Shown here: piece after piece, positions 1 to 64,000 of the stretch | Layout: every line of letters starts with the position of its first letter | Position numbering within the stretch: the first letter of the stretch is position 1 | Assembly: GCA_036785375.1 (NCBI GenBank) | Contig: JAWMAR010000167.1 | Location: forward strand, 4,712,001 to 4,776,000 | Reading direction: 5' to 3' | Origin: Leucoraja ocellata | Taxonomy: Eukaryota | Length of the DNA: 64,000 nt | Translations under genes and position numbers: made by a program | Notes under the pieces: model-generated | What the model was told of the DNA's origin: nothing | Databases searched by the model: none | Seen by the model: the letters and a program-made list of their open reading frames with translations, nothing else

Positions 1-45
1 CCGCACGTTGGGGGAACAGACCTAACGGGTCTGCACTTGGTCTAG
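1..45 (+). mobile_element. Helitron-like 3' terminus (rest of element lies left of the window)
   Basis: Hairpin CAGACCT-AAC-GGGTCTG (17-33), then an 8-nt spacer and CTAG (42-45) followed by T, the canonical Helitron 3' signature. Confidence 0.55.
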
Positions 46-653
46 TACCATTATGTAAATATATACACACATGAATAAATAAAACAGATAAAAGTGCAAA
101 GGTTAATTGGCTTGGTAAAGGTTTGCAGGTTAATTGGCTTGGTAAATGTTTAAAAAAATTGTCCCGAGAGTGTGTACGTTGGTGCTAATATGCGGGGAAC
201 CCTGGTCGGCGTGGACACGGTGGGCTGAAGTGCCTATTTAGCTCTGTATCTCTCTACTAAACTGAACTAAACATCTGGCCAGAACGGAAGGATACTGAGA
301 CGCAGACGCGTTGCTGTTCCTCAAGTTTATGCTCAGCTTTGTTGAAACAGCGTGACTGATGCCTTTCACTTAACTAATAGCTTTGCCACGTCACAAAGAA
401 ACTTTAAAGACAGCACATTTCCCTTTTCTCTAATCTGTCTCCATCTCGGGAGACAAATTAACCACAGTCCTTGCTCAGCAGCATTAATTGCTGGGCCACA
501 CACTGCCGCTCCTTTCTGGATGGTGCAGTTCCCAGGGACTGTAGAAAAATATACCACACTGCATCGTGCAGTGTCAGCAACTTACCTAAATGTCTGCAAA
601 ATATTTAAAGTTAAATTCTGAACTCAAGGATTTTCTCTTAGGGGAACACGTAC

Positions 654-745
654 CAATAATAGCTCGTTTTCTTTCTGTCTCAGCCTCTTGCTCTACAACT
701 TTTTGCCTCTGTGCAGAAATCAGCAACTTTGTCTTCTCTCCCTCC
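654..745 (-). CDS. ERLIN1: ERLIN1 coding exon 8 (92 bp); gene continues beyond the left edge
   Basis: ttttag|...|gtacgt; encodes (M)[30 protein letters not shown], the erlin coiled-coil region; phase fits the previous exon. Confidence 0.95.
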
Positions 746-989
746 CTAAAATAAAAACAAACTGTAAGGTAGAAAGAAAAAAAAAGACATCCACCAGTAA
801 ACGACAATGTTTGTTGCAATAATTACCTTGCATGTGGCAACAATTTAAATGTGGACAATATCTGTACTCTAGACAGACAACAGGTCCAAAGTGACAGACA
901 CTGACCCCTCGTATTAACAGACCTCTTTATAACATTATTTCATGGAATGACCATTAGGTGGATGGAGTGAATTGTGTTTTTGACACATT

Positions 990-1680
990 TTAGCTTAGTT
1001 TAGTTTAGAGATAGACTCTGGCCAAATCCGTGCCAACCAACAATCACCCATACACTAGTTCTACCCCACACAATGAATTGTCTCTAGTGTGTAAGATAGA
1101 ACTAGTGTATGGGTAGTTCTATCTTACACACCAGTGCCAATTGACAGTGTTTGGATAGAACTAGCCCAGTGGGTCTATCTTCCCTCCCACATTGCAAAGA
1201 CATTGAGACAGTGTAGGTTTCCCCTGGGCACCATGGCCGCACCGCCCCCCCCCCCCCCCCCGCAAAGATGTGCAGGCCTGTAGTACAAGTGGCTTCTACG
1301 AAATGTGTGAACCGCCACCCCACAGCTCCAGAGACTTTGTGACCGGCTTCCCTGCCAGGGAACCCCGACACACCAGCTCCACCCCACACACCACTGTGTG
1401 TAGGATAGAACCGGTGCACCGGAGCAGCTGGAGGAAACCATGCCACAGGGAGCACCCGAGGCCAGGATCGAACTCGGGCTCCGGCGTCAAGAAGCAGCGG
1501 CTACAACAGCGACACACACAACCCACAGGAGCCAACATGCATGTCTCTGCATCGCTGGAGGAAACCGGAGCACCCGGATGAAACACACACTGCCACAGAG
1601 AGCACCCGAGGTTAGGGTCGAACTTGGGTCTCTGGTCCTGGAAGGTAGCAACTTTACTGCAGCGCCACTATGCCATCCCA
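990..1680 (-). mobile_element. Composite tRNA-derived SINE with repeated head segments and a poly-C run
   Basis: Two B-box-like heads (ggatcgaactcggg ~1465, gggtcgaacttggg ~1615), a SINE tail (ttagtttagtttagagata ~996) and a C-run at 1245-1261. Boundaries approximate. Confidence 0.6.
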
Positions 1681-2353
1681 AAGTATTGTGTATTTGTTGT
1701 CCCTTACTGTTTATAGTATATTTATTGGCTGCTTTTCCACATATTAACCCCGTATTTGGTTATAGCGGACAATCAGTAATAACAGACAACCCAGTGGGGT
1801 TTGTGTATCAACACACACATTTTACTCTCTGTTAAGAGATTAAGTGGAATGAAATGATTTGTTTTATATTTAATCTGCACATTTTCAAAACCTGCAACAT
1901 TTCGCTGACAGAATTTCTTACAAGTGATAAACAACCAGATTAAATACACTAATTACATTGTTGGTGAAAGATTATCTTATCTAGGCTACTTGTATTAGGT
2001 GCAGTCAGTAAATTTTGCTTAACCCAAATAGCAGCAGTTGCAGTTTCTCCTGAGCTATTTAATTAAAATGTGGTGCAAGCTATTGCCAAAAAGTGTGAAG
2101 ATTGAAGTGAAAAAGATTCTGTAACAATAATTAGATGGAAAGTTTTAAGTTGAGCTCGAAGACGACAAGATCTTCAAAACATTTCAATCTGTTGCAGGGA
2201 GCACATTCATTTTGTCATTAATAAATGACATGGTGTTGGGATTTCTAATCTAAAATAGTCAAATTCTGCTGAATAAAATTTGAGACACATATGCCAATTA
2301 ATATTTGACAACTACAGGTGGTAATATACCAATTTGCAAAGCAAAAAACTTAC

Positions 2354-2412
2354 ATGAGTTCAAAATTCCTTCTAATTGCCTCTGGTATTTTAGGTTTAGT
2401 AACTCGAACTGC
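2354..2412 (-). CDS. ERLIN1: ERLIN1 coding exon 7 (59 bp)
   Basis: caacag|...|gtaagt; [19 protein letters not shown](M). Confidence 0.96.
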
Positions 2413-3013
2413 CTGTTGACGCAATGACAAGGAAGTTAAATTTAAGAGATTTGCATATAGTTCAAATAGAATCTAAAATTCCCCAAGACTTTGCTTTGCT
2501 CAAAGTGTAAAACCCTGCAAAAGTTGTCTTACATAAAACATTAAGTAAGTAAGTAAATTTTATATATATAGAACGTTTAAATCAACTCGCGTTGAAACCA
2601 AAGTGCTTTACATAAAAGAAATAATTAAGTTTCCGTATATCCATAGAAAAAATTAAAAATAAGAAAAAATGACACAACACATTATAGAATTCAACATGAA
2701 CGTCCCCCCACAACAAAATCACAACTAGTCATTTAGTTGCACGACTCAATATATTTTACCTACTTTACTGCTCTGCCCCCCCCCCCTCCCCTTCCCCACC
2801 CCCTCCAATCTTAACTCCAATATTTAGCTATAAACTGTGGAAACAAGAACCATCAAGTTCAACTGGATTTTATTTGTAGTACAGTATTAGAAAAGTCTAA
2901 TTAAGAAATTTGCTTTGCTTAATAAAAATGAATGGATGCTACACAGTTTACCAGTATATGCAAAATGCACATCAATACATCAAGAAATGGAATGTCAAAG
3001 GTTTATCATTTAC

Positions 3014-3087
3014 CTGTATTCTAATACCAGGTGCCATAACAATCAAGTCTTTTTGTAAAGCCAACTTCAGGTTTTCATCGATTTGAT
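3014..3087 (-). CDS. ERLIN1: ERLIN1 coding exon 6 (74 bp)
   Basis: cttcag|...|gtaaat; (D)QIDENLKLALQKDLIVMAPGIRIQ. Confidence 0.96.
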
Positions 3088-3432
3088 CTGAAGCACAGCA
3101 AACCCACATTTATGACTGGCAATATTAGAATATGTCAAACTGCACTATAATAAACATTACACATACAAGTTTTATTTGCCAACATCTCAAATAAACGTGG
3201 TATATTTAATTCTAAAATTTAGGACATCACATAATTCGATATTTCAATTTTTTCTTTTAAATAACCTATCAAACTGATTCTTTACCTGGCAAGAGAAATT
3301 GACAATTTTTTTTCATTGGCAGTTTTTATTATTTCAGTTGACTGAAAATTTTTGGTTTGTCAACATTTCTTTTTAAACCAAGCGAGCATATATGTCTTCA
3401 CCAACAGTATAAGAAGCTTAGGCAAACCTCAC

Positions 3433-3558
3433 CAAAGTATTCGATGTAAACTTCCTGTAGGGTGTGCACACTGCAAAACTGGTTCAGTTCATGATGAATT
3501 TTGTTGAAAATCAAAGCCCTGTCATAATCAGCTGTGTAGTTCTTTGCAATATCATACA
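3433..3558 (-). CDS. ERLIN1: ERLIN1 coding exon 5 (126 bp)
   Basis: cctcag|...|gtgagg; (V)[45 protein letters not shown] domain with the conserved NYT glycosylation sequon. Confidence 0.97.
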
Positions 3559-3814
3559 CTGAGGAGAAAAAAAAGACAATTTCACATGTGGCCAGCATGT
3601 CCTGATTTTGCATCCAGATTATTAGTGTTAACATTCTTCATTTTCATGTGTTTTATGGTATTTCTGAATGTTTCTAAATACAGTAAAATTCACAATAATC
3701 TGGAACACTTGGGACTTTGGACATGCAAGATTGGCAGACTTTCTGGATTATTGAATTCTATTAAACTCATTTGGACTCACTTCAAGGGCATTTGGACAAG
3801 TACTTGGCCGGTGT

Positions 3815-4065
3815 AACTCAGCAGGTTAGGCAGCATTCCTGGAGAAAATGGGTAGATCATGTTTCGGGTTGAGACCCTTCTTCAGACTTCCTTAGTTCAA
3901 ACAATGTAGACAACACAATATCATGGACACCATAAAAAGGGGCACTGGGTGAAAAGGGGACAAGTGAATTGCTGCTCCACTTGGAAGGAGCTTTTAAGGA
4001 CCTAGAGAGTGGCAGGAGCCAAATAGTAAGTATTTCATCTTTTGTGAGGCATGAAGGGGATTTGG
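3815..4065 (-). mobile_element. Penelope-like fragment: hammerhead-type short repeat joined to element body
   Basis: Similar to 57050-57300 (shared ccttcttcagactt...gaaaaggggacaagtgaattgctgctccacttg). Hammerhead-like core on the minus strand at 3858-3885. Confidence 0.6.
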
Positions 4066-5395
4066 ATGAAGCATCTTGATTGCGTGAACCAGTTGGGCCG
4101 AAGGGCCCGTATCCGTGATGTACGTCTCTGTCATTAATATCATTTGGGATCAGGTACTAATCTATGTGCCGCCCCGCTATTTACCATGATAACTTGAAGA
4201 AAAGATCGTTAATAGGTTATTCCTTACCTTTCAGATATTAATCGTACATATTCTTTTGTTCAGTAATAGTTCACTAAAAAACTAAATTACGATGCCACAG
4301 ATACCATTTGTTAAAAATTGCAGCAAATCCCAATTACTTTGAGACAAAGCTGCATGAAATTATGGAATGTTGGATCTAACAATGAATCTGCCTGAACTAC
4401 TGAGGAGATGACCAAAGTAGTCCACTTTGTGTGGATAAAAGAAAAAATGATTTTCTAGGCAAACGAATCCAAAAGAGAAACCACTGATTGAAGTTTAAAC
4501 TCATAAAATTGTTGTCCCGGTTAGGAAACTGTATGACCAGAAAGTGTCGGGTAGTAAAGATAACAAATACACAAGCCATATTAAATTGCTGCTACTGTTG
4601 TCTAAATTAATAACTTGGAAGGTGGGACTGAAAGTCTTATATAAGAATATGCCAATGAAAGTAAGACATGCTAAAATAGGAAACACTTTACAGATTAGCA
4701 AAAATAATAAAAAGAGAAGGTCCAAACAGAAGTTGGGACACGCATAAATAATTAAAATAGCACGGACATACAGAACATTATCAAAAAGGCCCATGCAATG
4801 CTGTAATTATCACATGATCAGATTACAGGGTGACAAAAGGCAAGGTCCTGCTTATCTTGGAGTTCCGGAGTCATTCTGAGCAATACACCTTAGAAAGGAA
4901 ATATGGAATGGAATACTTTATTGTCACATGTGAAATTCTTTGCTTGCATACCCAAGGTATGCAAATACCAGCTTTAGAGTAGGTGCAGTGTAAATATAAC
5001 CTAATTCAACAGACTCCAAGCTTAAATTACAAGGCGACAAAAAAAGGGCTGAAGTCTGTAATGTAGAAGGTGAAGGAACATTTTAATAGCAACTTGGTTG
5101 TATTGTAGACAAAGATAAACTATTTCTGCTGGTTAGAGTGTCCAGGACTAAGGGTGGATTAAGTTGAAGTTTAATTTTTACAAACAGTAATTGATGCACG
5201 GTTAAAAGTTAACTTTATGTCCGAGATTGATAGATTCTTGACCAACATTAAAAGATGTGGGGAAAAGGCAGGAATATAGAGTTATATCTGCCTTAATCTC
5301 CCTGATTGGTAGGTCAGGCATACGGGGTCAAATGGCCCACCTGATAATATCTTCCTGTGTTTTATGCAGTTCAAAATATTACTAGCTACATTTAG

Positions 5396-6008
5396 CAGGA
5401 CTCGAAATTATTGGTTGCCCGGGTGCCAATGGCCACCTAAAGTCCCGCCGGGCAACCTAAAAGCCGTTCCATTTTGCCCGGCTTGGCAAGCACCCGGGAC
5501 ACCTGCCATTCAACTCTGAACGGGCCCCCCTCTCTATCTCTCTCTGTCACTCTCCGTCTCCGCTCGCCATCCGTGTCCGGGCCTCCGGGCTCCGCTCTAT
5601 GATTTTTGGCTGGGTCTCGGGTCTCCGCTCTACAGCCGCTCCTTATCCGCTGGCACAGCCGGCCGCCTTGCTCATCCTCCCCCTGCACCACGGCCAGCAC
5701 AACATTGGCCGCCCTGCCCATGCGCACTGCCACGGCAACTGGTCGGCGCCGGGCACTTTCTCCCTCCCTTTGCATTGTGGGATATCTGGCTGCCTCGCCG
5801 CAACCGCTGAAAAAACAACGCAGAATCACTCCCTGGAGCTGGAGTAACTCCCTGGAGTAACTCTTGCTTCAGAAGTTAATTTCTTAAGCAGCAAGATGAA
5901 ACAGGAAGTCGGGCTGATTTTAGTATTTTACAAAACAAATCCGTACATCCGTATTCTGATCGCATTTCTGTACAAAATACGGAAAATCCGTACTACTTGG
6001 CAGCTCTG
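5396..6008. mobile_element. GC-rich non-autonomous DNA transposon sequence with two different hAT-style ends
   Basis: Left end CAGGACTCGAAATT; right end reads CAGAGCTGCCAAGT on the minus strand, with repeated atccgta subterminal motifs. CpG-rich interior in an AT-rich intron; no matching TSD. Confidence 0.45.
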
Positions 6009-7296
6009 CTAATTAATCAATTGCTTGACTTGAAACTGGATGCAATTTAGATGGCTTAGCCTAAAATGTTTCCAATGGATGTGAATGAAATGCCTCGATC
6101 AACTGGTAACAAGCTGACCGAGACTTACGTGCTTGAACAAGTTATAGAAATGCAACAAAACCACCAAAATCATTAAATGGTTGAACCTTGTAGGTGTGGC
6201 ATGAGGTCAATGCGCATATGGTAAAAATACACACCAGAAAAGAAACTTGAAGCTCGGAGGCTAAATACAGGGAGTCACAAGTTATATCATCTTGCTGATT
6301 TCTTCTTGGAAAAGTGCTTGGACAAAAATCTGCAGACCAACGATTAATACAATAGAGTAGTTTAACTATGTACCATTCCTTTTGCAAAGTGACATTTCAT
6401 GGCAACCTTCGCTTAAATCCAAAATACAGTTCAAAGGCACAAATGTTAGTAGTCTTATTAAAAGTAAGGATTTTGGGAAGGAAAAAAAAAACAGCTGTAT
6501 AAATATCACATCACTAATGGAGTAGCAGTGAGAAGAAATTTGCTGATCGAAATAAGAAACCAGTGCTGCACTCAAATTAAATAGAGGCAAGAATTTTGAT
6601 GGGGACAATCTTTCACTTAACGGGCTGTCTGGCAATCATTGTATGCCATGCATTAAATATTTTGTATGGTTAAAATTACAAGCACTGTACATCCTATATT
6701 GTCAGTGCTTCAAAAACTTCAAGTAAGAACCAAGTCAGATAAGAAGTTAGTAACTTCCAAAACATGCAGTTTGCTACCATTTCAAGTCAGGGAATAATTA
6801 AAATGTTCTCTTTCTCTCAAGAAACCTTTTGAGATGAGGACAAATATATTGTATTCATCGCTTCAATCTATAGCTGCACCCCTTTTCATATTTTGTGTTT
6901 CATTATTATTTTAAAAGAGCATTAACAATGCAAAATGAAGCACTTTCATATTTTGTATGAACGTCTCAGAAATCAGATTCACGATGTATATCCGTGTGTT
7001 TAACTCCACCTTAGAAAAACATTCATTTCAAAACCTCACCGTTCTTCTGCAAAACGAGGAAAGCATCAAAAATCTAAAACTACCATTACATGTCACAAAA
7101 TAAATGATTAAATAGGCATGTTATGCAGAGTTCTCAATATTAAAATCAAACTTCAATTTCATATAAATACTCATGATTGAAATATCAGGATTTTTCTGAA
7201 TTGCAAGTTGTACCAAGTTCAGTAAAAGTAACCAAAATTGTGAATTAACCATTGTGACTGAAATGTCAAAAACCATAAGGCTCACCAAATGCTGAC

Positions 7297-7358
7297 CTGC
7301 ACTTGGAGCAAGGCTGTTCACCACTTCTATTCTGTCGAAATAGATCATGACCCCACCA
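7297..7358 (-). CDS. ERLIN1: ERLIN1 coding exon 4 (62 bp)
   Basis: ctacag|...|gtcagc; (S)GGVMIYFDRIEVVNSLAPSA. Confidence 0.96.
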
Positions 7359-8274
7359 CTGTAGAAGGTAAAAGTAAATTGTTTAGTAATACAATATATA
7401 ACAGACATAAAAATAACTCAGCTATTAAAAGTACTTCGATTATGTACTAGTTGAACAAAAGCTAGAACACCTTTATGAAAGATGCAACAAAATAAAGAAC
7501 AACGGGGCATTTCCTACCATCTAATCCAGTTTTACCCAGTTGCTAAATCATCTACAGACAAGGATTTGTGTACATGGATGGTTATACTAGAAAATAACCA
7601 CATAAACTGTTTAAAAAAAAAAAACACTCCACGAGTTAGGCAGCATATGTGAAAAGAGAAACAGAATACACTCTTTCATCAGAACTGGGAAGAGAGAAAA
7701 TGACTTAATTTTAAATTGCAGAGGTGGGAGTGAGATAACTAGACCAAAAGGAATATCTGTGAAAGGGTAAAACTAGGATTGCCATCCCCACTCTCTCTTC
7801 AGTAGGGCCCAACCATCTCTCCCACCCACGCCTCGATAACTTTGCTTCTCCAGTTCTGACAAAGTGTCTCAAACATGAAAAACTGTTTATCATTCCACAG
7901 ATTCTATCTATCCCTCAGAGTGTTTCCAGTATTTTGTTTTTACTATTACGCAATTCACAAATGTATCCAGTTCTCACGCAAAAGGCAAAGCGGCACAGCC
8001 CAATGAGAAGCTCAGCGATGCATACTTTTAAAATATATAATTGCATGCCTTGGTTGGTATGTGCACGTTTTATTTTAATATAACAAGAAAATTCTTACAA
8101 CTTCAGTCAAACGCAAATGGGAAATATTAACAAGATTATCAAGTAATATAACTAATTAAAAAGTTTGCTGAAACAATATAACTACATTTAAGTTGTTTCT
8201 TTCCCATAACTTTCTAAAAAGAAATGGTATTGTCATAATAGGGATTAAACAACATAAAGCAAATGTTCACACAC

Positions 8275-8321
8275 CTTGTTCCGCAGGGAACATTTTTCAC
8301 TTCATCTGTTTGTAAAGTTGT
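8275..8321 (-). CDS. ERLIN1: ERLIN1 coding exon 3 (47 bp)
   Basis: ttacag|...|gtgtgt; TTLQTDEVKNVPCGT(S). Confidence 0.96.
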
Positions 8322-9785
8322 CTGTAACAGAGAAGTTAAAGTGTGTTTGTGAAATGAAATAAAACGTAAGCATGGTAAAGGCAAGATTATATACAGCAAT
8401 GAGGGCAAAACATTGTATTTGTACTATACATCCCTCTATGGATTCAATCACCAATACCTGCCCTTTGTTCCCGATGTATTTGTTTTTAATAAGCATTAGA
8501 GTTTCAATAGAATCAAGAGATTGTTTTTCATTTGTCCAAAGAGCATGGATTAAGTGCACTCGGGTATAAATTAGATCAAATATCCTACTTTCCCCCTCTT
8601 CCCATCCCTATAACTAAAATGTAACCTTCCTGGATAAAATAGCAGCTTTCACTCATCTCTGAAGGCAGATTTTAATTTAAACAACTGCACTAAATAACTA
8701 GTGTGAACAGAATTAATTAATAAAATACAATCTCAAAAGTCAGATTCAAATTTCATTCAAATTAAATTCCACCATTCTTAAAAATGCATATCACTGAAGT
8801 ATTTTTTAAATGTCATATTCAAGATTTCTTCATCTGGCTGTGTGTTCGGATATTGTGGCCAAGAGCACAAACAGGCTTATATATGAATACTTATCCCACT
8901 TGCTGAGCACATTCACCAGACCTGTGAATGACAGCCTCTTGGCTCAAGAGCTAACACTACACAAAAAGTCGGTGTCACAGCTGAGCAACGGCAGCACAAT
9001 TCTCATCCTCATCTTGACCATCGGCAATTAGCTTTAAGGCCTTCTTTTGCAATTCCTTTCTTTGCTGGTTCCTCACCTTCTAAAGACCTTGTCAACTATC
9101 CTTTCAACATACTCTTGACACTTTTTTTATTTCCCTCAGTGACCACGCTACTGATTGCAGTTAAGTGCTGCAAGCTATACCATGGAGCATTCTTGAAGTA
9201 TAAACATTTATTCTTGCATCCTTGGCAACAAAAACATGGAGCACTGAGAAACAATTAGTTTCAATACCTCTCTGGTACATTTAATCTCTGCCCTTGTACG
9301 TCATTTAGTGTGATAGCTCCTTTACTGATGCTTGCCATGTCATCAGTCTGTGGTGCATCACAATATTCTTACTGGTCTGTCCTTTTCAACTGACTTGTAT
9401 ATTGTGGCATTCAAGAATCCTGGTCCTGAATTAACACTGTGTAAATAGGTTACATTGAAGCTCAGAACAGGGGGGTGGGATGTTAGGTCACTCATGAAAT
9501 GTTCAAGATGTGGAAGAGCTTCCCAGTTTTTTTTAGAAACATAGAAAATTAGGTACAGAAGTAGGTTATTTGGCCCTTCGAGCCAGCACCGCCATTCAAC
9601 AAGATCATGGCTGATCATCTATGGGCTTCTAAACTAATTGATGTTCACCACTCAGGATAACTTAACAGAAAATTAAAACGCATTGCAGTTTCACATTCAA
9701 TACAAATATTTAAATTATATTTATTTCAAAACATTAATCTGTCATCTAGTCTTCATCTACCTGGAAGTGTAAAAAAAATGCTAAC

Positions 9786-9867
9786 CTGAACGGATCTGAA
9801 AGATGTAATGAATGGCACCATAATGTGGTACCCAGGGGAACTCAGAGAGAGCAATAACGCACCACCT
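9786..9867 (-). CDS. ERLIN1: ERLIN1 coding exon 2 (82 bp)
   Basis: ctctag|...|gttagc; (R)[27 protein letters not shown]. Confidence 0.96.
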
Positions 9868-11249
9868 CTAGAGAAAAGAAAAAATATTGAATATGTTGAC
9901 ATCTCTACAAAAACTAAGACATGACTGCTCAAAATGAGGGTAGCTGTAAAATAACAACTTCTGTATATATGATTTATGTACATAGCTTAGAACAGGTACT
10001 CAACTGAATTTCAATTAAGCATATCAGCCCTTAAGGTTGAAGGATCTTTGCTGACGTTTATGCTCTGCACAAGCATCCTTTGCCATCAATATATTTTAAT
10101 ACTATCATCTATATCAATCTCATGCAAAGCAATAAAATGGTACATTTTGTCCTTGGCTTGTGTTTGGAAGCTATTTTTTCAAAAGATATATATCAGTAAT
10201 TATAGTTGAAGTATTAGTGTCAGAGACTTTCTACAGCCTTAGCCAACCCACAACTAACTCCCACCACCCATAGTGCAGAGGTTGCCATCAATTATTCAAA
10301 GCTCATTCCAGAAAACAACATGACAAAGTGTTGTTCACATGCACAGGAAACGTTTAGTGGGATATGGACCAAATGTGGAGAAATGGAACGAGCCGAGATG
10401 AGGCATCTTGGTCGGCACGGACAGCTTGGGTTGAAGGGCCTGTTTCCATGTTGTGTGACTAGTTATGGCTTCACTTATACTTTGACGTCCACAATATTTA
10501 GCTAATAACATTTATACAATGAAAGGTTAAGAAAAGTTCATTTCCTTCTCCAAAACCCTCTATTAACTTGCTCATTTAGATTTTTTCCTCTCTAAATTGC
10601 TTTCATCTTTTTCTTCTGATACTTCTCTCCTTTTCACTCATTTCCTTTTCGCTTTCTCTCACTGCTATTATTTTGCTCTCAAACTCCATTTTCCGTTAGT
10701 GTATTCTTTCATTTCCCATTGTATTTTCATTTCCAAACTCACTTTTTCACTTCTATCAGTTTCCAGGAACAGATCTTGGTTTCTCAAACCATCCTCTATA
10801 AGGAACCTGATTCGTGAGCTGTAGCAGCGTTTAAATTTTGACTGTTGTCTGGGTGGGACAGCCCTGCAACCACCTCCCTGGATATGGTTGCATAGAACAC
10901 AAAAGTGCTGAAGTAACTCAGCAGGTTAGCGTTTCTGGAGAACATGAATAGGTGACGTTTCAGGTCAGGATCCTTCAGTCTGAATGTTGCTTGACCCACT
11001 GAGTTACTCCAGCACGTCATGTTCTCCCTTAATATGGTGGTGGGTTCAAGCCGCTACTTAGATGAACAAAAAACAAACCCAGAAATAAAATCTGTGCTAT
11101 GGCAACTCCTGTTAAAACAAAAATAATCATCATGAAATATCTGTGAATTTCATAATAATCCTTAATAGTTATTAAATATCAGGAGTTATGCACATATGAA
11201 ATTTTGCAACTTTATTTGAATAAAACCACCTTTTTCATTTATTTCACTT

Positions 11250-11532
11250 TAATTAGTTTTAGAGATACAGCGTGGAAACAGGCCCTTCGGCCCACCAAGT
11301 CCACACCGACCAGTAAACCCCGCACATTAGCACTATCCTACACACACTTGGGACTATTCACACTTATACCAAGCCAATTAAACTACAAACCTGTACGCCT
11401 TTGGAGTGTGGGAGGAAACCGAAGATCTCGGAGAAAACCCACACGGTCACGGAGAGACTCCGTACAGACAGCACCCGTAGTCGGGGTCGAATCCGAGTGC
11501 TGTAAGGCAGCAACTCTACCGCTGCGCCACCC
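11250..11532 (-). mobile_element. HE1-like V-SINE (tRNA head, V domain, CR1-type tail)
   Basis: Minus strand starts gtggcgcagcggtagagttgctgcc; V-domain-like gtgggttttctccgagatcttcggtttcctcccaca; tail ccgaagggcctgtttccacgctgtatctctaaaact. Confidence 0.75.
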
Positions 11533-12654
11533 TAATGTAATTAAGCCAAATTTTGTTCACCCTCCGATAAAGCACCTTGGGATATCTAGCTGCACTATCA
11601 AGTACTTTAAATATATAAATTTGTTTTGAACACTTTGCAGGGACTTTGATTGAACAGATCAGGAAATGAACTGAATCACACAAAATTGTAGCTCAAAATA
11701 TACTGAAAAACCAGCCCCCGTGCTACCATCCAATCATTTTTGTGTGATCTTCTAATATCTTCAAATACCAGCTCAAAAATAAATGAGGCTACAAGGCCAT
11801 GCAAGTTGCAAGTGATTTGTCAAATATGTCTTATCACTGCTGGCATCAACAACCGTCTGCAAGGTATAACATCCAAACCTCTATTGCAGCAAAGATCGAC
11901 AGTTAATAAACCAGACACATTATTCAAAGGTAAGGAACTGCCATTGAAAAAAAAGGGGAAGCAAGTGGCAGAAAGGGAAGTCAAAGCAAAACAATGTGCT
12001 GTGTTCCTCAGGGTACAATTCATTCACCATATTTTTTCCAGATACACTTTATTCTGAATAATACATTGCAATTTAAAAAACAAAATCCTGAACACAAGTG
12101 GTAATGATTTATGGCTTAATACATTACTCATGTGGAGTGAATGCAATCTTGTGAAAGGAGAAACTTAAAACAGTCAGGCATAACAATTTCCAACGATAAC
12201 AAGAATCCACTTGGGAAGGAAACGTGCCACTGCAGCATACGGTGTTTAACTAGAACCAAACACAAGATTCACTCCTGACACAAAAAAACAAAGAAAACAA
12301 ATAGTTCATGCTACTTGTGCTGATAACTGGGAAGATGAAGCTTTGACATATTTTAACAAATTGACCCATTTGCTAAACAAAAGTAACTGAAGACTAAACA
12401 TCACTAAGGTACATTAACTAACAAGGGCATCATAGTTGTCCAACAAGTGGATTAGGGGAGAGTTCTGCGGCACGAAGTAGTGCTCTAGGAGAATAATGGA
12501 CTTCAAAATTTACCACTTCATGTTTGATTGGATGATGCTCAGTTACGACTGGATAATTTAAAGGATAACCTAATGTCCAGTGCTGAGAAATTGGGTGTTA
12601 TTCTTCTTTTGGAACTATCTGTGTGAAATGGCAAGTTGTTTTGTTATGTCATAC

Positions 12655-12940
12655 AGTCATAGAGTGACACAGCATGGAAACAGGCCCTTCGGTCCAACTT
12701 GCCCACACCAGCCAACATGTCCCAGCTGCACTAGTCCCACCTGCCCGTGCTAAACCCATATCCCTCCAAACCTGTCCCAGACTACTCAACCTCTCCCTAT
12801 AGCTCAGACCCTCGAGTCATGGCAACATCCTCGTGAATCTTCTCTGTACCCTTTCCAGCTTGACCCTTATATCTTTCCTATAACATGGTGCCCAGAATTG
12901 AACACAATACTCCAAATATGGTCTCACCAACGCCATATAA
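12655..12940 (-). mobile_element. CR1-type LINE 3' fragment
   Basis: 3' UTR tail (ccgaagggcctgtttccatgctg on the minus strand) joined to ORF2 C-terminal remnant ([14 protein letters not shown]-like). Confidence 0.65.
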
Positions 12941-13396
12941 AAAGTCTATACTGATAGAAACAATATGTCAACAAATTGGAGTTTCCGTCAATTGGCCTCA
13001 GGAGTATGTCAAATTTTGTAATAGTGGAATAAAAACATTTGATTTGTCCAAAAATGTGTGCAATCCCTAAAAGCAAGCAATGTTGCAGTAGGAAGAGTGT
13101 ACAAGAACAATTAATTCGGTATAAAACAATATACAGACACTATATATTTTTTAAAGAGTAGTTTCACGCTACAAAATATCTGAGCATGTTATATTGCTGT
13201 TACAAATGGAACTTTTAAAAAAATGGTTATCATTGCAAGGCCATAAGTCCAATTACAAATTCCTAAGTCAATCAGAGGTTGCAGGTTCTCAGAAATATGC
13301 AACTGGTTGGAACTTTATTAATTCCTGCTCTGAGTTATGAGGAAGCAAAATAATGAGTTTTTTTGAAAAGAAAATTGGTTTCACAAGATTTACTAC

Positions 13397-13509
13397 CTGT
13401 AGTAAATGCCAAGGTGCCCCTCTTCAATCTTGTGTATGGAAGAGTAAAGGAAGAAAGACACGGCTGCAGTTATTGCGACCACAATTGCTCCAACATGAGT
13501 CATGGTCAT
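13397..13509 (-). CDS. ERLIN1: ERLIN1 first coding exon (113 coding bp; exon starts at 13519)
   Basis: ttgcag|gcaaggcagcATG...TACTACAG|gtagta; MTMTHVGAIVVAITAAVSFFLYSSIHKIEEGHLGIYYR, an N-terminal membrane anchor plus the erlin HKIEEGH motif. The MxMT start and adjacency to CHUK favour ERLIN1 over ERLIN2. Confidence 0.93.
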
Positions 13510-15454
13510 GCTGCCTTGCCTGCAAGAGTGGGATGCAAACAGCAGAGTAAATGTCAATATCAGATTAGAAAGACGGCTTTGAAAAACATTTTGACAACTA
13601 TAATTTATATTTATCAAATGTAAATGATCAGCATTTGCATAAAAGGTGAAACAATAGTACATCCTAACTAGTAAAGTCTTTTGAAACCTCAATTTCATAA
13701 TGTTGCGATCATTTATGCAGGATTTAACATTAGTGAAATCCGCATCTATATGAATGGAAATTACATGCACACACAACCTCGTTAACAAGATAAATTAAGT
13801 CTGAATTTTACACTCGATCATTCAGGAACATGCCATTAAAATTAAACATTCCCAGTTCCAACTAATGAACAAGTTTTGAACTTTCTTCAATCTTTGTTCA
13901 ACTGCAGCTTTTGCAGCATTGTTGAAATCACCCTACAAAAAGCCATTGGCAAGTAATATTTCCACATTGTCTTAACAGGCCCGATCAAGTTTCAGCAACC
14001 CAATGCCTGTGTTAGCAGGTAAATTACATGTAGCCTATTTTAAAACAAACTTCCTGGTTTCTCATGTTTCTTTAAACACAAAAGAAAATTACTCGCGGCC
14101 AAGCTTGTGGACGGTGTGGGACAATGATTCCCTTCCATTAAGAATCACTCACCATTTACAAAAATGCAAACCAGAGCACCACTGACAAATGGTTTTGGTT
14201 TCTTATATATCCTTAACCAACACGCTTATCTACTGAAAACCCTTGTAATAACAGTCAAAGTGCCAGACACATTTTGAACCGCCTGCCAGCAGAACAAGTA
14301 CATACTCAGCATCAAGACTAGTTTTTGATCATATTTAATAAAACTAAATTTCACACCAAACTAAACAAGTGTACATTTTACCATATAATGCTCCATCTGC
14401 AATCACCTTACCTGCTTGCTTAATGTGTTCAGATCCCCTTTCAGATTCATGCCTTGCTATCTACAGTTCACTTCCCCTTGGCTTTGTTCCTCTAGTGAAT
14501 CTGCATGGGTGTGCACTTCTAAAGTACTTATAAATTGAATGTGTCTGTCTCGCCCATCCGAAAATAAATACTATGACCCAATTAATGTGCACATCTTCCC
14601 CTTGAAGTAATAATTCTAAAGTAAATAAATACTTACAGATTACACTCAGATATTTTAGGTTATAAACTTTAATGTGGAATCAGTCCTGTGTCTTGCAGCA
14701 GCAATTCATAACCTTTGTCCTGTATTGCTTGTTGGGGGTTGTCACAAGTGGGTTTTCATTCGTAAGTTAACATTCAAATCTGAATAGAATATGAGGAAAA
14801 CATTATAAGCGAAATTAAAACGACTCGACCTCCATCTGACGTGATCATTTGTAAGAGGATATGGTCTGTAAAATATTGTTGAGAAACTATTCAAATAAAC
14901 CCGTACCTCTATCAATTACAGGATGAAATAAATGGACACATCCATTTTAATCAAATAGTGAAGCATTAAAGCACAATAACAGAAGAAAATAGAAGTCATC
15001 AGGACCCTCAAGCCAGCTCCACCATTTAATATGATCATAGCCAATTTATTCTGGACTCAATTCCTCTTTCATGCCATTTCTCTATATCCCTCTACTCCTC
15101 CATCACCACCACTATAAGTATTTCTAATGATTTAGCTTCCGCCACCAGCCAGAGCAGTGAATTCCAGAAATGCATCACCCTCTGCGAAAACGATCAGTTT
15201 TAAACGTGACTACGTACCGCTACCTTGTAGTTATGTCCCCTTGTATGAGACTCTCTCACAACATCTCAAGAGTCAAGTCAAGATAGTTTATGGTCATGTG
15301 TCCCAGATAGGACAATGAAATTCGTGCTTGCTGCAGCACAACAGAATATTGTTCTATTGTTCTGAATATTATCTATTCCGTGTGGTCCCTTTGGTGTCTT
15401 ATTTATTTGGGCAAGGTCACTTCTCATTCTGCTAAACTCCAAGGATTCAAATGT

Positions 15455-15690
15455 AGTTTAGTTTAGAGATACAGCACAGAAACAGGCCCTTCGGCCCACC
15501 GGGTCCATGCCGACCAGCGATCCCCACACATAAACATCATCCTACACCCACTAGGGACAATTTTTACATTTACCAAGTCAATTAACCTTCAAACCTGTAC
15601 GTCTTTGGAATGTGGGAGGAAACCGAAGATCTCAGCGAAAGCCCACGTAGGTCACGGGGAGAATGTACAAATGCCGTACAGTCAAAAACT
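15455..15690 (-). mobile_element. HE1-like V-SINE copy (5' truncated)
   Basis: Same tail and V-domain motifs as 11250-11532. Confidence 0.7.
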
Positions 15691-16009
15691 ACAGTACTAA
15701 CAGGAGGCAAAGTATGTAAAAACTCAACTGATATTGAAGTATTTTTTCTGATTGGATAGATGAATGAATAAGTTGATTGGCCAAGGAATTTGCCTTGGTG
15801 CTCCACCCACAAGTGACAACATGACATACAGTGACAGTTAGGAATGCCACATAAAACATTAAACATTAATAATAAAACATTATCGATTAAACTTGTGAAT
15901 TAAATAAAATACCAGAGCAAAAAGTGGCTACAGATTTTTGGTTATTGAGTAGAGCTACTACTCGTGGAAAAAGATGGCTGTAAGATTAATTCAAGTCAAT
16001 AGAAAAGGT

Positions 16010-16670
16010 CGCTCAGAACAGGCCCTTTGGGCCCAATGTCTGTGCTGAATATGCTGCCAAGATAAACTAATCTCACCTGCCTACAAGTAATCCATAACCC
16101 ACCAATTCCTGCAGGTCTATGTGGCTATCTAAAATCCTCTTAAATGTCACTCTCATCTCTGCCTCCGCCACTACCCTCACCAGCACATTCCACTCTCTAT
16201 GTATAAAACTTGCCCCGCACATCCTTTATGCATTGCCCCTCTAACCTTAAAGTTATGCCCTCCTTTTACACCCTGGGAAAAAGGGTCTGATTGCCTCATA
16301 ATTTACATACTTCACTCAGGTCCCTCCTCAGATTATGACGCGCCAGAGAAAACAATTCAGGTTTGCACGATCGCTCCTCATAACTAATACCCTATAATCC
16401 TGGCAGCATAATCCAGGTAATCTTCTTCTGCACCCTCTTCAAAGCCTTCACATCGTTCCTGTAATGGGGCAACTAGAACTGCATACAATATTCCACATGT
16501 GGCATAACCTAATTCCTATAAAGTGGCAACATGACGTTCTTACTCTTATGCTCAATGCATACCTTACACCTTCTTTACCACTCTATGTTGCCACATACAC
16601 TGAGCTGTGGACTTGGACATCAAGATCCCTCTATACATCAATGCTGTTAAGGATCTTGCCATTAACTGTG
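16010..16670 (-). mobile_element. Decayed CR1-type LINE 3' fragment
   Basis: Tail similar to the other CR1 ends, plus a degenerate VEYCMQF-like ORF2 remnant near 16470-16500. Confidence 0.55.
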
Positions 16671-16984
16671 TACTACAGTATGAGTAAATATGTTCCTTGG
16701 AAATAGTACCTGTTGCAATCTTCTCTCATCGGCTTCCACAGTATGTAAACTTAAACAAGGAGTTTCAAATATATTTACCATGTTTTTAAGTTACATGCTG
16801 AGTGGATACCATTATTTTCAGTTTTTCACAACTGCTTGGCTTTACTCTCAATCTCCATTCTATAATTACACTACATGACCTGAAAACCAAGACTATTTTC
16901 TTTTGTGACCAATTTGATTTATTTTGTCACATTTCAAATTACACATCATGGTCAACGTACTACTAAATAGTCGAATCACAGCTT

Positions 16985-17245
16985 TAGACTTTGGAGATAC
17001 AGCGTGGAAACAGGCCCACCGAGTCTGCACCGACCAGTGATCACCCTGCACGACCTGCACACTTAAGGACAATTTTACAATTTACAGATGCCAATTAACC
17101 TTCAAACCTGTATATCTTTGGAGTATGGGAGGAGCACCCAGAGAAAACCCACGTAGTCACAGGGAGAATGTACAAACTCAACACAGACAGCACCAGTTGT
17201 CAGGATTGAACCCAGGTCTCTAGGACTGTGAGGCAGCAAAGCTAC
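16985..17245 (-). mobile_element. HE1-like V-SINE copy
   Basis: Head, V domain (gtgtgttgagtttgtacattctccctgtgactacgtgggttttctctgggtgct on the minus strand) and tail all recognisable. Confidence 0.7.
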
Positions 17246-19889
17246 TTTCTGAATGTGACAAACAAAAATATTCTCATATACCCTCGCAAAAGAGGACATA
17301 GCACTGCACCTAATCACCTGCACTGCACCAGTTCAATATTCGCAGATGTACAGGGCCACAATTTCTGCAACTTCCTCACCATACGACACTCCCTCACCCC
17401 CCACACTTCCACATTAAAACGTTGTTCAATCACTTCATTCAGAATGATATCAATATTATTCCATGCAGCTTAATTTCAGGAGAGTAACACACAACTCTTC
17501 TCAATATGATGTTAGCTTCCTTTCTAATTTAGTACAGTGAAAAGACCTGAAGATTCAGTATCACTTTCCTCAGAGGTCCAGTGACTACAAAACCACATCT
17601 CAGCAGTTGACATGACGTAAAAAGATGCAGGAATATTCAACTGAGTATTGCTCTACAGGACTGAGTCTTCCGCCTGTATTTATAGATACTGGACTGTTCA
17701 CCTTCAGTCACCATTTTAGGAAGCAATATTTCGTGATCGAAAATTTGACCTCTTCAACAGTGCCTATGCCTTTAGATTTTAAGTTACTTCATCCTTTGTG
17801 GTCAAAAGAAATCACTAAAATTTATTTCAGGTGGTGTCTAAGAGTACGAGTAATATAGTACGAGTTTATAGAAATGTTATGGTGCAAATTTACCCAGAGC
17901 TAAAATGGACGCAACACTAGTCAAATTTTATAGATATGTGAAGTACTACATACAAGAAACCTCAATGACACTCCATAAGTTGCCTAAGTAACAAAAACTG
18001 AAAGTGAAAATTGCAGACAACATGCAAAATATCAAATTGAGAAGTATTAAAGCAAAAATAAAATGATAAACAATCATAATAATGCAGCACTGTTCATATC
18101 CTTAGTAACCTAAAATGCTTTACAACCAAATAAATATATTGCAATTTTAATGCTGGGAGGCAGAAAGACCTCACAATAAGCAAGCAAAAAAGGTCAGGTA
18201 CATTTTTTTAGGGGTGTATTATTTGACAGACTGGTTAAGACACCATTAATACTCTCTTTGCAAGTCTTGGCCCCTCTGAGCTATCAAGCCAAAATGGTGA
18301 AATGCACATCAGAAGACACTGTGTTACCACAGCACAAGAATAACGTAATAACCTCAACCATGTCACAAAACTCAGTTGTGATTCCACAGAGAGTGGAAAT
18401 ATCAAAAATTAGGCAAAGTAGCTCTAAGGTGAGGGGGTGGAGGGAAGTTTAAAGGATATGTGGAAGGCAAGTTTTATTTTTACATATAGATTGCTCAGTG
18501 GCTGGAATGCATTGGGAGTGGAGTAGAAACAAGATGATAGTGCCATTTAAGAGAAATGGATAAGCAGGGAATAGTGGGATATGGAAAGGGCCCATTTCTA
18601 TGCTCTACTGTCCTATACAACGTTACCCTGGGTGCCACTTTTTTTAAGACGCGAGGGAAGGTAGTTTCTCTGATAGGCTGGTTATGCTGGGCATTGTTGA
18701 TCCTTGAACTGAGGAGACAGAGGGGATGTGAATAATCAATTGTTCCCATCATTGGATAGGTCAAGCAATGTAGAATAAAAGCCACCGATGTGGCACATTG
18801 GTAGAACTGCAGCCTCATAGCTCTGGCAACCAAGGTTCAATCTTGGCCTCCAGTGCAGTGTATGTGGAGTTTGCACGTTCATCGATGACCACGTAGATTT
18901 CCCGATTGCTCTGGTTTACTCCCACCGCAAATTTATCCTGGTGCCTAGATTTTATGGGAACGTGAGAAAGTCACATGGAAGGTTACAAGGAAAACTAAAG
19001 TGGGGATGCCGAGTTCAACTGACCGAATTGCCTCCTTTTACATTGTAAGGAAATACAGACAGAAGGATTTTAATTGTAAAACACACGTGGTCTGGATTTG
19101 GAATACACTGAGAAGTAGTAGAACCAGATTTATTCAGGCATTCAAGAGAGCTAAGTAAAATATTTTTAAAATGTAAGCTATGGGGGAAAACTAGCATCGA
19201 TTGGATGGGCTGAATGGTCTAATTGGAGCTGTAATTTGAGAGTGTGATGTTAATTCTTGCAGGGAGAGCTCACCGAGAGCAGAAAAGCAGACCATGTAGT
19301 CCCACTGTAATTGTGGAAAGTTAGGGGTATGGGGTGACGGTGCAAAGCCCAAATCTGAAGAGGGGGGAGCGGAGGTGAGGGAGGGGGGAGGGGAGGGGAG
19401 GTGGGTGGGTGTATGGAGTCCCCAGGAGGAAGGAGAGCCCAGGTGTGGGATGGGAGAGCTCAGGGCATGGCAAAAGAGGAAGAGAGGGGCAGGGAGAAAT
19501 GACAGTGGGGAGAGGGACATGGAGAGCCTTCGGTTGGGTGGGGGAGGCCTGGAGGGAGCAGAGGGGATGTAATGTCAAGTTATTTTGAAAGTCCCAAAAT
19601 TCATCATTCCAGCACTGAAAAAAAATTGGGGTTCTTGAAAATAACTTGTTAGAGGCACCACCATTGATTGGCCTTAGGAACAGCAAAAATACAGAGAGCA
19701 ATATCGTGCTGGAGAACAATCAACCAAAGTAATTCATCTTTTCTTCAGCTCTGTTGTCTAAATGCATAATATACTGTGGAGAGATTTGTTTTGTAGCTGG
19801 ATGAGTGTAATGTGGACTTTATACAAAATTATAGAAATAAAATATGCTGGCAGTAACTAGCCTAGGCATGAGTGGCTCCTGCAAGGGAT

Positions 19890-20400
19890 GTGGAGGAGGG
19901 GAGATGAGAGGGGACAGGTGGGGAGGGGGAAAGGGGCTGGAGGGAGGGAAAGGGGCTGGAGGTGGAGAGGGGAGAATGGACGAAATAAGGAGGAGGATAG
20001 AAGTGGAGGCAGCCGGCGGTGGGGAGAAGAGGAGGTTTGGGAGGGGGTGAGGGTGAGAGGGGAGAGGGGGTGAGGGTGAGAGGGGAGAGGGGAGAAGAGG
20101 GGGAGAGGGAGGAACGAGGGGACGGGGAGGGAGCGAAGGAGAGGGGAGGGAGAGGGGTAGGGGGGGGAGGAACGAGGGGAGAGGGGGACGGAGGGAGGGA
20201 GGGAGGGAGGGAGGGAGAGAGGGAGAGTGGGAGGGAGGAGAGGGAGGGGACGGGGAGAGGGGGGGGGAGGGGGAGGAGGGGGAGGGGGAGGGGGGATGGG
20301 GGAGAGAGAGAGGGGGGGCCGGGGAGGGGGGAACGAGGGGACGGGGAGGGAGAGGAGGGAGAGAGGGAGGGGGAGGGAGAGAGGAACGAGGGGACGGGAG
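19890..20400 (+). repeat. Low-complexity polypurine (G/A) tract
   Basis: About 500 bp of GGGAG/GGGGA/GAGGG runs with very few pyrimidines; a smaller similar patch lies at ~19360-19570. Confidence 0.95.
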
Positions 20401-20774
20401 GAGACGTCGGGCGGCCATAAACCGACCGGGGGGAAGTGAGTACATGTAGAAGCCGAGGCCCCGCTTCCCCACCCGGCCCAGGGCCGCTCCCGCTCCCTCT
20501 CCCGCTCCCTCTACCCCCGGCGGCGCTCCCTCACTCACTCCCAGGGCCGCTCCCGCTCCCTCCCCACTCCCCCCAGCGGCGCTCCCTCACCCCTAACCCG
20601 GCCCGGCGGCGCTCCCTCCCTCGCTCACCCTCAGCGGCGCTCCCTCCCTCACTCACTCACCCGCTCCACTCTCGCAGGGTCACAGTCCAAACCATCCCGT
20701 CCTCACTTCCGGCTCCTTAAAGGGAAGGTTCTCAGCTGCTGTTTCGCCGACACTATTTTTGTATCTTAGGTTGG
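20400..20774 (-). promoter_or_regulatory. CpG-rich ERLIN1 promoter region with an ETS/GABP site
   Basis: Most conspicuous non-repeat CpG-dense patch upstream of the ERLIN1 ATG exon. CCGGAAGT on the minus strand at 20705-20712; YY1-like GCGGCCAT at 20411-20418. Confidence 0.7.
20661..20715 (-). other. ERLIN1: Probable non-coding first exon of ERLIN1 (TSS approximate)
   Basis: Strong donor CGG|GTGAGT at 20661/20660 just downstream of the ETS site. The ATG exon has its own acceptor, so an upstream exon is expected. Confidence 0.6.
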
Positions 20775-21017
20775 NNNNNNNNNNNNNNNNNNNNNNNNNN
20801 NNNNNNNNNNNNNNNNNNNNNNNNNNNNNNNNNNNNNNNNNNNNNNNNNNNNNNNNNNNNNNNNNNNNNNNNNNNNNNNNNNNNNNNNNNNNNNNNNNNN
20901 NNNNNNNNNNNNNNNNNNNNNNNNNNNNNNNNNNNNNNNNNNNNNNNNNNNNNNNNNNNNNNNNNNNNNNNNNNNNNNNNNNNNNNNNNNNNNNNNNNNN
21001 NNNNNNNNNNNNNNNNN
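20775..21017. other. Assembly gap (243 N)
   Basis: Run of n characters. Confidence 1.
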
Positions 21018-21166
21018 GTGGGTATATGTGTGTGAGTGTATGTGTGTGAGTGTGTGTGTATGTGTGTGAGTGTGTGTGTATATGTGTGTTGAATAAGCTC
21101 CAACCTAAGATACAAAAATAGTGTCGGCGAAACATACACATATATATATATACACACACACACACA
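21018..21166. repeat. (GT)n and (TA)n/(CA)n microsatellites
   Basis: Directly visible dinucleotide repeats on either side of a short unique segment. Confidence 0.95.
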
Positions 21167-21544
21167 ACAGATACAGAAACAAAACAATGCATTGCTTTCT
21201 TTTCATCCACAATGTTGTCAAGTCAATAATTTCTATGCATTTTTAGACATAAATTGCAATGTGAACTATTGCTGTGTGTGTGGGGGAACTATTTAATTTG
21301 GACATTTGTACAACTCATATTTATTGTGTATGCATGCACCAATTGCGTTTCCCACACTTTTTATGAATTGAGTATATTGTTTTAAAGATTCATCTTCAGT
21401 TACAGGTAATCCTAACAGAACTGGCATTTGTTTTCCATCTCTAATCGCCTTGAGGAAGTGGTGGTGAACTTATCGTGCTTATTGTGAAGGTGCTCAAATC
21501 GAGCCGAGTTTCTTCTCACTCTACACAAATACAATGAAAAATGG

Positions 21545-21835
21545 GTGGCACAACGGCGCATCTTTGTAGAGCTACTGCCTCACAGTTGCCAAAGACCCTG
21601 GTTCGATCTTGACCCCGGTACTGTGTATGTGTTTGTGTGAAGTCTGCACGTTCTCACCGTGTTTCCTTCCACATCCCAAAGATGTGCAGGTTTACAGGTT
21701 AATTGGCCCTTCTAAATTGCCCCTAGTGTGCGTGGGGCTTGCATAGATAGAACTAGTATGTGAATGGGTATTCAAAGGCTGGGGTGGACTCAATAGGCCG
21801 AAGGGCCTGATTCCATGCTGCATCTCAAAACTAAC
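21545..21835 (+). mobile_element. HE1-like V-SINE copy
   Basis: tRNA head (gaccctggttcgatcttgacc), partial V domain, tail ggccgaagggcctgattccatgctg. Confidence 0.7.
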
Positions 21836-22464
21836 TATCGTGTTCGTATCTCAAAACTAAAATCTTATTTGAGACAGCATCATGGACTCGACAATACACA
21901 CAAACCATAAATTGTATATAAATTGCAGATCAATTCTACAAGATAGCATCAAGAGACTGCAATAAAACAAGATATTGGTGTAAAATGCAACTGAAAAACA
22001 ATTCAATGGGCAAGATGTTCCTAGTATTCCTTTGCCGAGATAGGATTAGACATGCAGGTGGGTTCATGAATCTGCTCTTTGCTGGAAAGTCTTCTTCAAC
22101 CTTTCAACTTGACCCGACCCGTCACCCATTCCTTCTCTCCAGAGATGCTGCTTGTCCCGCTGAGTTACTCCAGCATTTTGTGTCTATCTTTGGCTTAAAC
22201 CAGCGTCTGCAGTTCCTTCACACAAATTTGCAGGAAAGTAGCTATTTCTGAAACTTGAGACTTTTGTACCTCCTGCCTGGCCTAACCCAGATGGTGGGGA
22301 TTGTTGATGTTAGATGCTGTCTTCTTGAGACAGAGCCTCATGTAGATGCTTTCAAAGGTGGGGAGAGCTTTTGCATTGATTATTGTTGATTAGTGTTTCA
22401 GTAATTTGTCAATAAAGGAAAGTTGAGATGTTGTGTGGAGGTAGCATTATTTGAAGCACCTAAA

Positions 22465-22760
22465 GAGTGGTGCAGTGGCACAGCCGATAGCACTTCTGCC
22501 TCACAGCACCAGATCCAGCTTTAATCCTGACGTCGGGAGTTGTCCTTGTGAATTTTGCATGTGCTACATAAGACTGCGTGGGCTTGCGCTAGGTGATCCA
22601 GTTTCTTTCCACATCCTAAATGTGTGGATTTGTCAGTTAATTTGCCTCTGTAAATTGACCCTAGTGTGTAGAGAGTGGATGAGAACATGGGATAACATAG
22701 AACTCATTGATCAGCATTGAGTCAGTGTGACCAAAGACCTGTTTCAATGCTGTATCTATC
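22465..22760 (+). mobile_element. Older HE1-like V-SINE copy
   Basis: Degenerate head, V domain and tail in the expected order. Confidence 0.6.
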
Positions 22761-25264
22761 TACCTGTTTATAGTGATGGACATCACAAACGTGGGATGTG
22801 CCTCTAGTAATTTGCCAATTTGTAAATGGTAGACACACCATCTATGGTAGAGACAGGAACGATATCTTGACTGCTGAATGTGATGGCAAGCAAGTGAGAT
22901 TTTTTTCATCCTGAATGATGGTTCATGCAATCATCGACAAAAAGCCCCACTTCTAACCTGGAAGGAAACAGCAGATGGCCAGGCTTATAACACTACCGTG
23001 AGACACTCTTGCAGCAATCTTCTGTGGTTGGGATGATTCAATTGTATTTTATTTTGCCAGATGTACTTGGTTACAGTGAAATTCCTTGTTTTGCAAAAGG
23101 TTCCACAAGAATTCTTACTCTACACAGGCACAATCATGAGTAAATAAAAGTGTAGGAATTGTAGATTACAGTGAGATTAACCTCCAACAATCGCAACCAC
23201 TTTCCTTTGCACAAAGATGCGACTCCTCAATAAGAAATGTTATCCCATTGATGTCCATTAACCAGTTTTATCAGGTTGTTGCAACTGTAGCTGGGAGGTG
23301 CAATTCTTCCAACCCTATATCAGTACAGAACCCTGCAAGGACACAGATTCAGGGTAAAACAACTCTCCCCAAGAGCACGACTCAGTAAGAAAGGCACCAC
23401 TCGTAATGTGTTCAATGTTCTGTCTATTTTAGGTAAACTCATCTGTCCCTATTTCAGTAAAGTTCAGTCACCTTTGCTATTTAATCCCTATCATTGGTAT
23501 CAGGTTACAGGAACAAACTGGAAAGGGCAGAGCAATAAGCCGTAGCATGAAAACCGAACAAGATGGATGAGCTGCCAAAAAGTATTTTGAGCCATTTGGG
23601 TCTCCCCCACCTGTCTCAACCCCTCCGTTGCCTTTATGTTACTTGATTGCTTATCCAGCTTCAAATTAACTTCCAGTTTCACCAAAGATGATTGGCTTCT
23701 GGCTCTGATGATGTTGCCTATAGAACTACACCTGCTGCTCTGAAATATTTATCTGCTTATTTAAAAAGTAAGGAGGTAATCCAGGGAAATTTCAGTAAAT
23801 TGATCACAAGGACAAAAGTTTTGTTAAACAAGGAAACATGGGAGGTTGATCCTACCTTCATTAGATGAGAGGTTTTCTAACCGAAACATATATATTCTGA
23901 GAGGGTAGATGCTATGCAGATATTTATCCTCATGGAGGAATCTAGAACTGCTGGTGGTGGGCATATGGAACAAGCTGCCAGAGGAGGTGTTTGAGGCAGG
24001 TACAATAACAGCATTTAAAAGACACTTGGATAGGAATATAGATAAAAAATAATTACAGGGATATGGGCTAAATGCAGGCAAATGGGGCTAGCTCAATAGT
24101 GGCATCTTGGTTGGCATGAATGGACCAAAGGGTCTGCCTCCATGTTGTATGATTCCATAACTAGGGTGTCCAATAAAGTCAATGAAGAGGTAAATCTTGT
24201 CCAAGGATCCTGAATATTTATGTTCCTCTATCTAAAGGAGACACTTAATTGTCAATTTACGAGGCAAGGTTGGACTGACTAGGCATGTGCCTGTTTGACT
24301 TTCGAAGAGTTAGATGGGTTTTGATTGAAAAATAAGTGCCCGAGGAGTCTTGACCAGGGTAATGTAACGAGAATGTATACTCTTGTGGAATTAGAGCTAA
24401 GGAGCACATTTTGAAATTAAGTGGTGGAAAAGAAAGAAAATCTACAAATGTTGGAAATATAAAAGGCAGAAAGACTCAGCAATTCAGGGAGCGCCTGTAG
24501 AAAAAGTAGTAATAGCTAATGCTAAAGGACAAAGAGACCCCAAAATAGGGAGGCAGGGAGTGGTGTTTGGACATTTCTAATGGAGACAAGGTGAAATGTC
24601 TTCTCTCCCTTAAGACTTTGGAACTGTCATCTTCAATGAATGGTCAGAGCAGAAACATGAAATGTTTTGAAGGATAATGAAATCTAAAACAGCAAAATAA
24701 AACCTGCTGCAGGAACCGTCAGTTAGGCGAAGGGTTCATCTGATTAGAATGGACTAATTGAAACTTGTAATTTAAAAGTATGTTTAAAGTTGTTGGAAAA
24801 AGGTGACCAAAAAAAAAAATAGTAAAAACCTAACAATTTTAAACGGCCAATTAATAAACATTTGATAAACATTGTGCAGACAAATATAGAAACTTTACTC
24901 ATTAATAATTACCATAATAGTCACAACAGCATTTGATCATTTGCAGCCATTAAACAAAACAGCATTACACTCAATGGGCAGTGACAGATTGTGAGCTCAG
25001 GCTTCCAATTACCTTCTACTCTAATCACCCAGGATTCCAGCAGATCGTTACTTTAATGTGGTAACAAGAGACTGGTGAATGTTTGTACGTGTTATATCGG
25101 ATAGAATATCTTTAACAGTTGACTCAGAACTCATTTCAAAAGGATTTCCACTCAAGAAGTTAATCACTGAATTTTCTATCAGAAATTCACAATCCTAATA
25201 TGCATTACCTTCTCAACCTTCTGAATTTTGTAGTCGGCAGGGCAGTTCTCTGCATATCGCCAAC

Positions 25265-25470
25265 TTGGACAATTTTACTTTTTTTTTATCAAGCCAATTA
25301 ACCTACAAACCTGTACATTTTTTGGGAGGAAACCGAAGAACTCGGAGAAAGCCCACGCACGGGAAGAACATACAAACTAAATACAGACTGCACCCGTAGT
25401 CGGGATCGAACTCGGGTCTCTGACTCTGCATTTTGCTGTAAGGCAGCTGCTCTACCGCTGCGCCACCATA
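25265..25470 (-). mobile_element. HE1-like V-SINE copy
   Basis: Minus strand ggtggcgcagcggtagagcagctgcc...gagttcgatcccgac. Confidence 0.7.
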
Positions 25471-26299
25471 ACCGTGACTTAATTTTTTAATATTTTACTA
25501 AACCTGCTTTGAGAACAAATAGCAGCAAAACAAATTAATTAATTAATTTTGGACGGCAACAGTATCCAATTATGACCATAATACATCGTATAGTGTTTCT
25601 TCTATGTGTATTTAGTTACCACTGATAAAACTGACAAGAACTAAATTTGAGATGTCTTTGGGTTTTGGAATGACATTTAAAAAATGCTAAAATACAAGTC
25701 AGGTTGCATTTGTAGGAGCAATGTGCAAGAATGGGATACTGATTGGGGATGATCAGCAATGATCACATTGAATGGCGGTGCTGGCTCGAAGGGCTGAATG
25801 GCCTGCTCATGCACCTATTGTCTAAACAGAATTAACATTTTTGGTCATGTTTTGGTGATATGCCAATTGTGGACAGAATTAAAATCCTCAGAGCTCTATT
25901 GACGAATAACCTACCAGAAATGAATATCCCAATTTGAGATAGAATTTAGATTCAAAGTTATAGGAAAACAACGGACAAAGGTGACCATTGTAAATGAAAG
26001 TATTACCTCTTGTAGTTGTCTCATGTTAATTCAAGTAACAGTGATATTCATAACATTTTAAATTGAGAACAAAAATAAATTTAAATTTGTGTCTTCAACT
26101 ATTTTCTTCATCCCTTACAAAAGGTAACTAATTGTCAGGTTATTGACTTCTTCAGATCTATCTGCTATGTTTTCTCCGCAAAGATAATTAATTTTAAAAG
26201 ACTTTAAATTACTTTTAAAAGTATGATTGCAATATCATTAACTTAAACCAGTTATATGCACATTCTCTTCTAAGTGTATTATTTTCCTATACGATACTT

Positions 26300-26985
26300 C
26301 TCATCACTGGTACGCCTCAGCTCCATATACTGTATACACACACAACTGTGCAGCCAAAAAACAATCCAACTCAATCCATAAGTTCACAGAGATCATCACT
26401 GTAGTGGGCAAGATATCAAATAATGATGAGATTACAGAAATGAGAGAACCTTGTAACTTTGTGCCAAGGCAACACCCTCAATATCAGCAAGACAAAGGAG
26501 ATAGTGATGCACTACAGGAAGTGAAGCTGTACACACACCCTGATATGTATTGATGGCTCTGAAGTAGAGATGGACTAAAGCTTCAAGTTTTGTGGCATAA
26601 ATATCACCAGCAATTTGGGCTGGACCAACCACATTGAAGTAATGGCCAAGAAAGCACACCAACACATCTACTTTCTTAGGTTAGAAATTTGGCATGTCCC
26701 CAATAACCTAGACAACTTCCACACATGCATCGTAGAAATAATTTTATCGGAATGCATCACAGCATGGTTTGGGAGCAGTTTCATCCAAGGCCGCAAGTAC
26801 TTGCAGAGAGTTGTGGACGTAGCCCAAACCATGATGCAAACCAACCTCCCTTCCATTGACTCCATCTACACTTCACACTGCCTCAGCAAGGCCACCAACA
26901 TCATCAAGGACTAGTCTCACCCTCTTCTTTCCACACCCATCAGCCAAGAAGTCTGAAAATGCATATCTCCAGATTCAGGACAAGA
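26300..26985 (+). mobile_element. Decayed Rex1/Babar-clade LINE, RT C-terminal part
   Basis: Frameshifted remnants LYTHNCAAK..SNSIHKF, NISKTKEIV, WTNHIEVMAKKAHQHIYFLR and CIVEIILSECITAWFG, typical of Rex1/Babar. Confidence 0.75.
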
Positions 26986-27539
26986 AGTTGATGGAGAGGT
27001 GAAGACAATAGATGATTTAAAGATTGGGCATCAGTTTTTCTTAAGTCTCACCTCCAGGTATATTTTTCCCACAGTTTTTGTAGCTCTCCGTATCTCTTGC
27101 ATGTTTCTTTACCTTTTTGACTCTAATCTTGTGTGTGGTTGTTATTAGTCACTTACAACAGGGCTTCAATTTTGATGGTCACAAACTTTCAGCTGCACCT
27201 TCCTGTAGCTGACTCATTGGGTCATAAGATGAATGTGTCACTTTAATTCTACAATCAGTTTACAGACTATCAACAGGTGATAAGGAATTGTCTGAACAGG
27301 ATGCGGTAAATTGCAGAGATGGAGGGAAGGGAAAGAGTTTTTTAAAAATCCATAGTTAGAGAATGCCATTTTGATTTTCAAATTTTATTTACATTTTTGG
27401 GAATTAGTTTTCCTTTTGTCAGTTTAACAAAATAATTCCACAGCAACGGACTTGGTTGACAAAGTGGTCAAAAGTGAACACACAAACAGATCTACATTGA
27501 CGACAATATCTATTCTTATGTTGCACTCTAAAATAGTAA

Positions 27540-28100
27540 ACCATCCCTAGATGCTTGATGGAAATGTTAGCAAATAAAATTTAACACAAACCACTTAAAG
27601 ACAGCAACATTTAAAACATGGGTTTTAAGGGGTACCTTCGAAGAGGAAAGAAGGGGAGAGAGGCAGAAAGATTGTGAGAGTGGATTCCAGTTCAGAGCTT
27701 CGATTATTGCCAATTGAAGATCTGATGAAGTATGAAGTAACGAAGACTAGAATTCCAACTGTACAGATATTGTGGTGGGTTGAAAGAATAGAGGATATTA
27801 ATAGAAGAGAGACAAGGACATTAAGCAGTGGAACATTACACCAAGAATTTTAAAACTTCGTGTTTACATGAGAGCAAGTACATTAGTGATTGGATTTGGT
27901 GTGAATTGGGAATAAGGACAGAAAGGTTGTGGGTAACCTTGTATTTATGGAAATAGAAAGATGAAGGCTCTGTAGGAATAGTTAACTCAAAGTGTAACAA
28001 AGGCATGGATGAGGTCTTCAGTTGCTGATGACACATAATATGGAGGTGGAAATAGGAAGTCCGTGCAATGACATGATACATGGCCTGGAACACATTTTAA
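27540..28100 (-). mobile_element. Old L2-clade LINE 3' fragment
   Basis: Minus strand reads DLIHAFVTL*VNYS (L2 consensus LIHAFVTSRLDY) with an upstream ARTSYFHL. Heavily decayed. Confidence 0.6.
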
Positions 28101-28230
28101 GCCAAAGGGAAACTAAGATCCCAAAATATTTTTTGTCCACAGGTGGGTCTTATGGAGATGGATAGTAATCAGGAATCTAGTAGGAACATTTTAATATCCT
28201 GAAAATGTCAAGTGAGGTGACAGTGAGGTG

Positions 28231-28284
28231 CAGCCTACAAGAGGAATCAACACATTCTTCAGCCTACAAGAGGAATCAACACAT
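28231..28284. repeat. Local tandem duplication, period 29 bp
   Basis: cagcctacaagaggaatcaacacat occurs at 28231-28255 and 28260-28284. Confidence 0.9.
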
Positions 28285-31200
28285 ACTTTTGTACCATATA
28301 TCTGTCAGGGATGAAGGTGAGGAATGTCAAGAATAGACTATCGGGGGGGGGGGGGGGGGGGGGGGGGGACAAAAAGTAGTAATCATTTATGAGGAGGAAA
28401 AGGCCTTGGAAGTGTCTTCCATGGATATCATTCTTGAGAGAATGGAACCAGGTTAGGCCTGGTGTTAGGCAAGGACCTCAATGGTGGAACAGGCGGAGGA
28501 TGATGGCTGACTTTAGTGGAGCGTCACAATGCTGGGAAGGCAGATGAAGGCTGCAGCAGAAAAGGGTCTCCAGTCATCTTGGACTCCATGCCACTGGATC
28601 CTGACCCAGATCTATCAAGGACCGTGTGGTGGCTCGCTGTGCACCAGTCTCCCCACGTTAAACAAAGTCACGCACAGGTGTCCTCCAACCCCAGGCAAGG
28701 AGTCTCGCCCTGATCAGTGTGTCAAGAGGAGAATGCTACCGCAAACAACAAAGAGCTGGAAGGACTCAGCAGGTTGGACAGCATTTGTGTAGGGATTGGG
28801 CAGACATAGTTTCAGAGGAAGGTGTTGAGTTGAAGGGGTTATGATGAAATAATAATTTGTAATGGAGGAGTGAGGACATGTGTAGCTTTAAATTCCTTGG
28901 GTACTAATGATGTGCAAAAATACAAATGAATTTGAAGGAGGAACAAAATATAACATCATGGGGCATGCTGTATAACAACGAAAAATCCAGAAAAGCAAGT
29001 ATAATACAATTGATTTCTTACGGCTGATACATCCTAACAAAATCTGTATATGATGCAACATTTTGTGAAAAAAACATTTATCAATGGAATGTATGCATTT
29101 GTCAATTTGTTATGACAATGAAGAAATGCTTTGCGTTTAATTTAACGTAAAACCTAAGCATGTGGGACTGAACAATGTCCACAACCCTCTATTCACAAAT
29201 TCAAGAGACAAAGATATTATGTATTTAAAGCACAAGTGGCCTTACACTCCATTGCATAACATATTGCATTGAATATCAGCGTTTTAGATCATTTGAACAA
29301 ATTTCAAACTTAAAACAAGATTAAAACAACATGACATCTTAAAAGTGCAAAGTGCAATCAAAGCTGCCATACTGCCTTTTAAAAAGACACAAACAAGAGA
29401 TGCATAATTGGCAGCAGAATCTGTGTTAAGATGAAGAGTGAAATTTCCATTCACTGATTCAGTACATCATAGAAAAGACAAGCATTAAGGCATTAAAATA
29501 TACGCAACTTGTTCTAATTTTCGTTTTGCAATTCCAGTTAATACACATTGGCCGAGGAATGTTCGGGTGCCAATTAGGTTCCAAAAGTGGCGCACTTATG
29601 ACCATTTTGATTGCTGGTTACTGCAAATTTCAGCTGCAAACGAAGCCCAAGATCTCTGAAAGTACATTTCTCTATCGCAAAGTGCGCTACCCAAGATTGG
29701 CAATTCAGTCAGCAAGCTAAAGATCAGAGCTGAAGGGATAGAAGGAGAAAAGGTTTGAGCCTGGGGTCAGGGTACTGAGCTTGTAGGCTCGGGAAGGGCA
29801 GTATTGACGGTGGTCATTGTGGAGAGGCGTCAGTGTGAGAAAAGTGAATACAATATTTAATGTAGAGGGGTCGCAATCTAAACCCAGTCAATATCCCCAA
29901 CAATATTGATCTGAGGCAATTTGTTCTAATTTCCCCAGCAATCCTCCAATAGGAGCATTCAATGGAATGCATATAACAGATTAAGTATACAAAGGTAAGA
30001 GAAACAATTTAATAATTGTCATTATCACGTCACTCAGATGGAAGTCAATTCTCAATTGCGTACAGCTGCAAAAGCATGAAACATTTGAACTTCTTGGCAA
30101 TCGTTTGGTTTATAAATTCACTGGAAATATTTGTTTTCCCTTTTAAACCTGTGTGTGTGTGGTTGCACAAATCAGACTGCACCCCAAAGTGCCACCAGCA
30201 TTAATTCACAATCTTTTTGCTCACAACAAGTTTAAGTATAAATGCGCCCCTGAAAAAAACAACGACAAAAACAAATGAGAAAGAATTATAAAACTTTTCA
30301 CATCACAAGGTTCAGCCACAACTGACAAGACTGCAAAAATAAGAAAGGGTATTCAGCTAACAAACAATTACACAAAATTAACAACATAACCCTCAAGAAA
30401 TGAAAACTTGACCACCCACATTAGCAATCATAGTTCAACTGCACAGCCAGCATTATTTTTTATAATCCACTGGGTCATTTTATATAAAAAATGTGCATTC
30501 TGTACTTATCGTTTCCTGTTTCACAAAAATAATAAACAATATTCAGGTGGACATTTGATGGTTCATATTGAATAATAATTATTTCATCCTAGGCTATTTG
30601 TCAGTTGCAAAAAGTCTCAACATATTAATCAATTAAAATAAAAGTATATGTTTGTTACACAGCCACATTTAAAATCACATACGGAAGTAATTTCACTTAC
30701 GAAGTAATATGTTTTAGCTTAATGGCTGACTGAACAGATTACAGAAAAAAATGATCATTCTGGTATTTTTAAAATGACCATTCTGGTATTTGTTTCGCAT
30801 TCATGAATTCGATAGGGATTGCACAAAATGTTAACAAGCATGCACACTGAGGCAAAAGCCAATCTCACTTCAGTGCTGATGTAAGATTCCTTTGAGCAGA
30901 GGGGGAAAGAATGGTTCTGCAATTTTATTTTGCTTGCGATGTCAGGTCAACAGCTAGCTTTACCACAACGATGACCAATTCTTTGGCTGGATTAGCTCCT
31001 CTTTTAACCAAAAATCATAGAGGTGAGGAAAAAGGACATGGCAAAACTTTCAAGGTAGTTCAGAGCATTTAAAAACATTTAAAAGTTTGATGGTTACAAT
31101 TTTGAACAAAATAATTTGCAAAATTGACTTAAAGTTAAAATCATGATACCAAAATCCTTCAAAATACAGAGAAAAACACATTAAAAAATAATGTAGCAAG

Positions 31201-32069
31201 GAAAAAACAAGCTTTGAATGTAGCACAAAATATATGGGAATTTTGATAAAGAATCGACAAACTATTCAGGTAGCTACATATCACATTGATGTTTCAATTG
31301 TTAAGATTCAGTTGGTATTTTCCAATTGCTCTCTTTAAAAGTATGCAGCTTCTAAGCAGGGAATTTTAGTATGTTTATTCCCCTTTTAAAAGATGAAATT
31401 GAAATGGTAAGAAACCAGCAGCCCTTCATTTTATTTGATAGAATAGTAGCATTGGAAACTCATTTAATATTTTTTCTTTAAAAATAAATCATTTGGAAAT
31501 CTGCATTAAAGGCCTTTTGTCAGGTCACCCGGCCACATTATAAACTTCTCCTACGACTAACGTCACTGTGCATGGTCATAATTTCAGACCACGTTAAGAG
31601 CTGTAAGAAACCATAGTGCCACCTACGGGGATTAGTTAACTAAATAGCTCTTGCGGTTTCGAGATCAGCGTCATATTTGTAACCCAAGGTGCTATATTAG
31701 GCTAGATGAAGACATCGCTCCTCCGTGACGTTCCTCGAATCATCTCGTGGAAAAATGGACCTATTATGGTTGATTCCACAAATCACATAACACAACTCAG
31801 ACTGTTATTTAACTCTGTACAAAATGTGGAAGGAAACTTGGAAAAAAAAAATTATACCAGTGGACACTGAATAAATACTCATGTAAATATGTGAAATGAA
31901 ACATGAAATTAAAAGGCAGAAGCTATAAATCCTGGATGCATAGAACAGGTCCATCAACAGCTGATTAAAACATATCAGTATAGACTTCAGTAGAATGCAC
32001 AAAAACGTTTGCAAATCTATATATTTTTTCCTTCTGATTGTTGACAGGAATTCATGTGCTTTTTCATCA

Positions 32070-32075
32070 TTTATT
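32070..32075 (-). terminator. Candidate proximal poly(A) signal (AATAAA) of CHUK
   Basis: tttatt on the plus strand about 325 nt after the stop; other candidates lie further downstream. Confidence 0.35.
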
Positions 32076-32398
32076 GTTTCTATTACTTTATGCAAACCTC
32101 AGCAAAATATCTAGAGGAACTTTATAAACTGTTACTGCAGCAACTGTGTTGTGAAAGCTAACAGTAGATGACAAAGTGATAAAGCAGCATATTGGCAGCT
32201 TAGTGCATTCATGTGTTAGCTGAACTGCAACAGTGCAACTAAAATGCCAAGAGACTTCTGAGAGACAGAGGGATTGAGTTTCCAAGCTCCAGAAATATGA
32301 CTTTTCTTCAGAGCATTCACCACTGCAAATCCACACCGTCTCATGATCCTCCAGTGCTCAGGGCTCAAGGAATCAACTGCCACACCAAAATATGAATT

Positions 32399-32446
32399 TC
32401 AGGGTCTGTCTGATACCATTTCTTCCAGCCAACTCCAATCAAGAGA
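32399..32446 (-). CDS. CHUK: CHUK last coding exon (human exon 21 equivalent), NEMO-binding domain
   Basis: tttcag|TCT CTT GAT TGG AGT TGG CTG...; SLDWSWLEEMVSDRP*. Confidence 0.96.
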   Translation of the reverse strand, partial: SLDWSWLEEMVSDRP

Positions 32447-33418
32447 CTGAAAAACAAAAGTTAATGAATGCTGACTACTGTGTATTGCGAAGAAAATCAA
32501 TTTTCCATCCACTTCATCCATCAAACAAGGCAAGCTTTCTTCTCTTACAGTGTGAATGCCCATGCTTGGTTACAATGATATTGATAAACCTTCATGTTAA
32601 CTAAGTAACATAAGGCAGAGTTCAAGATAGTACAAGGTATAGGATCGCTCCTGTGTGCGGACCAAAACAAATTACAGGCCTGGCTGCATTTAACAGTTTG
32701 CACACAGCAATGTCATGAATTTCAAAATGCATTACGTCGATTGATTGAAAATGTTTACAATATAAAAACACTGTAACTCGAATCATTCAATACTGAAATG
32801 TAACATTTTAATATTATAGGCGAAATGTAATATTTTACATTAAAATGTTAAGATCTGTAATAGCCAAGACCTATTCTTCAAAAGCTGCTCAATGGCAAGT
32901 CTTTTCTACTGCAAGGTTTACAGAGAAATTGCCACCATGACTTGCTGTAGCAGTTACTTTTGGAATAACACAGCAGGAGATCTTGCCATAAAGGTTAATC
33001 AGTAAGGTCAGGTGATGAGCCGCAAACTTGACTATCTTGCTAATTATGTCAACGGGCCCTTCTATGCAAAATTAAAGAATCAGAAAATCGCAGCATAGGA
33101 ATGGGCCACCTAAGCCTACCATGCCCCATGCTGATCATTCTGCCCATCTACACTAACCCCATTTGTCTGCATTAGAACATAAACTATTGAACAGTATGGC
33201 ACAGGATCAGTCCTTTCGGCGCATAGTCAATGCCAAACACGAGGTCAAGACCAAACGTTATCTGTCTGCATATAATCCATATCTCTCCATTACCTGGATA
33301 CCCAATGCTTATTTAGAAGTTTCCCAAATGCTCCTATCAGACCCAAATGCTCCAGGTATTCTCCACTATCTGTGTCAATAACATGCCTTGCACATTTCCA
33401 CATCCTTCCTGTAATGGG

Positions 33419-33450
<32 letters not shown>

Positions 33451-33799
33451 ACTGAACCGAAGTCCTATAAAGTTACATCATGATTTCCTGACTCTTATAC
33501 TCAATGCTCAGGCCGATGAAGCATGCACACCATATCCTTCAGGAGCCTGTTTATTTTAAATGTCTCAAAATATGTAATTGCATCCGATTCCATCACTTCC
33601 TCTGGATATCAGATATCAGCCATTCATTGTGTAAAAAACCAAACCCTCAGATTCCTCAGGATGTGTTTTGGGGAAACAAAATATAACGGCTACATTGTCA
33701 TGAGTCGTAACAGGAGAATAGGTCTTAGTTTCTTCTAAAAACAACAAGTCCCGCTAAATAGCTGAAAACATCACAATTAAAATACTGAATCATTCTTAC

Positions 33800-33899
33800 C
33801 GACATGCTGTATTTCTGGTCTGATAGAGTTTCCTGCATCAGACTGTGCAACTGGCTGCAGAAACTCTGGTTTTCTTCAATTACAGTCATGGATGATTCA
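33800..33899 (-). CDS. CHUK: CHUK exon 20 equivalent (100 bp)
   Basis: tttcag|...|gtaaga; (S)ESSMTVIEENQSFCSQLHSLMQETLSDQKYSMS; phases fit both neighbours. Confidence 0.92.
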
Positions 33900-34089
33900 C
33901 TGAAAGGCAGGATAGATGAATGAAGAAAATGGGAATAGAACATAACAGCCCATCAAGTCTGTCAGGTCCTCAGAACAGTAATCCAGTTATTACAGACTTC
34001 CTTATAACAGATGTCTATTATGTTGGACAAAGTCTGTTATAACCGAGGCGTCCGTTTGTATCAGCAACAAAAGACCGGGTTTTAGACAA

Positions 34090-34340
34090 TAGTAAGCCAT
34101 TGCTGATCATCCACAATCAGTACCCCGATCCTGCCTTCTCCCCATATCCCTTGACACTGCTATCTTTAAGAGCTCTAACTCTCTCTTGAAAGCATCCAGA
34201 GAACTCCACTGTCTTCTGAGGCAGAGAATTCCACAGATTCACAACTCTCTGGGCGAAAACGTTTTTCCTCATCTCCGTTCTAAATGGCCAACGCCTTATT
34301 CTTAAACTGTGGCCCCTGGTTCTGGACTCTCCCGGGAACA
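34090..34340 (-). mobile_element. CR1-type LINE 3' fragment
   Basis: TRGHSLRIRRWPFRTEMRKNVFAQRVVNLWNSLP, the classic CR1 ORF2 C-terminus. Confidence 0.85.
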
Positions 34341-34689
34341 CGCATACCCGACTCATCCACACATCCCAACCCCCAAGACCATGCAAGGCGTGGGCTCGTT
34401 ATTCTACAAAATCACATTTCACATGTCTCTCTGCTGCAACAAATACAGTGTGATGAAACCCAGAAATGAAGAGCGAAGCAGGCAGTGTCTTTGAAAGTCA
34501 GGCAGGTCCACATAATGACACATTAATGTTCCCATGGGAACCTTTACATATCCTTGGCAACCATCTGTAGCATTTAATCATTGACTGGAAGTTAAAATGG
34601 TTGGAGCATGTACAAATCTTTGTCACCAAGATCCATATTGACTGAACTAATCCGTTATCTAGAAATCCACGTCACTAATCTACATCCAA

Positions 34690-34998
34690 AATGGCACAAT
34701 GATGCAGTTGATAGAGCTGCTGCCTCACAGCGCCAGACACCAGGAGCTGTTTGTGTGGAGTCTGCACGTTCTCCATGTGATCACATGGATTTCCTCCAGG
34801 TGGTTTCTCTGGTTTCCTCCCACATCCCAAGGACGTGTGGAATTGTAGGTTAATTGGCCTCTGTCAATTGCCCTTTGTTTGTAAGGAGTGGATGAGAAAG
34901 TGGGATAACATGGAACCAGCATGAATGGGAGATCGATGGCTGGGTTTGATGGGCCAAGCCAAAGGGCATGTTTCCATGCTGTACAAGTCAACTAAAAT
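34690..34998 (+). mobile_element. HE1-like V-SINE copy
   Basis: gtgtggagtctgcacgttctcc V domain plus tail. Confidence 0.7.
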
Positions 34999-35537
34999 AG
35001 CTGTGATCTGATGTTAAAGCAAAAAAAATGTTGCTGTAAATTTCAGTCTAAAAAAAGCTGTTTATCACAACCTTCTGGACACAACCCTAGGCCAATCCTG
35101 TATGTACAGTATGCTGCCAATGCCCTGCTGCTTTTGCATATAAATCCATACCCAGGCAAAATATTATTTTCCGCATGTAAAGCTTTCCTTGAACTCAGCA
35201 CTGCTTTCATACTTAATATATCTGTTCCCAATAAATGATGTGTGTGCCAGAAGCATAATCACATTTTTCATTTCATCCATTTGAGTTAACACAATTTAAA
35301 ATATGTCTAACAGGGTAAATCAGTAGCTGAACCAAAACCTGAGTTCTGACCATGCATAGAGCTAACACTGTATACATTAAAACATAGCTGTATTGCCAGA
35401 AGTACACTTTCCACATTTATATCATTTTCTTTGTATATATTAGCTGATTTTGCACAATCAAATATAATTTTTTAATAAAAATTGTAACTGTAAATATTTA
35501 ACAAGAGAAGACTGGGCAACATCCAAATAGTTAATAC

Positions 35538-35680
35538 CTGTTCTTCAACAAGGAAATAGAGGACAACGGGTTCGGCAAAGTATTCTGTGGTGTTAAAGTT
35601 TGGGCCTGTTGTGCCCACCCTAAACCATGGGGTGAACCTGACGATTCGAGACTGGCACTTTCAGGCCCTCGAGCCGTGCT
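35538..35680 (-). CDS. CHUK: CHUK exon 19 equivalent (143 bp), Ser-rich linker
   Basis: tttcag|...|gtatta; STARGPESASLESSGSPHGLGWAQQAQTLTPQNTLPNPLSSISLLKN; phases 0/2 fit the neighbours. Confidence 0.88.
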
Positions 35681-36712
35681 CTGAAAGAAATGAAATTCCA
35701 AAGGATCATTAAATGTTTAATCGATGAGTTTTTTCCAATTTTAAATCAAGAAAGCAGAACGATTGAAAAAAATAATAAGAATTCTCTATTCAGAGTGAGG
35801 ACGAGGGAGTTTGCTGGAATTTCAGTTTTCAACATCTCATGCTCATTCAACGTCCCATTGCAAAAGGAAAAGCTTCCAGACCACAAACATGCTTAACAAA
35901 CAGACCATGTTTTAGCTGTTTAGCACACAGTGAATTGTTCAGCTCATACTTGGAAATTAATCCTATCAATGGAAACAATTTTCATAATCTGATAATTTTT
36001 CAGTAGATAAGACAAGATTTACATAAAAATCATAAACAAGATTTAAAAAATATTTTAAATAGTTAAAAAATACTCCAATTATACTCACACGTATGAATTG
36101 TTAGTTCTCTTATAATTCAAGAGGATTTTTAACATGACACAAGAGATAAAGTAATTACTTAAAGTAGATTAGCAGGAGCAGTGTACAATTTCACCACTTA
36201 ACAGATAATATATTTTCTGATATAACCGCTACTCTACATTCCTGCCTTCTCTACAGTGACCTTTCACTCCCTTAGTCGGCAAAGATCTTTTCACCAGTCT
36301 TCAAAATTACTATAAGACTATCCACCCGGAACTGGAAGTTTCAAGGCTTCTGCAAGAGAAAAAAAAAGGGGGGGGGGGGGGGGAATAAATAAATAAATAA
36401 AATATTTGGGGGGGGGGGGGATAAATAAATAAATAAATAAAGCCAGATAAATAGAAAGAAGTCGCTCCTCATGTTGGCTTTAAATGGACACCTCTTATTT
36501 TTAAACACTAACTCTTGATTCTAGTTTCTCCCAGAAATGAAAACATCCTCAAAACATTAACCCTGTCAAGATTCTTCCAGATCTTATAATGTTTCGATCA
36601 ACTCTCCTCACGTAAAAACAAGACTGATTACTGGAATTGGCATACGAAGTGTTAAAAGAGTTTTTATTTAACTTCACAGCATTGTTAATTTTGGGGAAAA
36701 AGTAGTACTTAC

Positions 36713-36860
36713 ACATGCAATTTTTAACAAATACCATATTTCTTTCTGTCTCTTCTCTTGCGATCTCAACAACATTTTTTCATTTTCTCTAATGTTGTCA
36801 AGCGCCTGTTCAATCTTTGGGAAAAGATCAATGATCTTCTGCTTACAGGCCAACAGCTTA
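36713..36860 (-). CDS. CHUK: CHUK exon 18 equivalent (148 bp)
   Basis: tcacag|...|gtaagt; KLLACKQKIIDLFPKIEQALDNIRENEKMLLRSQEKRQKEIWYLLKIAC. Confidence 0.96.
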
Positions 36861-37104
36861 CTGTGATTTAGAAAGGAAGGCACATGGGGACAAAGATATC
36901 AAGGCAGCTTGCTGATTGTATATTATATTGCTAAAACAATGACATTAACATGCAGCAAGTAACAGATTTGGATGACAATAACTGCAAGGGATTTGTACAT
37001 CTGAGATGACGATACTAATTTCAAGATTTATTAATGGCCTTTTCACACTAGCATGAAAAACCATACACAGTACATGGTAGGACATTTTCGTCTTTGGAAT
37101 TAAA

Positions 37105-37410
37105 TACAGGCAGTCCCCGTGTTACACAAGGGTTCCGTTCCTGAGAACTGTTGGTTAATTAGATCCTTTTGGGTGCCGTCTGTATGGAGTTTGCACATTC
37201 TCCCTGTGACCGCGCGGGTTTCCTCTGGGTGCTCGGGTCTAAGGATGTGCGGGTTTGTAGATTAATTGGCTTCTGTATACTGGACAAGTTGTGTACGGAG
37301 TGGATGGGAAAGTGGTATAACAGAAATAGTGCAAATGAGTGATCAATGGTCAGTGTGGACTTGGTGGCCGAAGGGCATGTTTCCATCCTATATCTCCAAG
37401 CTAAACTACC
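37105..37410 (+). mobile_element. Tigger/pogo-like terminal fragment followed by a V-SINE fragment
   Basis: TA|CAGGCAGTCCCCGTGTTAC at 37105; V domain and SINE tail at ~37165-37410. Confidence 0.55.
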
Positions 37411-38736
37411 CATAAGTAGGAAACAAGTATTTTTTCAGTAAGGGAAAATAAGCAAGTGACAGAAATAATAGCGGCTCACTTGGTTTCATCCAGTTACCAC
37501 AAATACAGTCATGATAGAGCCAGAACACCAACAGAGGCAATGAAATTCCAACAAGACACTTCTTTTTAATGAAGCCACAGTTTAAACACTTTGATATTTG
37601 CCCGCATAGATGCTTTCAACATAAATTATTCAATGTTATATTAAACTTTGAAGACAAACATCCATGATCAAGTACAAGAGACAGGTTTGTTTTCACAGAA
37701 GCATTGTTTGTATTTAGAGTTCTATGGGAGAATTTGCATAAAGTCAAATTTCTGTAAGTGACGGCTTCCATAACCTGGGCAGGAATCAACTTCAGCCAAA
37801 GAATTATGGAAATGTGGGACATTTAGTCCCAGACATTTCAAGTCTCAACCTCACAAGCAGTGACGTTTGAAGAAATATTTACAAACGTTAATTAATCAAG
37901 AAAGTAAAGTTAAAATGGCCAATATTGATCCATCAACCTACAGCATTAATGTAAGGCAGCGAACAATACAGTACAACCCAATATAGTTTAGCTTTCAAAT
38001 ACCTATTACCATTAATCATTTATTATTCCCATGCAAGACAACATTGAATGGTAATGTTGATTAGGAGGGGCATAATTATCAGAGCCACACCTTTCTTTAC
38101 ACAAATGCAACATGAATACAACCTTCAGGTATCGATGTTCGAAATTAGACCATGAAGCCTGGTTGATTTTCGTACTTCCTTACCCTAAGGTAATGAATTG
38201 CGATGAACCCTTTAGAAAGATGGCCCAACTGAACCAGATGAAAGGAATGAACAAGGTGACACAGCGAATAAAGTCAACACTCACAATCTCTTTCCCAGGT
38301 TAGAGGATTCTAAAAGTAAAGGGCATGGGCTTAAGGTGAGAAGGGAGGGATTTAAGAGGGACCTCAAGGACAACGTTTTCACTCAGAGGGCAGTCTGTAT
38401 CTGGGTTGAGCTTCCAGAGGAACCTACAGAAGTGGACTTTTAAAATTCATTTGAACAGAGATGAATATGAGGGGTTTAGAGAGCCGAGGGCTGCATACAG
38501 GAAAATGGGACTGAACCAGTATAGTATCTTGATTAGCATGGATAACATGGACTGGAGTGCCATGACTCTACGAATAGAGATTTATGACTCGATGAAGAGC
38601 AATGAACAGTGAGTACCAAATCTTGCTTATTACCCTTTCCAAAATAAATTTTAAATTAACTTTATTATACATGATATTAAGATATTTTAACTTTTTAAAA
38701 CTACTTATCAAACCCTATCAAATTGAGTGTTTATAC

Positions 38737-38836
38737 CTGAGATGGGTGTAGAGCTCCTTAAGCACACGATCTTGATTCTGCACTGTTTGTACAATGATCT
38801 TCACCATCTCTGTACTGTCTCCATATTGATGTGAGT
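38737..38836 (-). CDS. CHUK: CHUK exon 17 equivalent (100 bp)
   Basis: tttaag|...|gtataa; (D)SHQYGDSTEMVKIIVQTVQNQDRVLKELYTHL(S). Confidence 0.95.
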
Positions 38837-40638
38837 CTTAAAACAAAATATATTCTATAAATGATACAGTCATCTTTGAAGGTCTGTATCTCTCTCCTCA
38901 AATGCTGCTTGACCTGCTGAGTATGTTATCTATAACATTTTGCTGTTTTTATTTCTCACTTCCAACATCTGTCGGGTTTTTTTGTGTTTTTTTTGTTGCT
39001 AATTTTTCACTCCTTCACTTGGAAAGAGTATTTTCTAGGTGAATATTAAAGAACTTGCAACAACAAGAGAAGCAAACGGCAAATCAATTATTTGTGAAAT
39101 AATTCCATTCCCACCACTTTCCATTGAAGTTTGCACTGAAATATCCCCAAAGGCCAGATGCACTGGAGCACATCTACTCAATAGTATTGATAGAAATTAG
39201 ATTGTTGCCATCTATTAACAGTCAAATCAGGGGCTTTCCACGCGACAAATACCGAAGATTATTTGCTTTGCAAACACTAAAAGAAAAAGTAAATTGCCTC
39301 TTAACAAGCTTGCTAACAGGCCAAAGATACGCTAGTCCCACTGCCATAGATGTTATTGATTGGATGCACCAAGTCTTTTAAATGAAAAGTTTGTGATCAA
39401 TGTGCTGAAGAATAAGATGCCACCAGAGGCGTGCAAGCCTGGACATTGTTATAGTGATGTCTGCATTTGCATTCATGAACCAGATGATGGGAGATATGTA
39501 GAATGCAAGCAGACTCAAAAAATATTTATTGAAGTGATCTTATCAACTGCTTGACTGGACAACAGACACACTCCAATCTTCTACTCCCTCCCGGCTTTTC
39601 TAAGCATCATTACGCTCTAGCTAGAAACATTAAGAATCAGCTGGATAATATTAATGTGGCAGCCAAACCAAATGATATCCCATTATTCTGCCCGCTTCAC
39701 CCTGCATATCTATATCAACTGAAATGGGGGGGATTTCTCAGCATTCACTTCCAGAAAGGATATGCCAGCACTTCAGAGTATTTGAAATCCCACTGCTCCT
39801 CCCACTCAATTTTCTTTCTCCTCACTGATTATTTTTTCACATGACTTTGATCAATCTTTCCGAAGATTACATCTGAGTATTGTATAAAGAAGCTGGAATC
39901 TGTGTGATATCAAGGTGTAATTCTGAATTTTATCTTAGATCTACACGTCAACAGCAATCACCACCTACAGAATTCCAACCAATTACACTGAAATTAATTT
40001 ATCTAAAAATAGATACCAAGAAACCATGAACTAAAACCATTCTGTTAGTTGGCGTAGCATCATATGGAAATGTCAAGATGTTTCGATTTCTTATTTTTAA
40101 GTTCAGCTACCTAAGTGAACCTAAACATGGAATGAGCTGCCAGAGGAGGTAATTAAGGCAAGTACTATAATACACTTAAAAGACACTGGGGACATGGATA
40201 GGTTTAGTGGTATATGGGCCAAATGCAGGGAAATGGGACTAGCTCGGATGGGGAATCTTGGTCAGCATGGACGAGTTGAGCTGAAGGCCCTGCTTCAATG
40301 CTGTATAATTCTATACCTCTCATTCTCATGACATATTCTGCATTAGTACAGCTCCTCAACCTTACATACTGTTTTTGTTTGCAATACAGCTCTTGCACAT
40401 TAATTCAGGCCTTTACAAAAGGTCCACTAAAATCATAAGATAGGACAATACAAATTTAAAAAAATTTCTGCAATAAACTCAAAATTAGTTTTAAAATCAT
40501 GAACTAGTTCTTGTTGTTTACGGATAGACAAGATAAACCTAATAAAAAAGTTTAAGACTTATTTCACACACTTTAACACTGTGTTCATAAAGATAGAAGC
40601 TAAAATGCCAACTACAGAGTTAAAAATAAGCACAATAC

Positions 40639-40688
40639 CTTTTGGTTTTCCCTTGAGCTTTCTGTATAAATCAATAGCTTTCTGCTCA
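40639..40688 (-). CDS. CHUK: CHUK exon 16 equivalent (50 bp)
   Basis: ttctag|...|gtattg; EQKAIDLYRKLKGKPK. Confidence 0.93.
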
Positions 40689-41687
40689 CTAGAAAGGAAA
40701 ATTATGATTAGTAAAATGATTTATTACACTAACATGCTTGAAAATCAATCTAATGAATTGTTATGTCTGTTGAAGACCAATACTTGCCATAAATAATTCC
40801 TTTCATAAATTAATCTAAACGTGTGGATGATTGGTCTATTCTGCTGAAAGCATAGTTATAGATTTTTCTGGGACTTATTCAATCCTAGCGCAGTGTTAAA
40901 GCATTTGTCCCTGTGAAAGCTCAGAACTAAATTACTGCTTTGTGTTCAGCTGCACAATACACTTTCCTTCAAGTTTAGAAATATATCTTACAGTCTTGCT
41001 TGCTCAACAGTAAAGTACTTCCCATATCTCTGTTCTCAAATGCCAGTCCTGCATCTATTAACACAACTGGACAATGACAGATTCACTTGTTCTAAACGGA
41101 ATTGGATATTTTTCCTACTCAGAAACAGCAAGTGCCTCGTGATTCTGTGGTACTCAATGTGATTACACCTTCTTTACAGTGATTGAGTAACAACGTCAAA
41201 AAGGTTATGTGGAAAGCTCAAGTGACAAAATATTTGGTGATAGAAGTCCAATATAAATAATAGCTTAAAATCTTCAGAACAATTCCACTGATGCAGAATA
41301 TGAAAAAATAGATATGAGAAATCAATGTTTTCCCTATATGAGAGGCAAAAAGGTAAGTGTACAACAATGAAAAACCTATTCCAATTATATTCCACATTAA
41401 TATCACCCCATATTTTACTTAGAGAAAACGTCTGTGATTATTGTTGTATTATTATATTATTGGCCTTGGGTCCAGAACTCCAAAAAAAACAAAAACAACA
41501 AAATTCTCACTCTGATCATGGTCGAACAATGGTAATCGAACAGAAAATTGGATTAACCATGGTCACTCATGCACCCAAGCAGTCTCCTACATGGTTTAAA
41601 AGTCTTTGTGGTGACACAAAAGGGGAAGTAGCTTCATGAAGTACACACGAAGAGAATGAGTAACCATGACAGAATACATCCTTGCCG

Positions 41688-41785
41688 AAGTCTGAAGAAG
41701 GGTTTTGGCCCGAAACATTGCCTATCTCCTTCGCTCCATGGATGCTGCTGCACCCGCTGAGTTTCTCCAGCATTTTTGTGTACCT
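41688..41785 (+). ncRNA. Short Penelope-derived repeat with hammerhead-like core
   Basis: CTGAAGA (41692)-AGGGTTTTGGCCC-GAAAC-ATT, followed by the shared repeat tail gatgctgc...ctgagtttctccagcattt. Confidence 0.5.
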
Positions 41786-41799
41786 GGTGAACATTAATG

Positions 41800-42841
41800 T
41801 AGGTATGTTACAAAACCTACCTGAATCGTGGCTGAGAATCTGTCCCAGCCCCGTGTGTGTGATTTTGGCGCTGTTTAGAGGGGGCGGGTTTAAAACGCGA
41901 TTTTTACTAGGCTGTTGCAATCGAAAATGTTCAGCCTAGTAAATCATTAACGGAAAATCGCTGAAAGACCCCGTCGCAAAAGGTATTATTAGTTTTTATG
42001 GCCTTGTATAATAGTTATAGTAGTTTAAAAATCACTCTCTCAACCCGCGACCTCTCGCAGCCCCAGGGTTTTATAAAGCAAACAATTAAAGGTATGTACC
42101 TTATTTTTACATTAAAAGGGGCTTCTTAAGAACCCTGTATATAAAGTTTTCTATAGCGAGTAGCTCATTTTGGGCCCTTTATATCCCACAGTATTTTTCT
42201 GGGCATTTGAGGGCACAAATCCACTGCAATGTGAACGTTCTAAACCAGCGCGTTCACAGGATCCCACTAGAAAGCCGATTTAAAATGGACTTTAATTTAC
42301 AGTAATTGAACACTAAATTCCTTCCATTTGGCCTATAAATTAATGTAAATGAGATTTAAAAATCATGTTTTATTGTGAATTATTTGTGAATATTATTTGG
42401 ACACTTAGGCTATTTAAAAATGTTAATCATTTATTAAGAAATGGATAGATGTTTAGATCTAGTAATTGAAGTTTGAAATTAGCTACAATTGGGTAACTAA
42501 CTAATTATATGCTTTAATTTCAGGTCATCCAAGTAAGATTATTTTATATTTGTTTCAGAATGGTTCAATCTATGATAACTGAAAATTTAATTCAGTTCTC
42601 TTAATTTTTAAGAAGGTTATGGGCTTTTGACTGTCCATGATCACAGCTTTTTTGTTATGTCCATAGAAAATCAATAGGGAACAAGATGCTAATTTCCGAG
42701 TATGAAAATGGCCATAACTTTTTTATTACTTGAGATATGAAGGTGAATTAGGTGTCAAATTAAACTTATTGTTATGCTTTATCTGATGGGATAAATTGCA
42801 GACTTGATTTTTTTTAATCTCAAAATTTTGTAACATTGCTA
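41800..42841. mobile_element. ~1.04-kb non-autonomous DNA transposon (hAT-like or unclassified)
   Basis: Imperfect 16-bp TIRs TAGgtATGTTACAAAA and TTTTGTAACATtgCTA, flanked by the exact direct repeat ATTAATG (41793-41799, 42842-42848). Confidence 0.75.
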
Positions 42842-43631
42842 ATTAATGTGTTGGGGATTGCATGCACACATCCTTTCATCACTTTATATTGGATTATCCT
42901 TCCCAGGCTCATAATTTTTTTCTCTGAGCACAGATCCTTTGCCCTGTACAGTTTTATATCTGCAACATGTCCCAAATGTTACTTTCTCCAGTGGCTGACA
43001 GATCTGCTGACACTTATGATCTTGGTCCAGGGTGGAAGTGCAAGGCCTGCACCTCAAATTGACACAGAATTGAATGATGAGGGATATAAAGGTCGATGGA
43101 AGGCAGGGTAAAGTCCCCGAATTTATCCACAACTGAATCATTGAAGAAACATTCATATATTGGTATCTAAAAATTACAGACCATTTCAACCCATTTTGGT
43201 TCACACTTTAGGGTAACTTTATAAAATACATCTCCAACCTCATTTGATACCGTGCCCATTATATCACATATGCATTCTTCTACTACTGTGGTGGCAACAA
43301 AAACAATTTTTATTTTTACTATTTACACTTTTGAATGATGTACCTTATCACCACTGTCACACCTCTGAATGGAAAATAGTGATATTTACAATGCAAAAAA
43401 AATGGTACAGAAAGATGCTCGATTTTATGCTTTAATGAACATTAGAGTCACGGTTTGCCATTTAACCCAGGCCAGTTTTTTTTTAAATTTTCTGCAGATT
43501 GAAGATTGTTGGCCGCATGTTAATATGCTGCATTCCTCGTCTTCCACTACTTAACACTTTTTTTTGGGGGGGGGGGGGGGGGGGGAAGACACAGCTGCCT
43601 ATTATGAAGAAATGTAAATTATTTCTCTTAC

Positions 43632-43741
43632 AGGTTTTCCATGACGTCTCCCTGTCGTCTCGCATACGGGCTCCTCTGAAGTTCCACTATCTCACTGTGC
43701 AGACCCATAATTTGTTCTTCCAAATGACCAATTTCAGCAGC
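43632..43741 (-). CDS. CHUK: CHUK exon 15 equivalent (110 bp)
   Basis: tttaag|...|gtaaga; AAEIGHLEEQIMGLHSEIVELQRSPYARRQGDVMEN(L). Confidence 0.95.
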
Positions 43742-44804
43742 CTTAAAATGTCAAAACAAAGATTCCTTAAATGAAGCCAACTGTCTATGTTATTACAGTA
43801 ACTGTCAGGTATGAAGAAACAATAATAATTAAATAATTGGATTATTCATTGCACAGCTATGTACACACAGAATAACTGATGGGTAGTGAGAGGATTCCTG
43901 CAGAAGAGTACACTGATACATGAAAACACTTCATCCGTAGTCCATTAGGGTTGAGGATGAATTATTGTACTGTCAATAACCATTTCAGTTGGTTCCAAGT
44001 TGCCTGATGAAACCACAGTAGAATCCATCTGTATTGGGGAGGTGCTTGACTAGTGAATTCCTTCCACCTTTTTACTGCTTAGCTAAAATGCAGATAATAG
44101 TGGAAGTATTCCACACATTAGGAGCATCATTGTAGAGCAAAGCAGAGTCAATGTAGCTCACTATGCTGCATGGGCTGGAGATAGGGGTAGAGGTGTCACC
44201 AGAACAAAACCAGGGCTAGCCTTCCTGTGTTCAAGAAGGAACTGCAGATGCTGGAAAATCGAAGGTACACAAAAATGCTGGAGAAACTCAGCAGGTGCAG
44301 CAGCATCTATGGAGCGAAGGAAATAGGTAACGTTTTGGGCCGAATCCCTTCACAACCCTAGCCTTCCTGCTCTGCTTTTAACAACTCATACATTCTTTTG
44401 TCTATGTTCTCACTCTGTAACTGCTCTCATTCACTCATTAATCTTCTTTACAGCAGATCGCCGTTGTCATCCCACTTTAACTCCACTCGCAACATCACCC
44501 TTCCCCACTCTGCATCATAACAAGCTTTTCTCTCCTTCTCAGGTCTGACGAAAGGTCATCAACTTGAGAATATGCTTTTCTTTGGCGACACTGATATGAC
44601 ACCGTAAAAATTGCCAAGTGGGACAGGCCCTTAAAGCTTCAATGCTGGGGATGCTGCCTTGGGAGAAGCTATCAATGCTGATTTGCTTTTCCTGCCTGTG
44701 AATTTGAACGATTTTTGCAGAGAGGGAGTTGGTAACACCTCACAGCTTACACCTACACAATAGAGTTAACTTACAGTGGCCAAGTAACCTACCAACCAGC
44801 ACAT

Positions 44805-45045
44805 TAGTGCAAATGGCATGTTGCCCTTCATTGCGAGAGAATTTGAGATTAAGAGCAAGGAGGTCCTACTGCAGTTGTACAGGGCCCTGGTCAGACTGCA
44901 CCTGGAGTATTGTGTGCAATTTTGGGCTCCTAATTTGAGGAAGGACATTATTGATATTGAGGGAGTGCAGCGTAGGTTCACCAGGTTAATTCCCGGGATG
45001 GCGGGACTGACATACGATTAAAGAATGGGTCGTTTGGGCTTTTAT
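44805..45045 (+). mobile_element. CR1-type LINE ORF2 fragment
   Basis: [50 protein letters not shown]. Confidence 0.9.
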
Positions 45046-45534
45046 TTGAGAACTCGACGAGACATGGGGCATTTATTGTGCTGTACAAGATCATATTCCG
45101 TAATTATAAACTGTAGTCGAATAAAATTAACTTTCTGATCTTTCTTGGTGACAAACCCAAGTTTCTCAGCATACCAAAGACTATTGAGCAAAATAAAAAA
45201 TCAAATGCTGAAGGAACTCAATGAGTCTGACAGAATCCCTGGTGGGAACGTACAGGTGATGTTTCAAGTCAGGACACTTCCTAACCTGACGAATCAGTCT
45301 GAAGAAGAATCCCAAACAGAAAGTTCACTCCATTCCCTCCACAGATGCAGCCTGACCTGCTGAGTTCCTTCAGCAATTTTTGTTGTTGCACAATGTTCCA
45401 GCATCTGCAGTTTCTTGTATCATCAATGACTCTTTCTTAGCAGTGTCAACTATTACCTGTATGGTACTAACATTTATTTAGTACTAAAATACAATTTCAC
45501 TGTCAAACACCATTAAAACCTTTAACTTATTTAC

Positions 45535-45596
45535 CTGCTTACAAGCCTCTGCCTTCTCTTCCATTTCCTTCCATGCTTTTAACATCTTCTCAGAAG
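45535..45596 (-). CDS. CHUK: CHUK exon 14 equivalent (62 bp)
   Basis: ttttag|...|gtaaat; (S)SEKMLKAWKEMEEKAEACKQ. Confidence 0.96.
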
Positions 45597-46473
45597 CTAA
45601 AAATAGAAATATACAATCTCAATCAAAATTTAGAAGTAACTCAGCAATGAATAGCATACTGTTCCTTAACATTCACAACCATCTCCTGAAAATATAAACA
45701 AAAGGAAATCATATTGTAAGAACTGGAATAAATACATGTAGATTGAGTCTGAATATGTGATAACTTATGGGCAACATCTACCCAATGTTAAAATAAATCA
45801 CACATTGGCAACTTTCATTCAACAATATGAAGTTTGGGACCTGGGATATCAGGGCCCTCACAGGCAATCGCCCAGTGAAATAACTAAATCGTGTTCTGTT
45901 GTCATAGCTTGGGAACAATAAAGTAAATCTTAATTAAAGATCAGATAAAATAAAGAAGTCACAACAGGTTTAGGAATAGAAAATTATCCAGTGTTTCTGC
46001 TCCCACTCTCTAGCCCAAGATCCAATACAGATGTGCATTTGGACACTATTTCTCTTTCCCAAAAAAAGTATTGCTCTTCAATTCACACTCTCCATTTTGC
46101 TGTGCAAACTATTTCACAGTTTCTCTGTCCTCTTTTCATATTGAAACTTACAATTGTATTCATATTTTTTCTCCAATCTACCGACCAACTTTTTTGGCCA
46201 ATTTTGTTATTCTATTTTAGTATTTACCAAAGTCAATCTTTAACAGGAATTTGAACTTGCAATGATCCGACTCAGATAAGTTCAAATTCCTGTTTAGACT
46301 TGAGCACCAGTTCAGTACCAAGAGGAAGATGCCCTGTTGTGGATTCTCTCAGGTGGCGTTTTTCACAAGGAGCCACCTAACCTTTCTGGTTGGCATTGGA
46401 AAAAGAAAACACACAATTCTGCCCAATGCTTTGAGCAATATTTATTTTCAATCAACCCTACAAAAACAACTTA

Positions 46474-46890
46474 AGGGCCTGCCCCACTTAGGCTATTTTT
46501 CAGGCGACTACAGGCGACTAGGCTGTCGCCACATGGTCGCCGGGTTGTTGCCTGTATGGTCGTGAGTAGTCTCCTCAGTCGCCCAAAGAGTCGTAGCGTC
46601 TTTCTGGTCACTGCTGGACTTTCAACATGTTGAAACATTTTCGGAGACAGTTGGTTTGACGCCAATGAGCGTAGCTTGACTTCTCCTGACGTAGGTGCTG
46701 TCATAGCTGTCGCCAGGTTAACGTAGGTTGTCGCCGGTGCTGACTTTGTTTTTTTTGTTGTTGTTAAAGTAATGATTCTATTTCAAATTTTATGTCGAAA
46801 GGGGGTCCAATCGCCGTTTTTTCAGCGACCTGCTATGACTATGGCAGTCTCCGGCAGTCGCCTAAAAATAGCCTAAGTGGGACAGGCCCA
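46474..46890. mobile_element. PIF/Harbinger-type MITE (417 bp)
   Basis: ~33-bp TIRs AGGGCCTGcCCCACTTAGGCTATTTTT(c)AGGCGA and TCGCCTAAAAATAGCCTAAGTGGGACAGGCCCA; TTA target duplication at 46471-46473 and 46891-46893. A lone related end lies at ~44580-44634. Confidence 0.88.
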
Positions 46891-47739
46891 TTAGTTGCCA
46901 ACTATTACAATATAACCTTTGCAGGAGTTTGCTGTGCATTGATCTGTCTCTCTGTGTTTCTTCCAATATGACTGCAATTTTCTTCATTAATACATTGATG
47001 TGAATGTTTGTGAGAAATAGCCAAGAAAGGTACTAGAAAATAAAAAAATCTTTTATCTAGTATGAACATCTGCAAGCACCATCTTTTTTTCAACACAGCA
47101 AAGTTAAAACATAACAATGTAACAAATAAAGGTTCCATCTTTTAAAGCCATTTATCTTTATTCTGGCATTTAAGAGATGGTGATAATCCAGGTTTACTAT
47201 GTAAAAAATAAAGTTAGATTAGCTGAAAGCATCAGATTTACTTTAGTTATGAAGGTATTTGGCAAATTCTCAAACCATTGGGTCGTTTGGTTCTTTCCAC
47301 TGCACTTGATCTTCGATGTGGAGTTTGTTTAAGTAATGCTGTGCATGAATAGCTATAAATTTATTGCAGTATAAATTTGTAGCAGCATTTGAGGGATTGG
47401 CTCAAAAAATAACTGTGCTCTGGCAACTCTCACAGAGTTTCAAAGAGCATTTTAATTTGACAGTGAATTCCTCCTAAAGGGGAATAAATGACAGGTATTC
47501 AAAGGGTGCATCTCTCAGCCAGATAGAAATAATGATGCTGATGGTATTAGTCAAAAGCTGGCAGTAGAAACTAATATTGGAAAAACAATGTTATTATTGA
47601 CCTGTGCACTGTAAGTATATGAACTAAAAAAGATATTTATCAATGAACTATTCCAAAAAATTCCTGTTATATATAAAAGACAGAGCTTGTTTGATTTATT
47701 TTTATTAGATATTAGTTCGAGTTTTGTGTTTTTATAAAC

Positions 47740-49480
47740 AGGTCAGAATTATGGACCATCAATCCAGGTACACGAGTTTGAGGAAGGTCACTGTTTTTAA
47801 GTCTGTCTTTGATATAATCCTTGTATTAGTTTCTTGAACATCTCTCCTTCTGGTGGTCATGTGAAAGGCCTATGTAAAGGAGCTGTAAAGGAGCATATGG
47901 AAACTGTCCGAATGGATTACATGGTCTGTCCAGTGGAACTGAAGCCCGTCCCACTTACGTGTCCTTGGCACGCTAATTACGCGACGTCGTGGTCATGTTG
48001 AGGCGCGACGGTCCAACGAAGGTCTAGCGCGACTTCATGCGCCCGCACAGCCGTCTGGAGCGCGTGACGTCATTTGAAGATGGACACAAAATGCTGGAGT
48101 AACTCAGCAGGACTGGCAGCATCTCTGGAGAGATGCAATGGGCGATGTTTCGGGTCGAGACTCTTCTTCAGTACCGTGCACAACTCCATACCCCTCCGTG
48201 GTTCTCAGTGAGACCGGCCCCGCGCGGCCACACGATGCCCGTGCACCTCAACGCGACACCGAGGTCGCGTAATTTGCATGCCGAGGACACGTAAGTGGGA
48301 CTGTGCTTTGAGCCCTCAGGATCATGGCCTCATTGCTGATCAGGCTGCCTGATCACCCTCCCGTGCCATTTGATGCCCAGTAGTGATCTCATGTGGAAAC
48401 GGTTTGAAATATTTCTTCTTGTAAAGTGTTCATGTCTCACAGCTGTCCAACCGTTTTGTACACCTTTAGTTTCTGTGGTTCTTCACACAAGAATGCAGAG
48501 CGACTGATTGCCCTTGCTAGCTTCCACACCAGTCTTACTGTCTCCGACTACATTCTATCTCTGTTCCGCCCACTCCCCTGACATCAGTCTGAAAAAGGAT
48601 CTCGACCCGAAAAGTCACCCTATTCTTTCTCTCCAGAGATGTTGCCTGTCCCACTGAGTTACTCCAGCATTTTGTGTCTACCTTTGATTTAAACCAGCAT
48701 CTGCAGTTCCTTCCGACACATCAAAAGAGATGAATGTTTCCAGGTACTTAAAGTAATTGCCCTCTTCAGCTCATTGCCATTGATGCTTGTGCTGAAAAGA
48801 TAGACTGTGGACCCTGGAACAGGTTGGTGCCAGACGGACCTTGCTTGTTGAGACTGATTGTAGGATGAAGAATCACAAAGCTTTGATAAACTTGTCAATG
48901 AATTGAAGGTCAAACTCTAAATATGCCCTAAGGGCACAGTCATCAGCAACAGTGTCTCTGAGGTCAGTATCTCACTGTTGTCGTCCTTGCCTTCAGTCTC
49001 CAGAGAGCCATACAGTCTACTAGTCAAGTACACCTCTTCTTCAAAGTCGCTGAGCACATAGTTAAGGACACATGTGAAAAACAGGTTGGACAGGCCTGGA
49101 ACAAGCACACAGCTCAGTTTCACACTACTTTTAATATTACATTGTACTGAAGTGTCACTGCTGGAGAGGATCAGCCCCACCTTGTCTCGACATGCAAGAG
49201 GTGAATGATCAGAAGTTCTTGTTACAATTGGCTTATTGGCTGTTACACTGGAAGCAAACTTGGGCTCCTGGTCAATAGATGGAAGATCACAATCAAAGGC
49301 TTCCAATCAACTAACCTTTGTTTTTCTTCAAACGTATCATGAACAGTGAGCAGGGCAAAACTATGGTTAGATTCACACAAATGTTGTACTTTGATTAGGG
49401 CTTTTGATCCTGTAGGATAGTTGTTACCCAATTGGACACATGCAAACAAAGCCTTAATTAAAATAAGCTTGGATTTCTGA
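47740..49480 (-). mobile_element. Decayed RTE-clade LINE (RT and C-terminal region), interrupted by later insertions
   Basis: SSVKLSCVLVPGLSNLFFTCVL...EVYLTSRLYGSL matches the RTE pattern GVKQGCVLAP.LFNLFF...GVYL.YR.DGSL; SNEAMILRAQ/FHWTDHVI matches RTE IEAMI...QLRW.GHV. Boundaries approximate. Confidence 0.8.
47943..48308. mobile_element. PIF/Harbinger-type MITE (366 bp) with long TIRs and an internal hammerhead-type repeat
   Basis: ~70-bp imperfect TIRs (gtcccacttacgtgtcct.ggca.gc.aattacgcgac...). TGA duplicated at 47940-47942 and 48309-48311; removing the element restores the RTE frame LRAQFHW. Confidence 0.85.
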
Positions 49481-50156
49481 GGTGTCTTTAGTTTTAAGGA
49501 TTTCAGACATGAATGGGGGCAGGTTCACTGTTTGCAAAGGTGGAGGTGTAAAAAGTTTCATTTTATGTTAATGATTGACAAAGAGGAGGAAAAGCAACTA
49601 CAATGGAAGTCAACTTGGGCCTCAGAAGGGAAATGCAGTCGTCAGTGATTTTAATGGAAGTAGGTTCAAGAGAGAGATTCACGGAAAAAAAACACTAAGC
49701 TCTGCTGCTGCAATTTAAATTCTATTTGCTTAAATGATTCTAATTGTACATCAGGAAAGAAATGCTCCACTTTGTCATCTTGTTGTCACAATGCTTTTGC
49801 TTGTGATAGAACGATGCTCACCAGGGATCGATGACAAATTAGTTTTTTTCCAGTCGCGTCATTCCCACAGACCAATCATTATACTCACAAACAGCAAGCA
49901 GGTGTTTCAAAAGAAACATAGTTGACTGTGAGCTGCACAAATTCATGAATTTCCAGTTTCTACCAGCAGTCCCATCAATCAAACAAGGACCAGTTAGGCT
50001 AGTCGCACAACTAATTGCAGAGTATAAAATTGCCACAGAATAACATGAAAAGAAAGGACATTAGATCACTTGCTGCCAATGTAATTAACAATAGATCCAT
50101 CAATAAACACAAGATCACAACACATTCAGAAAGAATTTAATAAAGTGGACACTTAC

Positions 50157-50308
50157 ATATTCCATATGCCATTTGCTCACTGTACTTTTCCAGATCAAGC
50201 TTAATGCTGGACTGAAAGAAATCCAACCTAGCCTTCAACTGCTGAGAATTAGAAAACATGGTTGTTTTCATTTTTGTAAGGTTATTGTTATAACGCAGCA
50301 GACTCAAC
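50157..50308 (-). CDS. CHUK: CHUK exon 13 equivalent (152 bp)
   Basis: ttccag|...|gtaagt; (M)[50 protein letters not shown], leucine-zipper/SDD region. Confidence 0.97.
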
Positions 50309-50968
50309 CTGGAAATAAATCACAATCAAAAAAATAAAATTCCATGGAACATCTAAAAACAAAACCTTAGCATTAATTAACACAACAAAAAAAAATATTG
50401 ACAGGGAGGCGACTGGCCAGTAAGGATATAAATCAGTCAACATTAGGCAAGGCACAACATTGGGGTAGAATATTCTATCATTGAAAAAAAAAGATAATTT
50501 TATACGAAATATTTCAAAAAAAATGAACAGATTTTTAAATTTTTGTTTTGCTCTCAACATAATTTGATTAACATTTTTGTTTCACTTGGAAAGATTGTAG
50601 CTCCCCAGAGAATGCTAAATGAGTATCCTACAGGGACAGGAAAGACAGGAACCTTTTTTAAAATATGCTCATAATTGAACATAAATCAACATAGTCTCAT
50701 TCTTCCACATAGTAAATTGTTTTAGGAAATTCTACTTAAAAAAAAATTCTTAATTTTCCTTTTCTTCTATTATTTTCATGTCTTTGAATTTTTCTTCCTG
50801 AAATGTTTTTCACCTCTTGGATTCTTGGATCTTATTTGAGATCTTAATCCATGACTTTATAATTTGTGAGTGAGTACATAGAGAGGCAAACATAAATTTA
50901 AGTCTTTCTTCATATAATTATTTATCGGTGGTGTATAACATCAGCTCTACGGTGCAGAAATGACTTAC

Positions 50969-51092
50969 ATTGCAGCTCTCTGGCCCTGGAACAATCTGCT
51001 GTAGTCCTCCTTTAATCCACAGACATAATTCACAGCTTCTCCCCACACCTTCCTCAGCTGAGCATTAGGCAACATTATCTTAGCATCCCGTA
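50969..51092 (-). CDS. CHUK: CHUK exon 12 equivalent (124 bp)
   Basis: ttatag|...|gtaagt; (V)RDAKIMLPNAQLRKVWGEAVNYVCGLKEDYSRLFQGQRAA(M); LKEDYSRLFQGQ is IKK-alpha-type. Confidence 0.97.
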
Positions 51093-51667
51093 CTATAAGA
51101 AAACATTACAATGAAGTTAAATGCAGCATTTCAGAATTTTAATTTTGACACCAAAACCTACAAATCATTAAAAGATGCTTTTATTCAGCTTAATTAATTT
51201 ACATAATGTGATTTCAGTCCCAATGTATCTGATCAATTTGAAGATTATGAAATTTACAAAAAATGAAGCTCACCACTCGCACCTTTTTCAAACTATTTAA
51301 CTGCATTTGAACAGTTTTACATCCTTACAATTCCGATTCTGAATAAAATATTTTTCTGAATATTTGTTTCATATATACGTCTAACTAAATTTGAGTTCTC
51401 CAATAGAAACATTCTCAATTTACGCAAGATCAACCTTGTTGCATATCTTTACAAATATTATTCATACTTTGGTGATGTTTCTAATTTGAACAATAAAATG
51501 CAAGTTGTTTGTGTCACCCCTCCATTGTATTTTGTTTCTTGATTGCCTTGTCCAGATGGTTACATCTACAGTAACTCATATAAATCACTTTTAAATCTTC
51601 AGACTCTAGACTGAATTAATTTCATTTAATTATACACTCGCAAATCTACTTATATCACAGAACATTA

Positions 51668-53400
51668 GGGGCGGCACAGTGGCGCAGCAGTAGAGCTACT
51701 GCCTTACAGCGCTAGAGTTCATGGTTCGATCCTGACCATGGGTGCTGTCCGCATGGTGTTTGTAGGTTCTCCCTAAGACAGCGTGGGTTTTAGAAACATA
51801 GAAAATAGGTGCAGGAGTAGGCCATTCAGCCCTTCAAACCAGCACTGCCATTCAATATGATCATGGCTGATCATCCAAAATCAGTACCCCGTTCCTGCTT
51901 TCTCCCCATCTCCCTTGTATGTTTTATTAAGATCACTTTTAGTTCTAAACCCCAAAGAGTACAGAGCCAACTGGAAGGATAGTATAGCAATAACATTGCA
52001 TTCTCAATTCAATCCTGACCTTTAGTGCAGTCTGTCAGGAGTCTGCACATTCTCCGTGTGTCTACATTGGTTTCCTTCAATTACTATACAAGTACTTAGC
52101 ATCAGTATTCACACTGTAGAGGGATAAGGACTGTGTGATCAGTGTGGGTATATTAATATGATAGCACATTTGGGGATTAAGAAAGAACTGCTGAGTCTCT
52201 AAAAGAGTATTAAAGTGGAAAAGTGCCCAGTGATTTAAATGTCTCAATAGCGTCTTGTACAATTTCAGTAATGCTTCCCCTGCTTTTATACTCCAGTCCC
52301 TTTGAAATAAAATCATCATTGGTCCCATTGGCCTTCCAGATTATCTGCTACAGCTATATGCTATTGGTATGTGTTTCATGTACAAGGACCTCAAAATCCT
52401 TTAATGCTGCAGCTTTCTTTAGTCTTGCCCTATTTACCTAATAACCTGTTTTGTTAGTCTTCCTTGCTAACTTTTCATTTACTCAACCCATCAACATCTC
52501 TCTGTAAAATCTCACATCATAACTTGCCTTTCCTCTTCATTTATATAATCTGCTAGTGCAGCTACAGTATATTTGCTTCCTATCTCGAAATTCCCAATAT
52601 CTATTTTAAACAGCCGGTATCCCAGTACTGATCCTTGTGGTAATGAACAGCTTAAAGGTCGCCAAACTGAAAATGATCCTCTTATCTTGTCTCGCTGTTA
52701 CCTGTTAGACAGCCATATATTAGATCCAACACCACTTGTTCTTGTAAAGTAACCATTTGTGTGGCAGCTTGTTAGATGCCTTTTTGAAAATCCAACTATA
52801 TCACATCGACCAGTTGCCCTCTCCCCACTGGCTGATACTTTGTCAAAAAACTCTCATAGGTTTGTCAATATTTCCCTTTCATGAAGCCACGCTGACTCTG
52901 CATAATCACATTATGACTTTACAGAATATTCTGTTGATGCCTCCTTAATAATTGATATCTACTTGTAATAATGAATATTAATTAAACCAGCTGACACAAT
53001 CATAAACACTTAACCTCACATTTAAAATTTAAAAAAAAAATCACAGCACCTCTCCAGAATTAAAGGGTTGTTGGAAGATTACAAACAATGCATCTACTAT
53101 ATCTGTAGCCATTTGTTTTTAGGATTCTAGGATACAGACCAGGATTCTCATGCAGCATTAGTTTCTTTGAGTTTGCCTAGTACAAAATCTCTAATCACAG
53201 TGATGCTACTTAATTCCTTCCCTTTATTTTTTCAGTATTAATGGGAAGGTCCGAGTATTTCCTACTGTGAAGACTGATGTAAAAACCTGTTTCTATTTTT
53301 TTTTTTAATACATTTTCCTTAATTCTCAGCCTCATGTTCACTTAAACATCTCTCCTTTTTATGTCCTTAAAAAAGGTTTAGTTGGAACAAGTGTTTCTAG
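51668..53400. mobile_element. Repeat cluster: SINE head (+), CR1 tail (-), long decayed CR1 RT fragment (-)
   Basis: gggcggcacagtggcgcagcagtagag head at 51668; ALLKLYKTLLRHL remnant ~52230-52290; YSWIF/QKAS-like RT remnant ~52770-52800. Boundaries approximate. Confidence 0.65.
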
Positions 53401-54928
53401 TTGGAAAAGGGAGTCAAAAAATGGTACATAGTGGGGATATAATTAGAACGTTGAAAAACAGCATGCATAATAAATAATATGGTTAAATAATGATGTACAA
53501 CAGTAACTGGAAATGGTTCAAATGATGTTCAACAGAACCATGGAAAAATACTGAAACAAGGAACTGCAGATGCTGGTTTACAAAATAAGACAAGTGCTGA
53601 GCACATCAGAGGCATCTCTGGAGAACATGGATATCTGATGTTTTGGGTTGGGATTTTCTTGAGCCCTGTCAGCTCACAGTCCAATAACGTGTTGATTTAT
53701 AAATTATCAATATAATATTCAACTAGCTCTGTGACCATGCCCTTGTACCTTCTTCAGATATCTGCTTCACGTATCTCTGTGACCTCTTCCTTTCCTGTGT
53801 CTCTTCCATGCAATATCGATGTTATAGAATTGTCACTTTCAATCTCTCAGTTTCTTTGTTGCTCTTTCTTGAGCTCATCTACTCATAATTTCACAATATA
53901 CAGTCCACTGTATGATTCTCTCTAATCATGCTCACGTTAACCGTCTTTGGACATGTTGTGAGCAGTACATAAATGTTAATGCTAGCATAATGCTCAAATA
54001 AGAATTTTATTGTTCTGTTTAAGTACATATGACAATAAAACACTCTTGACTACACATGCGCAGCAGCCTTAGGACTTAATGATGTTGTGTCACTGCCAGA
54101 AAGCTGGACAACTGGAGTGAACTTCTTAATACTGCCAAAGTCTTACACTAATCACTACCTCATTAATATATCATATTTTAGCACGACACTCAACAATAAC
54201 TCTCACCCCAGCCTTTTCCTCTCTTTTGCTTTGATACCTATTCTTCCCTCTGGAACCTATTTCCACACTTTTCCTACAGCTATCTCTTTGAATGACTTGC
54301 CAACTTTTATTTTATCAATAAAACAAATTGGAAAAATGAACAGAAAATTCTCAGTATTTTGAATTCAGTTGAGCACTCACATGTACCACGCACGAAAACG
54401 GCTAGCAAACATTAAATTCTCTCATCCGTATTTAAATCTATGATCTCCTCCATAGGACTCAAAGAAAACAGATTTGTGGGCCAATTATGTACATAAAAGG
54501 TTCTATTATACTCTTTAAATGACTGAATCTTCCAGTTAATCTAGGGTGCCTTATATGTTTTAACTCCCAAAATGTGCACCAATAACATGCTGAGCCACTG
54601 CGCTGTTTTACCACACCCGTAAGGCTGCATTAGAATATCCATGTTGCAATTACAACATGCAAATATTGCAAAAGCCATGTAAATGTTACAACATCCATGT
54701 AAATATTACAAGTGTGAAGAAAAATAGGGCTGAAGCGATTTCTGAAACATGCAACAATGAATCAAGGCCAGTCAGAACATTTGTAGTGAGATGTATTTTT
54801 ACATTGGAAGCCATGATTCCCGTCATCTGTTATGTTCATGAGGATTTAATGGATTGTTAATAGATTGTTTTGATTATAGTTTTTCATTTTAAACTTACAA
54901 ACTGCATTTTGTATAACTTAGCTCTTAC

Positions 54929-55031
54929 CAACATAATTAACATGCTCTGGTAATTTTCTGGCAACAAAAGGTCCTTCATAGATGGTGCTACTTTTATCAA
55001 AGAGATACACCATGTACCGATCCCAGCCTCT
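54929..55031 (-). CDS. CHUK: CHUK exon 11 equivalent (103 bp)
   Basis: ttgcag|...|gtaaga; RGWDRYMVYLFDKSSTIYEGPFVARKLPEHVNYV. Confidence 0.96.
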
Positions 55032-55760
55032 CTGCAAAATGAGAAAAACATATTGAAACACAGTTTGATTGATACAACTTCACATATTAATGGAATTTGT
55101 AGTCAAGGTACTTTTTGTCAGTTTCTTTTGACCACTCAATTTAAAAGGCACAGTGTTTGATATATTTGAAAATATAAAAAGTAGCGAATCCTTGAAATTA
55201 TTGTATCCGGTACTATAATTTAGAACGTTTGAATGAAAGTTATCTGCTTTCCCCTTCGATTGGAGGCATTAGTTCACTTCAATGAAATTGGCCAACATCT
55301 TAAAAAGAATCACAATGGGAGGCATTTTTGACAAGAGCAACATTTACTGCACATTATGGCCCTTGAATCATTCCCTTGTTCATTACAATAAATAACCTGG
55401 TTCTTTTGGTGATGGGCGGTAAACCTTAACATTTTACAAAGATGATAAACTTCAGCATGATAAGAGTGTCAGTATTTATTGGCATCTTAGAAACTCTTCC
55501 ACGAGCAAAGTATATTTCAAGAGCCGAGAGTGTTTAATTTGTCACTTGTACCGACAACAGAACAATATTTTTTTTTCTTGCGGCAGCCTAATGGGTCTAT
55601 AAACAGTACACAAAGATAATATATAATAATTAAAAATTCAATAAATTAATTTGTAGCTTTTTGATTAGCAGCATCAATAATCATCAAGTCATATACAGCT
55701 TCATTAACACATGAGCAAAAAGTCTATATTTTTATAAAGATAATAAAGATTCATACTTAC

Positions 55761-55952
55761 TACATCTGGCACACATTGATTGGCAGGCTTTCGAGGATCC
55801 AAAGAAATCCCGGTTTCCACAAGCAACTCCTGGTTTGCAGCAGCAATTTCTGTTTCAGCTTCGATTCGCATTTGAAGAGAATGCAGGCTCTCATCAGGTT
55901 CAATCAAAAAGGAATGAACCCGGGCAGAAGTCATATTTAATATATGAACAAA
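55761..55952 (-). CDS. CHUK: CHUK exon 10 equivalent (192 bp), ubiquitin-like domain
   Basis: tcacag|...|gtaagt; FVHILNMTSARVHSFLIEPDESLHSLQMRIEAETEIAAANQELLVETGISLDPRKPANQCVPDV. Confidence 0.96.
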
Positions 55953-56879
55953 CTGTGAGAAAGATGAAACAACACTTTCAGATTTTTTTGAAATTAATTC
56001 TAACAGTCCCATACACTTCTCTTAACAGAAATGTATCCAGTCTACTTTAAACTGTTTTACCATTGGTGAAATGGATCGCCAGTGAAACCATAACTGGCTT
56101 CTTGCCCCTTTGTTGGGTCAAGAGCTTCAGGCCTCTGCACTCGTCACTTTGTGATTTTTCTATTTAAGCTGCAAATATAAACCTGCCAAGTGAAAAGTAG
56201 AAAATCGTATTCAGAAATTCATGCCATACTTGAATTGTATGGAATTAACCACAAGAGGGCACTCTAAAACAAATGAAGGCCACTTTGTCTACCCAGTTCC
56301 TTTTAAACACTCGAAAGCAAATATTGTTTCCAAGGTGTTACTGAATTTGAGGCACTACATTATTTTTCTACAAAAAACCTTCCAATAATATTTTGAGCTG
56401 AATTTAAAACACAAAGACGACAGGCAAATATTTAAAAGCTCAGCCACGACCAACATGTCAACAGTGGATTAGTAAGAGCTAGAAACATCATTAGGTTCAT
56501 GATAGAAAACTTAGCCCTTTGCTACCGTCAGAGTTGATGTCGTTCATGAGGCATTAACCAGTCTGTTTTCCATGGAACATGCCACAAAACTATTTCAGAG
56601 AAGTTTGGGGCACTTAACCTTCATGACTTGCTCAATGAACATACAACATCAGTGAAACATTTCACCTAGGGAGCTTGCTATGTACACGTTAACTGTAATG
56701 TTTTTAATGTGACAATGATGACTGGATTCTGAAATAAAAAAGCTAGAAATACTCAGAACATCCAGCATCGCATGAAGAAAAAGCAAGTTAACATTACAAA
56801 CTAATGAACTTTCATCAGAATTATTGAGTTCAATGTTAAATTCTGAGGATTGTAACATACCTAAAATAATACATGCTAT

Positions 56880-57960
56880 TAGTCGATCTACTGGTGTGTA
56901 TCATTGGAACAGTGTAAGAGGCCAAGAGTAGTCATCAGAGTGGGGGTAGGATGGAAAATTAAAACCACAGGAGACTGGAAGCAGGTCACTTGAGTACCAG
57001 GAGTTTCTGCCAAGTAGTTCTTCAATCTGCATATAGCAAATACAGAAATTGCTGGAAATCAGCATGTCAGGCAGCATCTCTAGAGCATATAGACATGCAA
57101 GGTATTGGATTGGGATCCTTCTTCAGACTTCTTTAGTCCAAGCAATATAGAGACCATTTCAGGGCACTGAAACTGGGGCACGAAATGAAAAGGGGACAAG
57201 TGAATTGCTGCTCCACTTGTAGGGCTTTTAAGGTCTTAGAGCATTGTAGGAGGTAAACAGTAGGTATTTCATCTCTTGTGGATAGATGAAGGGGATTTGA
57301 CAGAGTTGAACGATTGAACTGGTATTTGTGAAGGGAATAGCTCTTCCAGAATGCTGGAAGAAGAGGTGAATTAGAGAGGAGGTGTCTAGTGGTGCCATCA
57401 CACAGTGGTGGTAATTATGAAGGATGATTTAGTGAATTTGGAGTCTGGCGTTGTGGAAGAACAGGAGAAGAGTGAAAGCACAAATGTAGGTAATTATTAA
57501 GAGCCGGTCCACTATAGTACAGCAAAAGCCCCTTTTAAGGCAAAAGAAAAACACCTCAGAAGTACTAGTGTGGAAGTGTCACGATAGGAATACAATGGAA
57601 CCAAGAAAACTGGCCAAACTTAGAAGGAACCCTTACAAGAGCCAAAATGGAAAGATGTATACCGTGTAGATTAGTGGTCTGTAGGTTTGTAATGAATATT
57701 GCTCACAAGACTATTTCACCAAGATTTCAAATAAAAGCCTGTCGGAAATCAGCAGTAGAAGTGATGATACATTTGAGTTCTATGTGGGAACAGGACACAC
57801 ATTTATTGCAATGTACTGAAAAAAGGAAGAAAGGAACTGGCTCAGTTCAGACAGAAAGAAGGATCTGTGCATGTATAGTTCAGATCTACATGCTCATAAC
57901 TATGACTGACTTGGTAGAAGTGAGTGGAATTAAGGGAAAATAAGTTCAATGCAAAAACAA
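56880..57960 (-). mobile_element. Decayed Penelope-like element (RT thumb to GIY-YIG region)
   Basis: Minus strand ~57625-57715 reads NSLVSNIHYKPTDH*STRYTSFHFGSCKGS, matching the PLE RT motif DIYYKPTD...L.Y.S.HP..CK; carries a copy of the hammerhead-type repeat at ~57050-57130. Confidence 0.65.
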
Positions 57961-58139
57961 ATTCAGCTGTAAGTTAATAAATTGATACGAGATAGTAGAA
58001 TTAGGCCATTTGGCCTGACATCCATACTAATCAACAATCCCGACACCCATACTAATCAAGAATCTATCTATCTCTGCCTTAAAAATATCCTTTGACTTGG
58101 CCTTCACTCTTTCAACTGGCAACCATACAATATTTGCTC

Positions 58140-58590
58140 CATAGTGTGATGAAGGGCCTCAAACCGAAACGTCACCCATTCCTTCTCTCCAGAGATGATG
58201 CCTGTCCCGCTGAGTTACTCCAGCATTCTGTGTCTATCTTCCATATTATCTTTCATTGTATTCACCCTATCGCAGACGTTCCCTTGTTTCTTCCACCACC
58301 ACATCCCTCTCTGAAGCGACCAGTCTGAAGAAGGGTCTCGACCCGAAACGTCACCGATTCCTTCTCTCCAGAGATGCTGGCTGTCCTGCTGAGTTACTCC
58401 ATCTTTTTGTGTCTATCTTCAGTTTAAACCAGCATCTGCAGTTCCTTCTGACACCTCTCTACAACTTATTCTGTATTTAACTTTTCCTAATTCTGATGAA
58501 AGGTTATCGACCAAAAATGTAATTGTCTCTCTCTGTCAGGTACACCCTAATCCAGCATTCTCCGTGATTTCAGATTTCCAGCATCTGAAG
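58140..58590 (+). ncRNA. Tandem hammerhead-type repeats (two clear units 179 nt apart plus a degenerate third)
   Basis: GTGATGA..GAAAC GTC at 58146-58173; CTGAAGA-AGGGTCTCGACCC-GAAAC-GTC at 58325-58352; CTGATGA remnant at 58493. Confidence 0.6.
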
Positions 58591-59236
58591 TTTACTTTGC
58601 AACCATTAAAGTACTGTGAAGTCAAAATGCAAAGTGATTTTTGTTATTCTGAGAATGTGAAAGGAATGATTCTATTTTCTTCGAAAAATATAATTATTGA
58701 TCGATCAAGTTTTACTTTGGGATCAGGTTCCAACATGGTGAACTCCTCATTGCTGAAGGAAGAGATTAGGTAACAGCCGTCAGATCCCTACACACCCTGG
58801 CCAGTTTCACTGAATATTCTTCATTCCACACAAATGTTTTTGGCCAACAGAAATAATTATGGTTAACTTTAATTGATTAAGAAATATACTGAGAGATGAA
58901 AAAAACGAATAAAGAAAAATGACAGACAATTCAAATACATTTAACCCCAAAAACTTTCTGAACGTGTTCAAATTCATATGCATTAAATGACATGTACTAT
59001 GATGATATATTTGATAAAATAAAATGTTTTGTGCAGTCTTCATACTTTAAAGAAATGTGCAGCAAGACATTCACAATAAAATATAGCAATTCTGCAGAAA
59101 CTCTATCTTGACATTCCCTTTATTTGTAATTCTGAATTTATTATATTGTCTTTCAAACATGTATTTTATCAGAGATTTCAATAAATTAAACATGTCATAT
59201 GACACTACACTAACCAATATTTATGGTATAACCAAC

Positions 59237-59372
59237 CTTCTGACTTAAAATCTGCTCCAGGAGCGTGAAGCATGCTAGTCGATTTGTGTTTGGATCTACA
59301 TTACCACCCCGTTGTTTTGGATCCCAAACCAACATCATTTGCAGCCATGTCTCCAATGGTTTTACCATTAAG
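59237..59372 (-). CDS. CHUK: CHUK exon 9 equivalent (136 bp)
   Basis: ttgcag|...|gttggt; LMVKPLETWLQMMLVWDPKQRGGNVDPNTNRLACFTLLEQILSQK, end of the kinase domain. Confidence 0.96.
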
Positions 59373-59429
59373 CTGCAAAACAAAACAAAACCATTCAAAA
59401 ATGAAATAGTCGCAGTGAACTCCCCATCA

Positions 59430-59645
59430 TGGTAAGGGGGGTGAGTGTATGGAACAAGCTGCCAGAGGAGTTAGTTGAGGCTGGGACGATCCCAACGTTT
59501 AAGAAACAGTTGGGCAGGTACATGGATAGGACATGTTTGGAGGGATATGGACCAAACGCTGGCAGGTGGGACTAGTGTAGCTGGGACATGTTGGCTGGTG
59601 TGGGCAAGTTGGGCCAAAGGGCTTGTTTCAACACTGTATCGCTAT
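59430..59645 (+). mobile_element. CR1-type LINE 3' end
   Basis: RGVSVWNKLPEELVEA remnant plus the 3' tail; similar ends at ~23950-24160, ~38290-38560 and ~40125-40320. Confidence 0.75.
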
Positions 59646-60401
59646 GTAATTATCACAATTTATGTCTGAAGAAAAGTCACAGAGGTGAAACGTTAACGGT
59701 TTCCCTTTCACAGATGCTGCCTGACTGCTCAGTGTATCAGCCTTTTAAAAAAATTTTTTTGTGACAATTACATCGTAATTATGTAAGTTATTATTTGACC
59801 AGACCCTGGAAAACATAAGATTCCATGTTGCCTGGTGACTAACATACATTTACTGGGGAAGATTCCAGCTGTTGGTCACTTCACAGAACTAAAAATTGAT
59901 CACAAAAGACAAAGTGCTGGAGGAACTCAGATGTTCAGGCAGCATCAGTGGAGGGAATGGAAGGTGATGTCATGGGTGGAGACCATTCTTCAGACAGTAT
60001 CTGGGGAGAGGACAGGCCAGAAATATCGTCTCTCCATTCCCTCACCAGAAGCTGCCTGACCCAATGAGTTTCTCCAGAACATTGTGTTTTGCTCAAGATT
60101 CCAGTATTTGCAGTGCACTTGGTCATATAGGCATTCCAGCGTCCATTTCTGCATCACTGCATTATATTTGGCTAGGATAAAATGTTTGGGTATTCCAGGT
60201 CCTTGTTCTCCCTCCCCCGTGATTGCATGAAGTCACCTGAATTCCTCTTTGCTCGTTTTACAACTGTCCACCCTGGGTTACATAATCCTGCATTTTACAA
60301 GACTGAAGTCATTGAGATTTTAAAAATGTCATGAGACAACCAAATTTCAGCGAAATTTAAGTAGTTAAAGATGCAAAATTCCTACAGGTAAAAATACTCA
60401 C

Positions 60402-60509
60402 GTGCTAAGGCCATTGGGCTGTGGCAAATTTGGGGAGAACCGTACTTCACCATTCATCTCTTCAACAGCCATAATGTCATATTGGCCCTTAACTCTAACT
60501 TTGTCTTGC
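60402..60509 (-). CDS. CHUK: CHUK exon 8 equivalent (108 bp)
   Basis: tttcag|...|gtgagt; QDKVRVKGQYDIMAVEEMNGEVRFSPNLPQPNGLS(T). Confidence 0.95.
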
Positions 60510-61432
60510 CTGAAAGGAAGTGTATTTTCATGATTAATTTCTCCACAGCAATAAATGTCAAAATATATTATAATCCATTTTCTATAAATAAATGGTAATC
60601 CTCGAAGCTATTTTCCACAGATCTTTAGCAAGCAACGAGGAACTGAACACGTTTAGATATAATTCAGCATTAATTTAATTAAAATGATAAACAGAGCACA
60701 TGATTTTCTTTTAAACAAAAAAAGTTTTTTTTTCCTGTATAAGGCTCATCATTCAGTTGAGTCCACTTGTCCACAAATCTTTATAATTTTAACCAAGGCC
60801 CTTTACAATTACAAGCTCCAATCAATTCCACAATCTGGCCAGTGCTTACTGTTGTGTATATAATTTTAACAGTCCTTTATTGTAAATTTACATCTATAAA
60901 TACTGAGAGGCAAAATACGCATTTTTAAACTAGAACGATGATATTATAAGGGATGCTGCAAACAATATAAAGAAAATCCAAGACAAAGGTAAAGAATATC
61001 ATTACCCTTCCCTTACAATGGAAGTAAAGAAAAGAGAATGTGAAAATAAGAATACTACAGAAAACCTTCCACCATCGGGTAGCTAATATTGAACTGACCA
61101 GTGAGTGTGAAATGTCTGGAACCCTTTGAGGAACATCTTGTTGTTGCAATGGGAAATGTGGATATTTTGTGTAGTTTAACTAAAATGGGAATTTAATCTT
61201 CATCTATGATTATCTTCTGATTTAAAAAAAAGATTATGGTTCGCAAAATCTGATTTTAATTCTGTGATCTTGATTATAATCCAACAATGGATTATTTTTC
61301 ATTCCACCTGATTAAAGATGATAAGAGAAGAAATCCATTAGAGTCCCCAATGCACTCATTCTAACATCCTCTCTTTGTAAACTGTAAATGTGATTTATGC
61401 ATTGAATAGGGGTGCAAAAACAGTCTACTTAC

Positions 61433-61557
61433 GATTGGAAAGGCTGCATATTATGTAAAAATGGTCGAAATCCTGAGATGCACTCAAATACTAGTGTTCC
61501 AAAGCTCCAGTAGTCTACAGTGACTGTGTAAGATTGTGATTCAAATAACTCCGGTGC
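61433..61557 (-). CDS. CHUK: CHUK exon 7 equivalent (125 bp)
   Basis: ttctag|...|gtaagt; [41 protein letters not shown], kinase subdomains VIII-IX. Confidence 0.97.
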
Positions 61558-62349
61558 CTAGAAAGAAGGTAACAATATTGTCTAATGAACAAGTCTATTT
61601 GGTTCTCAATATAATAAAGAATGAGAAATTGAACCAATATTGCGCACTGACATGCACATTAACTCAAAAATGTTTGATACTCATCTTTCTATGGCACGTA
61701 TGAGAACAGCTAGGAACTACATAACATTGTAGACAAACCTTGACTGGTTGACAATTATTAAATTTTCGAGCAGACTGTGTTATAAATGGCAATAACAATT
61801 TTTAGATAAAATCAACATAAAACAAAATGCAATAGTAAACATACTGGACATGGTTCTTTTCCACAATACTTACTTCAATAATGTATAAACATCATTGGAG
61901 TTCGCCAGGTTTGATTCAAAAGGTGCACATTTATTATAGTGCACAGAAATTTGTTGCTTTAGTCAAATGCATTTTGCAAAGTTCAATCCACCTTCACAAA
62001 TCTCAATAGTAAACTGATGTGATTAGATACTAATTATGGTTAAATGGTTTGAGTCATTAAATGGGAAGGCAAGCCAAATGTGGTCTTCAGGCGAGTTAGA
62101 TCCACTGAGTAAACAAAATAATTTAAAACCAAACATATATCAAAATGCTGTTTTTTCACTTTTTTGGGTTTAAATTCAAATGTTCACATTGATAATGGCC
62201 TTATATATTGATCATCTGCTGAAACTGATAGGTATTCTTTCAATGACCATGCCTGAATAACATTTGCAATGGTACTGAGAGTGAATACATGTCCATGAAT
62301 TACAATGTGCTCAATCAATCCACAATAAACAATGCAACAGAAAACTTAC

Positions 62350-62439
62350 CAGGTACTGTAATGTTCCTACAAAAGATGTGCAAAGACTTCCTTGATCCAG
62401 ATCCTTTGCATAGCCCAAGTCAATTATTTTGTATATCAA
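62350..62439 (-). CDS. CHUK: CHUK exon 6 equivalent (90 bp), activation loop; exons 1-5 lie right of the window
   Basis: ctgcag|...|gtaagt; [30 protein letters not shown], with the IKK DLG motif and SLCTS phospho-sites. Confidence 0.98.
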
Positions 62440-63472
62440 CTGCAGTAAAAAAGATAGAGTTATTCACTCGTTTGGCAAATACTTTTGCAATTAAATATTT
62501 CAGAACAATTTCAATAAATTTTTAATTTTGTTATGTGGGTCGTCCATGCTGTCGTGCCTTTTACCAATAAAATGTAATTACTGTGATATTCTTCCACCAT
62601 CATCTCACTATACGATCATAAGATCATAAATGATAAGAGTACAATTAAGTCTTCTCTGCCATTCAGTTATACAAGAAAACAACTCATATTGATGATAAAG
62701 CATTGATGGGACTGCAATTTGGTGAATGAAGTCAGTACTACTGCCACTGCAATCTTGTGTACCTGAAGAGCCTTTTGTGAAATTAGTCCCATAAAAATAA
62801 AAATATTGATAAGAAAAAAAAATAATTGAAATGTATGTACGAGATCAGTTAAAGTGAATCACATAGTTTTAGTGATATAGTACACTGTTAATTCACAGGA
62901 AGAAAAATAACTCAGCAGTTCTTGATAAATGTTTGAACATAAATGAGTTACATAGTTGCTAAGGATTATTTTTACATCCAAGGTTACTAGTACAGTAAGT
63001 AAAGTCTGGAAGAGTATTGTCTGCTCATCACTGACAAGTGCTACGGCAGGCTTCAATGAAAGCAACAGAGGCTGCAACTCATCCCACACCAACAGGTACT
63101 CAGTCATGAAGTGAACCAGGAAGGGAGCCAAGCTTCATGTATTTCTGGAACGTTGATAACTAACATCAGGCATGCGAGAATAAATCACAGCCAGTGATTC
63201 CCTGGATACGAATAGACGTGGAAGAATGGAACGGAGCAGCTCAACTGAATAGTATAAAAGAGGTGCTATAGAAGAATGGTCTGGTACCTTGTCTAAAATG
63301 GAAAACGTGCCAATCTGTCTTTCATTCGACTATGTGTAAGCTAAGGTTTAAATATGATGGAAACTTATTGATGAGGTTTGATAGTACATTAAAGCATCTT
63401 GCAGAAGAGTAAAGACTGAAGATGGTGCAGTAGTTGCAAGAAAAAAGGGATACAAATGCATTGTTGGGACTA

Positions 63473-64000
63473 CAGGTGCACAACCTTTTATCCGGAGTTC
63501 CAGAAACCGAAAAGCTCCGAAAACCGGCCATTTTTTCCAGATGTCGTCTGCGCACCAAAGCTCGCGTTTGGCGCCAAACTTGACCCAAAACGACCCACGG
63601 TCAACCCAGGTCTGTACTACTGTAGTGGCTGCCTCCTCCCTGGAGACCGGGAGACGCTTAAACGTCTGTAAATCATTGCTTAAATGTTAGTCAGTTAGTT
63701 TGGAGGGCTTTTATGTGAAGGGGGGGTGAAGGGGTAAACTTTAATTCTTAGTCCCCTACCTGGTCGGAGAGGCGGGGAGCGGTCAATGCCTAACCGGGTC
63801 GCTGTGCAGTAAGCTCCGCAGCGCTGTGGCCGGTGGGGCCGCAGCGGCGCCGGTTGTAGCTCCGACCCCGGCAACTCTACCACTGGCTGCGAGGCGCTCC
63901 AAATCCAGCGCGGCCCGCGGCCGGACGCCCCAGCTCCGTGAATGCCGGGAGTCGGCGGCGTCGCAGCGCTGGGATACCAGCGGGGTGCGGGCAATGCCTT
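63473..64000. mobile_element. GC/CpG-rich Tc1/mariner-pogo-type element, cut by the window edge
   Basis: Begins TA|CAGGTGCACAACCTTTTATCCGG with subterminal ccgaaa repeats and an abrupt change in composition. Confidence 0.55.

Follow-up and report, generated by a model that had tools for sequence, protein, structure and literature searches.

Within a 64,000-nt stretch of the Leucoraja ocellata genome, which we refer to as the window, three hammerhead-ribozyme-like motifs follow one another between positions 58140 and 58590, the first two of them 179 nt apart. The locus raises the question of whether these motifs mark tandem units of a self-cleaving RNA that would release ~180-nt monomers or circles, as a preliminary description made from the letters alone suggested, or whether their arrangement has another origin. 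The features on which the argument turns are listed here, with PLE standing for Penelope-like element.

58143..58241, forward strand: unit 1, a solo PLE end that begins at the 5' edge of the hammerhead and finishes at the short 3' end, identical to unit 2 at 87 of 99 positions
58242..58321, forward strand: spacer, of which 58262-58314 weakly matches an older PLE family in its 3' UTR
58306..58312, forward strand: CCTCTCT, likely the left copy of a 7-nt target-site duplication (TSD) of unit 2, with the right copy at 58454-58460
58322..58420, forward strand: body of unit 2, the pLTR of an older subfamily within the young PLE family (repeat profile, endonuclease linkage)
58323..58354, forward strand: intact minimal type I hammerhead motif of unit 2, with a predicted cut site (direct sequence reading, descriptor)
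58421..58454, forward strand: 34-nt PLE 'tail' between two preferred 3' ends (3'-end modes; PMC11167929, PMC8557442)
58455..58594, forward strand: unit 3, the remaining 3' UTR and decayed hammerhead pLTR of the older PLE family (profile positions 117-282, E 1.5e-10)

The hammerhead motif of unit 2

The motif at 58325-58352 proved to be as first described: the core CTGAAGA (58325-58331) is followed by an extra A (58332), stem II GGGT(CTCG)ACCC (58333-58344), GAAA (58345-58348) and C-G-T-C (58349-58352), with the ACGT palindrome and the GTC triplet in place and a predicted cut after 58352. Stem I consists of two base pairs, 58323-58324 with 58353-58354. Unit 2 has the whole CUGANGA/GAAA/NUH core, which units 1 and 3 do not, and it also shows the unpaired nucleotide that separates 9 from 10.1, the G10.1-C11.1 pair and the palindromic 15.2-16.2. 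It is the only match in the window under a strict hammerhead descriptor. Across 600 kb of the genome, the same descriptor found 16 matches, while 10 dinucleotide shuffles yielded none at all, so that the motif exceeds what chance would give; the extra A is present in 14 of these 16 and a 2-bp stem I in 13, compared with a helix I of 4 bp in the older PLE family. The extra A and the short stem I, raised at the outset as caveats, are real. The extra A is a published trait of PLE hammerheads, and so may be the short stem I, which has 2 bp in the D. virilis variant as well (PMC4209133). An Rfam scan of the window gave no hammerhead match at E<=10. Judged by its sequence, unit 2 carries a genuine hammerhead motif of the minimal type I.

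The repeat is the pLTR of a Penelope-like element

We found that the repeat lies ~100-180 nt after a match to the endonuclease in all 30 loci chosen by protein, where it follows the GIY-YIG stop on the same strand, and at 133 of 156 endonuclease ends; Pfam GIY-YIG scored above its cutoff in both of the upstream frames tested. Among 20 young loci, six contain a frame of 1100 codons or more that runs without a stop up to the endonuclease C-terminus, and nine have a complete direct pLTR upstream, several of them with an inverted pLTR as well. The hammerhead-to-hammerhead distance in one such copy (L227) is 4000 nt, giving an element unit of 4.0 kb. In this family the ORF begins ~137 nt past the cut site, at a point ~35 nt beyond the tail. 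The 1239-aa protein is a single ORF with the reverse transcriptase (RT) ahead of the GIY-YIG domain, and carries DKG, YIDD and a CX4CxxC linker; its RVT_1 match (E 3.5e-6) falls below the Pfam cutoff, and a PDB sequence search with the RT-endonuclease region returned 0 matches. The linkage to GIY-YIG and the full-length copies with pLTRs together identify the repeat, on sequence grounds, as the pLTR of an endonuclease-bearing PLE, as the preliminary description had read it. The linker, CNRKRCNTC in L227, conforms to the CX2-5CxxC definition that marks Neptune and is common to Nematis (PMC8557442), and it is by this motif that we assign the element to the Neptune type; the direct and inverted pLTRs and the 34-nt tail likewise agree with the definition of Neptune EN+ PLEs. 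A Neptune-type PLE with a minimal hammerhead is itself a known kind of element.

The full-length copies L221-L239 are 95-99% alike and their pLTRs 98-100% identical, which indicates that the family was recently active. In the young subfamily the triplet is GUU and loop 2 reads UUCG. The ORF of young copies has a long proline-rich N-terminal stretch.

Abundance and arrangement of copies

The repeat profile gave 19 matches in the window and 279 in 600 kb, against 0 in a reversed control. In a larger sample we counted 452 matches in 999,400 bases (~450 per Mb), which extrapolates to ~1.5 million in the 3.44-Gb assembly; many of these loci are near-identical pairs, and the sample is not strictly random, being made up of 100 pieces of 10 kb each, taken at round coordinates within large contigs. 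Intact hammerhead motifs extrapolate to roughly 90,000 (16 per 600 kb). Inverted pairs are head-to-head in 57 cases versus tail-to-tail in 4, which agrees with published accounts of PLEs (PMC8557442, PMC3846280). The window itself contains three inverted pLTR pairs in head-to-head orientation (10897-11022, 45203-45417 and 59864-60116), each the usual PLE 5' inversion.

Away from the repeat, a reverse-strand frame at window positions 13393-13510, ending MTMTHVG...HKIEEGHLGIYYR, resembles what we take to be the first exon of erlin1; a Pfam search of this frame found nothing. Just upstream of unit 1, 58035-58115 is a fragment of another very abundant repeat (deep contig cover), presumably an inverted CR1-type LINE end, which it resembles.

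Three nested insertions probably account for the locus

Unit 1 does lie exactly 179 nt upstream of unit 2 with the C3>G change (58146), and it has in addition two stem II mismatches that the first reading missed; with these changes its hammerhead is broken, as is its core in all eight paralogous segments compared. The degenerate third unit is also present: its core (58493-58499) lies 168 nt downstream of that of unit 2, has lost G12 and C15.2, and belongs to the older family.

The description of these motifs as tandem units was not confirmed. Units 1 and 2 share 99 nt only, the 79 nt upstream of each match at 20 of 79 positions, and no TRF array was found. A spacing of 170-190 nt is seen in 2 of 61 same-strand neighbouring copies (within 600 nt). 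The spacer aligns at positions 70-124 of an older-family profile built from 22 copies, with a weak score of 1.6 bits that exceeds all of 300 shuffles (best -1.0); it occupies profile positions adjacent to those of the sequence after unit 2, and the two overlap by the CCTCTCT that flanks unit 2 (profile 117-124), a duplication which at 7 nt is within chance length and too short for significance alone. A pairwise test of the spacer, which is pyrimidine-rich, against seven older-family UTR copies gave no significant z, a comparison with young-family UTRs gave no match better than E 0.17, and unit 1 showed no clear TSD. Nested insertions explain the arrangement best, and the spacing is most likely accidental and no unit of an RNA circle.

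We consider it very probable that the locus comprises three hammerhead-bearing ends of Neptune-type PLEs that arose by three separate, nested insertions. An old truncated PLE end, unit 3 with its 3' UTR, would have come first; a 133-nt solo end, unit 2, would then have inserted into that UTR, and a further solo end, unit 1, 83 nt further upstream. The hammerhead at this locus is probably inert.

It is highly improbable, by comparison, that the locus is the dimer of a non-LTR retrozyme whose transcript is cut at both hammerheads and yields a monomer or circle of 179 nt. In favour of such a dimer, two of the motifs lie 179 nt apart on the same strand, an origin of retrozymes from PLE ends has been suggested (10.64898/2026.07.22.740005), and a true tandem of three 130-nt units exists elsewhere in the genome. 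However, the 179-nt piece is no unit of the family, whose element unit is 4.0 kb; only 99 nt of it repeat, and 2 of the 61 neighbour spacings given above come near its length. The upstream hammerhead is broken in stem II and carries the C3>G change that abolished the activity of the anole PLE hammerhead (PMC11167929), the hammerhead of unit 2 is broken in paralogues too, and pairing in cis of the two ACGT motifs is predicted at ~0.001. Eight of nine Xenopus dimers were not cleaved (10.64898/2026.07.22.740005). The locus has no two consecutive tandem units with complete hammerheads, and no recurrence of the monomer at independent loci was found: a genome search placed the spacer in four paralogous segments, all copies of one duplicated segment, a count that is a lower bound since the search skips common words.

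The tandem elsewhere, at L241:8967-9356 (G000:C61), is a true head-to-tail array of three 130-nt pLTR units of the young subfamily, each running from the hammerhead edge to the tail end. Its two downstream units keep G12 but carry C11.1>T, and it is the closest thing to a retrozyme seed in the 1 Mb examined.

Paralogous segments and the order of events

The segment at window positions 57500-59700 is duplicated in at least nine places with 5-10% divergence. Four of nine paralogous segments carry unit 1, the spacer and unit 2, and the other five carry unit 1 with the tail only; the split between carriers and non-carriers corresponds to one edge of the paralogue tree, which has 89% support and was built without an outgroup. 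The short paralogues are of unit-1 type at every diagnostic site, which confines any recombination to the final ~16 of the 99 nt. Under the nested-insertion reading, these short paralogues would have arisen by recombination between units 1 and 2, with loss of 179 nt in one lineage.

The same placement also fits a gain at the short 3' end, which is what a partial tandem or self-insertion would produce: a second truncated PLE copy, together with 80 nt of other sequence, would have joined unit 1 at its short 3' end, and the one-unit paralogues would be ancestral. On this account too the locus would be a dead PLE structure and no retrozyme. In its favour, the boundary falls at the short 3' end that copies prefer. 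It is by partial tandems that pLTRs are defined (PMC8557442), and the enzyme of the anole PLE makes nicks in the pLTR of its own element (PMC11167929). A duplication of 27 nt is shared with two short paralogues, a pattern that would speak for gain. Against this, the spacer is not a young-family UTR and aligns in register with the old one, and the largest distance among the segments (0.084-0.095) separates the two lineages that carry the piece, which fits an ancestral 179-nt piece. We therefore regard self-insertion as unlikely, and retain nested insertion as the preferred account.

Some further differences among the segments were observed. An additional insertion with (AATTG)n at its end occurs in two paralogues, a ~370-nt piece of the window copy is lacking in other copies, and a 25-nt tandem duplication at window 58017-58064 is found in six of nine paralogues.

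The ends of solo copies

The 3' ends of 275 copies are bimodal, with 82 at profile positions 100-109 and 93 at 130-139, and the two preferred ends, 34 nt apart, bracket the tail. At the other end, 150 copies anchored inside the motif comprise 27 that keep the UTR, 52 that abut an inverted copy and 71 that abut host DNA, the host junction lying within a few bases of the core; 123 of the 150 thus start at the ribozyme 5' edge, without UTR, and not at the cut site. Retention of the consensus drops from 84% at -1 to background by -5. No pile-up of copy starts was seen at the cut site (20 of 452 matches over 9 positions), which suggests that the template was uncut there. Duplications of at least 9 nt flank 14 of 69 solo copies, after two tandem copies were dropped, versus 3 of 300 controls, an excess which indicates that solo copies are direct insertions. 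Capture of a host exon as the cause of the sharp 5' edge was ruled out where the TSD abuts the edge.

These ends suggest how the short copies may form. By analogy with the anole PLE (PMC11167929), the element protein would nick DNA and start reverse transcription at one of two sites within the pLTR; copying would then cross the uncut hammerhead and usually stop at its 5' edge, leaving 100-135-nt dead copies. While the element is active, processing of the 4-kb RNA would fall to the hammerhead, whose cutting would be slow and would need a dimer or the help of protein.

As to the stop itself, the TCAGT at the hammerhead 5' edge fits an initiator, and the YAG after a pyrimidine tract fits a splice acceptor. 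Candidates for the 5'-edge stop are a TCAGT initiator, a splice acceptor as in D. virilis, or a structural stop. In the D. virilis PLE an intron ends at helix I (PMC4209133), and its promoter has also been studied (PMC2377424). One possible, still tentative, account is that SINE-like solo ends are mass-produced without a separate non-autonomous element: transcription would start from the TCAGT initiator at the first base of stem I, priming would occur internally 100-135 nt downstream on uncut RNA, and copying would run to the capped 5' end. If true, this would explain the roughly one million short copies that start at the 5' edge, the absence of a pile-up at the cut site, and the occasional 130-nt arrays (L241) as retrozyme seeds.

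Conservation and predicted folding of the hammerhead

An excess of core conservation over the rest of the repeat, which the preliminary description associated with a working ribozyme, is suggested between families and was not found among inserted copies. After insertion, core mismatches (30 of 865) are no rarer than those outside (187 of 4284; p=0.27), so that cores decay like their flanks; this comparison set aside 4 of 91 rows because of deletion or misalignment, and it used neither the young L220-L239 copies nor CpG sites nor columns that vary between subfamilies. Of 87 older copies linked to an endonuclease, 36 have the motif intact. Between the older family and the two young subfamilies, in contrast, the core is kept at 12 of 13 positions versus 35-37 of 55 others; N7 and loop 2 vary, stem II stays, and one stem I pair changes from U-A to G-C. 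As only three family majorities were compared, this conservation is no more than suggestive of a working hammerhead. Descent of the repeat from a self-cleaving RNA is plausible.

In folding predictions a competing hairpin buries the hammerhead core: the hammerhead fold is at -3.9 versus a minimum of -33.6 kcal/mol, and the predicted probability of stem II is 0.04 in unit 2 and 0.001 in a young copy. Minimal PLE hammerheads cleave weakly and as dimers only (PMC4209133); the anole PLE hammerhead cleaves with protein present and is dispensable for insertion in vitro (PMC11167929).

The motif might then be no working ribozyme even in the active element, and be kept as a promoter, splice acceptor or protein-binding sequence. 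The distance of the hammerhead fold from the predicted minimum, the lack of a pile-up of copy starts at the cut site and the presumed fit of the 5' edge to initiator and acceptor sequences point in this direction. The kept core with its free N7, the lasting stem II and the U-A to G-C change, all seen among the three majorities, argue against it, as does cleavage of the related anole motif with protein (PMC11167929). We think this the less probable case, while giving it appreciable weight; it concerns the family and is compatible with nested insertion at the locus.

Circles were also sought in sequencing contigs over 57900-58700. A 128-nt go-back joint found there occurs in a deep run not labelled as RNA as well, and so is no evidence.

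Comparison with known systems

We read the locus as an unremarkable accumulation of dead transposon ends, one that illustrates how apparent ribozyme 'dimers' can arise by nesting. Through its full-length young copies and its short insertions, about a million in number, the family documents on a large scale the points at which PLE reverse transcription begins and ends, and its sharp 5' edge offers a simple test of the role of the PLE hammerhead. A literature search of main texts found no study of the hammerhead of this family in cartilaginous fish.

Metazoan PLE hammerheads (PMC4209133) share with the present one the core, the unpaired nucleotide between 9 and 10.1, G10.1-C11.1 and the palindromic 15.2-16.2, as well as the position in the pLTR, copies that are mostly single and dispersed, and opposite-strand pairs. 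Helix II has 4 bp here and 7-8 in S. mansoni, and helix I has 2 bp here, 4-5 in S. mansoni and 2 in D. virilis; the ~90,000 intact motifs extrapolated here compare with 4,000-9,000 in coelacanth and Xenopus (values for the other species from PMC4209133). Non-LTR retrozymes (PMC7229834, 10.64898/2026.07.22.740005) are alike in that a short repeat, akin to the ends of PLEs, bears type I hammerheads. Unlike them, the skate repeat lacks head-to-tail monomers each with a complete hammerhead, its hammerhead is minimal and not canonical, and no unit length is shared.

Neptune EN+ PLEs (PMC8557442) have the same ORF of RT and C-terminal GIY-YIG with DKG and a CX2-5CxxC linker, and the same 5' truncation, partial tandems, inverted pLTRs and 30-40-bp tail; the present family differs in its very many 100-135-nt solo ends with a sharp 5' start, and its clade is assigned from the linker motif. 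With the Anolis Poseidon PLE (PMC11167929) it shares two preferred 3' ends that bracket the tail, a hammerhead in the pLTR and the absence of ends at the cut site, whereas the start codon lies outside the ribozyme here and inside it there, and the linker here is of Neptune type.
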